Shown here: one piece after another, positions 1 through 64,000 of the stretch
Position numbering within the stretch: position 1 is the stretch's first letter
How the letters are laid out: each line of letters starts with the position of its first letter
Assembly (NCBI RefSeq): GCF_058153355.1
Contig: NZ_CM177019.1
Reading direction: 5' to 3' (one strand)
Length of the DNA: 64,000 bases
The notes under the pieces: model-generated
What the model saw: the letters and a program-made list of their open reading frames with translations, nothing else
What the model was told of the DNA's origin: nothing
The model's database searches: none
Program-made: the position numbers and the translations under genes

Positions 1-94
1 GGGGATGGCGGGTTGTCTCTGGGGCAGGGGGTTATTGTTGCGGCCCGTTGGGTGGCGGGTGAAGTCCAGAACGGATAAACGTGTTGCATTTGGA

Positions 95-190
95 TGCAGT
101 GCCGGATGCGGCGTGAACGCCTTATCCGGCCAACACATGCGCTCCCCGTAGGTCGGATAAGACGCGCCAGCGTCGCATCCGACATTTTGG
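95..190. repeat. REP-like palindromic units (GCCGGATGCGGCG...CTTATCCGGCC type) downstream of norW
   Basis: Inverted GC-rich palindromes of the E. coli REP type read directly in the sequence; ORF 94..381 overlapping it is rejected. Confidence 0.5.
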
Positions 191-204
191 GCACACTAGC
201 CCGC

Positions 205-1338
205 CTACATCGGCAAGGTTTTCAACAATCCAAACGCCTCTTTCATCCGATCCTCACTGACTACAAAGGCGCGAAGCTGGTCGGCATCGTCAACGCCGCG
301 CGCCACCATTCCCTGGCTTTCGGTACAAATCTGCCAGTGCAAATCCCGACGCTGGGTTTCGCCTGCCAGATGCAGCGGTAATTCCGGCGTTTTGATTTTC
401 ACCAGCATCGCCGGTAGTTTCAGCGACGTGTTATTGCCGAGAAGATTTTTTGCCAGCACCATCGCGCTAAGTTGAATCGGCTGGAGGAACGGCAATACCT
501 GACCGTTAATTTCCGCGCAATCGCCCAGCGCATAAATATCGGCATTACTGGTTTGCAGATAACTATCGACGCAAACGCCGCGATTAATCGTCAGCCCGGC
601 GCGTCGTGCCAGGGCGGTTTCCGGGCGCAGTCCGGTGGCGGCAATTACCGCATCCACTTCGATGCTGCGCTGGCGGTCCAGCGTTGCCAGAATGCCAGAA
701 TCCGTTTTTTCCAGCCCCTGCAACTGAGATTTCAACAGCAGATAAACGCCCATCTCCGTCAACCGATGCTGCAAGCGGCTGCTTACTTCCGGTGGCATTA
801 ACGACGCCAGAATACTGGCAGCGTTGTCGATTAGCGTGACCGCTTTGCCTGCCCGACAAAAATCCATCGCCAGTTCGCTACCAATCAAACCACCGCCTAC
901 AATCAACACCCGTCGGGCATCCCGCAGTTGTGTTTCACAGGCGCGATACTCTTGCTGACTATTTAACGTCAGCATTAACTCACGCCCAGGAACCGGCGGG
1001 ACAAAGGCGTTGGCACCGGTTGCCAGCACTAGCTTGTCGTATTGCCACTGATTATTCTGGCTTTTCACCACATGGGCTTCGGCATCGATATCCGTCACCC
1101 AGGTGTGCGGAAACAGGCGCAGATTAAACTGCTCGGCAAATTCACCCGCCGTCTGGCGGGTAAGGTCGTCGGCACGTTGCCCCTGACTGATCACATGGCT
1201 AAGATCAGGTTTGTTGTACTCATCCATGCTGTCGGCGGCAATCAGAGTCAATGGAATACCGGTATCCTGTTTACGAATATTTTTCACCAGTTGGCGGGCG
1301 GCGAAGCCTGAACCAATGATCACAATGCCGTTGCTCAT
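205..1338 (-). CDS. norW: NADH:flavorubredoxin reductase
   Basis: 377 aa ORF with N-terminal GSGFAA dinucleotide-binding motif; 4-bp overlap with norV upstream; synteny norW-norV-norR. Confidence 0.9.
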
Positions 1339-2774
1339 TTTGCCTCCGATGCCAGTTCGTCAAAGACGTCTTTGCCGAGGGAGCATTCCGGGCACAGGAA
1401 GTTATCCGGGACTTCACTCCACGGCGTTCCTGGCGCAACGTCCTGCATTGGCTCGCCTTTTGCCGGATCGTAAATCCACTGGCAGACACTGCACTGCATC
1501 CGCGGACCGAGATCAGCCGTCGTGGTGGCACAGGTTTCTTCTTTAACCACTGTATTCACCGTGCTTTGCGGCAGCGGTGCGAGCGCCCACTGACGGGCGA
1601 TTTCACGACCGTGTTCACGGCATAATTCCAGTGCATCCTGGTCCGGTCGCCATTTGGCTTTCAGGCTAAGCGACATTTCGAAACCCGCATCTTGCAGGCG
1701 CGTGGAAAGACGATCCACGGCACCGCCGCTCCAGCCGTGAGAGCCGAAAGCACTGGCGCGTTTGTTACGGAAGCGTAATCCGGTCATCTCCTCCACCAGC
1801 CCGGCGATTTTCGGCATCATCACGTTATTCATCGTCGAAGTGCCAACCAGCACGCCTTTTGAGCGGAAGACATTGGTCAGGATTTCGTTTTTATCGCTTC
1901 GGGCGACGTTGAAAATTTTCACCGCCACGCGCGGGTCGGTTTCCGCAATCCCCTGGGCGATAGCGTCAGCCATCATGCGGGTGTTATTCGACACGGTGTC
2001 GTAGAAAATGGTGATTCTGTCTTCCTGATAATCCGCCGCCCATTTCAGGTACAGCTCGACAATTTGCGTCGGGTTATCGCGCCATACCACGCCGTGAGAG
2101 GTGGCAATCATATCGACCGGCAAGTTAAAGCCCAGGATCTCGGTGATTTTCGGCGTTACCAGGCGGCTGAACGGTGTCAGGATATTGGCGTAGTAACGCT
2201 GACACTGCTCGAAAAGCTCGGTCTGATCCACTTCATCGTTGAAGAGATGCTCGTCGCAGTAGTGCTGACCGAAAGCATCGTTACTGAACAGCACCGCGTC
2301 GCCCGTCAGGTAAGTCATCATGCTGTCCGGCCAGTGCAGCATTGGCGTTTCGACAAAAATGAGTTGTTTGCCGTTGCCGATATCCAGCGTGTCGCCGGTT
2401 TTCACCACGTTGAAATTCCACTCTGGATGATGGTGATGACCATTTATTGAGTCGATAGCGTTGGCAGTACAATAGATCGGCGTATCGGGAATTTGTGCCA
2501 TCAGTTCGGTCAGCGCCCCGGCGTGGTCCTCTTCAGCATGGTTAATCACGATGTAATCGATATCCGCCAGATCGATTTCATTACGCAGGTTCTGCACAAA
2601 TTCGCGGCTGAATTTATGGTCGACGGTGTCGATCAGCACGTTTTTTTCTTCGCGAATGAGGTAGCTGTTGTAGCTGCTGCCGCGCAGCGTTTTATATTCC
2701 GTGCCGTGAAAATCACGCACTTCCCAGTCACGTTGACCAACCCAATGAATGTTATTTTTCACCACAATAGACAT
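1335..2774 (-). CDS. norV: Anaerobic nitric oxide reductase flavorubredoxin
   Basis: 479 aa ORF with metallo-beta-lactamase/flavodoxin core and C-terminal rubredoxin CxxC...CxxC motifs; divergent from norR. Confidence 0.92.
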
Positions 2775-2820
2775 AGCAACCTCAATTTATTCAGCGTGTT
2801 CTAAAAAGATGTCTTGCTAA

Positions 2821-2838
2821 TTGCAGATTGCGTGCCAG
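2821..2838 (-). promoter_or_regulatory. Sigma54 (-24/-12) promoter for norV
   Basis: Minus-strand reading TGGCACgcaatcTGCA (GG-N10-GC) upstream of norV; consistent with the sigma54 AAA+ activator NorR encoded divergently. Confidence 0.6.
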
Positions 2839-2892
2839 TTTTTTATCTGATTGTTTTTACTATATAAATAAAATTATGCTCATTAATGAGTA

Positions 2893-2948
2893 GTCAAAAT
2901 GACTATCAATAAAATGGTCGATATGACAATATCTATAGTCAAATTGAC
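2893..2948. promoter_or_regulatory. Three NorR enhancer sites (GT-N7-AC inverted repeats) in the norR-norV intergenic region
   Basis: gtcaaaatgac (2893-2903), gtcgatatgac (2917-2927), gtcaaattgac (2938-2948) read directly. Confidence 0.65.
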
Positions 2949-2960
2949 AGTGAGGCAAAG

Positions 2961-4475
2961 ATGAGTTTTTCCGTTGATGTGCTGGCGAATATCGCCATCG
3001 AATTGCAGCGTGGGATTGGTCATCAGGATCGTTTTCAGCGCCTGATCACCACGCTGCGTCAGGTGCTGGAGTGCGATGCGTCTGCGTTGCTACGTTACGA
3101 CTCGCGGCAGTTTATTCCGCTTGCCATCGACGGACTGGCAAAGGATGTACTCGGTAGACGCTTTGCGCTGGAAGGGCATCCGCGGCTGGAAGCGATAGCC
3201 CGCGCCGGGGACGTGGTGCGCTTTCCCGCAGACAGCGAATTGCCCGATCCCTATGACGGTTTGATTCCCGGGCAGGAGAGTCTGAAGGTTCACGCCTGCG
3301 TTGGTCTGCCGTTATTTGCCGGACAAAACCTGATCGGTGCATTGACACTCGACGGGATGCAGCCCGATCAGTTCGATGTTTTCAGCGACGAAGAGTTACG
3401 GCTGATTGCCGCGCTGGCAGCGGGAGCGTTAAGCAATGCGTTGCTGATTGAACAACTGGAAAGTCAGAATATGCTGCCGGGCGATGCCGCGCCGTTTGAA
3501 GCGCTGAAAGAGACGCAGATGATCGGCCTGTCGCCAGGCATGACGCAATTGAAAAAAGAGATTGAGATTGTGGCGGCGTCCGATCTCAACGTCCTAATTA
3601 GCGGTGAGACGGGAACCGGTAAGGAGCTGGTGGCGAAAGCGATTCATGAAGCCTCGCCACGGGCGGTGAATCCGCTGGTCTATCTCAACTGTGCCGCACT
3701 GCCGGAAAGTGTGGCGGAAAGTGAACTGTTCGGGCATGTGAAAGGAGCGTTTACTGGCGCTATCAGTAACCGCAGCGGGAAGTTTGAAATGGCGGATAAC
3801 GGCACGCTGTTTCTGGATGAGATCGGCGAGTTGTCGTTGGCATTGCAGGCCAAGCTGCTGAGGGTGTTGCAGTATGGCGATATTCAGCGCGTTGGCGATG
3901 ACCGTAGTTTGCGGGTCGATGTGCGCGTGCTGGCGGCGACTAACCGCGACTTACGCGAAGAGGTGCTGGCAGGGCGATTTCGTGCTGACTTGTTTCATCG
4001 CCTGAGTGTGTTTCCGCTTTCGGTGCCGCCGCTGCGTGAGCGGGGTGATGACGTCATTCTGCTGGCGGGGTATTACTGCGAACAGTGCCGCCTGCGGTTG
4101 GGGCTTTCCCGCGTGGTGTTAAGTTCCGGGGCGCGGAATTTATTGCAACATTATAGTTTTCCGGGAAACGTGCGTGAACTGGAACATGCTATTCACCGGG
4201 CGGTAGTGCTGGCGAGAGCGACCCGCAGCGGCGATGAAGTGATTCTTGAAGCGCAACATTTTGCTTTTCCTGAGGTGACATTGCCGCCGCCAGAAGTGAC
4301 GGCGGTGCCCGTCGTTAAGCAAAACCTGCGTGAAGCGACAGAAGCGTTCCAGCGTGAAACCATTCGCCAGGCACTGGCAAAAAATCATCACAACTGGGCC
4401 GCCTGTGCGCGAATGCTGGAAACTGACGTCGCCAACCTGCATCGGTTGGCGAAACGTCTGGGGCTGAAGGATTAA
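2961..4475 (+). CDS. norR: Sigma54-dependent NO-responsive transcriptional activator
   Basis: 504 aa; N-terminal GAF-like region, central AAA+ domain with GETGTGKE Walker A and GAFTGA motif, C-terminal HTH. Confidence 0.92.
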
Positions 4476-5437
4476 ATAATCCCGGCCTGATAGAAATCCT
4501 GCAGGTTAATCGCGCCGACGAGTTTGCCGTTTTCATCTACCACCGGTGCGGCGGTGATTTTGCGCTTCATCAGGATCTCTTTGGCGTCGATGGCGCGACT
4601 TTGCGATAGCAACGTCGTGCCGCCTGCCGTCATCGCTTCATTAACTGGCGTGGTGAGTGCACCGCCGCCAACCAGCCAGCGACGTAAATCCCCATCGGTA
4701 AAGACGCCTTTCACCAGCCGTTGATCGTCGCACACGGCTACCAGTCCCAGACCGGTGCGACTGAGTTCCAGCATCGCATCCATCACGCTGGCGGTTAACG
4801 CCACCTGCGGGATGGCGTCATCACGGCGCATCAGATGATGCACTTTGTTCAGCAAGCGAGCGCCCAGAGCCCCAGCTGGGTGGGAGCGGGCAAAATCTTC
4901 TTCATTAAATCCGCGCGCCTGCATGACCGCCATCGCCAGCGCGTCGCCCATCATCAGGGTATTGACGGTGCTGGAGGTCGGCGCAAGATGCATCGGGCAG
5001 GCTTCGCGTTCTACAGAGATATCCAGCACCGCTTTCGCCGCCAGGCCCAGCGGTGATGTCGGTTTACCGGTCATCGCCAGCAGCGCGATAGATTTGTCTT
5101 CCAGACGCGGAATAATCAGATCCAGTTCCTTTGCGCCACCGGAGTAAGAGATAAACAGCATCACATCGCGGCTTTCAATCATCCCCAGATCGCCGTGCAG
5201 TGCTTCTGCCGGATGGACAAAAAAAGCAGGCGTGCCGGTACTGGCAAGCGTTGCGGCGATTTTCTTACCAATGTGGCCCGATTTGCCAATTCCCGAAACC
5301 ACCACTTTGCCTTCGCAGTGCAGGATGATATTGGCGGCGCGAACAAAATCATCGCCCAGACGTTCTGGTAAACGGCTTGCTTCCTGCAACTCCAGCATTA
5401 ACGTCTGACGTCCCGCGTTCAGTAGTGCTTCACTCAT
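4472..5437 (-). CDS. gutQ: D-arabinose 5-phosphate isomerase (SIS + CBS domains)
   Basis: 321 aa; SIS motif [14 protein letters not shown] and C-terminal CBS pair; last gene of the srl-gut operon. Confidence 0.9.
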
Positions 5438-6203
5438 TGCTTTCTCCGGTTATGATCACATCGATCCCTTTCTCTTCCAGCGCCTGACGAAACGCCGGAT
5501 CGATACCTGCGTCGGTAATTAGCTTATCGACGCTTTCAAGACTGCAAACTACGTTGGGGCTTTTACGGCCAAACTTTGATGAGTCCGCCATCAAAATCAC
5601 TTCGCGCGCGGCATTGCACATTGCCTTACTGACGGTATAAACCTCGTTGAACGTGGTTACGCCCGCATTGAGATCGATGCCGTCGGTGCCCATAAACAAT
5701 TTATCGAAGCTGAAATGTTCGAAGGCATTCTCTGCCAGTTGCCCGTGAAATGAGGCCGATTTTTTACGAAATGTTCCGCCTGGCATCAGGATAGTTTGTT
5801 CGTTATCCAGTTCGGATAGCGCATTGACGATATGCAGGCTGTTGGTCATTACTGTGATGTTATTAAAGCGCGAGAGCAGGGGGACCATCTGCAAAACGGT
5901 ACTGCCAGCATCAAGAATGATTGAATCGCCATCATGAATAAAACTGACGGCAGCTTCTGCAATCAGCTCTTTCTTGTGGGTGTTGATGAGCGTTTTATGA
6001 TCGATAGGTGGATCGGATTCCTCTTTATTTAACACCACGCCGCCATAGGTACGAATGACGGTTCCAGCATGTTCCAGAATGACCAGATCTTTGCGAATGG
6101 TTGTGCCTGTGGTGTCAAAGTATTGCGCCAATTCTTCAACCGAGCATTTCCCCTGCTTTTGCAGGTACTCCAGAATGGCGGCCTGACGCTGACGAGGTTT
6201 CAT
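5430..6203 (-). CDS. srlR: DeoR-family glucitol operon repressor
   Basis: 257 aa; N-terminal HTH, DeoR-type sugar-binding C-terminus; operon position. Confidence 0.9.
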
Positions 6204-6269
6204 GGGCGTGATTACCTGATTTAGGTTTCAAAATGATAACTTCGCAAGCTAGTAACATTCACAACGAAA

Positions 6270-6629
6270 TTATCCACGTTTCAGTTTAAGCGCCAATGAT
6301 AGAGCATTCTGTGATAGTGGATCATGGGGAAAGATCACATCGGGCTGTAAATCAGCAGAATGCATGCCCGTAATTGCGGGAATTTTTTGCGGTCGGGCGA
6401 AGACAGTCAGTCCTTTCATAAACAAGGTGTCGACGATGCGCTGCTGATCGTCCAGGGCGATGGCGACCACGACCCGCGGTTTAAAGCGCCCGCTGGAACG
6501 GCCCACGCCAACCCGCCCTTGCTGGCATAGTGTGTCGAAGGCACGGTTAAAACGAGAAATTTGCCAGCCGCCTAAGGCCAGTTGCGCACACCAGGCGATA
6601 ACGGCGACGGTGATGAGTGCGGATACCAT
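6270..6629 (-). CDS. gutM: Glucitol operon activator
   Basis: 119 aa ORF between srlD and srlR with N-terminal hydrophobic segment. Confidence 0.85.
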   Translation of the reverse strand: MVSALITVAVIAWCAQLALGGWQISRFNRAFDTLCQQGRVGVGRSSGRFKPRVVVAIALDDQQRIVDTLFMKGLTVFARPQKIPAITGMHSADLQPDVIFPHDPLSQNALSLALKLKRG

Positions 6630-6656
6630 AACTTTTCCTTAATGTAGTGGCGAAAG

Positions 6657-6730
6657 TCCTGTATGCCTGATGCGCGTAGCGCATCAGGCATTCTATTAGT
6701 CTCACGGAGATCCTTAACGGATCTCCGCTG
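6657..6730. repeat. REP-like palindrome plus second hairpin in the srlD-gutM intergenic region
   Basis: gcctgatgcgcgtagcgcatcaggc perfect palindrome followed by cggagatccttaacggatctccg hairpin. Confidence 0.5.
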
Positions 6731-6734
6731 TTGA

Positions 6735-7889
<1,155 letters not shown>

Positions 7890-7899
7890 GTTTCAGCCT

Positions 7900-9437
<1,538 letters not shown>

Positions 9438-9674
9438 TTATTGTTTTATTACCAAACGGCAACCTAATCTAATCAGATTGAAAGATTTAAAAGTGTTATT
9501 TTGATCGCAAAATGAAAGATAAATATTTTAATTTGAAAGTTTAAATGAAAGGATAGCGAGGAGAATGAGTTGAGTTATGTAAAGTCCGTATCGGGCAGTG
9601 ACTACCGCTTCCTTGTGCGGGGCGTGATGCTTTACCATACTTGCCCCTGGTTGAATCTGTTAAATGGACCCCTC

Positions 9675-10760
9675 ATGTTCAAGCGTCGTTATGTAACATT
9701 GCTTCCCCTTTTTGTGTTGCTTGCCGCCTGTAGCAGCAAGCCAAAACCTACTGAGACTGAAACGACCACCGGAACGCCGTCTGGCGGCTTCCTGCTTGAG
9801 CCGCAGCACAATGTGATGCAGATGGGCGGCGATTTCGCTAACAACCCGAATGCCCAGCAGTTCATCGACAAAATGGTGAGCAAACACGGTTTCAATCGTC
9901 AGCAGTTGCAGGAAATTCTCTCCCAGGCGAAACGTCTGGATTCGGTATTGCGGCTGATGGATAACCAGGCACCAACCACATCGGTGAAACCGCCATCAGG
10001 TCCGAACGGCGCATGGCTGCGTTATCGCAAAAAATTTATTACGCCGGACAACGTGCAAAACGGCGTGGTTTTCTGGAATCAGTATGAAGACGCGTTGAAT
10101 CGTGCGTGGCAGGTGTATGGTGTACCGCCGGAAATTATCGTCGGGATTATCGGCGTCGAAACTCGCTGGGGACGCGTGATGGGGAAAACTCGTATCCTCG
10201 ATGCGCTGGCAACGTTGTCATTTAACTACCCACGCCGCGCGGAGTATTTCTCTGGTGAGCTGGAAACCTTCTTGCTGATGGCGCGCGACGAGCAGGACGA
10301 TCCGCTCAATCTGAAAGGCTCGTTTGCCGGTGCGATGGGCTACGGTCAGTTTATGCCATCGTCTTATAAACAATATGCAGTGGATTTTAGCGGCGACGGG
10401 CATATCAACCTGTGGGATCCGGTTGATGCCATCGGTAGCGTGGCGAACTATTTCAAAGCGCACGGCTGGGTGAAAGGTGATCAGGTTGCGGTAATGGCAA
10501 ACGGTCAGGCTCCAGGCTTGCCAAATGGCTTCAAAACCAAGTACAGCATTTCGCAGCTTGCCGCGGCAGGTTTAACGCCACAGCAGCCGCTGGGCAACCA
10601 TCAGCAGGCCAGCTTACTGCGCCTGGATGTTGGCACCGGTTACCAGTACTGGTACGGTTTGCCGAACTTCTACACTATCACCCGTTACAATCACAGCACC
10701 CATTACGCAATGGCCGTCTGGCAGTTAGGACAAGCCGTGGCACTGGCGCGCGTTCAGTAA
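9675..10760 (+). CDS. mltB: Membrane-bound lytic murein transglycosylase B (lipoprotein)
   Basis: ORF 9570..10760; start placed at internal Met giving MFKRRYVTLLPLFVLLAACSS lipoprotein signal with lipobox. Confidence 0.88.
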   Translation: MFKRRYVTLLPLFVLLAACSSKPKPTETETTTGTPSGGFLLEPQHNVMQMGGDFANNPNAQQFIDKMVSKHGFNRQQLQEILSQAKRLDSVLRLMDNQAPTTSVKPPSGPNGAWLRYRKKFITPDNVQNGVVFWNQYEDALNRAWQVYGVPPEIIVGIIGVETRWGRVMGKTRILDALATLSFNYPRRAEYFSGELETFLLMARDEQDDPLNLKGSFAGAMGYGQFMPSSYKQYAVDFSGDGHINLWDPVDAIGSVANYFKAHGWVKGDQVAVMANGQAPGLPNGFKTKYSISQLAAAGLTPQQPLGNHQQASLLRLDVGTGYQYWYGLPNFYTITRYNHSTHYAMAVWQLGQAVALARVQ

Positions 10761-10769
10761 CTCTTTGCA

Positions 10770-10800
10770 AGAGGGAGGTTAAACTTCCCTCTGTTTTCTT
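10770..10800. terminator. Hairpin plus T-tract after mltB (possibly bidirectional)
   Basis: agagggagg..cttccctct stem followed by gttttctt. Confidence 0.5.
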
Positions 10801-11038
10801 ACTGTTTATTCGAATGACGTAATTGCTTGATTTTTTTCGACAGCGATATCGCATATCCCAGGCAGACAACGCCTAACGCAGCCTGACCGAAGTCGAAAGG
10901 TTCAAGGTAGCCAGAAGATAAAATTTTACATATCACTGAAACCAGTGCGCCGATGCCACCAATGATGACCCAAATACGCATTTGCGTGGTTTGTTTAAGC
11001 ACGTTTTGTGGCGTGTTATCCGTTTTCTTTGTTGCCAT
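10799..11038 (-). CDS. Hypothetical small two-helix membrane protein (79 aa)
   Basis: Internal Met of ORF 10799..11296 is preceded by GGAGAG 6 nt upstream; MATKKTD... followed by two hydrophobic helices; convergent with mltB. Confidence 0.4.
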   Translation of the reverse strand: MATKKTDNTPQNVLKQTTQMRIWVIIGGIGALVSVICKILSSGYLEPFDFGQAALGVVCLGYAISLSKKIKQLRHSNKQ

Positions 11039-11220
11039 TGCTATTCTCTCCCTGTGAATACATATCAATGTGAACGCGGCATGGTAGCGCTTTTTCTTTA
11101 CCGACTGGTCGCAACAGTCTTTTTCCGGAACGCAACTCGTAAAATCAATCGCTCGTCCCCATCTTCTGCGGGAAAGTGCTATCTTGTCCGGCATATATTT
11201 TTTGACTGACTGAGGTTGTG

Positions 11221-11718
11221 ATGATTGACAGTGAACTGATGCAGTTAAGCGAACAGGTAGGGCAGGCGCTGAAAGCCCGTGGCGCAACCGTAACAACTGC
11301 CGAGTCTTGTACCGGCGGTTGGGTAGCGAAAGTGATTACCGATATTGCCGGTAGTTCCGCCTGGTTTGAACGCGGATTTGTCACCTACAGTAACGAAGCC
11401 AAAGCGCAGATGATCGGCGTACGCGAAGAGACGCTGGCGCAGCACGGCGCGGTGAGCGAACCCGTCGTGGTGGAAATGGCGATAGGCGCACTGAAAGCGG
11501 CTCGTGCTGATTATGCCGTGTCTATCAGCGGTATCGCTGGGCCGGATGGCGGCAGTGAAGAGAAACCTGTCGGCACTGTCTGGTTTGCTTTTGCCACTGC
11601 CCGCGGCGAAGGCATTACCCGCCGGGAATGCTTCAGCGGTGACCGTGATGCGGTGCGTCGTCAGGCTACTGCGTATGCATTGCAAACCTTGTGGCAACAA
11701 TTTCTACAAAACACTTGA
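11221..11718 (+). CDS. pncC: NMN amidohydrolase (CinA-like C-terminal domain)
   Basis: 165 aa; ESCTGG motif; immediately upstream of recA. Confidence 0.9.
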   Translation: MIDSELMQLSEQVGQALKARGATVTTAESCTGGWVAKVITDIAGSSAWFERGFVTYSNEAKAQMIGVREETLAQHGAVSEPVVVEMAIGALKAARADYAVSISGIAGPDGGSEEKPVGTVWFAFATARGEGITRRECFSGDRDAVRRQATAYALQTLWQQFLQNT

Positions 11719-12859
<1,141 letters not shown>

Positions 12860-12878
12860 TCGTCTTGTTTGATACACA

Positions 12879-12908
12879 AGGGTCGCATCTGCGGCCCTTT
12901 TGCTTTTT
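12879..12908 (+). terminator. Rho-independent terminator after recA
   Basis: gggtcgcatctgcggccc hairpin followed by ttttgcttttt. Confidence 0.7.
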
Positions 12909-12926
12909 AAGTTGTAAGGGTATGCC

Positions 12927-13427
12927 ATGACAGAATCAACATCCCGTCGCCCGGCATATGCTCGCCTGTTGGATCGTGCGGTACGCATTCTGGCGGTGCG
13001 CGATCACAGTGAGCAAGAACTGCGGCGTAAACTCGCGGCACCGATTATGGGCAAAAATGGCCCGGAAGAGATTGATGCCACGGCAGAAGATTACGAGCGT
13101 GTTATTGCCTGGTGCCATGAACATGGCTATCTCGATGACAGCCGATTTGTGGCGCGCTTTATCGCCAGCCGGAGCCGCAAAGGTTACGGTCCGGCGCGTA
13201 TCCGTCAGGAACTGAATCAGAAAGGTCTTTCCCGCGAGGCGACAGAAAAAGCGATGCGTGAATGTGACATCGACTGGTGTGCACTGGCGCGCGATCAGGC
13301 GACGCGAAAATATGGCGAACCTTTGCCAACTGTCTTTTCAGAAAAAGTTAAGATCCAGCGTTTTCTGCTCTATCGCGGCTATCTGATGGAGGATATCCAG
13401 GATATTTGGCGAAATTTTGCCGACTGA
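12927..13427 (+). CDS. recX: RecA regulator RecX
   Basis: 166 aa ORF directly downstream of recA. Confidence 0.92.
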
Positions 13428-13554
13428 ACGCATACGGTATTTTACTTCCCAGTCAAGAAAACTTATCTTATTCCCACTTTTCAGTTACCAGCCCGGCGGT
13501 TAAGACACGCTGTAGCTGGTGGCGATATTTCGTTAGCTTGATTTCAGGATAATT

Positions 13555-16185
13555 ATGAGCAAGAGCACCGCTGAGATCCGTCAGGCGTTTCTCGACTTTT
13601 TCCATAGTAAGGGACATCAGGTAGTTGCCAGCAGCTCCCTGGTACCCCATAACGACCCAACTTTGTTGTTTACCAACGCCGGGATGAACCAGTTCAAGGA
13701 TGTGTTCCTTGGGCTCGACAAGCGTAATTATTCCCGCGCTACCACTTCCCAACGCTGCGTGCGTGCGGGTGGTAAACACAACGACCTGGAAAACGTCGGT
13801 TACACCGCGCGTCACCATACCTTCTTCGAAATGCTGGGCAACTTCAGCTTCGGCGACTATTTCAAACACGATGCTATTCAGTTTGCATGGGAACTGCTGA
13901 CCAGCGAAAAATGGTTTGCCCTGCCGAAAGAGCGTCTATGGGTTACCGTCTATGAAAGCGACGACGAAGCCTACGAAATCTGGGAAAAAGAAGTAGGGAT
14001 CCCGCGCGAACGTATTATTCGCATCGGCGATAACAAAGGTGCGCCATACGCATCTGACAACTTCTGGCAGATGGGTGACACTGGTCCGTGTGGCCCGTGC
14101 ACCGAAATCTTTTACGATCACGGCGACCACATTTGGGGTGGCCCTCCGGGAAGTCCGGAAGAAGACGGCGACCGTTACATTGAGATTTGGAACATCGTCT
14201 TCATGCAGTTCAACCGCCAGGCAGATGGCACGATGGAACCGCTGCCGAAGCCGTCTGTAGATACCGGTATGGGTCTGGAGCGTATTGCTGCGGTGCTGCA
14301 ACACGTTAACTCTAACTATGACATTGACCTGTTCCGCACGCTGATCCAGGCAGTAGCGAAAGTCACTGGTGCGACCGATCTGAGCAATAAATCACTGCGC
14401 GTAATCGCTGACCACATTCGTTCTTGTGCGTTCCTGATCGCGGATGGCGTAATGCCGTCCAACGAAAACCGTGGTTATGTACTGCGTCGTATCATTCGTC
14501 GCGCAGTGCGTCACGGTAATATGCTCGGCGCGAAAGAAACCTTCTTCTACAAACTGGTTGGTCCGCTGATCGACGTTATGGGCTCTGCGGGTGAAGACCT
14601 GAAACGCCAGCAGGCACAGGTTGAGCAGGTGCTGAAGACTGAAGAAGAACAGTTTGCCCGCACTCTGGAGCGCGGTCTGGCGCTGCTGGACGAAGAGCTG
14701 GCGAAACTTTCTGGCGATACGCTGGATGGCGAAACTGCTTTCCGTCTGTACGACACCTACGGTTTCCCAGTTGACCTGACGGCTGATGTTTGTCGTGAAC
14801 GCAACATCAAAGTTGACGAAGCTGGTTTTGAAGCAGCAATGGAAGAGCAGCGTCGTCGTGCGCGCGAAGCCAGCGGCTTTGGTGCCGATTACAACGCAAT
14901 GATCCGTGTTGACAGTGCATCTGAATTTAAAGGCTATGACCATCTGGAACTGAACGGCAAAGTGACTGCGCTGTTTGTTGATGGTAAAGCGGTTGATGCC
15001 ATCAATGCAGGCCAGGAAGCTGTGGTCGTGCTGGATCAAACGCCATTCTATGCGGAATCTGGCGGTCAGGTTGGCGATAAAGGCGAACTGAAAGGCGTTA
15101 ACTTCTCCTTTGCGGTGGAAGATACGCAGAAATACGGCCAGGCGATTGGTCACATCGGTAAACTTGCTGCGGGTTCTCTGAAAGTGGGCGACGCGGTGCA
15201 GGCTGATGTTGATGAGGCTCGTCGCGCTCGTATTCGTCTGAATCACTCCGCAACGCACCTGATGCACGCTGCGCTGCGCCAGGTTCTGGGTACTCATGTA
15301 TCGCAGAAAGGTTCACTGGTTAACGACAAAGTGCTGCGCTTCGACTTTTCACACAACGAAGCGATGAAACCAGAAGAGATTCGTGCGGTTGAAGACCTGG
15401 TGAACGCGCAGATTCGCCGTAACTTGCCGATCGAAACCAACATCATGGATCTCGAAGCGGCGAAAGCGAAAGGTGCGATGGCGCTGTTTGGCGAGAAGTA
15501 TGATGAGCGCGTACGCGTGCTGAGCATGGGCGATTTCTCCACCGAGCTGTGTGGCGGTACTCACGCCAGCCGCACCGGTGATATTGGTCTGTTCCGCATC
15601 ATCTCTGAATCGGGTACTGCTGCAGGTGTTCGTCGTATCGAAGCGGTAACCGGAGAAGGCGCTATCGCCACCGTTCATGCAGACAGCGATCGCTTAAGCG
15701 AAGTCGCACATCTGTTGAAAGGCGATAGCAATAATCTGGCTGATAAAGTGCGCTCAGTACTAGAACGTACGCGTCAGCTGGAAAAAGAGTTACAACAGCT
15801 TAAAGAACAAGCTGCCGCACAGGAGAGCGCAAATCTTTCCAGTAAGGCAATTGATGTTAATGGTGTTAAGCTGTTGGTTAGCGAGCTTAGCGGTGTTGAG
15901 CCGAAAATGTTGCGTACCATGGTTGACGATTTAAAAAATCAGCTGGGGTCGACAATTATCGTGCTGGCAACGGTAGCCGAAGGTAAGGTTTCTCTGATTG
16001 CAGGCGTATCTAAGGACGTCACAGATCGTGTGAAAGCCGGGGAACTGATTGGTATGGTCGCTCAGCAGGTGGGCGGCAAGGGTGGTGGACGTCCTGACAT
16101 GGCGCAAGCCGGTGGTACGGATGCTGCGGCCTTACCTGCAGCGTTAGCCAGTGTGAAAGGCTGGGTCAGCGCGAAATTGCAATAA
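13555..16185 (+). CDS. alaS: Alanine--tRNA ligase
   Basis: 876 aa; class II aaRS motifs and C-terminal DHHA1-like region; synteny recX-alaS-csrA. Confidence 0.97.
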
Positions 16186-16419
16186 TATAAGCGTCAGGCA
16201 ATGCCGTGGACTCGCTTCACGGCATTCGCATTAACGCTATCGACAACGATAAAGTCAGGTTGAAGTTGTGTATATCGGCTAAACTTAGGTTTAACAGAAT
16301 GTAATGCCATGACTGCTTACATGTAATGTGTTTGTCATTGCTTACTTTTTGGCGTTATATGATGGATAATGCCGGGATACAGAGAGACCCGACTCTTTTA
16401 ATCTTTCAAGGAGCAAAGA

Positions 16420-16605
16420 ATGCTGATTCTGACTCGTCGAGTTGGTGAGACCCTCATGATTGGGGATGAGGTCACCGTGACAGTTTTAGGGGTAAAGGGC
16501 AACCAGGTACGTATTGGCGTAAATGCCCCGAAGGAAGTTTCTGTTCACCGTGAAGAGATCTACCAGCGTATCCAGGCTGAAAAATCCCAGCAGTCCAGTT
16601 ACTAA
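16420..16605 (+). CDS. csrA: Carbon storage regulator
   Basis: 61 aa [48 protein letters not shown]... Confidence 0.98.
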
Positions 16606-16919
16606 TCTTTCCGCGTCTCATCTTTATCGGTGAGACGCACCCTCAAAATTCCTCCTTCACTCCATTGTTTTTTCGCTTTACTCCCGTTCATTCAACTTTA
16701 GTCTCCATTTTTTGCATTACTGCTATCTGTCAGACCTCCGTTTTTCTGTTGATAAAACACTCTTTTTGACGTTTTTATAGACTAATTGAGCGTGAAGTGT
16801 GCAAACGATAAAAGTGTGGGAAAAATTGTTTGACTTATAAGTCTCAGAAAGTAATATGTGCGCCACGCAGCGACGATGAGCGATAAACAAGTTCTTCGAA
16901 GCACTCGTAAGAGGCGTGT

Positions 16920-17012
16920 GGTGAGGTGGCCGAGAGGCTGAAGGCGCTCCCCTGCTAAGGGAGTATGCGGTCAAAAGCTGCATCCGGGGTTCGAATCCCC
17001 GCCTCACCGCCA
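16920..17012 (+). tRNA. serV: tRNA-Ser (anticodon GCU)
   Basis: 93 nt with long variable arm, anticodon loop CUGCUAA, 3' CCA encoded. Confidence 0.93.
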
Positions 17013-17015
17013 TTT

Positions 17016-17092
17016 GCATCCGTAGCTCAGCTGGATAGAGTACTCGGCTACGAACCGAGCGGTCGGAGGTTCGAATCCTCCCGGATGCACCA
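17016..17092 (+). tRNA. argV: tRNA-Arg (anticodon ACG), copy 1
   Basis: 77 nt GCATCCGTAGCTCAGCTGGATAGAGTACTCGGCTACGAACCGAG...CACCA. Confidence 0.93.
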
Positions 17093-17208
17093 TATTCTAC
17101 GAAATCTTCAGCGATGAAGGTGTCGAAGAGGTGGCGGTACTAACCGCAAGCACTAGGGAGGATAACGTTGCTTTAGCAACGGCCCGAAGGGCGAGCCGTA
17201 AGGCGAGT

Positions 17209-17227
17209 AATCCTCCCGGATGCACCA
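17209..17227 (+). repeat. Orphan 3' fragment of tRNA-Arg (acceptor/T-arm end only)
   Basis: aatcctcccggatgcacca matches the last 19 nt of the flanking tRNA-Arg genes; no matching 5' half. Confidence 0.6.
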
Positions 17228-17291
17228 TCTCTTACTTGATACGGCTTTAGTAGCGGTATCAAAAAATCTGCAGTAAAGTAAGTTTCCCGAT

Positions 17292-17368
17292 GCATCCGTA
17301 GCTCAGCTGGATAGAGTACTCGGCTACGAACCGAGCGGTCGGAGGTTCGAATCCTCCCGGATGCACCA
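17292..17368 (+). tRNA. tRNA-Arg (anticodon ACG), copy 2
   Basis: Identical 77-nt sequence to copy 1. Confidence 0.93.
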
Positions 17369-17470
17369 TATTCTCCGTAATCATCAGTGATGATGGTTAA
17401 GATGGATTTTCTTATTTGATATGGCTTTAGTAGCGGTATCAATATCAGCAGTAAAATAAGTTTTCCCGAT

Positions 17471-17547
17471 GCATCCGTAGCTCAGCTGGATAGAGTACTC
17501 GGCTACGAACCGAGCGGTCGGAGGTTCGAATCCTCCCGGATGCACCA
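17471..17547 (+). tRNA. tRNA-Arg (anticodon ACG), copy 3
   Basis: Identical 77-nt sequence to copy 1. Confidence 0.93.
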
Positions 17548-17757
17548 TATTCTCCGTAACCTTCAGCAATGAACGTATCGAAGAGGTAGCGGTACTAACC
17601 GCAGGCACCATCTTCTCCAAAAAATCCCCTTCAAAAATATTTCATTTCTAAATAACTATTTTATCCATTTCCTGAATATTCTTCTCCTTCGCCATCAGCG
17701 ACAAAATCAAGCAATTACGCTAAAGTAGCGTCATATTTTTCGACTTGCGAGAAGACC

Positions 17758-18324
17758 ATGTACGAGCGTTATGCAGGTTTAATTTTTGATATGGATGGCA
17801 CAATCTTGGATACGGAGCCTACGCACCGTAAAGCGTGGCGCGAAGTATTAGGGCACTACGGTCTTCAATACGATGTTCAGGCGATGATTGCGCTTAATGG
17901 CTCGCCCACGTGGCGCATTGCTCAGGCGATTATTGAGCTTAATCAGGCCGATCTCGACCCGCATGCGCTGGCGCGTGAAAAAACAGAAGCAGTCAGAAGC
18001 ATGTTACTCGATAGCGTCGAACCACTCCCCCTTGTTGAAGTGGTGAAAAGCTGGCACGGACGTCGACCAATGGCTGTAGGAACGGGGAGTGAAAGCGCCA
18101 TCGCTGAGGCACTGCTAACGCACCTGGGATTACGCCGTTATTTTGACGCCGTCGTTGCTGCCGATCACGTCAAACATCATAAACCTGCGCCAGACACATT
18201 TTTGTTGTGCGCGCAGCGTATGGGCGTGCAACCAACACAGTGTGTGGTCTTTGAAGATGCTGATTTCGGTATTCAGGCGGCCCGTGCTGCAGGCATGGAC
18301 GCTGTGGATGTTCGCTTGCTGTGA
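17758..18324 (+). CDS. yqaB: HAD-superfamily sugar phosphatase
   Basis: 188 aa; HAD motif I FDMDGT near N-terminus. Confidence 0.88.
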   Translation: MYERYAGLIFDMDGTILDTEPTHRKAWREVLGHYGLQYDVQAMIALNGSPTWRIAQAIIELNQADLDPHALAREKTEAVRSMLLDSVEPLPLVEVVKSWHGRRPMAVGTGSESAIAEALLTHLGLRRYFDAVVAADHVKHHKPAPDTFLLCAQRMGVQPTQCVVFEDADFGIQAARAAGMDAVDVRLL

Positions 18325-18752
18325 GTGAAGCTTTATCGCTTTTATCGTTGTTTGCCAGTAGTTTCCTCAGCGCTACACTATTACCCGGTAATTCCTCCGA
18401 AGTCGTGCTGGTTGCAATGTTGCTTTCCGGGGTAAGTCATCCCTGGGTTTTAGTGTTAACAGCAACAATGGGTAATAGCCTTGGAGGGTTAACTAACGTT
18501 ATCCTTGGGCGTTTCTTTCCATTGCGTAAAACATCGCGCTGGCAAGAGAAAGCTACTGGTTGGCTGAAACGCTATGGTGCAGTCACGCTATTATTAAGCT
18601 GGATGCCCGTGGTTGGCGATTTACTGTGTCTGTTAGCGGGATGGATGCGCATCTCCTGGGGGCCAGTAATCTTTTTTTTGTGTCTTGGTAAAGCGTTACG
18701 TTATGTTGCAGTTGCAGCAGCGACCGTTCAGGGCATGATATGGTGGCACTAA
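18321..18752 (+). CDS. yqaA: DedA/SNARE-associated family inner membrane protein
   Basis: 142 aa hydrophobic ORF; GTG start overlapping the yqaB stop. Confidence 0.85.
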   Translation: MSEALSLLSLFASSFLSATLLPGNSSEVVLVAMLLSGVSHPWVLVLTATMGNSLGGLTNVILGRFFPLRKTSRWQEKATGWLKRYGAVTLLLSWMPVVGDLLCLLAGWMRISWGPVIFFLCLGKALRYVAVAAATVQGMIWWH

Positions 18753-18797
18753 TTGTAGGCCTGCACACATGGTCACCATTACAGTTATGCTAATTAA

Positions 18798-20381
<1,584 letters not shown>

Positions 20382-20389
20382 CAGAAAAG

Positions 20390-20462
20390 AAAAAGGCCAC
20401 TCGTGAGTGGCCAAAATTTCATCTCTGAATTCAGGGATGATGATAACAAATGCGCGTCTTTC
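20390..20462 (-). ncRNA. micA: MicA (SraD) sigmaE-dependent sRNA
   Basis: Minus-strand sequence GAAAGACGCGCATTTGTTATCATCATCCCTGAATTCAGAGATGAAATTTTGGCCACTCACGAGTGGCCTTTTT matches MicA as I recall it; gshA-luxS intergenic, with terminator hairpin. Confidence 0.85.
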
Positions 20463-20530
20463 ATATACTCAGACTCGCCTGGGAAGAAAGAGTTCAGAAA
20501 ATTTTTAAAAAAATTACCGGAGGTGGCTAA

Positions 20531-21046
20531 ATGCCGTTGTTAGATAGCTTCACAGTCGATCATACCCGGATGGAAGCGCCTGCAGTTCGGGTGGCGAAAA
20601 CAATGAACACCCCGCATGGCGACGCAATCACCGTGTTCGATCTGCGCTTCTGCGTGCCGAACAAAGAAGTGATGCCAGAAAGAGGGATCCATACCCTGGA
20701 GCATCTGTTTGCTGGTTTTATGCGTAACCATCTGAACGGTAATGGCGTTGAGATTATCGATATCTCGCCAATGGGCTGCCGCACCGGTTTTTATATGAGT
20801 CTGATTGGTACGCCAGATGAGCAGCGTGTTGCTGATGCCTGGAAAGCGGCAATGGAAGACGTGCTGAAAGTGCAGGATCAGAATCAGATCCCGGAACTGA
20901 ACGTCTACCAGTGTGGTACTTATCAGATGCATTCGTTGCAGGAAGCGCAGGATATTGCGCGTAATATCCTGGAACGTGACGTACGCATCAACAGCAACGA
21001 AGAGTTGGCGCTGCCGAAAGAGAAGTTGCAGGAATTGCACATCTAG
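20531..21046 (+). CDS. luxS: S-ribosylhomocysteine lyase (AI-2 synthase)
   Basis: 171 aa; HTLEHL metal-binding motif. Confidence 0.96.
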
Positions 21047-21079
21047 TCAGTAAACTATCTTCACAATTAATTGAAAAAA

Positions 21080-21099
21080 GCCAGTTCAAATGAACTGGC
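21080..21099. terminator. Bidirectional terminator between luxS and emrB
   Basis: gccagttcaaatgaactggc hairpin flanked by A-run upstream and T-rich downstream. Confidence 0.65.
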
Positions 21100-21109
21100 T
21101 TAGTTGTAC

Positions 21110-22648
21110 TTAGTGCGCACCGCCTCCGCCGCCACCTGCGCCAAATGGCGGTTTAGCAAACCACACCAGCCCCAGCAGGACGAGGAATATCCCGGCTGAC
21201 ATCCAGAAGATCTCATTGGCGGAAATAATCAGCCCCTGATTAGTGATCTGCTGGGCAATCCAGCCTGATGCCTGTTGTTGCGTCATCCCCAGCCCTTCCA
21301 GTTGGCTGTACATCGCCTGAGCGTTCGGGTTAAACGGGTTTACCGACTCGGTTAACTGTGCGTGGTGCATCGACTCGCGGTTAGTCCACATGGTGGTGGT
21401 GATGGATGTGCCGATAGACCCCGCCAGCGTTCGCGTAAAGTTAGAGAGGCTCGATGCCGCCGCCAGTCGCTCCGGTGGCAAACCAGACAGCGTAATGGTG
21501 GTCAGCGGCATAAAGAAGCAGGCCACTGCGAAGCCCTGGATAAACTGCGGCCAGGCCGACGCACCAAAATCCATACCCGGTTCAAAGGTATAGGCACGCC
21601 AGTAGAAGCAGACGGCATACATAATAAAGCTGAAGGTTACCAGCCGCCGCATATCCAGTTTATGCGCGAAGCGGCCTATAATCGGCGACAGGATCACCGG
21701 AATAATCCCTACCGGCGCAGAGGCCAAACCTGCCCAGGTCGCCGTGTAACCGTAGACCTCCTGCAACAACTGCGGCAGCAGAACAATCGCGCCGAAGTAG
21801 AGCATATACGCGAGGCTGATACACAAGCAGCCGATAGTGAAGTTGCGCGACTTAAACAACGACAGATCGACTATCGGGTTATCGTCGGTCAGCTCCCAGA
21901 CAATCAGGAAGCAGATAGCCACCACCGCCACCACGGTGAGGATGATTATTTCCTGCGATGAGAACCAGTCCAGCTCTTTACCACGGTCGAGCATAATCTG
22001 CAGGCTGCCGATACCAATCACCAGCAGTGCCAGCCCCACGGCATCAATCCGCCGCCGTTCGGTGCGGGTTTCACGTCCGCGCAGGGTTTGCAGTGTCATC
22101 AACACCACCGCCACGCCAATCGGCACGTTGATGAAGAATATCCAGCCCCAGTGGTAATTATCGCTGATATAACCGCCGAGGATCGGGCCGCAAATTGGCG
22201 CGACAATCACCGTCATCGACCACAACGCCAGCGCGATAGAACGTTTGGCTGGCGGGTAGTTATTCAGTAACAGACTTTGCGAAAGCGGGATCAGCGGCCC
22301 AGCGACAATCCCCTGAATCACGCGGAAGAAGATCAGCATATTCAGGCTGCTGGAGACACCACACGCCCACGACGCAATAGCGAAGGCGATGGTTGACCAG
22401 AGGAACAGCTTCACTTCCCCAACGCGCTTTGCCAGCCAGCCGGTAAGCGGGATCGAGATGGCATTCGCCACCCCGAAAGAAGTGATTACCCACGTTCCCT
22501 GGCTGAGCGATGAGCCCAGATTCCCGGCGATAGTGGGGATCGCCACGTTAGCAATGGTGGAGTCCAGCACCTGCATGAATGTCGCTAGTGACAGCGCAAT
22601 CGTCATAATGACCAGTTGCGCGCCTTCCAGCGGTTTTTGCTGTTGCAT
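21110..22648 (-). CDS. emrB: Multidrug efflux MFS permease (14-TMS DHA2 family)
   Basis: Start placed at MQQQKPLEGAQLVIMT within ORF 21110..22657; operon emrR-emrA-emrB. Confidence 0.93.
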   Translation of the reverse strand: MQQQKPLEGAQLVIMTIALSLATFMQVLDSTIANVAIPTIAGNLGSSLSQGTWVITSFGVANAISIPLTGWLAKRVGEVKLFLWSTIAFAIASWACGVSSSLNMLIFFRVIQGIVAGPLIPLSQSLLLNNYPPAKRSIALALWSMTVIVAPICGPILGGYISDNYHWGWIFFINVPIGVAVVLMTLQTLRGRETRTERRRIDAVGLALLVIGIGSLQIMLDRGKELDWFSSQEIIILTVVAVVAICFLIVWELTDDNPIVDLSLFKSRNFTIGCLCISLAYMLYFGAIVLLPQLLQEVYGYTATWAGLASAPVGIIPVILSPIIGRFAHKLDMRRLVTFSFIMYAVCFYWRAYTFEPGMDFGASAWPQFIQGFAVACFFMPLTTITLSGLPPERLAAASSLSNFTRTLAGSIGTSITTTMWTNRESMHHAQLTESVNPFNPNAQAMYSQLEGLGMTQQQASGWIAQQITNQGLIISANEIFWMSAGIFLVLLGLVWFAKPPFGAGGGGGGAH

Positions 22649-22664
22649 CACACGCACCTCTGGA

Positions 22665-23837
22665 TTAGCCAGCGTTAGCTTTTACGATATCGTCGATCAG
22701 TTTATTGACAGGTGCCAGGCTGATTTCACGCGCGGTGCTTACCGCGACCGGTGTGGAACGTACTTTATTTGCCAGTACCTGACCGTCACGGTTAGTGGTA
22801 TTGACGCTCACCAGCGTGGATAAACCGATACGCAGCGGGTACTGCTCCAGCTGTTTCTGGTCCAGTTCAATACGAACAGGCAGACGCTGAACGACTTTGA
22901 TCCAGTTACCGGTGGCGTTTTGCGCCGGAAGCAGCGAGAACGCGCTACCTGTGCCCATATCCAGACCAACCACGTTACCGGTGTATTTCACATCATCGCC
23001 GTAAATATCGGTGGTGATGGTGACCGGCTGACCGATACGCATATTGGCAATCTGCGTCTCTTTAAAGTTGGCATCCACCCACATATTGGTGGCTGGAACG
23101 ACCGCCATCAGCGGCGTCGTTGGGCTAATTTGCGCCCCAGGCTGTACTGCTCGGCGGGAGACATAACCGGTCATCGGACTGACAATACGGGTACGCTCCA
23201 GCGCCAGCCAGGCGTTACGTACTTCGGTGGCAGCCTGTTGCACGGCAGGCTGATCTTCCAGTTTAGTCCCCAGAATCATCGCCTGATTGGCATTGTATTG
23301 TTGAATGGCGACATCCAGTTGCGCCTGGGCACTGGTCACCGCGTCGCGGGCGTGTTGCAGCTCTTCGCGACCAATCAGGTTGGCATTGCCCAGCGGCACA
23401 CGGCGGTTGTAGTCGCTTTGTGCTTTCGCAAGGGCGATTTTCTGCACCTCAATATTCGCCTGCAACTGTTTACTGTTAATCATCAGCTGGTGGGTTTGGC
23501 GCACGCTGGAAGCGAGTGCCGTTTTGGCTTTTTCAAACGCCTGGCGAGCATCTGTCGGGTCGAGAGTGACCAGCACATCGCCTTCTTTTACAAAATCGGT
23601 GTTATCGGCCCAGACTTTCGTCACGCTGCCAGACACCTGAGACATAATTTGAATCTGATTCCCTGCCACATATGCGTCATCGGTTTCTTCGAAATGACGC
23701 AGTACCAAAAACCAATAAATCCCTATCGCTACGGCAATAATTATAAAGAGCAAGGTGAGAAGGAGGAGCAGACGCTTACGTTTGCCGCTCTTCTTTACCG
23801 GTTGCTGCGGGGTTTGAGTCTCCGCATTTGCGCTCAT
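22665..23837 (-). CDS. emrA: Multidrug efflux periplasmic adaptor (HlyD family)
   Basis: Start at MSANAETQTP...; single N-terminal TM then coiled-coil/barrel regions. Confidence 0.93.
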   Translation of the reverse strand: MSANAETQTPQQPVKKSGKRKRLLLLLTLLFIIIAVAIGIYWFLVLRHFEETDDAYVAGNQIQIMSQVSGSVTKVWADNTDFVKEGDVLVTLDPTDARQAFEKAKTALASSVRQTHQLMINSKQLQANIEVQKIALAKAQSDYNRRVPLGNANLIGREELQHARDAVTSAQAQLDVAIQQYNANQAMILGTKLEDQPAVQQAATEVRNAWLALERTRIVSPMTGYVSRRAVQPGAQISPTTPLMAVVPATNMWVDANFKETQIANMRIGQPVTITTDIYGDDVKYTGNVVGLDMGTGSAFSLLPAQNATGNWIKVVQRLPVRIELDQKQLEQYPLRIGLSTLVSVNTTNRDGQVLANKVRSTPVAVSTAREISLAPVNKLIDDIVKANAG

Positions 23838-23963
23838 ATTGTTCTCCACGATCTTCTTAACTCATCGGCTGAGCCGACCTGCTTGCCAAAAAGGCCAGCA
23901 TGTTGCGATGCTGGCCAGTCATTTTTTCTTTTATAAATCTGGATTTTTGAGCGAGATGACGCG

Positions 23964-24494
23964 TTAGCTCATCGCTTCGAGAACCACACCGTCTTGTTCC
24001 ATCTGGTCGAGACGGGAGAGCAATTTGCGGGTGATTTGCTCGAGCTGATCTTTTTCTGTTGTGCTGAGCGCGGACCAGAGTTGATGCAGGCAGTTATGCT
24101 GCGGTGGTAAAACCTCGCGCAAAAACTCGTGACCTTTTTCCGTTAATTGCAGATGCAGGCAGCGGCGATCGTTATCGCTTTCACGACGTTCGATCCAACC
24201 GCGTTTTTCCAGTTCATCGGCAATACGCGTCGCGTTGGTACGGGATGATCCAAGAGCACAACTCAATTCAGAAGGCTGAATACTGTGGTTTTCCTGAGAC
24301 TCCAGCGTAATCAACGCCATAAACAACGTCTCGTTAATCCCCTGAGCCTTCAGCATTTTATTGCGGTTCTCCAGCAGCTTGCTTTGCATGTGCATGCAAA
24401 GACGAGTCAGAAGGATCTCCTGATAAGGAAAATCTTCGTGGCGGCTGGCGCGAAATTTTAGCATTTGTTCAATGGGCGTAAACGAACTATCCAT
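23964..24494 (-). CDS. mprA: MarR-family repressor of emrAB
   Basis: 176 aa winged-helix MarR-type protein upstream of emrA. Confidence 0.92.
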
Positions 24495-24584
24495 TTGGGT
24501 ATGACCTCATTAATTTCAGCCGATATAGTAACGACAGTGACAAATAAAGTAAATGTATTGTTTTAGAAAAATGATTCTTGTGGG

Positions 24585-24920
24585 TTATATAATCGCCATC
24601 ACTTTCCAGGCGAGCCCATAGGCCAGCGCACTAAGCAGTGTTGGGATGATAATGCTGCGTGTTTTATAGAAACTGGCACCCAGTACCGCGAAGCCGACCA
24701 GAGTGGGCACGAAACGGCGTGTATCGTGCATCACTTCTGGTGCGGTAGAGACAACCAGCAGAGCGCATATCGAGGCGATGCCAATGGTGTCGAGCAAAAT
24801 ACCTACCGCGCCACGTTTGGTTGGGCGGGCATTACCCACACGCAGGCGCAGCGGCAAATAGCGGAAGCAATAATTCGCCGCGCCAACCAGTAACCCAAGC
24901 AGCAGAACCTCATAGCTCAT
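24585..24920 (-). CDS. ygaH: L-valine exporter subunit (AzlD-like)
   Basis: 111 aa hydrophobic; overlaps ygaZ stop. Confidence 0.88.
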
Positions 24921-25647
24921 CGGGCGCTCCTTGCCAGAATGCCTGGATTAACGCAGTGAGGCAGCCACAGACAATGCCTGCCAGAATGGCGACGGGAATA
25001 GAAAATAGCGTTACGCCTGCAAGGGCACCAACTAACGCTGCGGTAACGCAAAGAGATTGTTTGCGCTGGAAAGAGGCGAGCAGGAAACTCATAAAGAGTG
25101 CCGGAAGCATAAAACCTAATGCTGCTTCAACGGCGGGATATCCTTGCAGCAAGCCGCAGCCGGAGAATGCCCCTATTACCGTACCAAATACCCACGATGA
25201 CCATGAACTGAAGGCAATGCCGATCATCCAGTTCTCGCTCCAGCGGCGATTATTGCGTACCAGTTTTGCGGTTGCGGCGGCAAAAACCTCATCCGTCAGG
25301 CCAAACGCCCACAGGGCAGTTTTCGATTTTTGCAGACGCTGAATAATACGGCTACGCAGTGACGGGCCATACAAAACATGGCGAACATCCATTGCCATGA
25401 CGGTCAGTGCAGCAACCCACAAACTACTCCCGGCTGCCAGCATCGCGGTAATGACGAACTGGCTCGCGCCTGCATAAATGATGCAGGAGAAAAAAACGCT
25501 TTCGAGAGGAGAGAATCCCAGACGGGTCGCATTCAGACCGAACGCAAAGGCCACCGGAATATAACTAATAACAATCGGTAAACTGTCTTTGCATCCTTCC
25601 ATGAAGGTCGCCGAACCAGGAGCAGGCTGTGGAGTAGGGCTTTCCAT
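24910..25647 (-). CDS. ygaZ: L-valine exporter subunit (AzlC-like)
   Basis: 245 aa membrane protein. Confidence 0.88.
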
Positions 25648-25770
25648 AGAGTGTACGCTTAACGATTGTTAATATTATAAATAGACTGAATGAATATCTT
25701 AACCTTATCAGACTGATGGGCTTCTTAACACCCTTATAAGTGTAAAGCCACGAAAACGGTTGCTGATTGC

Positions 25771-26955
25771 TTAAATTGCGGCTTCCTGACGATGAAAACC
25801 TCGCCACCAGACCAGTAAGTTAACCAGGGCAATCGTCGCGCCAGCCAGACAAACGCCAGCCCAACCGCCATGTTGCCAGGCTGAGGCTGAAATTAGCGAA
25901 CCGGCGGCACCGCCAATGAAGTAGCTGGTCATGTAACCTGCGGTCAGGCGATTACGCGCATCAGGGTGTATTCGATAAATTACCGTCTGGTTAGTGATAT
26001 GCACGCCCTGCACGGTGAGATCCAGCACCAGGATGCCGATAATCAAGGCCAGTACGGAAGTGTGACCAAACCAGATCGCCAGCCATGAAAGTAACAGCAG
26101 CAGCAGGCCGAAAGTTGTGGTGAGGTGTGATTTGCCCTTATCGGCAAAACCGCCCGCCGGACGAGCGCCTAACGCTCCGGCAGCTCCCGCGAGTCCAAAC
26201 AGACCAATTACGCCATCGCTGTAATTAAAAGGCGGAGCGGCGAGCAAAAAGGCCATTGAGGTCCAGAGAATGCTGAAGTTGGCAAAGGTCAGGCAGCCCA
26301 GCAACGCGCGGGTGCGCAGAATTTTATCGCTGATAAACATGCTGAAAACGGAACCAAGCAACTGTGGGTAGTTGAGGTGGGTTTCTGATTTCATTTGTGG
26401 CAGACCACGCCATAATGCCAGCGCCATCAGTGCCATTAACACCGAGGCAACCCAAAAGACGGTGCGCCAGCCGCCGAGGTTTGCCAGCAAACCGGCAACG
26501 GTTCGTGCCAGCAAGATCCCCAACAGCAGCCCGCTCATAATGGTGCCGACCACTTTGCCGCGTTTGTCCGGTGAAGCCAGCGTCGCTGCCAGCGGAACCA
26601 GAATTTGTGCCACGACCGAGAATAGACCGGTTAATGCCGTACCGAGGATCATCATCGCCAGCGACTGACTGCTGGCGGTAATCAACATACCGCCCGCTGC
26701 CAGTAAGGTCATCGAGACAATCAGGCGGCGGCGTTCAAACATATCACCGAGGGGAACAAGAAACAGCAGACCTGCGGCATAGCCCAACTGCGCGGCGGTA
26801 ACAATAAAGCCCGCCGAACTGGCGGAAAGGGAAAAGTTACGCGCGATGGTGTCGAGTAATGGCTGGGCGTAATAGTTACTGGCTACCGCCAGACCGGTGG
26901 CGATAGACATCAGCACGATCAGTGCCGGGCTAAGCTCATGATTAGGTTTAGTCAT
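25771..26955 (-). CDS. ygaY: MFS transporter, apparently intact
   Basis: 394 aa uninterrupted 12-TMS-like ORF; synteny between ygaZ and proX. Confidence 0.8.
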   Translation of the reverse strand: MTKPNHELSPALIVLMSIATGLAVASNYYAQPLLDTIARNFSLSASSAGFIVTAAQLGYAAGLLFLVPLGDMFERRRLIVSMTLLAAGGMLITASSQSLAMMILGTALTGLFSVVAQILVPLAATLASPDKRGKVVGTIMSGLLLGILLARTVAGLLANLGGWRTVFWVASVLMALMALALWRGLPQMKSETHLNYPQLLGSVFSMFISDKILRTRALLGCLTFANFSILWTSMAFLLAAPPFNYSDGVIGLFGLAGAAGALGARPAGGFADKGKSHLTTTFGLLLLLLSWLAIWFGHTSVLALIIGILVLDLTVQGVHITNQTVIYRIHPDARNRLTAGYMTSYFIGGAAGSLISASAWQHGGWAGVCLAGATIALVNLLVWWRGFHRQEAAI

Positions 26956-27064
26956 TATTTTTATTCATCAGGTGATGATTAAGCTGGAAATCAATAATAG
27001 CGGATGTTGATGAATATGGGATGAAAGATAGATTGTTGAAATGTGCGGTGTGGTTTGTAGACAT

Positions 27065-27140
27065 GATAAGACGCGGCCGCGTCGCATCAGGCATTGTGTA
27101 CAGAGCGGCGGATAAGGCGAAAACGCCTTATCCGCCCGAA
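27065..27140. repeat. REP palindromic units between ygaY and proX
   Basis: gacgcggccgcgtcgcatcaggc and ggcggataaggcgaaaacgccttatccgcc inverted repeats. Confidence 0.5.
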
Positions 27141-27146
27141 TAAAAA

Positions 27147-28139
27147 TTACTTCTGCGCTGCCAGCGCCTCATTCACCCAGCCATCGAACTGCTGCTGGTG
27201 GGCTTTGATCCAACCATCAACGTGGCCCTGAATATCGCCTTCTGAGGCTTTGCCGTCATGCATAATGGCGTTCTGGGCGTTAATATCTGCCACTGGCAAC
27301 TGCATAATGGCAAACAGTTTCGCTGCCGCCGGGTTTTTCTCGGCCCAGGCTTTGTTGGCAACGATATGCATGGTGCTGACCGGGAAGCCATAATTCGCAC
27401 CATTCGGCAGTTTAGTGTCGGCGTTTTTATCGCCCGGCAGTGCGGAGAACGGCACCTGCAACCAGACGACATCTTTGCCCGGCTTCAGTTCGTTACTCAC
27501 CCAGTACGGCGTCCAGGTGTAGTAAAACACCGGCTTACCCTCTTTGTAACGACTGATGGTGTCAGCCATCATCGCTGCGTAGTTCCCCTGATTATGCGTC
27601 ACGGTATTGGTCAGTTCATACGCGGCAAGCTGGTGGTTGATCGCACCTTCGCAGCCCCAGCCTGGGTTACAGCCAGTCAAATCTGCTTTACCGTCGCCGT
27701 TGGTATCGAACAGTTTGGCGATCTTCGGATCTTTCAGTTGCGCGATGTTGGTGATTTTGTACTGGTCGGCGGTTTTCTTATCGATCAGGTAACCCTGTGC
27801 CGCGCCGTTAACGAATACCCCTTCACGATAAAATTTCTTATCGCCACCGGCAGCTTCGTACATGTTGTCATGCAGCGGCGTCCAGTTCACGGCGGTGAAG
27901 GTTGCATCGCCGGAAGCAAGTGAGGTGTAGCCAACGTTGTAATCCACTTCGCTGGGTTTATTGACGGTATAACCTAATTTCTCCAGTGCACGACTGACCA
28001 GCAGCGTCTGGAAGGTTTCTTCAGTGATGGTGCTCTGAACTGGATTAACAGTAATACCTTTGCCCGGCAGATCGGCAGCAAAAGTTTGTGTAGAGATAAG
28101 CGTGGCAAACGCTGTCGCAAAAAGTACGCTATGTCGCAT
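27147..28139 (-). CDS. proX: Glycine betaine/proline ABC transporter periplasmic binding protein
   Basis: Start at [21 protein letters not shown] signal peptide within ORF 27147..28181. Confidence 0.93.
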
Positions 28140-28196
28140 TGTTATTCCTTTTTTTGGCAGGGTGAAAATGCCCGGCGTCACCGGGCAAGTGCAGAG

Positions 28197-29261
28197 TTAC
28201 TTAATGAATGGGCGGGTCAGCAGACCGACAGGGCCAGTGGTGTACCAGCGACGGTTGCCGCGACTGCGTGAGTCGCGCCCAACGGCCTGCGTCAGGCGGT
28301 CGAGGATAATGGCGAGGATCACAATCCCGACGCCGCCAACGGTGGCAAGGCCCATATCCAGACGACCGATACCGCGAAGTACCATCTGACCCAGCCCACC
28401 GACGGCAATCATCGAGGCAATGACCACCATAGAAAGGGCCAGCATCAGCGTCTGGTTAACACCCGCCATAATGGTCGGCATCGCCAGCGGTAACTGAACT
28501 TTGAACAGCATCTGCCGCGGGCTGGCACCGAATGAGCGCGAGGCTTCAATCAGATCCGCCGGAACCTGGTTAATCCCCAGAATCGTCAGACGGATAATCG
28601 GCGGCAGAGCAAAGATGATCGTCACCACTACGCCCGGCACGTTACCGATACCAAACAGCATGACGATTGGCACCAGATAAACAAACGCTGGCGTGGTCTG
28701 CATGGCATCAAGCAGTGGACGAATAATTTTCGCCGCTCGTGGACTTCTCGCCAGCCAGATCCCCAACGGCAAACCGATGACGATACAGAACAGCAGGGCG
28801 GTTAATACCAGCGCCAGAGTAACCATTGCCTGCGACCATGCACCGATTGCGCCGATGGCAATCAGCGAAACCAGCGTCGCCACGCCCATTCCGACACCGG
28901 AAATTTGCCAGGCGATGAGAGCGAAAACGATAATCGCCACCGGCGCGGGCATACCCAGCAGCAATTGCTGGAAACCGTTAAGGATGTAATCGACCGGAAC
29001 GCGAACGCCCTGGAAGACGGGACGGAAATGGGTAACGACCCAGTCGATCCCTTCAGTGACCCAACTGTCGAGCGGGATCAGCGTTTTATGGAACGGATCG
29101 AGAATATTAAAATGCTCGACGTTTGGTGCAGGCGTACTGGTCAGCCAGTCAGCGCCACCGCCGTCAGTCGGTGCAGTCGCCGGTGTACCCCAGGCGTCTG
29201 CGGATTGTGCAGCACTGTCCGCCGCTGGCGTGGTATCCCACGGATTATTTTGATCAGCCAT
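28197..29261 (-). CDS. proW: Glycine betaine/proline ABC transporter permease
   Basis: 354 aa membrane protein; 8-bp overlap with proV. Confidence 0.93.
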
Positions 29262-30456
29262 TATTTACCCCCTCACGATCTAAAGCGCGCAGCAGCATTC
29301 CTTTCGAAATAATGCCGACATACTGTTGGTCCTCGTCGACCACGGGCACCGCACAGGGCGCTTGTCCGACATGAGAGAGCAACTCGCTAAGAGGCGTTTG
29401 CGCATCGACCGCTAATGGCGCGTCAATCAGCGCCGCATCAAGACCTTGCTGCTGCGTTAATGCGGTTTTAAGCGAATCGATAGACACTGCACCGACAAAT
29501 CTATTACCGCGTTCGATAACGTAGCCATATTCGCGGTCTTCATCCTGCAATAATTTCAATGCCGAACGCGGGCCGAAGCCGGGGGTTTTACGAATTAAGC
29601 CGTTCGGTGTACGACGGGCAATATCTTTTGCACTGAACACCTGGCTAATATCGACGCCACGGAAGAAGGTTCGGACATAATCATTCGCCGGATTATTGAG
29701 AATTTCATCCGGTGTGCCGACCTGCACCACTTCGCCATTTTGCATAATGGCAATTCGGTCGCCAATACGCATAGCTTCATCGAGATCGTGGGAAATAAAG
29801 ACAATGGTGCGCTGATGTTTCGCCTGTAATTTTACCAGCTCATCCTGCATCTCGGTGCGAATTAATGGATCAAGCGCCGAGAAGGCTTCGTCCATTAATA
29901 ATATATCCGGATTAATCGCTAACGCGCGGGCTAATCCCACACGTTGACGCATCCCGCCAGAGAGTTCATCCGGGTAGCTATGGGCATAATTTTCCAGCCC
30001 GACCTGACGCAGTGCATCAATGGCTTTTTCCCGGCGTTCTTCGGCATTAATTCCGGCCAATTCCATACCGAATGCAGTATTGTCCAGCACGGTCATATGC
30101 GGCATTAAGGCAAAGGACTGGAAGACCATCGCAATCTTTTTTCTGCGCACCTCACGGAGTTCGGCGTCGGATATTTTGGCAATATCCACACCATCAATCA
30201 GCACTTGCCCGCGGGTGGGTTCAATCAGGCGATTGAGAAGGCGTACCATTGTGGATTTACCCGAACCGGATAATCCCATGATGACAAATATCTCGCCTTC
30301 TTCAATGGCCAGACTGGCGTCTTTTACGCCAAGCGATAGCCCGGTTTTTTCCAGAATTTGTTCTTTTGAAAGTCCTTGTTCGATATATTTGAACGCTCGC
30401 TGAGGATGCTCGCCAAATATTTTATAAAGATTTTTAATTTCTAATTTAATTGCCAT
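29254..30456 (-). CDS. proV: Glycine betaine/proline ABC transporter ATPase with C-terminal CBS domains
   Basis: 400 aa; Walker [10 protein letters not shown], signature LSGGMRQR. Confidence 0.95.
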
Positions 30457-30811
30457 GCAATAGAAAGATTCCTGTTATTTGTTTATGTCGATACATTACC
30501 CAATGGAAATAGTCACTTTTTTCTACCCTAACATACTGAGAATCTGAGGCAACCCCTGATGGCAAATGTGGCATGAATATTGATGCGAGCAAATCGCCGG
30601 AATTTCCCATGATATAAGGGCTGAGAGCAAATCGAGAAAGTTGATATTTTTTTGTCATGGATAGCGAAAAAACGCCTGAATATTGTGGTTTCAGGCGAAT
30701 AATGCAACAGAGTATCAGTGTAGATCACCACAAAATATTTGCGTGATAAAAAGCTATTTGGCGGGAATTATTTCCCCTGCTGAAGTTGGTGAAATTTTGA
30801 AAAATAACCGG

Positions 30812-31780
<969 letters not shown>

Positions 31781-33925
31781 TTAAAGCGCGCAGGAAACGC
31801 AGCCTTCAATTTCAGTACCTTCCAGCGCCATCTGACGCAGGCGGATGTAGTAGAGCGTTTTGATACCTTTACGCCAGGCATAAATCTGCGCTTTGTTGAT
31901 ATCGCGAGTGGTGGCGGTATCGGGGAAAAACAGTGTCAGCGACAGCCCCTGATCGACATGGCGAGTCGCTTCGGCGTAGGTGTCGATGATCTTTTCTGCG
32001 CCGATTTCGTAAGCGTCCTGATACAGCGCCAGATTCTCGTTAGTCATAAACGGGGCAGGGTAGTAAACGCGTCCTGTTTTGCCTTCTTTGCGTATCTCTA
32101 CTTTCGCCACAATCGGATGAATACTCGACGTGGCATGGTTGATATAAGAGATGGAACCGGTTGGCGGCACCGCCTGAAGATTTTGGTTGTATATGCCATA
32201 GCGCATCACGTCGTCGCGCAGCTGCGCCCACATCTCACGGGTAGGTAACGTAATACCGCTGCGGGCAAACAGTTCGCCAACTTTCGCCGTTTTCGGCTGC
32301 CAGTTCCCTTGCAGATATTGGCTGAAATATTCACCATTGGCATAGCGTGACTGTTTGAACCCGGCGAAGGTTTCACTGCGTTCGCGCGCCAGCAACATCG
32401 AGGTACGCAGTGCGTGCCAGGTGATGGTATAGAAATAGAGATTGGTGAAATCCAGTGCTTCCGGCGAACCATAGGCGATGCCTTCTCGCGCCAGATAACC
32501 GTGTAAATTCATCTGCCCCAGACCGATAGCGTGTGAGGCGGCATTTCCGGCTTCGATGGACGGCACGCTGCGAATATGACTCATATCTGACACCGCAGTT
32601 AAACCGCGCACGGCAGTCTCTACCGTGCGGGCAAAGTCGGGGGAATCCATGGTGTGGGCAATATTCAACGAACCTAAATTGCAGGAAATATCATGGCCTG
32701 TGCGGGCATAGTCGAGATTCTCGTCATACTCTGAGGCGCTGTTAACCTGCAAAATTTCTGAGCAGAGATTGCTCATATTTATGCGCCCGGCGATAGGGTT
32801 AGCACGGTTAACCGTGTCTTCATACATGATGTAGGGATAGCCGGACTCAAACTGGATTTCTGCCAGTCGCTGGAAGAAATCACGGGCGTTGATGTATTTT
32901 TTGCGGATTCGCTCATCGGCAACCAGTTCGTCATAGTGTTCACTGATGGCGATATCGGCAAACGGCTTGCCATAAACACGCTCAATGTCATAGGGCGAAA
33001 ACAGTGCCATCTGTGCATTCTCTTTTGCCAGATGGAAGGTGATATCCGGGATAACCACGCCCAGCGACAGTGTTTTAATGCGGATTTTCTCGTCGGCATT
33101 TTCCCGCTTTGTATCGAGAAAACGCAGAATATCGGGATGATGGGCATGTAAATAGACTGCGCCAGCACCCTGACGCGCGCCGAGCTGGTTGGCATAGGAA
33201 AATGCGTCCTCCAGCATTTTCATCACCGGAATCACGCCAGAAGATTGATTTTCAATACGTTTAATTGGCGCGCCCGCTTCCCGCAGATTCGACAGCAAAA
33301 ATGCCACGCCGCCGCCGCGTTTCGACAGTTGTAGTGCGGAATTTACTGCCCGGCCAATCGACTCCATATTGTCTTCAATACGCAGCAAAAAACAGGAAAC
33401 CAGTTCGCCACGCTGCTGTTTACCGCAGTTGAGGAATGTCGGTGTTGCAGGCTGAAAGCGTCCTGACAGCATCTCATCGGTCAGTTGCGTCGCCAGTGTT
33501 TCATCGCCTTGTGCCAGCGTCAGCGCCACCATCGTGACTCGATCGGCAAAATCTTCCAGATAACGCTTACCGTCGAATGTCTTCAACGTATAGCTGGTGT
33601 AAAACTTCCATGCTCCGAGGAATGTCTGAAAACGAAAACCGCTGGCGTGTGCGTGGGCAAACAGTGTAATGACAAAATCGCGAGAGTAGCGGTTGAGGAC
33701 GTTTTCATCATAGTAACCTTCGTTGACCAGCCAGTTCAGGCGCTGCTGCTGGCTACTGAAGGTCACACTGTTCGGGCGTACATGCGTCGCCATAAAGGCG
33801 TCAACGGCCTGGCGATCTTTATCGAACTGAATGCGACCTGCGCTATCGTAAAGGTTAAGCATCGCATTCAGAGCGTGGTAATCCATCGTTTCCTGCGTCA
33901 GGCGTTCTGCGGTTGTCGTTGCCAA
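31781..33925 (-). CDS. nrdE: Class Ib ribonucleotide reductase alpha subunit
   Basis: 714 aa; C-terminal CxxC; operon context. Confidence 0.95.
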
Positions 33926-34308
33926 AATTCGGTTACTCCTTTACGAACGTTTTCGATATCGCTTTGCGTACCCATGAGTTCAAAGCGGTACAGCCACGGC
34001 ACGCCGCATTTCCGGGCTATCACATCTCCGGCGCGGCCATACGCCTCACCAAAGTTGCGATTACCCGAAGCAATAACGCCGCGAAGCAACGCCCGGTTGT
34101 GCTCGTCGTTTAAAAAGCGAATTACCTGTCGTGGCACCGCGCCAGCCGTACCGCCGCCGCCGTAAGAGGGCACGATCAGGATGTAAGGCTCGTCTACCTG
34201 AATCCGTTCCCGCTCATTGAGCGGGATGCGCACCGCGGGCAGTCCTAAACGTTCGATAAAACGCTGCGTATTTTCGGAGCTGCTGGAAAAGTAGACGAGT
34301 TGGCTCAT
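33898..34308 (-). CDS. nrdI: Flavodoxin-like NrdI
   Basis: 136 aa; overlaps nrdE start and nrdH stop. Confidence 0.92.
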
Positions 34309-34550
34309 GCACTGGCCGCGTGTGGCGCTGGATGCAGACGATTGATCATGTCCGGGCGGAAACCAGACCAGCTAAGATCGCCTGCAATCACTACCGGCAA
34401 CTGACGAAAGCCCTGCGCACGTAACGCTTCCGCCGCTTCAGGAACGCGATCGACATTAATCATTTCAAAATCAAAGCCCCGGTTTTCCATCGCCCGTTTG
34501 GTGGCGTGGCACTGAACGCAATCGTTACGAGTGTAAATAGTAATGCGCAT
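34305..34550 (-). CDS. nrdH: Glutaredoxin-like NrdH redoxin
   Basis: 81 aa with CVQC active site. Confidence 0.93.
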
Positions 34551-34653
34551 GATTCGTATTTCCGTTTAAAATGAAGATACGGCGCGATGATACGCGTCGG
34601 GTTGTCTCTCTGTTGATACAGAGATACTAGATGTAGTTGAAAAAAGATTCAAC

Positions 34654-34667
34654 CACACAATATATAG
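34654..34667. promoter_or_regulatory. Possible NrdR-box-like element upstream of nrdH
   Basis: acacaatatatagc roughly 100 bp upstream of nrdH; resembles the NrdR box consensus only loosely. Confidence 0.3.
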
Positions 34668-34796
34668 CAAATAGTGGTCGAAATTACCCTGGGTATGAGC
34701 GTGACGGGGTAGGGGGATTTTTGTGATTCACCAGACAAAAAGAAACCCCGAAATCAGGTTCCGGGGTCAAGACGCGTATTTATTATCATTGTTGCA

Positions 34797-35126
34797 CTAC
34801 GATTTGCGCATGCTTAACAGTGCGCCGATAAAAATACCTACCGCAGCTGCTGTACCCACGCTACACCAGGGTCTTTCACGAACAAAAGAATCCGCGCAGC
34901 CAACGGCATCGCGCGCGGCTTGCTGGACGCGAGTACGACCATGCATTCGCGCTCGGGTTTCTTTCAGTAGAGCCTGCGCTTTACTACGAGCGGCTTCGGC
35001 TTCCCCTTTGGCGTCGCTGCCCCAGGACTTCAATACAGACTCGAGACTGTCAGCCAATTGATTGACATCATTCTGGATATCCTGCACGCCATCATCGACG
35101 TCGTTGCGGTTCGGTCGGTTAAACAT
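34797..35126 (-). CDS. ygaM: ElaB/YqjD/DUF883 family ribosome-associated membrane-anchored protein
   Basis: Start at MFNRPNRNDVDD within ORF 34797..35138; C-terminal TM anchor. Confidence 0.85.
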   Translation of the reverse strand: MFNRPNRNDVDDGVQDIQNDVNQLADSLESVLKSWGSDAKGEAEAARSKAQALLKETRARMHGRTRVQQAARDAVGCADSFVRERPWCSVGTAAAVGIFIGALLSMRKS

Positions 35127-35277
35127 ATGATCCCCCATTAGAATTCGATGTAATTTTCAGTGTAGACCATAATTTTCTTAACTGAGGTTCATCGCGGCTT
35201 TATGGACTTTTCTGAAAGCGTTGTGAATGCGCAATCAGGTAAGGTAGGCCCGCGGTTGATAATAACGAGGATCAAAT

Positions 35278-35622
35278 ATGTATTTACGACCAGACGAGGT
35301 GGCGCGCGTACTTGAAAAAGTCGGTTTTACTGTCGATGTGGTAACTCAGAAAGCGTATGGTTACCGCCGTGGGGAAAATTATGTCTATGTTAATCGCGAA
35401 GCGCGAATGGGACGTACCGCTCTGGTAATTCATCCAACATTAAAAGAACGCAGTTCAACACTGGCTGAACCCGCTTCCGATATTAAAACTTGCGATCATT
35501 ACCAGCAATTTCCGCTCTATTTAGCGGGTGAACGTCATGAGCATTACGGTATCCCACATGGCTTTAGTTCGCGTGTTGCGCTTGAACGTTATTTGAATGG
35601 TTTATTTGGCGAAGCCAGTTAA
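35278..35622 (+). CDS. ygaC: Uncharacterized protein YgaC (DUF2002)
   Basis: 114 aa ORF; synteny between ygaM and alaE. Confidence 0.8.
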
Positions 35623-35658
35623 AGACGCGACTGGCGATGCCAGTCGCGAAAAGAAGGG

Positions 35659-36108
35659 TCAGGCTTTTACCTGCTGGTAACGGCTGACTTTGAACAGTCG
35701 GCGGCAATAATCGAGGAAGTAGCCATAAACCGCCCCCATCAACATCGAAACAACGATGTTTGAACTGACCGCCGCCATAATCTGGTGCCAGTCTGCGCCC
35801 ACCACTAACAAGATCGCCACATACACCGGTGACTGGAACGTTACATACGCCAGGATATCTGCCAGATTTTTTACCCAGCCCGACGTGCTAACTTTGCGTG
35901 CCGCGCGCATAAACAGATCGCGGTACATACCGTATGGCCATGCAATTAAGATGTTCACCGGAATCGCTACCAATCTGGAATAAATAGACTGTTCGAAGCT
36001 CATTCCGGAGAGGAAAACTTCAATACACATGTTCACGACAGAACAGTAAACAACCATCGCGAACGTATCTGCAACTGCATGACGCAAGCGTGACTGCGGT
36101 GAGAACAT
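35659..36108 (-). CDS. alaE: L-alanine exporter
   Basis: 149 aa hydrophobic protein. Confidence 0.85.
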
Positions 36109-36774
36109 GCTAATGCTCCTTAATAAAAGCGTAATGGGACATTAATAGAGATGAAAGCAGTGGATCTCATTGCCATCTGCATTTTCGCATAGCGTATATC
36201 GCTGGCTATGACTAATCAATTAGTGAAAAATTTTTATTTAATCTGTTTTTGTAGATAAAATATTCCGTAGCGGCGCGTTTTTTGTACGTTGTGGATTTTT
36301 ACGTGCCGATATACTTAATTTTCAATTAAATCAAATATATATGCATGTGACTTTATTTTCGCTAATGGAGGTTTGGGAGGAGGTTACGCCATAAGCGTAG
36401 AGAATTCGGTGAATGTAATGATTTGGTCATTTTCAGCATTTTTTATGCCAGATAATGCACAATGCCAGCAGAAAACACCAGTGAGATATACTTTTTACTA
36501 TTCAGTTTGATTGCATTTTTATTCATTTTTGTTTTGTTGGGCTTGAGGGGGGTGGTGAGCGGCGAGCGCCGGTCTGTTCATCGATAACCGAAATTACTCA
36601 TCAAAATGGCTAATATATAATCTTGAAATTATTCTGCGTGTCTCAGAAAATAACAGCTGAAATAATCTCATGAAGGACTGTAAATAGATTAAATTTTGTG
36701 GAAATATAATAAGTGATCGCTTACACTACGCGACGAAATACTTTTTGTTTTGGCGTTAAAAGGTTTCCTTTATT

Positions 36775-37179
36775 ATGTCCGTAATGTTACAAAGTCTAAA
36801 TAACATTCGCACTCTCCGTGCGATGGCTCGCGAATTCTCCATTGACGTTCTTGAAGAAATGCTCGAAAAATTCAGGGTTGTCACTAAAGAAAGACGTGAA
36901 GAAGAAGCACAGCAGCAGCGTGAATTGGCAGAGCGCCAGGAAAAAATTAGTACCTGGCTGGAGCTGATGAAAGCTGACGGAATTAACCCGGAAGAGTTAT
37001 TGGGTAATAGCTCTGCTGCTGCACCACGCGCTGGTAAAAAACGCCAGCCGCGTCCGGCGAAATATAAATTCACCGATGTTAACGGTGAAACTAAAACCTG
37101 GACCGGTCAGGGCCGTACACCGAAGCCAATCGCTCAGGCGCTGGCAGAAGGTAAATCTCTCGACGATTTCCTGATCTAA
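36775..37179 (+). CDS. stpA: H-NS paralog DNA-binding protein StpA
   Basis: 134 aa; N-terminal coiled coil and C-terminal [12 protein letters not shown]-binding motif; long AT-rich upstream region. Confidence 0.95.
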
Positions 37180-37225
37180 TTACTGAGGCCGGATGTCGCT
37201 GCTATGGCGCGTCCGGCGTCGCTTC

Positions 37226-37750
37226 TCAAGCTTGTTGGTTCCACGGCATCTTATCTAACAACCTTGCCATCCCACAAAAACCGCTAATTCCTGCAAACAG
37301 TAACCCGGCACCAACAAAGCCACTTAATAAGAAGAAACCACTATTTACGGTATAACCCAGTACAACGCCGATTAATATTAAACCACCCGCGGCGATCTGC
37401 ACCTGGCGCATTAACGGCAAGGGTTGAGACTTATTTACCGCAACTGGCAATCCTGCTTTTTTCCAGCCATCAATCCCATCTTCGAGTAAAAAGATTTCTG
37501 CGGGTGCGGCAATCGCTGCTAATTTATCGGCGTTATTACTGGTGCGTTTACCTGCCTGGCAGTGGAAGATAATTTGCTCACGACGTAATTTAGCCGGAAG
37601 ACCTGACTGTTCGAGCACAGATAATGGAGCCAAATCTGCTTCAGGAATATGTTCACGAAGATATTCATCAGCATCACGAATATCGATTAAATTTGCGCCG
37701 CGTGCGATTAATTCTTGTGCACCGTGCGGCGAAATGGTTGTCAAAGCCAT
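37226..37750 (-). CDS. ygaP: Rhodanese-domain thiosulfate sulfurtransferase, membrane-anchored
   Basis: 174 aa; rhodanese active site CQAGKRT; C-terminal TM helices. Confidence 0.88.
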
Positions 37751-37759
37751 AGTGACTCC

Positions 37760-38059
37760 TTACGGACAATAGACATTTTTCAGGGTGGCGATAATGGCAT
37801 TTACCGCCTCATTTTTAATGGAATATAGAATGCGTTGGGCATCCCGTTGGCTGTCGATAAGCCCTTCGTCCCGCATACGAGCGAGATGCTGTGATGTTGC
37901 AGAGGCACTTAGTCCGGTAATGCGCGTCAGCTCTCCCGCGCTGGTGCCGGGTGAACCGCTAAGCATGCACAGAATCAGCAACCGTTTGGGGTGGCTCATT
38001 GCTTTCAATAAGGCCGCTGCCTGTTCGGCACTGGCCTGTAATTGCGCGAGTTCAGTCAT
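37760..38059 (-). CDS. ygaV: ArsR/SmtB-family transcriptional regulator
   Basis: 99 aa winged-HTH; co-oriented with ygaP. Confidence 0.88.
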   Translation of the reverse strand: MTELAQLQASAEQAAALLKAMSHPKRLLILCMLSGSPGTSAGELTRITGLSASATSQHLARMRDEGLIDSQRDAQRILYSIKNEAVNAIIATLKNVYCP

Positions 38060-38241
38060 AGTTATTTAAGTATTCTCTAAATTAAGTAAACTCTAAACTA
38101 AAAATACAACATATGCCAGCATCAGCCGCGTAAATGAGAGTAAAAGCGTAAGCTGAAACTGGCAGGCTCCGCTAAAATTACTACGCTTAAGAGATAAAAT
38201 CTCTTTTTAAACAATGAGTAATTTTCTTATAGGGAGTACAT

Positions 38242-38400
38242 ATGGGTTTCTGGAGAATCGTCATCACCATCATTCTGCCGCCGCTCGGCGTGCTGCTCGG
38301 TAAAGGGTTCGGTTGGGCGTTCATTATTAATATTCTGCTGACACTGCTTGGGTATATCCCCGGTTTGATTCACGCGTTCTGGGTGCAAACCCGCGATTAA
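38242..38400 (+). CDS. yqaE: Pmp3/UPF0057-family small membrane proteolipid (52 aa)
   Basis: Hand-translated MGFWRIVITIILPPLGVLLGKGFGWAFIINILLTLLGYIPGLIHAFWVQTRD; GGGAG RBS upstream; below the ORF-track length cutoff. Confidence 0.85.
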   Translation: MGFWRIVITIILPPLGVLLGKGFGWAFIINILLTLLGYIPGLIHAFWVQTRD

Positions 38401-38483
38401 ACCTGTCCTCACCCCCGCGGCGTTAACGCGCCGCGTTCCTCTGCTACACTTTCTGAGTGTTTCCGTTAACGAATGAGGTAGCT

Positions 38484-38933
38484 ATGGGTCTGTTCAATTT
38501 TGTGAAAGATGCCGGAGAAAAACTCTGGGACGCGGTTACAGGTCAGCACGATAAAGACGATCAGGCGAAGAAGGTGCAGGAGCATTTGAACAAAACCGGT
38601 ATACCTGATGCCGATAAAGTGAATATTCAAATTGCCGACGGCAAAGCGACGGTCACTGGTGACGGCTTAAGTCAGGAGGCGAAGGAGAAAATCCTTGTTG
38701 CGGTGGGGAATATTTCCGGTATTGCCAGTGTCGATGATCAGGTGAAAACGGCGACACCAGCCACTGCCAGCCAGTTTTATACCGTTAAGTCTGGCGACAC
38801 TCTGAGTGCCATTTCCAAACAGGTCTACGGTAACGCCAATCTGTACAATAAAATCTTCGAAGCGAATAAACCGATGCTAAAAAGCCCGGATAAAATTTAC
38901 CCGGGGCAAGTGTTGCGTATTCCTGAAGAGTAG
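38484..38933 (+). CDS. kbp: Potassium-binding protein (BON + LysM domains)
   Basis: Start at [14 protein letters not shown] within ORF 38457..38933; C-terminal Lys[15 protein letters not shown]. Confidence 0.9.
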
Positions 38934-39596
38934 TTAATTGCCAGCCATCGCCTGCTGGATAATGGGAATTGGCGTCAGTAAATGCTGGCGCATTAACTCA
39001 CTGGCGCGCGCGGTATCTCGCGCCAGTACCGCCGCAGTCAGGGTCTGGTGCTGATCGCGTTTATCCTCCAGCATTTCCACCGAAAGCACTGTTCGCCGCA
39101 GCCAGATAAATCGATAGCGCGCCGCCAGATCAAACAACCGTTCACGCATTTGCAGCAAATAGTGAGAACCACAGCCCGCCACAATTGCAGTATGAAACGC
39201 CTGATGACGCAGATCCCACTCATCAAGCATTTTCTCACTGGCGTCACAGGCCTCCAGCTTACTCAGCAGATGCGCTTTTGCGAGAACGTCTGCCTCCCAT
39301 TCATCGCCACCGCGGGCAATCGCCAGACTGACCAGCATCGCTTCCATATTGGCGCGGGCGTCGAAAATATCGAGCAGCTCCTGCTCTGACATAGACGTCA
39401 CCCGATACCCTTTTTGATTCACCACCGTGACCAGTCGTTCCGCCACCAGTTGCGAAAGGGCTTCCCGCAACGGCCCAACACCAAGAGCATAACGCGATGT
39501 CAGCACACTCATCCGTAATTTTTCATCCGGTTGAAAATTACCGCGAATAATATCGTTTTTCAGCCAGCGATAGCCATCCAGAGACGTAATGGTCAT
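38934..39596 (-). CDS. csiR: GntR-family regulator of csiD-lhgO-gabDTP
   Basis: Start at MTITSLDGYRWLKNDIIRG within ORF 38934..39614; FadR-type C-terminus. Confidence 0.9.
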   Translation of the reverse strand: MTITSLDGYRWLKNDIIRGNFQPDEKLRMSVLTSRYALGVGPLREALSQLVAERLVTVVNQKGYRVTSMSEQELLDIFDARANMEAMLVSLAIARGGDEWEADVLAKAHLLSKLEACDASEKMLDEWDLRHQAFHTAIVAGCGSHYLLQMRERLFDLAARYRFIWLRRTVLSVEMLEDKRDQHQTLTAAVLARDTARASELMRQHLLTPIPIIQQAMAGN

Positions 39597-39616
39597 GGTG
39601 TGACTCCTGATCATTA

Positions 39617-41017
39617 TTAGCGCGTATTATGAACGGGTGTTTTTTGCCACAATACCAGTTTTTTCCAGCGCGCCATAATTGGCACGGTACAGATAATCCC
39701 TATCGCTAATAAGCCAGTGGAGATCACTTCTAACTGTTGCGCCGGGCGGAATAGCATCACTACCAACACAAAGGTAATAAAGCCGATTACCAGCCAGGTG
39801 AGCCACGGATAAAGCCACATCCGCAGGCGAATTTCGCTTCCTTCTGCTCGCAGAATTTTGCGCATCCGCAATTGTGAAACGGCGATGACTAAATAAACCA
39901 GCAGGGCGATAGCGCCGGAGCTGTCGATCAGAAATTTAAACACTTTCGCCGGTGCGTAATAGTTCACCACCACCGTTAAAAACGCCGCGCCGGTGGAGAG
40001 TAACACCGCCACGTACGGGGTTTTACTGCGGTTAATTTTGCCCATTACCGCGGGTGCATCACCGCGACGGCTTAAGGAGTAGAGCATCCTTGACGCGGTA
40101 TACAGCGCCGAGTTCAGGCAACTGGTTACGGAAAGTAATATCACGCAGTCCATGATTAATTTCGCATGAGGAATATTGAGTAATTCCAGTACCGAGCGAT
40201 AAGAACCCACGGCTTTCAGCCCCGGCATATTCCACGGAATTAATGCCACGACGACAAAAATAGAACACAAATAGAATATAGAAATACGCCAGATAACCGA
40301 GTTGGTGGCGCGGACAATATGTTTTTCCGGCGTGTCGGATTCCGCGGCGGCAATGGTGACAATTTCTGCGCCCATAAACGAGAACATGGTGATCAACATC
40401 GCGCTTAATACCGCACCGAAGCCATTGGGCATAAAGCCGCCGCTATCCCACAATCTTGAGATCCCGCTCACTTCGGCATAAGGGTAAAAACCGCTAATTG
40501 CGACTGCACCAAGGAAAATAAAGGCCAGGATAGCGATGACTTTGCACAGCGCCAGCCAGAACTCAAATTCGCCGTAGTTTTTAACGCTTAATAAATTACT
40601 GCCAGTTAAGGCGAGGGTAATGACGAGGGAAAATAACCAGATGGGAATGCCTGGAACCCACGAGTGCAGGATCATGGCGGCGATGTTGGCTTCCAGCGGG
40701 ATAACCAATACCCAAAACCACCAGTACAGCCAGCCGATGGTATAACCCGCCCAACGGCCAATAGCTTTATCGGCATAGGTGGAAAACGAACCCGTGTCGG
40801 GCGTGGCAACCGCCATTTCCGCCAACATCCGCATAATCATAACCACCAGTAATCCGGCGAACAGATAGGCCAGTAATACCGCCGGGCCCGCTTCGGCGAT
40901 GGCGACGCTGGAACCGACAAACAGACTTGCGCCGATAACACCGGCAATAGACAACATGGTGACGTGGCGTGACTTCAGCCCGCCGCCTAACTCATGTGGT
41001 TGCGATGATTGCCCCAT
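39617..41017 (-). CDS. gabP: GABA permease (APC family)
   Basis: Start at MGQSSQPHELGGGLKSRHVTML within ORF 39617..41080; 12-TMS. Confidence 0.93.
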   Translation of the reverse strand: MGQSSQPHELGGGLKSRHVTMLSIAGVIGASLFVGSSVAIAEAGPAVLLAYLFAGLLVVMIMRMLAEMAVATPDTGSFSTYADKAIGRWAGYTIGWLYWWFWVLVIPLEANIAAMILHSWVPGIPIWLFSLVITLALTGSNLLSVKNYGEFEFWLALCKVIAILAFIFLGAVAISGFYPYAEVSGISRLWDSGGFMPNGFGAVLSAMLITMFSFMGAEIVTIAAAESDTPEKHIVRATNSVIWRISIFYLCSIFVVVALIPWNMPGLKAVGSYRSVLELLNIPHAKLIMDCVILLSVTSCLNSALYTASRMLYSLSRRGDAPAVMGKINRSKTPYVAVLLSTGAAFLTVVVNYYAPAKVFKFLIDSSGAIALLVYLVIAVSQLRMRKILRAEGSEIRLRMWLYPWLTWLVIGFITFVLVVMLFRPAQQLEVISTGLLAIGIICTVPIMARWKKLVLWQKTPVHNTR

Positions 41018-41104
41018 CCTGAATCCTCTCGAAAGTGTGACACTTGGGAGAGCGGCCCGACATTTCCCGCGTCGGGTCACGCGTTTAATTGTTATTGGTT
41101 CTTT

Positions 41105-41335
41105 TTGCCGGAGAGCGGCTCCGCCTTATCCGGCCGACATAGATTTATTCCTGTTCACGTACAGATTGTTGGATGCGGCGTAAACGCCTTATCCGACCTG
41201 GATTCTCGTAGGCCGGACAAGACGCGAAGCGTCGCCTCCGGCATGGTGCGCCGAATGTCGGATGCGGCGTAAACGCCTTATCCGACCTACATTTCCGTAG
41301 GCCGGACAAGACGCAAAGCGTCGCCTCCGGCATGG
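41105..41335. repeat. BIME: tandem REP elements between gabT and gabP
   Basis: Two near-identical ~60-bp units GGATGCGGCGTAAACGCCTTATCCGACCT...TAGGCCGGACAAGACGC(G/A)AAGCGTCGCCTCCGGCATG. Confidence 0.75.
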
Positions 41336-41343
41336 GTGCGGTG

Positions 41344-64000: not shown

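Follow-up and report, generated by a model that had tools for sequence, protein, structure and literature searches.

A probable two-helix membrane protein gene between mltB and pncC that is conserved across three enterobacterial genera and absent from most Escherichia coli genomes

The 79-codon open reading frame (ORF) that lies between mltB and pncC in the window (the whole 64,000-nucleotide stretch of DNA that was analyzed) is, judging from its sequence and from comparisons with its homologues, very probably a genuine gene for a small membrane protein with two helices. The original prediction was that this may be an overlooked small membrane protein. The second half of that description stands, but the gene is neither overlooked nor unannotated: it is already known to databases as a RefSeq "hypothetical protein" and, in Salmonella, as STsORF92. 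It seems to be unfamiliar only because K-12 and ~90% of E. coli have deleted it. With moderate confidence, we interpret it as a stand-alone gene for a conditionally expressed, dispensable inner-membrane helical hairpin that probably acts by binding a membrane partner. The features of the locus that are referred to below are as follows.

10770 to 10792, plus strand: intrinsic-terminator hairpin of mltB, AGAGGGAGGTTAAACTTCCCTCT, with a 10-bp stem, followed by GTTTTCTT.
~10794 to 11118, no strand assigned: segment absent from K-12 and ~90% of E. coli, delimited by alignment with K-12, which has 9 nt in its place.
10799 to 11038, minus strand: coding sequence of the probable 79-aa small membrane protein, from the ORF list and an identical PGAP call in strain 2020CK-00188 (WP_032184982.1).
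10832 to 10838, minus strand: A7 homopolymer in codons 68 to 70 (TCG AAA AAA ATC), at which natural +1/−1 frameshift alleles occur.
11046 to 11052, minus strand: Shine-Dalgarno (SD)-like GGGAGAG, 7 nt 5′ of the ATG of the 79-aa ORF and kept in all Escherichia alleles.
11119 to 11217, no strand assigned: noncoding block adjoining the pncC start, conserved in Escherichia, Salmonella, and Citrobacter and retained in K-12.

The gene order in the window is srlA, mltB (plus strand), the 79-aa ORF (minus strand), pncC (plus strand), recA, and recX. The ORF begins with an ATG at positions 11038 to 11036 and, after 79 codons, ends with a TAA at 10801 to 10799. The translation given in the original prediction was reproduced exactly, and the ribosome binding site (RBS) in front of the start codon was confirmed. 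The start codon and RBS are both kept in every Escherichia allele, and GGAGAG or a GGAG/AAGGA equivalent precedes the homologous start in Salmonella, Citrobacter, and the more distant loci L014 and L017. A 165-aa version of the frame, extended upstream to a TTG, had been considered spurious, and this is borne out by three observations: PGAP calls the 79-aa form, homologues from other genera begin at the equivalent Met, and the DNA upstream is the conserved noncoding block, which is without conserved codons. At the other end, the stop codon is 6 nt from the mltB terminator hairpin, at which the frame had correctly been said to end. This hairpin is a canonical terminator for the plus strand only; on the strand of the 79-aa ORF it is followed by TGCAAAGAG, without a T-tract, and no canonical terminator was found on that strand.

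A promoter scan upstream of the 79-aa ORF detected no sigma-70 consensus promoter, and manual inspection gave nothing convincing. The 80 nt immediately upstream of the ORF show no conservation between genera beyond the SD-like element, and the conserved block at 11119 to 11217 is probably the promoter or leader of pncC and is not demonstrably part of the transcription unit of the ORF. SOS control was considered, given the proximity of recA, and was ruled out, since the mltB-pncC spacer contains no LexA box (CTG-N10-CAG), while the recA box at 11721 was detected as a positive control. The palindrome GACTG-N7-CAGTC at 11103 to 11119 was rejected as an operator because it is not conserved even within Escherichia. 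On the plus strand, the same positions form a hairpin (GACTGGTCGCAACAGTC) followed by TTTTTCC, between the 79-aa ORF and the pncC-proximal block. This terminator-like hairpin, which lies at the right-hand boundary of the segment missing from K-12 and has arms that are not conserved in all Escherichia alleles, might halt mltB read-through into pncC.

In order to determine how the frame evolves, we compared nine Escherichia alleles (those of the window, ST131, EC5931, VE-T9, GF4-3, E. albertii, E. whittamii, and two cryptic-clade genomes). The 36 variable sites in the ORF are distributed 9:4:23 over codon positions 1, 2, and 3 (chi-square P = 3e-4), and the Nei-Gojobori dN/dS ratio is 0.05 to 0.27 for all Escherichia pairs with appreciable divergence. 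Fisher tests detect an excess of synonymous changes, with P values of 1e-6 to 3e-5 in Escherichia and of 1e-6 to 9e-3 over all comparisons. The replacements that do occur are conservative (I/M, I/V, S/A, T/I, and G/S) and are concentrated in helix 1 (TM1), and the loop and TM2 are nearly invariant, with residues 40 to 74 almost unchanged despite synonymous changes. Of the six reading frames, only the annotated one is free of stop codons in 16 of 16 alleles; the other five are full of them. Salmonella versus Citrobacter comparisons give dN/dS values of 0.17 to 0.27 at a dS of ~1, and comparisons within Salmonella give values of 0.26 to 0.53, with one further pair at ~1, a value that rests on very few changes. 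The E. coli and Salmonella proteins are ~53% identical (dN of ~0.4). Although synonymous sites are at or near saturation between genera, the frame, its length, its start codon, and the SD-like element persist. The codon-level conservation that had been proposed as a check on the gene is thus present, and these comparisons indicate that purifying selection on the 79-aa frame is real but moderate and that the protein evolves fast.

A word-indexed search with the single protein returned Escherichia matches only. An exhaustive HMMER search of 1.84 billion representatives returned 9 representative clusters, which include more distant members of 80 to 96 aa. A profile built from Escherichia sequences only matches the Citrobacter and Salmonella cluster representatives (P0023 to P0026) with E values of 4.7e-17 to 2.3e-10, and the family profile matches members from these two genera at E values of ~1e-33 to 1e-37. 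The profile search identified 57 proteins, mostly of 79 to 84 aa. Their sources within Escherichia are E. fergusonii, E. albertii, E. whittamii, E. marmotae, and the cryptic clades. Salmonella enterica is represented by subspecies enterica, salamae, and indica; thousands of Salmonella contigs bear the orthologue, and several alleles occur on at least 1,000 contigs each. The remaining sources are Citrobacter telavivensis, C. amalonaticus, other Citrobacter, an enterobacterial lineage (L014/P0027), and Affinibrenneria salicis. The family shares the motif LKQ-x2-Q-[LM]-R-x-W-x-I-[IV]-G-G on the helix 1 side, S-[SAT]-G-Y-x-E-P-[FY]-D-x-G-Q at the turn, and, further, L-G-[LV]-[GV]-C-L-G-Y and S-K-K-I-x2-L-[RQ]. 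The homologues are named "hypothetical protein" or occasionally "membrane protein," and a single UniRef entry, for the E. whittamii protein, carries the automatic name "Holin."

The position of the gene is conserved along with its sequence. In E. fergusonii, E. albertii, E. whittamii, Salmonella enterica, and Citrobacter, intact homologues of 79 to 84 aa occupy the corresponding site (recA-pncC <> ORF > < mltB). The longer order recX-recA-pncC <> ORF > < mltB-srlA is kept in Citrobacter and Salmonella, and recX-recA-pncC <> ORF > < mltB is kept in E. fergusonii. The neighbors vary in L014, L017, and L020, with insertions in L014 and L020, and the Affinibrenneria homologue lies elsewhere in its genome, in a different context. 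Since the neighbors differ between lineages, there is no fixed operon partner, and guilt by association was discarded as a route to function.

Within E. coli, the distribution of the gene is very uneven. A megablast search with positions 10700 to 11300 against 5,426 complete E. coli genomes matched the pncC part in 5,415 of them and the full stretch in only 573, and a sensitive blastn search with the ORF region alone matched exactly 573 genomes. The mltB-pncC spacer of K-12 (MC1061) is 144 bp long and contains no feature, compared with ~460 bp in the window; the ~325-bp K-12 deletion takes out the whole 79-aa ORF, its RBS, and ~70 nt upstream. In sampled noncarriers, the match begins at query position 437 in all but one (474), and this identical starting point suggests that noncarrier E. 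coli strains share a single deletion allele.

The original prediction also held that there is no annotated gene here, which proved to be incorrect. In 60 of 60 sampled rows from the 573 carriers, a "hypothetical protein" feature lies under the match. Strain 2020CK-00188, which is 100% identical, has a 240-nt coding sequence (WP_032184982.1) annotated between mltB and pncC; ST131 genomes have WP_000985460.1; and other lineages have WP_000201679.1 or WP_171460468.1. The last three are alleles that are 89 to 94% identical to the window product, and all four RefSeq entries represent the same gene and are without a name, family, or function. A view based on K-12 shows no gene at this position because K-12 has no such DNA.

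The window allele itself is uncommon, being found at ≥99% identity in only 7 of the 5,426 E. coli genomes. In a comparison of window positions 8000 to 14000, the recX-recA-pncC-ORF-mltB region is 97.9% identical over 4.4 kb to that of E. fergusonii (L022), while the values against K-12 (L002) are 97.4% and 96.4%, and the window protein is one residue apart from the common E. fergusonii allele. The ORFs of ST131 (L008) and of the E. albertii type strain NBRC 107761 (L006) differ by a single nucleotide, and these two genomes are 97 to 100% identical over ~1 kb that runs from the 5′ end of pncC through the ORF and the 3′ half of mltB, with flanks that are 88 to 95% identical. From the sequences, this similarity looks like recent interspecies recombination at the locus, which could be a route by which some E. 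coli strains carry the gene.

The description of the protein in the original prediction, with a polar N terminus, two hydrophobic helices, and a basic C terminus, agrees with its hydropathy, its K/R counts, and an AlphaFold2 model. Hydrophobic stretches lie at approximately residues 22 to 40 and 51 to 67; there are 4 K/R residues in the N terminus, none in the loop (which has 2 D/E residues), and 5 in the C terminus. The AlphaFold2 model, for which 19 homologues were supplied, has a helix at residues 9 to 42, a four-residue turn, and a second helix at residues 47 to 78, with modest confidence (mean pLDDT of 67). Taken together, the positive-inside rule and the modeled hairpin suggest that the protein is a hairpin in the inner membrane whose N and C termini are both cytoplasmic.

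Family searches with the protein and 19 family members against Pfam, NCBIfam, PHROGs, and PADLOC gave nothing above threshold. For the 79-aa protein, the best Pfam match is IncE (16.5 bits versus a cutoff of 27), the best NCBIfam match has an E value of 7.6, and PADLOC gave no match. The best PDB sequence profile match (E = 2.8) and the best PDB match in a Foldseek search with the AlphaFold2 model (E = 4.2) are chance-level helical matches. No partner, family, or structural analogue emerged from the Pfam, NCBIfam, PDB, and Foldseek searches.

The rival explanation that survives best, although we consider it unlikely, is that the gene encodes a holin-like or otherwise membrane-damaging protein, i.e., that it is a cryptic lysis or toxin gene that is kept tightly silent and whose product oligomerizes via its glycine-rich helices and permeabilizes the inner membrane when it is induced. 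Class II holins (e.g., S21 of phage 21) are small proteins with two TM helices, cytoplasmic termini, and a highly basic C-terminal tail, and the 79-aa protein has the same predicted architecture; however, two TM helices with a charged C-terminal tail are a generic feature that is not diagnostic of holins. The PHROG family phrog_1129 ("holin") matches residues 13 to 78, which is nearly the full length, with an E value of 1e-3 and 20 bits. This hit is borderline, and at E ≤ 1 it extends to 8 of the 19 family members, all of them near-identical Escherichia proteins; the Salmonella, Citrobacter, and other members are unmatched, and we therefore do not count it as evidence for the family. Also in favor of this rival is the name "Holin" of the UniRef entry for the E. 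whittamii protein. The very low transcription of the Salmonella orthologue and its lack of a transcription start site (TSS) would fit a repressed toxic gene, and the neighboring mltB encodes a murein transglycosylase. However, MltB is a lipoprotein exported by the Sec and Lol systems and needs no holin, and the small gene is convergent with mltB, is not cotranscribed with it, and is separated from it by an ABC transporter in L014.

The genomic setting also differs from that of class II holin genes. The locus is part of the core chromosome in all genera, with no prophage, no lysis cassette, and no adjacent cotranscribed endolysin gene, and there is no Pfam holin family match, no PADLOC hit, and no family-wide profile match. 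A tblastn search of 50,697 phage records found no annotated homologue; its only matches are two unannotated 1.9-kb fragments, and a phage origin was ruled out on this basis. We do not adopt the holin label because the profile match is confined to Escherichia, annotated phage homologues are absent, the locus belongs to the core chromosome, and the gene, which converges with mltB, can be separated from mltB. The two fragments (OR845620.1 and OR845594.1, "Escherichia phage ECO95 1-6-1") carry the two halves of a homologue at their record ends, with 53 to 58% identity, which suggests that they are packaged or contaminating DNA of a non-Escherichia enterobacterium and not a phage gene.

The expression record of the family comes from Salmonella. 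In their census of small proteins, Venturini et al. (2020, microLife, Tables S1 and S2; PMC10117436) list the SL1344 orthologue as STsORF92, at 2999268 to 2999513, with a length of 81 aa. In that census, it is an in silico prediction made by sPepFinder only, with no Ribo-seq call in LB, SPI-1, or SPI-2 medium, and it carries the remark "independent; no tss, low transcription." Dual RNA-seq during infection shows no significant change, the TraDIS log2 fold change is 0.01 with a false discovery rate (FDR) of 1, and the entry is listed without an MG1655 counterpart and is not discussed in the main text (PMC10117436). STsORF92 occupies the same position as the 79-aa ORF, between pncC (ygaD) and mltB, and, at the ~53% identity given above, it shares LKQ..QLRLW.IGG, SSGY.EPYDGGQ, LGLGCLGY, and SKKI with the 79-aa protein; the N- and C-terminal tails differ, and the Salmonella tail (...HLQAENQPKKP) is less basic. 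It lacks an MG1655 counterpart only because K-12 has deleted the gene, and counterparts do exist in carrier E. coli strains and in other Escherichia species. A literature search found no mention of the WP accessions or of STsORF92 in the text of papers, and the orthologue is absent from the accessible portions of the supplementary files of Baek 2017 and of a Salmonella small-protein proteomics paper.

These expression data, together with a series of disrupted alleles, bear on a second rival explanation, namely that the ORF is decaying or was never functional, that its frame persists by shared ancestry or hitchhiking, and that the locus is heading for loss. Frameshifts at the A7 run replace the basic C-terminal tail. 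A8 alleles encode 77 aa in both EC5931 (WP_236926492.1) and Escherichia sp. E1130 and, on 12 E. marmotae contigs, 74 aa, while A6 alleles read through into mltB antisense; some Salmonella clusters, including a Typhi allele, have frameshifts in or after helix 2. Such alleles, the deletion in ~90% of E. coli genomes, the absence of detected translation or a phenotype for STsORF92, and the single Salmonella pair with a dN/dS of ~1 are all what decay would predict. The repeated loss and the frameshift alleles do show that selection is weak or conditional. In contrast, a frame that was merely carried along should not be the only one of six that stays open, nor should its length and its start signals be kept between genera in which synonymous sites are saturated. 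Several independent comparisons give a significant excess of synonymous changes, and the replacements are conservative and lie in TM1, with a nearly invariant loop and TM2. We therefore regard decay as very unlikely.

We can essentially discount a third explanation, that the conserved element is noncoding (a regulatory RNA, an RNA pair resembling a type I toxin-antitoxin system, or a spacer that insulates the convergent mltB transcription unit and the divergent pncC unit from each other) and the ORF is incidental, since the substitutions have coding-type 3-nt periodicity, the protein is conserved between genera while the DNA outside the ORF is not (except for the pncC-proximal block), and the palindrome upstream is not conserved even within Escherichia. 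What could be cited for it is that no promoter for the ORF was found and that the plus strand within the ORF contains several weak terminator-like hairpins (5 in a 700-nt scan versus 0.8 expected, with two of the 5 being the mltB terminator counted twice). On the strand opposite the ORF, where a type I antitoxin RNA might lie, only these weak hairpins were seen. Positions 10500 to 11500 gave no Rfam match at E ≤ 1, and an RNA element was set aside for lack of such a match. Moreover, the toxins of type I toxin-antitoxin systems are usually under 60 aa with a single TM segment, and a single-copy locus encoding 79 aa with two helices is unlike the known examples.

Under the reading that we favor, a conditionally expressed inner-membrane hairpin, the protein would have its K/R-rich polar N terminus and its basic C terminus on the cytoplasmic side and the short acidic turn, SSGY-x-EP-[FY]-D-x-G-Q, on the periplasmic side, flanked by the glycine-rich helices W-x-I-I-G-G and L-G-x-x-C-L-G-Y. 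The presence of the gene at the pncC-mltB junction would go back to the ancestor of the group formed by Escherichia, Salmonella, and Citrobacter; it would have been retained there under moderate purifying selection and yet be dispensable, and one ~325-bp deletion would have taken it out of most E. coli strains. In standard culture, its expression would be absent or very weak. The protein would have no catalytic capacity and, like many small membrane proteins, would probably act under a specific condition by packing its helices against a larger inner-membrane protein or against another copy of itself. We infer that it most likely acts by helix-helix association, either with a membrane partner or with itself, because it is small, lacks a catalytic domain, and has glycine-rich helices and a periplasmic turn that are conserved.

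Small regulatory inner-membrane proteins of enterobacteria, such as MgrB, AcrZ, and MgtS, are usually under 50 aa and have one helix. By analogy, the 79-aa protein may belong to the same broad class, whose members are likewise small, nonenzymatic, stand-alone, condition-dependent, and dispensable in rich medium, although it is longer, has two helices, and has no sequence relationship to them.

A bolder version of conditional expression, which we consider distinctly unlikely, is that the gene encodes a tightly silenced membrane-active (holin- or toxin-like) or envelope-modulating factor whose expression is confined to a particular stress or host condition, with slippage at the A7 tract acting as a switch that changes the cytoplasmic tail. 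If this were true, retention of the gene in E. albertii, E. fergusonii, Salmonella, and pandemic ST131, compared with its deletion in most other E. coli strains, would reflect a real ecological or virulence-related difference.

The direct importance of these results is modest, in that an apparent missed gene is a catalogued, uncharacterized small membrane protein. What they add to existing records is the link between the Escherichia gene and Salmonella STsORF92, a quantitative measure of codon-level constraint across three genera, and a presence/absence map in which 573 of 5,426 complete E. coli genomes, ST131 among them, carry the gene. The K-12 deletion explains why K-12-centered knowledge is silent about it, and any function that is found would lie outside what the standard laboratory strain can show.

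Several of the divergent loci contain additional genes. In L014 (Logan/ENA contigs), a znuABC-like metal-transporter cluster (ZnuA / ABC-3 / ABC_tran, positions 3268 to 5715) lies between the small gene and mltB, and the small gene still adjoins pncC. In L020 (Salmonella enterica GCA_049086555.1), a 454-aa ORF (positions 1061 to 2425, plus strand) lies between pncC and the small gene, co-oriented with the latter and 75 nt upstream of it, and accompanies the allele group with the N terminus MSQEKTQASLQQ. This 454-aa ORF matches no family in Pfam or PADLOC; its best Pfam match is a subthreshold one to holin-superfamily-III at its N terminus (E = 0.07). The 78-aa ORF that follows the Affinibrenneria homologue shows no evident resemblance when its translation is inspected. 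In E. fergusonii (L022, positions 4375 to 6240), a 54-aa ORF, an SIS/CBS gene, and a sigma-54 activator lie beyond mltB where the window has srlAEB, so that synteny between E. fergusonii and the window breaks immediately upstream of mltB.

Follow-up and report, generated by a model that had tools for sequence, protein, structure and literature searches.

A 19-nt copy of the tRNA-Arg 3' end in the Escherichia coli serV-tRNA-Arg(ACG) operon as the probable terminus of an RtT-like spacer element

Introduction

According to the annotation of the best-matching genome, the stretch from 16920 to 17547 of the window (the whole 64-kb stretch of DNA analysed here) corresponds to the interval that separates csrA from yqaB in E. 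coli. An isolated 19-nt copy of the tRNA-Arg 3' end is found in this tRNA array, between the first and second tRNA-Arg genes, and its presence raises the question of whether it is the remnant of a lost gene copy or a regular component of the operon. An earlier note on this DNA, made from the letters alone, proposed that unequal recombination within the array had changed the number of Arg genes and had left the 19 nt behind as a partial copy. To answer the question, we consider in turn the genes of the array, their copy number in other strains, the structure of the spacer that carries the 19 nt, its relatives in E. coli and other Enterobacterales, and the deletion junctions within the array.

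Organization of the tRNA array

ARAGORN and the Rfam tRNA model identified four tRNA genes in the array, one for tRNA-Ser(GCU) and three for tRNA-Arg(ACG); for serV and all three Arg genes, the predictors drew the cloverleaf expected of a functional tRNA. An exact-string search showed that the three 77-nt Arg genes are identical to one another and to argV, argY, argZ and argQ of K-12, which verified the description of the array in the earlier note as serV followed by three identical tRNA-Arg genes. The features of the locus are as follows.

16830-16857, + strand: sigma-70-like promoter upstream of serV (TTGACT, 16-nt spacer, TAATAT), consensus match only
16920-17012, + strand: tRNA-Ser(GCU), serV (ARAGORN; Rfam tRNA model, 56.8 bits; K-12 serV position)
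17016-17092, + strand: tRNA-Arg(ACG) copy 1 (ARAGORN; Rfam tRNA model, 67.1 bits)
17093-17227, + strand: complete RtT-like spacer element of 135 nt, with hairpins in its 5' part and a 3' domain that GGGAGGAU/AUCCUCCC pairing closes and that terminates in ACCA
17209-17227, + strand: 19-nt copy of the tRNA-Arg 3' end (exact match), forming the 3' strand of the closing helix of the element plus its ACCA tail
17228-17291, + strand: leader module B of 64 nt upstream of copy 2, equal to the module in the K-12 argV-argY spacer
17292-17368, + strand: tRNA-Arg(ACG) copy 2 (ARAGORN; Rfam tRNA model, 67.1 bits)
17369-17410, + strand: remnant of an RtT-like element, first hairpin only, without the 3' domain and without a tRNA-tail copy
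17411-17470, + strand: leader module B of 60 nt upstream of copy 3 (repeat family D4; K-12 alignment)
17471-17547, + strand: tRNA-Arg(ACG) copy 3 (ARAGORN; Rfam tRNA model, 67.1 bits)
17548-17610, + strand: 5' half of an RtT-like element, the 3' domain (70 nt in K-12) being deleted between two GCACCA motifs
17717-17741, + strand: terminator-like hairpin and T-run just before the start of yqaB (17758), consensus match only

The promoter-like site and the terminator-like site are each the sole site of their kind within 16600-17800. The predicted promoter would give serV a leader of approximately 55 nt, in line with the 52-56 nt given for the serV leader (PMC7049720). Open reading frames listed across the array were rejected as mechanical and as overlapping the tRNA genes.

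Copy number of the tRNA-Arg genes

Three Arg copies are a minority state in E. coli. A search with the 77-nt gene found 21,501 copies in 5,425 of 5,426 complete genomes (mean 3.96, median 4, range 1-9), and a spread sample of 60 genomes contained 51 with four copies, 4 with three, 3 with five, 1 with two and 1 with six. Arrangements found in the window and in other strains are listed below, with spacer and trailer lengths in nucleotides.

Window, 24A16CRGN010 and AST85: 3 Arg genes; spacers 199/102; trailer 210
YL03 and Iso00041: 4 Arg genes; spacers 198/62/102; trailer 210
405: 5 Arg genes; spacers 198/62/62/102; trailer 210
ETEC H10407: 3 Arg genes; spacers 62/198; trailer 147
G8 and VL40: 3 Arg genes; spacers 198/198; trailer 280
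OkiPb01698: 3 Arg genes; spacers 196/198; trailer 280
FDAARGOS_1255: 5 Arg genes; spacers 64/62/62/63; trailer 280

The alleles 199/102, 198/62/102 and 198/62/62/102 have a common 210-nt trailer type and differ in steps of 139 bp, that is, one tRNA gene plus a 62-nt spacer. The arrangement in the window equals the four-copy allele of YL03 and Iso00041 minus one such unit, and strain 405 has one unit more; the spacer sequences of the window and the four-copy allele differ, and the one-unit deletion describes the arrangement and is not proven descent. Since at least three unrelated three-copy arrangements were found, three-copy arrays must have arisen more than once.

The alleles thus differ in the number of whole units, each bounded by long identical repeats, and they fit a change in copy number by unequal recombination or by replication slippage, two processes that are indistinguishable here. 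In E. coli, tandem tRNA genes have reportedly been described by Withers et al. in 2006 as polymorphic in copy number through either process, and the present array resembles such cases in its whole-unit alleles bounded by identical 77-bp repeats. Four Arg genes are present in most arrays of other genera, which suggests that four copies may be ancestral and that three would have been reached by loss.

It is very unlikely that the three copies reflect the collapse of a tandem repeat during assembly and that the true array has four or more. Tandem units of 139-276 bp with identical 77-bp cores are hard to resolve with short reads; however, the arrangement in the window aligned as one full-length piece over 1,931 nt in at least 11 complete assemblies among the matches listed, these assemblies represent two sequence backgrounds (99.1-99.2% and 96.6-97.0% identity), and arrays of 1-9 copies are common in complete genomes. 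The 1,931-nt query is better suited to recognizing window-type arrays than positions 17160-17412, which are not diagnostic and mostly match every array.

Spacer modules in K-12 and other E. coli arrays

The 64-kb window contains four occurrences of AATCCTCCCGGATGCACCA, one at the end of each of the three Arg genes and one at 17209-17227, and the expected number of matches in shuffled sequence was 0.00 even when two mismatches were allowed. Neither ARAGORN nor the Rfam tRNA model called a tRNA at 17209-17227 or in the element that encloses it, and together with the exact match this substantiates the isolated 3' end that had been reported at this position. Among 69 related elements, the first base of the tail copy is A in 27 and C in 32; because this base varies, the stretch derived from the tRNA is really 18 nt long.

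In K-12 MG1655, serV is followed by argV, argY, argZ and argQ; the spacers measure 198, 62 and 198 nt, and 280 nt separate argQ from yqaB. The four Arg copies given for K-12 in the earlier note were correct. Each long spacer consists of an element A (approximately 115 nt), the 19-nt tail copy F and leader B (approximately 64 nt). The short spacer is leader B alone, and the argQ trailer is composed of A, F with one mismatch and unique sequence. K-12 carries the tail copy three times, in both 198-nt spacers and after argQ, and the first of these lies at exactly the position seen in the window. The two arrays are alike in their location between csrA and yqaB, their identical tRNA sequences, their spacer modules and the fragment itself. 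They differ in that the window has three Arg genes rather than four, that its second spacer is a 102-nt deletion variant and that its trailer element is without the 3' domain; the deletions in the second spacer and the trailer explain why the window has one tail copy and K-12 has three.

The same organization was found in the 17 E. coli arrays examined, including the window. Every spacer of 196-199 nt and every 280-nt trailer has the 19-nt copy, its offset from the start of the preceding tRNA gene is constant (191-193 nt), and the conserved element always directly precedes it. Blocks shared by the spacers had also been described earlier. We recovered them, with a start one base further upstream: the block at 17123-17148 recurs at 17578-17603 with one mismatch and belongs to a 139-nt repeat family whose copies after Arg copy 1 and after Arg copy 3 are 94% identical.

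Predicted fold and covariation of the spacer element

The element in the window has a predicted fold of -58 kcal/mol (z = -5.3). It comprises two 5' hairpins and then a domain closed by the pairing of GGGAGGAU with AUCCUCCC of the tail; the closed domain, which is flanked by GCA/UGC, holds three small hairpins and has the ACCA end. RNAalifold applied to a plain MAFFT alignment recovered this structure only in part, with the variable 5' hairpins out of register, and for this reason we used a covariance model and realigned the 69 elements to it (alignment A3).

In alignment A3, 90.8% of the cells could pair, compared with 30-51% in controls in which the partners were slid by 1-3 columns, and 19 pairs were changed on both sides, compared with 6-9 in the slid controls, although these pair counts are inflated by the fitting of the alignment to the structure. 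The covariation score was 0.215 (at most 0.067 in the slid controls), and none of 500 shuffles matched the observed pairing and covariation values. Most of the compensatory changes are located in the two 5' hairpins and in the GCC-GUAA-GGC hairpin; one pair of the latter occurs as G-C in 33 sequences and as C-G in 32. The closing helix can pair in 95.9% of the cells; its 3' strand is nearly invariant, and it therefore receives almost no covariation support within the Arg set (two pairs, in one sequence each), so that the main support for this helix comes from the comparison of Arg and Tyr operons described below.

The compensatory changes indicate a structure that has been maintained, and they weigh against reading the element as a tRNA-Arg pseudogene in decay, with 5' two-thirds too diverged to be recognized. 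The element does have the 5' strand of the T-stem (GGAGG) in addition to the 3' strand, and the best local alignment of the 5' part of the tRNA crosses a hairpin at roughly the position of the anticodon arm. However, the similarity to the first 58 nt of the tRNA was matched by 177 of 500 shuffles, the element is 135 nt long rather than 77, the tRNA predictors did not call it, and its conservation with compensatory changes over long evolutionary distances is unlike that of a pseudogene. We consider such an origin quite improbable. The analysis shows instead that the element is structured and conserved, and that its final 18-19 nt correspond to the T-stem 3' strand, the acceptor 3' strand and the CCA of the upstream tRNA.

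Relationship to RtT and the tyrT operon

The Rfam RtT model (RF00391) matched positions 17100-17227 with 30.6 bits, and a focused search gave 31.7 bits for the 3' half, with an E value of 8.5e-5. The E values for the element in the window ranged from 8.5e-5 to 1.5e-3, and the posterior probabilities were mostly at the top level in the 3' half. The alignment path ran through AACGUUGC-UUUA-GCAACGGCCCGAAGGGCGAG...CGAGUAAUCC and then into the tail. The curated gathering threshold of RtT, 45 bits, was not reached by the window element (30.6-31.7 bits), by the Arg copies of K-12 (22.8-31 bits) or by any Arg-type element in 12 loci from other genera, whereas the RtT copies of K-12 tyrT scored 133-137 bits. 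The Arg element fails the family rule of Rfam, and we call it RtT-like; by that rule it is not a member of the family.

A reciprocal comparison was made with a covariance model, R1, built solely from Arg-operon elements. R1 matched all four tyrT RtT copies with 29-32 bits (E values of 4e-5 to 2e-4); it gave 146 bits for the window element, which is itself among the sequences from which R1 was built. Since the Rfam model matches the Arg element and R1 matches the tyrT copies, the two are related, and we conclude from these sequence matches that the Arg element is a diverged relative of RtT, homologous to the tyrT repeat in its 3' half.

The order of genes in the K-12 tyrT operon is tyrT, an RtT copy that terminates in the final 19 nt of tRNA-Tyr, then a short leader, tyrV and three more RtT copies; the annotated 171-nt RtT RNA, rttR, lies directly after tyrV. 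All four RtT copies at this locus terminate in the Tyr tail. Both operons show pairing between the tail and a matching strand upstream of it. The paired strands are GGGAGGAU/AUCCUCCC for Arg and GGGGAAGGAU/AUCCUUCCCC for tyrT; the tail and its pairing partner change together between the two operons.

Arg elements and tyrT repeats thus have several properties in common. Both immediately follow a tRNA gene in the same orientation, as is the case for 17093-17227, which lies directly 3' of Arg copy 1 and ends in the Arg tail; both terminate in the last 19 nt or so of the upstream tRNA, including CCA; both pair this tail with a complementary upstream strand; and both have, in sequence and in structure, the core AACGUUGC-loop-GCAACGGCCCGAAGGGCGA...GAGUAAUCC. 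Arg elements can also follow one another in tandem, with runs of three and of two copies in Pantoea and a run of two in Erwinia, comparable to the three repeats in tyrT. There are also differences. The Arg elements scored 23-32 bits with the Rfam model and the tyrT copies 133-137, the 5' half of the Arg element is unrelated in sequence, and the tail and partner strand are specific to Arg. The closing helix encloses approximately 46 nt in the Arg element and approximately 90 nt in tyrT. Moreover, the Arg element is without a tpr-like reading frame. The Arg-operon elements are a distinct, covariation-supported RtT-like subfamily.

Distribution in other Enterobacterales

To search beyond E. coli, one genome per species was scanned for CCGAAGGG, followed by 8-30 nt and the exact 18-nt Arg tail. 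The scan yielded 29 stretches in 16 genera of Enterobacterales, in which the conservation of CCGAAGGG and of the tail is partly built in, since the pattern required both. The genera are Escherichia, Salmonella, Citrobacter, Klebsiella, Enterobacter, Kosakonia, Lelliottia, Pluralibacter, Silvania, Phytobacter, Huaxiibacter, Kluyvera, Pantoea, Erwinia, Brenneria and Pectobacterium. Wherever the contig allowed it to be determined, the matches were located 130-137 nt downstream of tRNA-Arg(ACG). In the 12 loci from other genera that were scanned with Rfam, a tRNA-Ser gene precedes the array in every case, and MicA is nearby in 6, as it is in the window.

This distribution also bears on the possibility that the tRNA end and the fragment are attL/attR-type duplications flanking a small element that integrated at the tRNA 3' end. 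The layout is formally the same, with an intact tRNA, 116 nt and a direct repeat of the tRNA 3' end. However, the intervening 116 nt encode nothing plausible; they are conserved, structured, RNA-like sequence that is repeated after successive tRNA copies and is orthologous across families of Enterobacterales, and their core is common to tyrT but is followed there by the Tyr tail. Neither foreign DNA nor an integrase was found in the interval that separates the complete tRNA from the partial one, and the annotation from alaS to gshA, in which the neighbours are alaS, csrA, yqaB, yqaA and gshA, contains no integrase. We consider an integration remnant very unlikely.

It is extremely unlikely that the fragment is a partial tRNA gene from a recent unequal crossover that reduced the array to three. 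The window does have three Arg genes where K-12 has four, and the locus clearly recombines readily, but this reading is refuted by the fragment at the same place in four-copy K-12, in all 17 E. coli arrays examined with long spacers and in the loci of 16 genera, and it is further opposed by the position of the fragment inside a conserved structured element and by its retention in MFDS1019527, a relative with 98.5% identity to the window in the upstream flank. Since the fragment has the same offset in K-12, it was not left by the event that gave three copies. The earlier proposal was therefore half right: whole-unit alleles support a change in copy number by gain or loss of units, in line with unequal recombination or slippage, but the partial copy did not result from it, as K-12 has the fragment too. 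Among the findings that would speak against its reading, the earlier note had named that the fragment belongs to a known conserved spacer element, and this is what we found in K-12, in the E. coli arrays and in the 16 genera.

Taken together, these results make it likely that the locus is a serV-tRNA-Arg(ACG) operon in which the 19 nt are the 3' terminus of a 135-nt RtT-like element, a standing component of the operon in E. coli and other Enterobacterales, and that nested repeats explain the losses seen in the window. The isolated tail copy is mostly ordinary, being the end of a conserved spacer element, in a strain that has three Arg genes instead of the usual four.

Truncated elements and deletion junctions

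Two further elements in the window are truncated. The remnant at 17369-17410 aligns to the first 28 nt or so of the element in the third K-12 spacer, after which approximately 96 nt are missing, and it scored 13 bits with R1. Its hairpin contains a compensatory pair (CUUCA/UGAAG to CAUCA/UGAUG), and the 102-nt spacer to which it belongs is identical in 7 of the sources examined, including the window. In the 210-nt trailer of the window, 70 nt of the 280-nt K-12 trailer are gone between two GCACCA motifs; the remaining sequence at 17548-17610 scored 33 bits with R1, with 64 model positions skipped.

The short spacers of other strains (62-64 nt) are of the module-B type alone. In these spacers, B joins the CCA of the tRNA exactly as it joins the CCA of the tail copy in long spacers, and the tail copy and the true tRNA end are 19-bp direct repeats. 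Short spacers are what would remain after deletion between the tRNA end and the tail copy, which would yield exactly the 62-64 nt seen. The 147-nt trailers are putative deletion products of the same kind behind the last tRNA gene. Rearrangement is thus more likely to have used the tail copy as a substrate than to have produced it.

The 77-bp tRNA genes, the 19-bp tail copies and the GCACCA motifs are nested direct repeats. Recombination or slippage among these repeats probably gave three genes instead of four, removed most of the element after copy 2 and removed the 3' domain of the element after copy 3. As an instance of the known copy-number polymorphism of tandem tRNA genes the array is not unusual; its extra feature is a further level of deletion, at the tail repeats and the GCACCA motifs, that removes spacer elements and not genes.

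Proposed processing and possible role

Since the sole promoter-like and the sole terminator-like site flank the whole array, the element is probably transcribed together with the tRNAs. The closing helix with its ACCA end would mimic the minihelix formed by the acceptor and T-arm of a tRNA. This minihelix would probably be processed in the manner of a tRNA 3' end, by cleavage downstream of CCA and trimming, and module B would serve as the 5' leader of the next tRNA. By analogy with the 171-nt RtT RNA from tyrT, these steps may release a stable RNA of approximately 135 nt. An example of a spacer-derived RNA from a tRNA operon is 3'ETS-leuZ. The element resembles it, as a resemblance only, in being a non-tRNA piece of a polycistronic tRNA transcript that may persist after processing.

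A broader generalization is speculative, and we put it forward as doubtful on present evidence. The tRNA operons of enterobacteria may contain a wider class of structured RNAs, the RtT-type elements, for the most part unannotated and each built on the T-stem and acceptor 3' strand of its own tRNA, that mimic an uncharged minihelix with ACCA, are possibly functional, and spread and shrink at their tail repeats. If this were true, the minihelix-mimic RNA might guide or buffer the processing of the polycistronic precursor, or it might titrate proteins and enzymes that bind tRNA, for example RNase P, 3' trimming exonucleases, the CCA-adding enzyme or RelA, and the elements would spread by tandem amplification and shrink by deletion at the tRNA-tail repeats. 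RtT has been connected with the response to a shortage of amino acids (Bosl and Kersten 1991, as cited in PMC4986893), and titration of RelA would fit this old link between RtT and the stringent response. A second subfamily with a tRNA-specific tail provides a comparative handle on the function of RtT.

The array, its polymorphism and the RtT family are of known kinds, and the reference genome has the fragment as well. What is added here is modest: the covariation-supported Arg subfamily, its missed annotation, and the joint switch of tail and partner between Arg and Tyr. Neither the Rfam threshold nor the RefSeq annotation that was consulted picks up the Arg-type subfamily. In genome annotation, a lone tRNA 3' end beside a tRNA-Arg array should be taken as the mark of an RtT-like element and not as a pseudogene or a recombination scar.

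The number of Arg genes may matter in its own right. tRNA-Arg(ACG) is the only tRNA substrate of TadA, and removal of three of the four copies in K-12 lowered the level of tRNA-Arg(ACG) 16-fold and reproduced the growth defect of a tadA mutant (PMC13170351). As the loss of copies in K-12 lowers tRNA-Arg(ACG), the natural alleles with 1-9 copies could affect translation and editing. A single hint of a change in copy number itself came from the laboratory K-12 derivative MC1061, which is listed with two Arg genes under the 1,931-nt match.

Structured elements following tRNA-Arg genes

The Arg-type element, an RtT-like structured spacer that follows tRNA-Arg and ends in a copy of the tRNA 3' end (the tail copy), is truncated after Arg copy 2. 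The first hairpin of this truncated element is CAUCA-GUGA-UGAUG (window 17380-17394), whereas the same hairpin in full elements is CUUCA-GCGA-UGAAG (window 17105-17118). On the predicted pairing, CAUCA/UGAUG versus CUUCA/UGAAG is a compensatory double change, and it lies within a remnant that lacks the remainder of the element.

Runs of two or three Arg-type elements with no intervening tRNA were found in Pantoea ananatis and Erwinia phyllosphaerae, and every one of these elements ends in a tail copy:

L035 (Pantoea ananatis locus) 4860-5263 and 5394-5661, (-) strand, tandem Arg-type elements
L033 (Erwinia phyllosphaerae locus) 5898-6165, (+) strand, tandem Arg-type elements

In this respect they resemble K-12 tyrV, in which three RtT repeats follow the gene in tandem.

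Arrays with few tRNA-Arg genes

The array is a rearrangement breakpoint in E. coli IH5 (NZ_CP168949.1; L015, the locus fetched from this strain, 2001-2870). There, serV is followed by one tRNA-Arg gene (annotated as 74 nt) and, immediately after it, by a truncated pdeC and then soxS and soxR, which stand where further Arg genes and yqaB would be; the whole IH5 genome contains only two matches to tRNA-Arg(ACG). Among the hits to the 1,931-nt window query, two Arg genes were listed at the locus for MC1061, a laboratory derivative of K-12, and HUSEC2011 (O104:H4), and one for strains D7 and D1; these counts are as listed. Since MC1061 is listed with two Arg genes, this suggests that the array is able to change over laboratory history.

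Lineage of the window and the yqaB side

On the yqaB side (window 17758-18324 and its flanks), identity to most E. coli is only approximately 94%. The top complete genome shows 99.2% identity to the window across 1,931 nt; from these identities, the window lineage seems to be rare among complete E. coli genomes. The annotation of E. coli 24A16CRGN010, whose genome is nearest the window, gives yqaA as a pseudogene containing an internal stop (L002, the locus fetched from this strain, 2522-2950).

Other RNA features

ARAGORN placed one antisense call on the array, covering part of Arg copy 1 and 15 nt beyond:

17036-17107, (-) strand, 'tRNA-Arg(tcg)'

This is almost certainly a false call arising from the reverse complement of a genuine tRNA; it was limited to Arg copy 1 and absent for the other Arg copies, and an Rfam search returned no tRNA on the (-) strand at these positions. 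The other RNA features of the window, taken as those above the Rfam gathering scores, were as follows:

20391-20462, (-) strand, MicA sRNA
27060-27137, (-) strand, naRNA4 (REP-derived) match
41211-41287, (-) strand, naRNA4 (REP-derived) match
49522-49597, (+) strand, tRNA-Met gene

Follow-up and report, generated by a model that had tools for sequence, protein, structure and literature searches.

We analyzed a 64,000-nt stretch of contig NZ_CM177019.1 (RefSeq assembly GCF_058153355.1), referred to below as the window. The spacer between gshA and luxS (20382-20530, 149 bp) contains the small RNA gene micA on the minus strand. The three genes are placed as follows.

18825-20381, plus strand: gshA coding sequence (glutamate-cysteine ligase), from the open reading frame (ORF) list and the annotated gshA of matching E. 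coli records
20386-20462, minus strand: micA gene (MicA small RNA), from Rfam, the K-12 annotation, identity to K-12 and published 3' ends
20531-21046, plus strand: luxS coding sequence, from the ORF list, annotation and sequence

The gshA gene starts with a TTG codon at 18825 and ends with TGA at 20379-20381, and a Shine-Dalgarno sequence for luxS (GGAGG) is present at 20519-20523. Base for base, the spacer is 100% identical to that of E. coli K-12 MG1655, in whose record micA (b4442) is annotated as a 73-nt ncRNA that corresponds to window positions 20390-20462, 8 nt from gshA. The only differences between the window strain and K-12 in this part are six substitutions near the end of gshA (final ~170 nt), five of which are synonymous, while one replaces Glu by Val at 20311. 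The region 20250-20650 was found in 5423 of 5426 complete E. coli genomes and, among the matches listed, also in at least 120 other species.

Both the ORF list and the PGAP annotation lack micA, in agreement with the sequence-only reading that preceded this work, which had described MicA as absent from the ORF track. All inspected E. coli RefSeq records matching 20250-20650 (eight top matches, NZ_CP027579.1) carry gshA and luxS only, and among the records inspected an annotated micA was seen only in that of K-12 MG1655. Downstream of luxS, the predicted start of the emrB ORF (21110-22657, 515 aa, GTG start, beginning MRVMQQQ...) may lie a few codons upstream of the true one; the annotated start of K-12 EmrB is presumably MQQQ.

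Identity and structure of the small RNA

A whole-window Rfam scan gave a match to MicA (RF00078) at 20391-20462 on the minus strand, scoring 83.9 bits (gathering score 41, E=1.4e-11) and covering the full length of the model (positions 1-75 of 75). The sequence-only reading had assigned a 73-nt minus-strand sequence to MicA, and the covariance-model score, which is clearly not poor, bears out this assignment. The spacer gene is the known E. coli MicA (SraD) in its usual, deeply conserved context, and we found no evidence against the identification. As a whole, the locus is very probably best explained by a spacer that carries micA, the gene of a small RNA (about 72-77 nt) that depends on sigma-E and binds Hfq; parts of micA double as parts of its neighbours. 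Our own analysis provides the identity, anatomy, promoter motif, synteny and pairing potential of MicA.

The first nucleotide of MicA (+1) is the G at 20462. Its 3' end is at 20391 according to Rfam, at 20390 according to the RefSeq annotation, and at 20386/20387 according to published 3'-end mapping. The mapped ends correspond to a length of 76-77 nt, so the 73 nt of the sequence-only reading matches the RefSeq annotation (20390-20462) and not the mapped RNA. The gap between the gshA stop codon and the end of MicA is 9 nt with the Rfam end (20382-20390), 8 nt with the RefSeq end and 4-5 nt with the mapped ends. A distance of 9 nt had been proposed between the stop codon and the hairpin; it is correct for the Rfam end of MicA, whereas the hairpin itself starts after 13 nt (20382-20394). 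The structural elements of the RNA are listed here in window order.

20386-20394, minus strand: MicA U-tail (UUUUUCUUU), between the hairpin and the gshA stop codon, from the terminator scan
20395-20412, both strands: near-palindromic GC-rich hairpin GGCCACTC-GT-GAGTGGCC, an inverted repeat that is the MicA terminator stem and forms also at the gshA mRNA 3' end
20419-20440, minus strand: MicA stem-loop 1 (nt 23-44), from the fold, the inverted repeat and the Rfam consensus structure
20438-20456, minus strand: MicA nt 7-25, single-stranded 5' seed for the ompA ribosome-binding region, unpaired in the predicted fold

The predicted fold of MicA has a free energy of -21.2 kcal/mol (z = -3.05) and consists of two stem-loops and an open 5' end. 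From 5' to 3', the open 5' part is followed by stem-loop 1, an A/U-rich linker, a GC-rich stem of 7-8 bp (nt 51-68, window 20412-20395) and the tail UUUUUCUUU. This is the layout of an Hfq-binding RNA (two stem-loops, a linker rich in A/U, and a Rho-independent terminator that carries a U-tail), as judged from the fold, the terminator scan and the consensus fold of 36 homologues.

To examine pairing we used ompA of K-12, since ompA lies outside the window. The seed (nt 7-25) forms a duplex of -23.1 kcal/mol with positions -22 to -5 of ompA, which include the Shine-Dalgarno sequence, and only 6 of 2000 shuffled seeds paired as well. The 5' region alone was used because the duplex of full-length MicA with ompA was uninformative (a long duplex, matched by 50 of 500 shuffles). 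Pairing of the seed with ompA agrees with the published mode of action of MicA. In the cell, the open 5' end (nt 7-25) would pair with ompA at its ribosome-binding region, as well as with other envelope mRNAs, and this pairing would block translation and promote mRNA decay.

The micA promoter

Upstream of MicA we found the following elements.

20469-20495, minus strand: micA sigma-E promoter, with -35 element GAACTC (20495-20490), 16-nt spacer and -10 element TCTGA (20473-20469), from sequence
20498-20516, minus strand: AT-rich, UP-like stretch upstream of the -35 element, from sequence

The -10 element ends 6 nt upstream of the MicA +1. Both elements and their spacing fit a sigma-E-type promoter, for which a GGAACTT-like -35, a spacer of ~16 nt and a TCTGA-like -10 are typical. 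The pattern GAACT-N17-TCTGA has a single match in the 64 kb when both strands are searched, compared to 0.06 expected from shuffled sequences. Sigma-E -35 and -10 elements had been predicted between 20463 and 20500, and GAACTC and TCTGA indeed lie there. The distance to the luxS ATG is 68 nt from the MicA +1 (20462) and 35 nt from the -35 element.

When 109 unique upstream sequences from other species were aligned without gaps on the +1, AAC at -32 to -30, TC at -11/-10 and A at -7 were invariant, and T at -9 was present in 108 of the 109. The TT at -27/-26 is conserved at 98-99%, and the promoter spacer varies freely. The region from -60 to -36 has a median A+T content of 80% across species; an AT-rich element was also noted in the work on K-12 in which sigma-E dependence of the promoter, identical in sequence, was shown experimentally (Udekwu and Wagner, 2007, PMC1851643). 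When the envelope is stressed, RNA polymerase with sigma-E would start at G 20462 on the minus strand and terminate at the hairpin (20412-20395) with its U-tract.

A sigma-70-like match at 20440-20469 on the plus strand, the sole such match, was set aside, as it is at chance level (0.7 expected) and fits no mapped luxS 5' end.

Comparison across species

With an exact 20-mer from the MicA seed we collected at least 120 loci from contigs representing one genome per species, mostly Enterobacterales. Recruitment by an exact 20-mer biases towards conservation, and the near-invariance reported below results partly from this. The gene order is highly conserved: gshA is convergent with MicA and luxS divergent from it in 115 of 115 loci with both flanks, among the matches listed. 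The same arrangement had been described by the sequence-only reading, and it is confirmed by the ORF list and the K-12 annotation as well.

For 116 of the 117 listed loci, the distance from the hairpin to the gshA stop codon beyond it is 8-27 nt, with a median of 13. It is as short as 8-10 nt in 43 of the species listed, which means that the stop codon abuts the T-rich tail of about 10 nt. The sole far case among the matches listed is Rouxiella aceris (locus L059), in which the gshA stop codon is 101 nt from the hairpin. The distance from the MicA +1 to the luxS start is 67-92 nt in 108 of 119 listed loci and 123-176 nt in the other 11, indicating that in these something is inserted between the micA promoter and luxS. 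The loci with the longer distance include L006, L009, L018, L024, L049, L052, L053, L056, L079 and L084; the genera of ten loci with a long micA-luxS spacer are Superficieibacter, Enterobacter, Pluralibacter, Kluyvera, an Enterobacteriaceae isolate and Pseudocitrobacter.

In the hairpin, all 121 sequences (120 listed loci and the window) share the same outer six pairs (GGCCAC/GTGGCC), and variation is confined to the seventh, which is A-U, U-A or G-C. G-U pairs were absent from the 7-pair stem in all of the 36 aligned homologues. Covariation in these 36 diverse homologues is limited to 2 informative pairs of 18, a thin support that is explained by the sequences being nearly invariant.

Transcripts of luxS that cross micA

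Two features of luxS transcription bear on the spacer.

20199, plus strand: luxS P1 start, sigma-S-dependent, G at -332 from the luxS AUG, inside gshA (Udekwu 2010, PMC2956633), transferred by homology from K-12
20449-20462, plus strand: head-to-head overlap of about 14 nt between MicA and the shortest luxS transcript (R3, proximal 5' end), coordinates inferred from Udekwu 2010

Position 20199 of the window is a G, and the segment 20150-20199, which comprises the published P1 start and about 49 nt upstream of it, has no differences from K-12. For the dependence on sigma-E, the 3' ends, the luxS P1 start and the processing by RNase III we rely on published K-12 experiments on identical sequence. 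According to these, luxS transcripts from P1 continue past the hairpin and are complementary to MicA over its whole length (Udekwu 2010, PMC2956633). Of three luxS mRNA species, the shortest (R3) is found only with RNase III and rises with MicA; its overlap with MicA is 14 nt in that work and 15 nt in an earlier study (PMC2956633). The two long species fall on MicA overproduction, and LuxS protein is unchanged (PMC2956633). In the mechanism that we propose, luxS transcripts starting in gshA would run through the hairpin, be fully antisense to MicA, and then undergo MicA- and RNase III-dependent processing. The demonstrated cross-talk at the locus is post-transcriptional, namely the MicA- and RNase III-dependent processing of luxS leaders published for K-12.

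The hairpin and the 3' end of gshA

The 18-nt hairpin (20395-20412, ggccactcgtgagtggcc) folds equally well on both strands, with -11 kcal/mol each, and the terminator scan called a terminator on the minus strand only. The scan for a hairpin followed by a T-run is not significant alone (1 found versus 0.8 expected from shuffles); significance rests on the covariance-model E-value, the sigma-E motif count and the presence across E. coli and other species. On the plus strand, which is the gshA side, the hairpin is followed by AAAAUUUCAU and lacks a U-tract. Other species show the same two sides. Among the matches listed, the MicA-side tail has 6-7 T in its first 8 nt in the 120 sequences in which the tail was read, and the gshA-side tail has 0-4 T in 8 nt in 121 sequences (the 120 listed loci and the window). 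The gshA-side tail begins with AAA(A). This AAA(A) stretch is the complement of the A/U-rich linker of MicA.

Whether gshA shares the hairpin is better judged from published 3' ends than from sequence.

20413-20421, plus strand: peak of the published 'primary' gshA mRNA 3' end, from PMC10687069 supplementary data, two datasets

In the RNAtag-seq/TRS data, the 'primary' gshA end is at K-12 position 2814845, i.e., window 20419, 7 nt past the stem and after AAAAUUU, the local stop statistic R being 0.70 in one dataset and 0.51 in the other (PMC10687069). The 'primary' micA end is at 2814878/2814877 (window 20386/20387), 8-9 nt past the hairpin, with R values of 0.999 and 0.98 (PMC10687069). Term-seq found the MicA end at 2814877 in all three conditions, and on the gshA strand it placed an end within the loop of the hairpin under one condition (2814861, window 20403) and a strong end inside gshA under another (2814914, window 20350; Adams et al., 2021, PMC7815308). 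The gshA-strand ends thus differ between datasets (window 20419, 20403 and 20350). The plus-strand end at 20350 lies 31 nt before the gshA stop codon and 181 nt upstream of the luxS ORF, at a site with no obvious hairpin and U-tract; either gshA mRNA or the long luxS leader may stop prematurely or be cleaved there.

With its end at 20419, gshA mRNA has a 3' UTR of 38 nt that overlaps MicA by 34 nt. The palindromic hairpin would also form in this mRNA and mark its 3' end about 7 nt past the stem, which would give gshA mRNA and MicA complementary 3' ends of about 34 nt. On the gshA strand, the hairpin has no U-tract and is leaky. The sequence-only reading had proposed that the two genes share the terminator hairpin. 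This holds in that the hairpin folds on both strands and is flanked by the published 3' ends of gshA and MicA. It does not hold as a symmetric arrangement, since the gshA side lacks a U-tract, has the lower stop statistic, shows other ends as well and is read through by luxS P1 transcripts.

The main live alternative, which concerns the gshA side only, is that the hairpin serves MicA and that gshA transcription does not terminate there, the nearby gshA-strand ends being those of read-through RNA that 3' exonucleases trim back to the stable stem or that RNase III cleaves within its duplex with MicA. The plus strand lacks a U-tract in the window and in all 120 species among the matches listed, three different gshA-strand ends were found across datasets, with one of them within the hairpin loop, and luxS P1 RNA crosses the hairpin while RNase III acts on the duplex of MicA with its antisense RNA (PMC2956633), all of which are consistent with this explanation. 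However, two independent RNAtag-seq datasets place the primary end 7 nt beyond the stem, where hairpin-dependent termination usually occurs. Many bidirectional terminators of E. coli, as far as Ju et al. (2019) are summarized in bioRxiv 10.1101/2022.10.23.513370, are unlike intrinsic terminators, and Udekwu cites no evidence of a polycistronic gshA-luxS RNA (PMC2956633). We consider a hairpin that serves MicA alone somewhat unlikely, and infer that it probably terminates gshA transcription and does not just stabilize a processed end. Overall, the hairpin is best described as the 3' boundary of gshA, leaky and possibly defined in part by processing, and not as a strong two-way terminator.

Possible transcriptional interference

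Transcriptional interference among gshA, micA and luxS, which the sequence-only reading had taken to be implied by the shared terminator and the tight spacing, is plausible. A model for bidirectional terminators has been described in which the hairpin traps polymerases that are released by head-on and trailing collisions (bioRxiv 10.1101/2022.10.23.513370). This may be a plausible mechanism for gshA and micA, and polymerase collisions may contribute at the locus.

A stronger claim would be that interference is the main functional consequence of the arrangement. Polymerases converging on the hairpin would then collide, sigma-E induction of micA would change gshA termination and read-through into luxS, and the divergent, overlapping initiation of micA and luxS would compete sterically. 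The convergent and overlapping gene layout, the head-to-head overlap of about 14 nt with the proximal luxS 5' end and the collision model for bidirectional terminators (bioRxiv 10.1101/2022.10.23.513370) all fit such a role. In addition, luxS deletions in Salmonella change MicA levels (PMC2987988), and a review of MicA mentions, as no more than a possibility, that micA and luxS influence each other sterically or through transcription (PMC4618604). On the other hand, MicA overexpressed in trans already reproduces the luxS transcript changes, which indicates an effect at the RNA level, and LuxS protein did not change on MicA induction (PMC2956633). Our literature search found no experiment on interference at the gshA-micA-luxS locus. 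We regard interference as an unlikely main consequence.

One may go further and read the invariant outer six pairs and the lack of G-U pairs as selection on both strands, with the hairpin acting as a collision-assisted two-way stop and sigma-E induction tuning both gshA 3'-end formation and luxS read-through. If true, transcription at this locus would connect envelope stress with the synthesis of glutathione and AI-2, but we consider this improbable. A small protein encoded instead of, or besides, the RNA is practically out of the question: although a 48-codon ORF (20318-20464, minus strand) and a 46-codon ORF (20403-20543, plus strand) are both in the program-made ORF list, these overlapping ORFs were ruled out as coding because homologous MicA sequences differ by frame-breaking indels of 1, 2 and 5 nt and because the minus-strand ATG straddles the MicA transcription start, with A and T at -2 and -1, which puts the start codon outside the MicA transcript; the covariance model, moreover, accounts for the conservation.

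Other features of the window

Several observations were made elsewhere in the window. The serV-arg tRNA cluster (16920-17547) contains tRNA-Ser(GCT) followed by three tRNA-Arg(ACG) genes at 17016, 17292 and 17471, with spacings of 276 and 179. Its K-12 counterpart has four tRNA-Arg genes (argV, argY, argZ and argQ) with spacings of 275, 139 and 275, and the difference looks like a copy-number change by recombination between repeats. Opposite the first tRNA-Arg(ACG), ARAGORN called a tRNA-Arg(TCG) at 17036-17107 on the minus strand where Rfam made no such call; it is probably an artefact of tRNA self-complementarity. Rfam matches to naRNA4 (RF02564, gathering score 59.5) were found on the minus strand at 27060-27137 (59.8 bits) and 41211-41287 (71.1 bits), and both resemble palindromic repeats of the REP type. 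At 49522-49597 on the plus strand, ARAGORN called an isolated tRNA-Met, with anticodon CAT; judging by the K-12 map, it could be an ileY-type tRNA-Ile2.

Significance and comparison with known systems

The findings are already known; publications from 2001-2010 onwards describe MicA and its sigma-E promoter, the location between gshA and luxS, and the overlap in antisense with the luxS leaders. The locus has little value as a discovery, and its practical value is that of an annotation check. Because micA is missing from ORF lists and standard PGAP annotation, luxS deletions or changes at the gshA 3' end can disturb MicA unnoticed. Such a disturbance has already confounded luxS biofilm phenotypes in Salmonella, where altered MicA, and not LuxS, was identified as the source of the biofilm defect seen after deleting all of luxS (PMC2987988).

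Three known systems can be compared with the locus. The first is formed by cis-encoded antisense RNAs that are processed with their targets by RNase III, such as CopA/CopT of plasmid R1. Like these, MicA is fully complementary to a target RNA, the long luxS leaders, and in K-12 an RNase III-dependent luxS species was reported to accumulate with MicA. Unlike CopA/CopT, MicA has its main established role in trans, on ompA, phoP and other mRNAs, and an effect on LuxS protein was not seen.

The second consists of the bidirectional terminators of convergent E. coli genes (Ju, Li and Liu, 2019; collision model of Wang et al., 2022). The locus resembles them as a convergent pair whose mapped 3' ends overlap, by 34 nt in this case, with an overlap that spans a hairpin forming in both RNAs. 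It differs in having as one partner a small RNA, whose intrinsic terminator is fully canonical, and in the weak and leaky gshA side.

The third system is MicA of E. coli K-12 itself (SraD, RF00078, b4442). The spacer shows no difference from it, the six late-gshA substitutions lie outside the spacer, and the likeness extends to the whole spacer sequence, the neighbours and their orientation, the sigma-E promoter, the two stem-loops, the U-tail and the ompA seed.

Follow-up and report, generated by a model that had tools for sequence, protein, structure and literature searches.

The ygaY gene, a pseudogene in Escherichia coli K-12, is intact in nearly all E. coli and may encode a stress-activated MFS exporter

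In E. coli K-12 the ygaY locus routinely serves as a neutral integration site or for control deletions. Is the gene dead as a rule, or only there, and what would a living copy do? We took up this question with a stretch of 64,000 nucleotides (referred to here as the window), for which a first-pass annotation had proposed that the strain may retain a functional transporter. That ygaY is intact elsewhere and a pseudogene in K-12 is already known (RefSeq, EcoCyc, TCDB), and annotations of the intact form number in the thousands of genomes. What is added here concerns the conserved neighbours of the gene, proX and mprA, and a predicted ygaY promoter with a soxbox/marbox-like element at fixed spacing. 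The reading that we arrive at, with a probability of about 0.5, is that the functional ancestral ygaY allele encodes a proton-coupled exporter activated by SoxS/MarA/Rob. The features discussed below are collected in Table 1.

A single ORF exactly spans positions 25771..26955 on the minus strand, with an ATG start and 394 codons followed by a stop, and without interruption, just as the first-pass annotation had described it from the ORF listing. A scan for homologues in one genome per species gave 345 relatives, of which the best 80 were examined (80–98% identity, more than 25 genera of Enterobacteriaceae). Since the N terminus (MTKPNHEL...) and the length of 390–396 residues were kept in these 80 other species, the start codon and the reading frame are genuine, and neither chance nor faulty assembly accounts for the ORF.

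Table 1. Positions in the window of ygaY, its neighbours and the elements described in the text.
Feature	Position	Strand	Remarks
ygaY CDS, intact	25771..26955	-	ORF listing, Pfam MFS_1, AF2, Foldseek, K-12 b2681 identity and synteny
7 bases deleted in K-12	26695..26701	-	GGCAGCG on the sense strand, nt 255-261 of the gene (codons ~86-87); MAFFT alignment
Putative ygaY -10 hexamer TATTAT	26994..26999	-	38 nt upstream of ATG; cross-genus alignment
Conserved upstream element ACCGCACATTTCAACAATC, soxbox/marbox-like	27031..27049	-	Forward orientation; conservation, spacing, consensus match
REP/BIME-type element	27060..27137	-	proX-ygaY spacer; Rfam naRNA4, 59.8 bits vs gathering score 59.5
proX	27147..28139	-	Conserved upstream neighbour, same strand
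ygaZH sigma-70 promoter TTAAGA-17-TATAAT	25674..25702	-	Promoter scan; in ygaY-ygaZ spacer
ygaZ	24910-25647	-	Downstream of ygaY
ygaH	24585-24920	-	Downstream of ygaY
mprA (emrR)	23964..24494	-	Conserved downstream neighbour in most genera

[quoted passage not shown] An AlphaFold2 (AF2) model, built with 82 homologues as input, had a pLDDT of 94.5 and a pTM of 0.92. It contained the 12 transmembrane helices of the superfamily, arranged as two bundles of six, along with one loop helix, and the hydropathy peaks agreed with it. When the model was compared with the PDB by Foldseek, it superposed on the 12-TM transporters SotB and MdfA with TM scores of 0.83–0.85. The earlier description of the product as 12-TMS-like is thus confirmed. 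MFS motif A (consensus G-x-L-a-D-r-x-G-r-k) lies in the TM2–TM3 loop, where YgaY has P68-L-G-D71-M-F-E-R-R-R77; in the 82 homologues P68 was invariant and L69, G70, and D71 were conserved to at least 90%. A second copy of the motif, G268-F-A-D272-K-G-K, is found in the TM8–TM9 loop.

The K-12 counterpart (b2681, formerly split into ygaX/b2680 and ygaY/b2681; UniProt P76628) is the same gene in the same order, proX-ygaY-ygaZ. In MG1655 (NC_000913.3) it is annotated as a pseudogene of 1178 bp, labelled ‘frameshifted’ by PGAP, so the status that the first-pass annotation had given to it is correct. The alignment with K-12 which that annotation had proposed was carried out with MAFFT, and it identified the lesion. 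The sole indel between the window gene and MG1655 b2681 is a deletion of 7 bp in K-12, past which codon 89 of the K-12 reading frame is a stop; in the window the 7 bases are present and the allele is full length. Hence, the K-12 locus is neither identical to that of the window nor intact. Two GGC triplets flank the deletion, leaving its exact position ambiguous by 3 nt, and an origin by slippage at microhomology would be consistent with this. With the gap excluded, the two genes are 96.5% identical at the nucleotide level. Beyond the indel the two genes differ by 41 substitutions, 38 synonymous and three nonsynonymous. The K-12 copy thus carries no sign of further decay, and from this its lesion looks recent. 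It may be noted that proVWX-ygaY is not a divergent recombinant block: the whole window is 94–98% identical to K-12, and the outlier in identity is instead a K-12-like patch covering ygaZ-ygaH-mprA.

To what extent the intact allele is the rule in E. coli was surveyed with a junction probe of 80 nt across the K-12 deletion, searched in 5,405 complete E. coli genomes, and with the span lengths of the CDS in a sample of 60 genomes. The exact K-12 junction (100% identity over 80 bp) occurred in 354 of the 5,405, while all the remaining genomes aligned over 87 bp and therefore have the 7 bases; 1,097 genomes matched the K-12 80-mer exactly save for the 7-bp gap, which also speaks for a recent lesion. 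Among the 60 junction carriers listed of the 354, all were K-12 or laboratory derivatives, including MG1655, C600, J53, DH5alpha, DH1, NCM3722, HMS174, and RR1. The early K-12 stock WG1 also has the deletion. When the CDS alone was used as the query against 60 evenly spread genomes, its span was 1185 bp in 56 and 1178 bp in three laboratory strains, and the one remaining genome (PCP06021) showed a large deletion reaching into ygaH. BL21(DE3) has an intact 1185-bp ygaY, and one full-length copy was found at the locus in 5,413 of 5,426 E. coli genomes. From the junction probe, the 60-genome sample and BL21(DE3), it is clear that an intact ygaY is close to universal, being present in ~93% of complete E. 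coli genomes, and that K-12 is the exception; its pseudogene is due to a single deletion of 7 bp that is restricted to K-12 and its laboratory lineage. The suggestion that this particular strain may retain the transporter gene was therefore right as far as the window goes, but it understated the case, since intactness is not specific to the strain and extends to all 80 of the species compared.

The order nrdEF-proVWX-ygaY-ygaZH-mprA-emrAB is common to the window, Citrobacter, and E. fergusonii. In the window proV and proW lie upstream of ygaY and emrA and emrB further downstream, all on the same strand, and the ygaZH insert (24585-25647) separates ygaY from mprA. Among the best 80 of the 345 relatives, 75 had sufficient flanking sequence to show the upstream gene, and in 72 of these it was proX, next to ygaY and on its strand; ygaZH followed ygaY in only 28 of 80, and in most genera mprA came directly after ygaY. 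The conserved neighbours are thus proX and mprA, not ygaZH. The first-pass annotation had placed the gene beside both ygaZH and the proU system (proVWX), which is true here, but the link to ygaZH is not a conserved one, and ygaZH has its own promoter. The sequence of that promoter, in the ygaY>ygaZ spacer, is that of a constitutive promoter mapped by Shimada et al. 2014 (PMC3946193), and the functional linkage of the ygaY transcription unit ends here on the downstream side. No regulator gene is adjacent to ygaY. The contexts of three homologues of 50–57% identity (P0124, P0125, and P0126) had nothing in common, and a further one (P0127) proved to be a chimeric metagenome contig. The neighbouring pseudogene ygaQ is broken in the window, where it falls into three ORF pieces, as well as in K-12 and in strain 2017-02-2CC.

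We then considered how ygaY may be transcribed. In a generic promoter and terminator scan neither a sigma-70 site ahead of ygaY nor an intrinsic terminator behind proX was found; a ygaY promoter became visible only through conservation between genera. In the window the proX-ygaY spacer occupies 26956-27146, and in K-12 it lies at about 2,808,125-2,808,315. It could be aligned across genera only at two blocks, one resembling a −10 hexamer and the other lying upstream of it, and both were found in 65 of 78 loci. The first reads (A/T)TyCG(Y)TATNAT, and G-Y-TATNAT ends 31–45 nt before the ATG across loci; in the window, transcription is predicted to start ~7 nt downstream of 26994. The presence of T-A-T-n-A-T in 65/65 loci is circular, as the search itself required TATNAT; the G two bases upstream of it was not required, and it occurred in 28 of 29 unique sequences. 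The upstream element reads AACCGCAC-RWWCCR-nCAC, i.e., AACCGCAC-N7-CAC, and in 63 of the 65 loci a distance of 42 ± 1 nt separates its GCAC from the −10 downstream. In the window GCAC is at 27043-27046 and the distance is 43 nt. The −35 position is poorly conserved or weak, as expected for an activator-dependent promoter. A sigma-54 reading of the GCAC element was ruled out, the obligatory GG being CG in most genera. Judged from this alignment, ygaY quite probably has a conserved promoter of its own with a predicted activator site.

The upstream element was compared with the soxbox/marbox consensus AYnGCACnnWnnRYYAAAY, which is confirmed in the literature. In the window it matches 12 of the 14 specified positions, a match to be expected by chance in a single sequence; in the 64 kb there were 11 matches with two mismatches against ~17 expected, so that the match in one sequence is not significant. 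The fit was then examined over 52 unique sites. Here GCAC was present in 52/52 because the search required it, and the other positions agreed as follows: A1 in 51 sites, Y2 in 48, W10 in 46, R13 in 49, Y15 in 52, A16 in 51, and Y19 in 46. A published paraquat time series bears on the same point. In MG1655, b2680 and b2681 fall in cluster 3 together with acrAB and tolC. Three clusters show SoxR-dependent induction, cluster 3 among them, and the three jointly hold 22 of 23 known SoxS targets (Blanchard et al. 2007). Genes proV, proW, proX, ygaZ, emrR, and emrA are not in the cluster tables of that study, which rules out proU read-through as the cause of the paraquat response. The main-text MarA/SoxS ChIP target lists that were searched do not include ygaY, and neither footprints nor ChIP peaks of SoxS, MarA, or Rob at its promoter came to light. 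Taken together, we put the chances of SoxS/MarA/Rob control at about even.

The element may instead bind some other regulator, for example one of the OmpR/PhoB type, in which case the paraquat response would be indirect. Its CAC repeats have a 10-bp periodicity that would suit tandem winged-helix binding, and at positions 17–18 (RE2) it departs from the soxbox, with CAC in most genera and CAA in Escherichia versus AAA. The geometry is also non-canonical: the forward orientation and a centre near −51 fit neither class I nor class II and resemble only the zwf exception. Moreover, the soxbox consensus is itself degenerate. Such a regulator is nevertheless unlikely, though it fares better than the other alternatives, as the match is position-specific at eight degenerate soxbox positions beyond GCAC, and as the induction is rapid, SoxR-dependent, and in a cluster with known direct targets. 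About half of the true SoxS/MarA/RamA targets in Salmonella violate the class rules too, which weakens the argument from geometry.

As for the transported substrate, the first-pass annotation had named none, and this agrees with what we found. No NCBIfam equivalog came near its cutoff for YgaY or for 81 homologues, and RefSeq names the protein and its relatives merely ‘MFS transporter’. A sequence search of the PDB gave only weak MFS matches (SotB over its full length, E = 1e-5), and a search of the literature on ygaY/b2681 found no functional study, transport assay, or mutant phenotype for YgaY orthologues. In TCDB, as quoted in PMC5417439, E. coli YgaY (P76628) is entry 2.A.1.36.3 of the YnfM family, its function being given as ‘Unknown’. 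We checked this placement by comparison with YnfM itself, in addition to the TCDB assignment: in BLASTP, E. coli YnfM aligned with YgaY over its full length with 26% identity (409 columns, E = 7e-21). Several conserved positions are candidate binding or coupling residues, namely the nearly invariant R151 (TM5) and N322, the conserved D312/H319 stretch in TM10, and the Y28-x2-Q31-P-L motif in TM1.

YnfM is a proton-dependent exporter of glutarate and other dicarboxylates, and it is reported to be the sole glutarate exporter in BL21(DE3), where deletion of ynfM alone abolished the export. Because this loss occurred in a strain with an intact ygaY, it is unlikely that YgaY provides redundant glutarate export under those conditions, and glutarate, the substrate suggested by analogy with YnfM, is probably not what it carries. 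More probably it carries a stress metabolite or some small organic xenobiotic. Considering its structural neighbours, the precedent of YnfM and the co-regulation with acrAB-tolC, we lean toward proton-coupled transport in the outward direction.

Neither substrate nor direction is uniform in the YnfM family, as a member from Salmonella is claimed to import copper while YnfM exports glutarate. We hold it to be rather improbable that YgaY works by import or symport, with a nutrient, a metal, or a solute related to osmoprotectants as its substrate. The MFS fold and the sequence leave the direction of transport unfixed. The reported copper importer, CuiT, is the Salmonella orthologue of YnfM and sits in the same TCDB family, and ygaY adjoins an uptake system, proVWX. 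In addition, the N-terminal half of YgaY scored best against the aromatic acid/H+ symporter model TIGR00895, at 77 bits, which is far below the cutoff. On the other hand, the closest structural neighbours of YgaY are exporters and E. coli YnfM itself exports, and the SoxR-controlled co-clustering with acrAB/tolC suits efflux better than uptake. Nor were any catabolic or utilisation genes linked to ygaY in the 80 loci (best 80 of 345) or to its distant homologues. We therefore keep to export as the preferred direction.

A third possibility is that ygaY is an appendage of proU, which would owe most of its expression during osmotic stress to transcripts running on from proVWX and would serve osmoadaptation, for instance by release or recapture of compatible solutes. 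The conserved same-strand adjacency of proX and ygaY is in its favour. Studies in K-12 have described a partial osmotic read-through into ygaY, to which the rise of its transcript after salt shock was ascribed, and have also reported that H-NS bridges the proU DRE to ygaY. In wild-type K-12, however, ygaY expression is largely insulated from proU, and a REP element along with a reported terminator or insulation lies between proX and ygaY. This REP/BIME-type element, probably the 3′ end of proU or an insulator region, is variable in length between strains, with matches beginning at query position 15 or 103, and the proX-ygaY region is 100 bp longer in H15, H23, and H26. Its naRNA4 match was the only one to appear when Rfam was searched for riboswitches and other RNA elements upstream of ygaY. 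Against the appendage there are also the conserved −10 and upstream element that ygaY has to itself, and the paraquat response of ygaXY, which proceeds without proVWX. We regard this reading as improbable, more so than import.

The 394-residue proteins are 99% identical in E. coli/Shigella, 98% in E. marmotae, 97–98% in E. fergusonii, 96% in E. albertii, and ~94% in Citrobacter, and across more than 25 genera the identity is 80–93% (best 80 of 345 relatives). Among these 80 loci the frame was intact in every one, with 390–396 codons. The dN/dS ratio of ygaY (Nei–Gojobori) came to 0.026 in the comparison with K-12, 0.078 with E. fergusonii, and 0.045 with Citrobacter, with a dS of ~1.0 in the last case, and these ratios could not be distinguished from those of proVWX, ygaZ, ygaH, and mprA. 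By these measures ygaY is under strong purifying selection and a maintained gene, as both the ratios of 0.03–0.08 and the intact frames indicate. That the ORF is intact merely by chance or recent history and the gene, like its K-12 counterpart, silent or cryptic, a reading for which the poor Shine–Dalgarno sequence might be cited, is extremely improbable given such ratios over a dS of up to 1.0, the intact frame in 80/80 species (best 80 of 345) and ~93% of E. coli, and the contrast with ygaQ next door. Hence, ygaY is almost certainly an intact, selected, functional gene with a lesion specific to K-12.

The SoxS/MarA/Rob-activated exporter would then work as follows. Transcription of the gene would begin at a promoter of its own, ~40 nt ahead of the ATG, in which a conserved soxbox/marbox-like activator site would stand just upstream of a weak −35. 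Under redox or xenobiotic stress SoxS, and probably also MarA, Rob, and RamA, would switch ygaY on alongside acrAB-tolC. YgaY would go through the usual alternating-access cycle of the MFS, driven by the proton gradient, most likely in the direction of export.

We suggest only tentatively, and with the odds somewhat against it, the fuller statement that YgaY is an MFS efflux pump of the SoxS/MarA/Rob(/RamA) regulon, carried by virtually every natural E. coli and by most Enterobacteriaceae, which has been overlooked because its K-12 copy is dead. If it is such a pump, the oversight would follow from the fact that K-12, the Keio collection, the EcoCyc-centred regulon maps, and most inventories of efflux pumps rest on the dead copy. 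Wild and clinical isolates would in that case hold one stress-inducible exporter that the model strain lacks, and their tolerance to xenobiotics or antibiotics might be affected. Screens based on K-12 or Keio strains are blind to YgaY, while BL21 and nearly all natural isolates have copies capable of expression. The conserved soxbox-like promoter and the SoxR-dependent induction published for K-12 suggest a concrete, inexpensive hypothesis by which the substrate might be found.

Among known systems, YnfM (E. coli/Corynebacterium glutamicum; TCDB 2.A.1.36.1, the ‘acriflavin-sensitivity (YnfM) family’) is in the same TCDB family as YgaY. The two share the TM5 arginine (R151 in YgaY), a TM10 histidine, and the 12-TM MFS fold. 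At 26% identity YnfM is a paralogue of YgaY and not its orthologue, and unlike ygaY, which lacks an adjacent regulator, it is paired with a divergent LysR regulator, YnfL.

In the Foldseek search of the PDB, the YgaY model came closest in structure to the DHA1 exporters SotB (6KKK/6KKL), MdfA (4ZP0, 6EUQ), and NorA (8TTE), with TM scores of 0.80–0.85 and rmsd values of 2.4–4.4 Å over ~380–394 aligned columns, at a sequence identity of 14–18%. The DHA1 drug:H+ antiporters, which form TCDB family 2.A.1.2, carry motif C, G-x3-G-P-x2-G-G, in TM5. YgaY has G133-KVV-G137-TIMS-G142-LLL-G146-ILLA-R151 in this helix, without the GP..GG (by regular expression and inspection), and on inspection it also lacks the motif-B arginine in TM4. 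The DHA1 models for Bcr/CflA, EmrD, SotB-like PRK03545, and Cmx/CmrA gave at best 48–63 bits against cutoffs of 200–479, and the same held for the 81 homologues. The structural likeness, taken from a predicted model, thus supports the view that YgaY may work like a DHA1 exporter, not that it is a member of that group.

With the efflux genes of the mar/sox/rob system, acrAB and tolC, b2680-b2681 share their SoxR-dependent paraquat-induction cluster. The ygaY element, like the non-canonical soxbox of the zwf type, is in forward orientation close to the −35, and it differs from the mar/sox/rob sites in RE2, where these have AAA and it has CAC or CAA.

Synonymous divergence was compared between the window (24585-30456) and the corresponding locus of E. 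fergusonii (L006, GCA_018018155.1; 1501-7372). For proV, proW, proX and ygaY, dS was just 0.10-0.17, a level found within E. coli, whereas for ygaZ and ygaH it was 0.86-1.03. This difference suggests that the proVWX-ygaY block moved by inter-species transfer and that the breakpoint lies in the ygaY-ygaZ spacer.

When the genes across the window were compared with those of K-12, about 94-98% identity was observed, apart from ygaZ, ygaH and mprA. The dS values of these three genes against K-12 were 0.01-0.02, compared with a background of ~0.12. The K-12-like patch that they form, ~1.7 kb in length, ends in the ygaY-ygaZ spacer on one side and in the mprA-emrA spacer on the other, and was presumably imported by recombination.

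Window features and identity of selected genes to K-12
Feature	Window coordinates (strand)	Identity to K-12	Remark
recA		98.8%	
alaS		98.0%	
nrdE		95.2%	
gabT		94.2%	
ygaZ		99.2%	exception to window background
ygaH		99.1%	exception to window background
mprA		99.8%	exception to window background
K-12-like patch	23964-25647		mprA, ygaH, ygaZ
luxS-emrB spacer	~21049-21109		
REP/BIME element	27060-27137 (-)		proX-ygaY spacer
ygaQ	46709-48962 (-)		alpha-amylase family

The gene order next to ygaY was also examined in 80 species-representative loci of Enterobacteriaceae (L018-L097, the best 80 of 345 relatives). The ygaZH pair, which encodes the AzlCD-type valine exporter, separated ygaY from mprA in only 28 of these, and mprA-emrAB followed ygaY directly in ~50. 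Therefore, ygaZH either represents an insertion at this site that is restricted to certain lineages or has undergone repeated loss. On the other side of ygaY, the proX-ygaY spacer is length-polymorphic across E. coli strains: in some of them its alignment begins only at query position 15 or 103, and BL21, among others, carries ~100 bp extra. The REP/BIME element in this spacer matched the Rfam family naRNA4 with 59.8 bits (gathering score, 59.5).

No close match to the window was found among the complete E. coli genomes in RefSeq when positions 2146-48170 and 30500-50500 were compared, the best 20-kb match being 98.0%. The sole close match for ygaY was strain 2017-02-2CC (NZ_AP027764; 99.7%), which is about 98.3% identical to the window overall. 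The window derives from an Escherichia coli lineage that is either rare or mosaic. It may be noted that strain 2017-02-2CC carries, between luxS and emrB, a ~2.1-kb insert (L017, its locus, 19085-20902) holding a frameshifted AAA-ATPase gene and an RNA-ligase-family gene; this insert is absent from the luxS-emrB spacer of the window and from K-12. In E. fergusonii, an RNA-ligase-family gene is likewise present after emrB.

In the seawater isolate PCP06021 (NZ_CM129877.1, hit H140 of the search of complete E. coli genomes), a deletion has taken out most of ygaY and ygaZ, leaving the first 158 nt of ygaY fused to ygaH; this loss is an independent event. A predicted protein of 596 aa (P0001), from an ENA metagenome contig of 5.4 kb, scored 1096 bits against YgaY at 73% identity. 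This exceeds the self-score of YgaY (827 bits), which suggests either that part of the sequence is duplicated in tandem or that the assembly produced an artefact.

The ygaQ gene of the window is broken, and its three ORF pieces are 267, 277 and 196 aa long. In K-12, ygaQ is a pseudogene too, and in strain 2017-02-2CC it is flagged 'internal stop'. Unlike ygaY, ygaQ is a decaying gene common to several lineages.

Follow-up and report, generated by a model that had tools for sequence, protein, structure and literature searches.

The 666-bp interval at positions 36109-36774 of the window (the whole 64,000-nucleotide stretch of DNA that was analysed) is very probably the orthologue of the alaE-stpA region of Escherichia coli K-12, that is, a protein-bound transcriptional control region of four modules and not a gene. 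A multiple alignment splits the interval into an alaE leader, an alaE array, a variable centre and an stpA promoter and leader (Table 1). That alaE and stpA diverge from a control region bound by nucleoid-associated proteins is already known. What the present analysis adds is a fine-scale comparative map of the alaE-stpA spacer, supplying a predicted alaE promoter with an Lrp-type array in 78 species, a conserved predicted stpA core promoter and a neutrally drifting spacer between them. The map could guide mutagenesis; otherwise it has little importance beyond annotation.

Table 1. Features of the alaE-stpA interval and its flanking genes, in window positions
Feature	Position	Strand	Remarks
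alaE (L-alanine exporter) CDS	35659..36108	-	149-aa ORF; left limit of the interval; 98% identical to K-12 alaE b2670
Predicted alaE 5' leader (~76 nt)	36109..36184	-	start placed from the conserved promoter
Rigid alaE upstream control array (154 bp)	36187..36340	-	defined by conservation in 78 species
Dyad TAGCGTATATCGCTG	36190..36204		outer triplets as in the Lrp consensus YAG-N9-CTR; overlaps the alaE -10 and spacer
Predicted alaE sigma-70 core promoter	36191..36219	-	-35 TTGATT (complement of 36214-36219), 17-bp spacer, -10 TACGCT (complement of 36191-36196)
Array block CAAyTAG	36217..36223
Array block AAATTTTTATTTA	36228..36240
Array block TTTTGTAGATAAAATATTCC	36247..36266
Array block GTTTTTTG	36278..36285
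Array block ATTTTTAC	36295..36302		mostly TTTTCGTTG in other genera
Array block TAAATCAA	36326..36333
Hypervariable central spacer (350 bp)	36341..36690		mean major-base frequency 0.35, 32% gaps (61 sequences)
Predicted stpA core promoter	36699..36727	+	-35-like TGGAAA (36699-36704), 17-bp spacer, -10 TACACT (36722-36727)
Predicted stpA 5' leader (~42 nt)	36733..36774	+	Shine-Dalgarno AAGG at 36760-36763; placed from promoter position and sequence
stpA (H-NS paralogue) CDS	36775..37179	+	134-aa ORF; right limit of the interval; 99% identical to K-12 stpA b2669

Limits, occurrence and coding potential of the interval

The interval is the complete gap between alaE, on the minus strand, and stpA, on the plus strand, and is bounded on both sides by the start codons of the two ORFs. 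Since the flanking ORFs are 98% and 99% identical to annotated K-12 proteins, 36109-36774 is the entire divergent intergenic region. The neighbouring genes ygaM, ygaC, ygaP and ygaV stand in K-12 order (ygaM-ygaC-alaE / stpA-ygaP-ygaV), and the proteins of this context are 94-99% identical, in the same gene order, in K-12 and eight other E. coli genomes. Across the homologous 50 kb of E. coli N96, this gap, at 666 bp, is longer than any other that separates core genes. Beyond tRNA-Ile, strain N96 carries ypjA (an AIDA-repeat protein), an anti-phage dCTP deaminase, an integrase and phage regulators, a gene content suggesting that an island adjoins the core locus.

The GC content of the interval is 35.1%, as against 50.0% for the whole window, and only 3.4% of 666-bp windows have a GC content this low or lower. 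A/T tracts of at least 4 bases occur at 34.5 per kb in the interval; the whole window has 11.0 per kb and dinucleotide shuffles have 21.6 +/- 3.9 per kb, with none of 500 shuffles reaching the value of the interval. The longest ORF has 45 aa, a length attained by 83% of the shuffles, whose mean is 59 aa. The initial annotation, which had described about 660 bp without a credible ORF, strongly AT-rich and with A/T tracts, between divergent genes that it named alaE and stpA, was thus right in its coordinates, its composition, its gene names and its layout. Other stretches of the window below 40% GC lie at about 46270-53020, 59700-61860 and 30170-31030, with a minimum of 28.5% GC at 48684-49349. 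A 13-nt inverted repeat (36236-36248 and 36682-36694) and other such pairs were considered and set aside as being at chance level for AT-rich DNA.

The interval is present as a single copy in 5419 of the 5426 complete E. coli genomes, 5417 of which match it over 100% of the query at 87.7-90.3% identity. No annotated feature lies under the match in the 20 matches listed or at the nine loci inspected, K-12 RefSeq included. In one strain, E. coli QL57EC (locus L083, 1924-3342), IS1X2 replaces the 5' end of alaE together with the alaE-proximal half of the intergenic region, and stpA and its proximal 340 bp are intact. We gathered the alaE neighbourhood from 80 Enterobacteriaceae species, and compared the divergent pair with 60 other sequences, made up of 58 species loci, K-12 and WL297. 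In every one of these 60 sequences, a long stretch of 475-790 bp separates the divergent alaE and stpA, and this DNA is AT-rich, with 31-43% GC. The initial annotation had held that the interval is larger than a simple promoter needs, and this view survives in part: the alaE leader and control array account for about 230 bp and the stpA promoter and leader for about 84 bp, so that only about 350 bp are left unexplained.

It is extremely improbable that the interval holds a small protein gene, whether this would be the 41-aa ORF at 36462-36587 (+), the 45-aa ORF at 36373-36510 (+) or a 20-aa uORF at 36120-36182 (-). The length of the longest of these is below the shuffle expectation, as given above. 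The hydrophobic 41-aa product (MPAENTSEIYFLLFSLIAFLFIFVLLGLRGVVSGERRSVHR) does resemble a single-pass membrane peptide, but no Shine-Dalgarno sequence precedes its ORF, the frame lacks a start codon and contains internal stops in other E. coli alleles, and its pN/pS of 0.77 is no lower than that of other frames. The uORF opens 2 nt past the predicted alaE transcription start, and 11 nt separate its end from the ATG of alaE. In E. coli, MOD1-EC7003 and E. albertii the uORF is preserved in length and stop codon; three other Escherichia species and every other genus lack it, and an alaE leader peptide was rejected on account of this confinement. When the intergenic ORFs of the 61 sequences were compared all-against-all, none was common across genera except over conserved DNA blocks, and such cross-genus ORFs are present in only a minority of species. 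A hidden protein or type I toxin was rejected on the ORF-length shuffles, the comparison of the 41-aa frame and its pN/pS, and the 61-sequence ORF comparison.

The initial annotation had also suggested that the interval could hold unannotated regulatory RNAs, and for this suggestion we found no support. A small or cis-regulatory RNA, for instance a separate sRNA or an extended leader of stpA transcribed from farther upstream, is very unlikely here. Cryptic promoters are frequent in AT-rich H-NS-bound DNA. Promoter-like sequences on the plus strand at 36623-36651 (TTGAAA-17-GAAAAT) and at 36233-36261 (the conserved TTTATT-17-TAAAAT) could be read in favor of such a transcript, as could the stpA-directed promoter about 450 bp upstream predicted in K-12 by Shimada et al. 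(PMC3946193). The four promoter-like sites in the interval, however, are what shuffles would give (3.2 +/- 1.9), the centre of the interval is unconserved even within the genus, and K-12 RefSeq annotates no ncRNA in the region. At E<=10, Rfam 15 yielded only four matches, all at chance level and to eukaryotic, viral or unrelated families, the sole one overlapping the interval being TUG1_1 at 36419-36598 (21.9 bits against a gathering score of 80). The terminator scan found nothing terminator-like on either strand of 36109-36774, and none of the folding z-scores for 52 windows on both strands is significant, the lowest being -2.3. Folding of the aligned alaE leaders from 29 genera gave no conserved structure, only a 5-bp helix of -2.3 kcal/mol. 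A hidden RNA was rejected on the Rfam E-value scan, the terminator scan, the folding z-scores of both strands and the folding of the 29-genus leader alignment.

The alaE and stpA arms and their binding proteins

On the alaE side, the array is rigid: 50 of its 154 positions are at least 90% identical in the 78 species, with gaps below 1%, and its GC content is 29.9%. The centres of its conserved blocks lie about 30-40 bp apart and reach to about -155. Because the periodicity of the blocks is weak (autocorrelation of 0.21 at lag 31), we make no claim of periodicity for the array. It is equally conserved in 19 species in which stpA is not adjacent, and thus the array belongs to alaE. In those 19 species (a subset of loci L044-L080, for example Kosakonia and Silvania), alaE still seems to have a long non-coding stretch upstream, the next ORF of at least 80 aa being as much as about 800-1000 bp away.

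In the predicted alaE promoter, the T, T and G of the -35 and the T, A, C and T of the -10 are invariant in all 61 sequences, and the spacing is fixed at 17 bp. These conserved hexamers predict an alaE start near 36184 and a leader of 76 nt. Within the leader module of the alignment (36109-36186), little is kept besides the Shine-Dalgarno AGGAG (the complement of 36116-36120; CTCCT in the alignment) and a conserved CACTA (the complement of 36159-36163; TAGyG in the alignment). From block 2 to the alaE ATG there are 60-85 nt in the 29 genera in which this block could be found.

On the stpA side, the T of the -35-like hexamer and the T, A and T at -10 positions 1, 2 and 6 are invariant in all 61 sequences. 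In 57 of them the motif, spaced by 16-18 bp, is found 72-80 nt ahead of the ATG. A perfect TATAAT at 36705-36710, within the spacer of this promoter, may act as another stpA -10; its conservation is limited to Escherichia, Salmonella and some Citrobacter. The whole promoter and leader module (36691-36774, 84 bp) is identical in 8 E. coli genomes. Because the hexamers of both the alaE and the stpA promoter are weak, a generic promoter scan reported neither of them.

The dyad that overlaps the predicted alaE promoter differs from the Lrp consensus YAGHAWATTWTDCTR by 3 mismatches (a 12/15 match), and its pattern ATAGnnTATnnnnCTG is conserved across 78 species. Counting consensus matches is uninformative here: the interval has 3 matches to YAGHAWATTWTDCTR at <=3 mismatches, one of them this dyad, against 3.3 +/- 2.0 in shuffles, and for H-NS as for Lrp, consensus counts are no higher than in composition-matched shuffles. 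The H-NS high-affinity motif TCGATAAATT has no match in the interval at <=1 mismatch; at 2 mismatches there is one, TAGATAAAAT at 36252-36261, which is below the shuffle expectation. At the equivalent of these positions, where Escherichia has TAGATAAAAT, most other genera have TCGATAAAAT, a 9/10 match to TCGATAAATT that sits inside the most conserved block of the array (as in Citrobacter, Salmonella and Klebsiella loci, e.g. L010, L031 and L060).

We predicted curvature with a wedge model, for which phased, unphased and random controls gave 37, 12 and 10 degrees. By its mean predicted curvature, the interval ranks within the top 0.9% of 666-bp windows and exceeds 97% of dinucleotide shuffles (p ~0.03). 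Within the array, the predicted curvature peaks at 36220, 36251 and 36281.

For the K-12 locus, much of the protein binding has been described. ChIP-seq of Lrp shows strong double peaks in the stpA-alaE region, one of which is kept with leucine, isoleucine and valine, the condition of strong alaE activation (PMC10127797). Removal of a partner peak in ygaP, more than 1 kb away, lowers the activation of stpA by Lrp more than 5-fold, and in atomic force microscopy an stpA-alaE DNA fragment is bridged by purified Lrp, with bridging abolished by leucine (PMC10127797). Activation of alaE by Lrp with L-alanine or L-leucine is stated in the part of PMC6801825 that cites Ihara et al. 2017. H-NS silences stpA, which in minimal medium is Lrp-dependent (PMC4668568), and genomic SELEX found an RpoD-holoenzyme peak in the stpA-alaE spacer, which is also flagged there as H-NS-associated (PMC3946193). 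For the H-NS flag and the silencing of stpA, this literature covers K-12 and Salmonella (PMC3946193, PMC4668568).

Given these reports on Lrp and H-NS in K-12, the part of the initial annotation that proposed nucleoid-protein sites amounts to established knowledge for the locus. Its statement that stpA is regulated by H-NS and Lrp agrees with the literature (PMC4668568); the sites themselves are supported for the K-12 orthologue, mostly from published work (Lrp ChIP and AFM, PMC10127797; H-NS flag, PMC3946193); and predicted curvature, which it had named as a check, is high by the figures above, as is the density of A-tracts. In the present genome, Lrp and H-NS occupancy and their effects would be expected by homology with the K-12 literature, and the promoter hexamers, the start sites and the choice of blocks as Lrp sites are our predictions from sequence. 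Because the centre of the window's interval is 15-18% different from K-12-type alleles, findings at individual K-12 sites can safely be carried over to the conserved arms only.

We can propose a mechanism on this basis. The array would hold the alaE sigma-70 promoter (TTGATT-17-TACGCT) and a series of Lrp-like sites, of which the one over the core promoter would repress, and the remaining ones, out to about -155, would activate when Lrp carries alanine or leucine. Next to the array lies a spacer of about 350 bp, AT-rich, predicted to be bent, and drifting in sequence at a neutral rate, followed by the 84-bp stpA module with its putative promoter (TGGAAA-17-TACACT) and leader. By homology with K-12, Lrp on the interval would bridge to a second site in ygaP and so activate stpA, and H-NS would coat the AT-rich DNA and so silence it.

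The central spacer and the divergent allele of this genome

The centre of the interval drifts at about the synonymous rate, with divergences of 0.097, 0.145 and 0.164 against synonymous values of 0.099, 0.137 and 0.145, respectively, among the E. coli-type lineages K-12, WL297 and MOD1-EC7003, and the arms diverge at about one third of dS among these lineages. Among 8 E. coli genomes, nucleotide diversity is highest in the centre (0.059), lower at third codon positions (0.042) and in the alaE arm (0.024), and 0.000 in the stpA arm. There is no detectable sequence constraint on the centre. Inside it are three copies of TATTCATTTT, with T-tracts at a 10-bp period, at 36499-36530, and beside this repeat is a GC-rich patch in the AT-rich gap (36535-36574, 40 bp, 72% GC). 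A central GC maximum above the 95th percentile of shuffles was also seen in 26 of the 61 sequences, usually just past the alaE array.

It is conceivable, if unlikely, that the centre is kept by selection on its length and AT-richness (bendability) and not on its sequence, as a tether for bridging by an Lrp hexadecamer or an H-NS filament, the elements bridged being the alaE array, the stpA promoter and the ygaP site. Unconstrained DNA tends to be deleted from bacterial genomes, and all 60 other divergent-pair sequences keep at least 475 bp at 31-43% GC even though their central sequence is not alignable. Further curvature peaks at 36435, 36493, 36517 and 36600, together with the 10-bp-period T-tract repeat, are consistent with a bent tether, and bridging by Lrp has been demonstrated at the K-12 locus (PMC10127797). 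However, the length ranges from 475 to 790 bp with many indels, so that no spacing is fixed in the centre; a GC content of 35-38% is about the outcome of AT-biased mutation on unconstrained DNA; curvature is only modestly above that of shuffles (p ~0.03); and the partner site shown to matter in K-12 is in ygaP, not in the centre (PMC10127797). Whichever of these considerations prevails, the spacer is a clean natural test case for the question of whether nucleoid-protein bridging needs length and composition rather than sequence.

The allele carried by this genome is unusual. The centre of its interval is 15-18% different from every sampled E. coli allele, as against 3-7% at flanking third-codon positions, and over the central 300-350 bp the divergence from K-12 and every other sampled E. 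coli allele is 15-19%, 2-3 times the local synonymous divergence. Substitutions unique to this lineage number 27 in 320 bp, with 19 in 2690 bp of flanking sequence, and cluster at 36288-36572. At best, positions 27000-47000 of the window (20 kb) are 97.5-97.7% identical to any of 5426 complete E. coli genomes, and an E. coli-like lineage, deep or unsampled, seems to be the origin of the window.

One possible explanation, which we think less likely than not, is that the centre is a segment replaced ("switched") by recombination, which would account for the divergent allele better than local drift. The excess of the centre over flanking third-codon positions (8 E. coli alleles) and the clustering of the unique substitutions both argue for a replacement, and so does the finding that in other lineages the centre tracks dS. 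Against it, we found no donor or identical allele: none of the 5419 E. coli genomes exceeds 90.3% identity over the whole interval, and metagenome contigs lack two exact 22-28-mers that were looked for. The allele is also about equally far from MOD1-EC7003 and from E. coli, and much farther from other Escherichia species. The segment is, moreover, still collinear and alignable with E. coli, and it is therefore a divergent allele and not unrelated DNA. A short tract imported from an unsampled lineage would be the simplest reading of this allele. A bolder proposal joins the two questions, namely that the centre is selected for length and AT-rich bendability as a tether coupling alaE and stpA, and that the allele in the window is naturally rewired, with altered expression of stpA or alaE; we consider this distinctly improbable.

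Comparison with known systems

The stpA-alaE (ygaW) region of K-12 (NC_000913.3, 2798496-2799163) has the same flanking genes, orientation and synteny as the window, and its 668 bp align collinearly with our 666 bp at 88% identity. Identity with K-12 is about 96% over the alaE arm and about 95-99% over the stpA arm, and the two regions differ in the 41-aa and 45-aa ORFs of the window, which are lineage-specific and absent from K-12.

Multi-site Lrp promoters such as ilvIH, pap, dadAX and gltBDF have several degenerate Lrp sites in an AT-rich upstream array. The alaE side resembles them in having an AT-rich array of about 150 bp, with candidate degenerate sites about three helical turns apart, in an outcome altered by an effector (leucine or alanine), and in long-range cooperative binding or bridging. 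It differs from them in that the Lrp sites here are proposed from conservation and one 12/15 consensus match rather than from footprints, and in that alaE is served by one array and the divergent stpA comes under the influence of this intergenic Lrp complex as well.

With H-NS-silenced curved promoters (proU/proV, hns and bgl) the interval shares a GC content 15 points under that of the genome, enriched A-tracts, high predicted curvature and, from the literature, a downstream gene (stpA) that is derepressed in hns mutants. Unlike those promoters, it is core-genome DNA that was not horizontally acquired and is without TCGATAAATT at <=1 mismatch.

Finally, the interval is similar to hypervariable or "switched" intergenic regions of E. 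coli in that the flanking genes are conserved and the core diverges at or above the synonymous rate. It is unlike them in that its alleles are collinear and homologous and both promoter-proximal arms are conserved, and thus any regulatory rewiring would be confined to the spacer.
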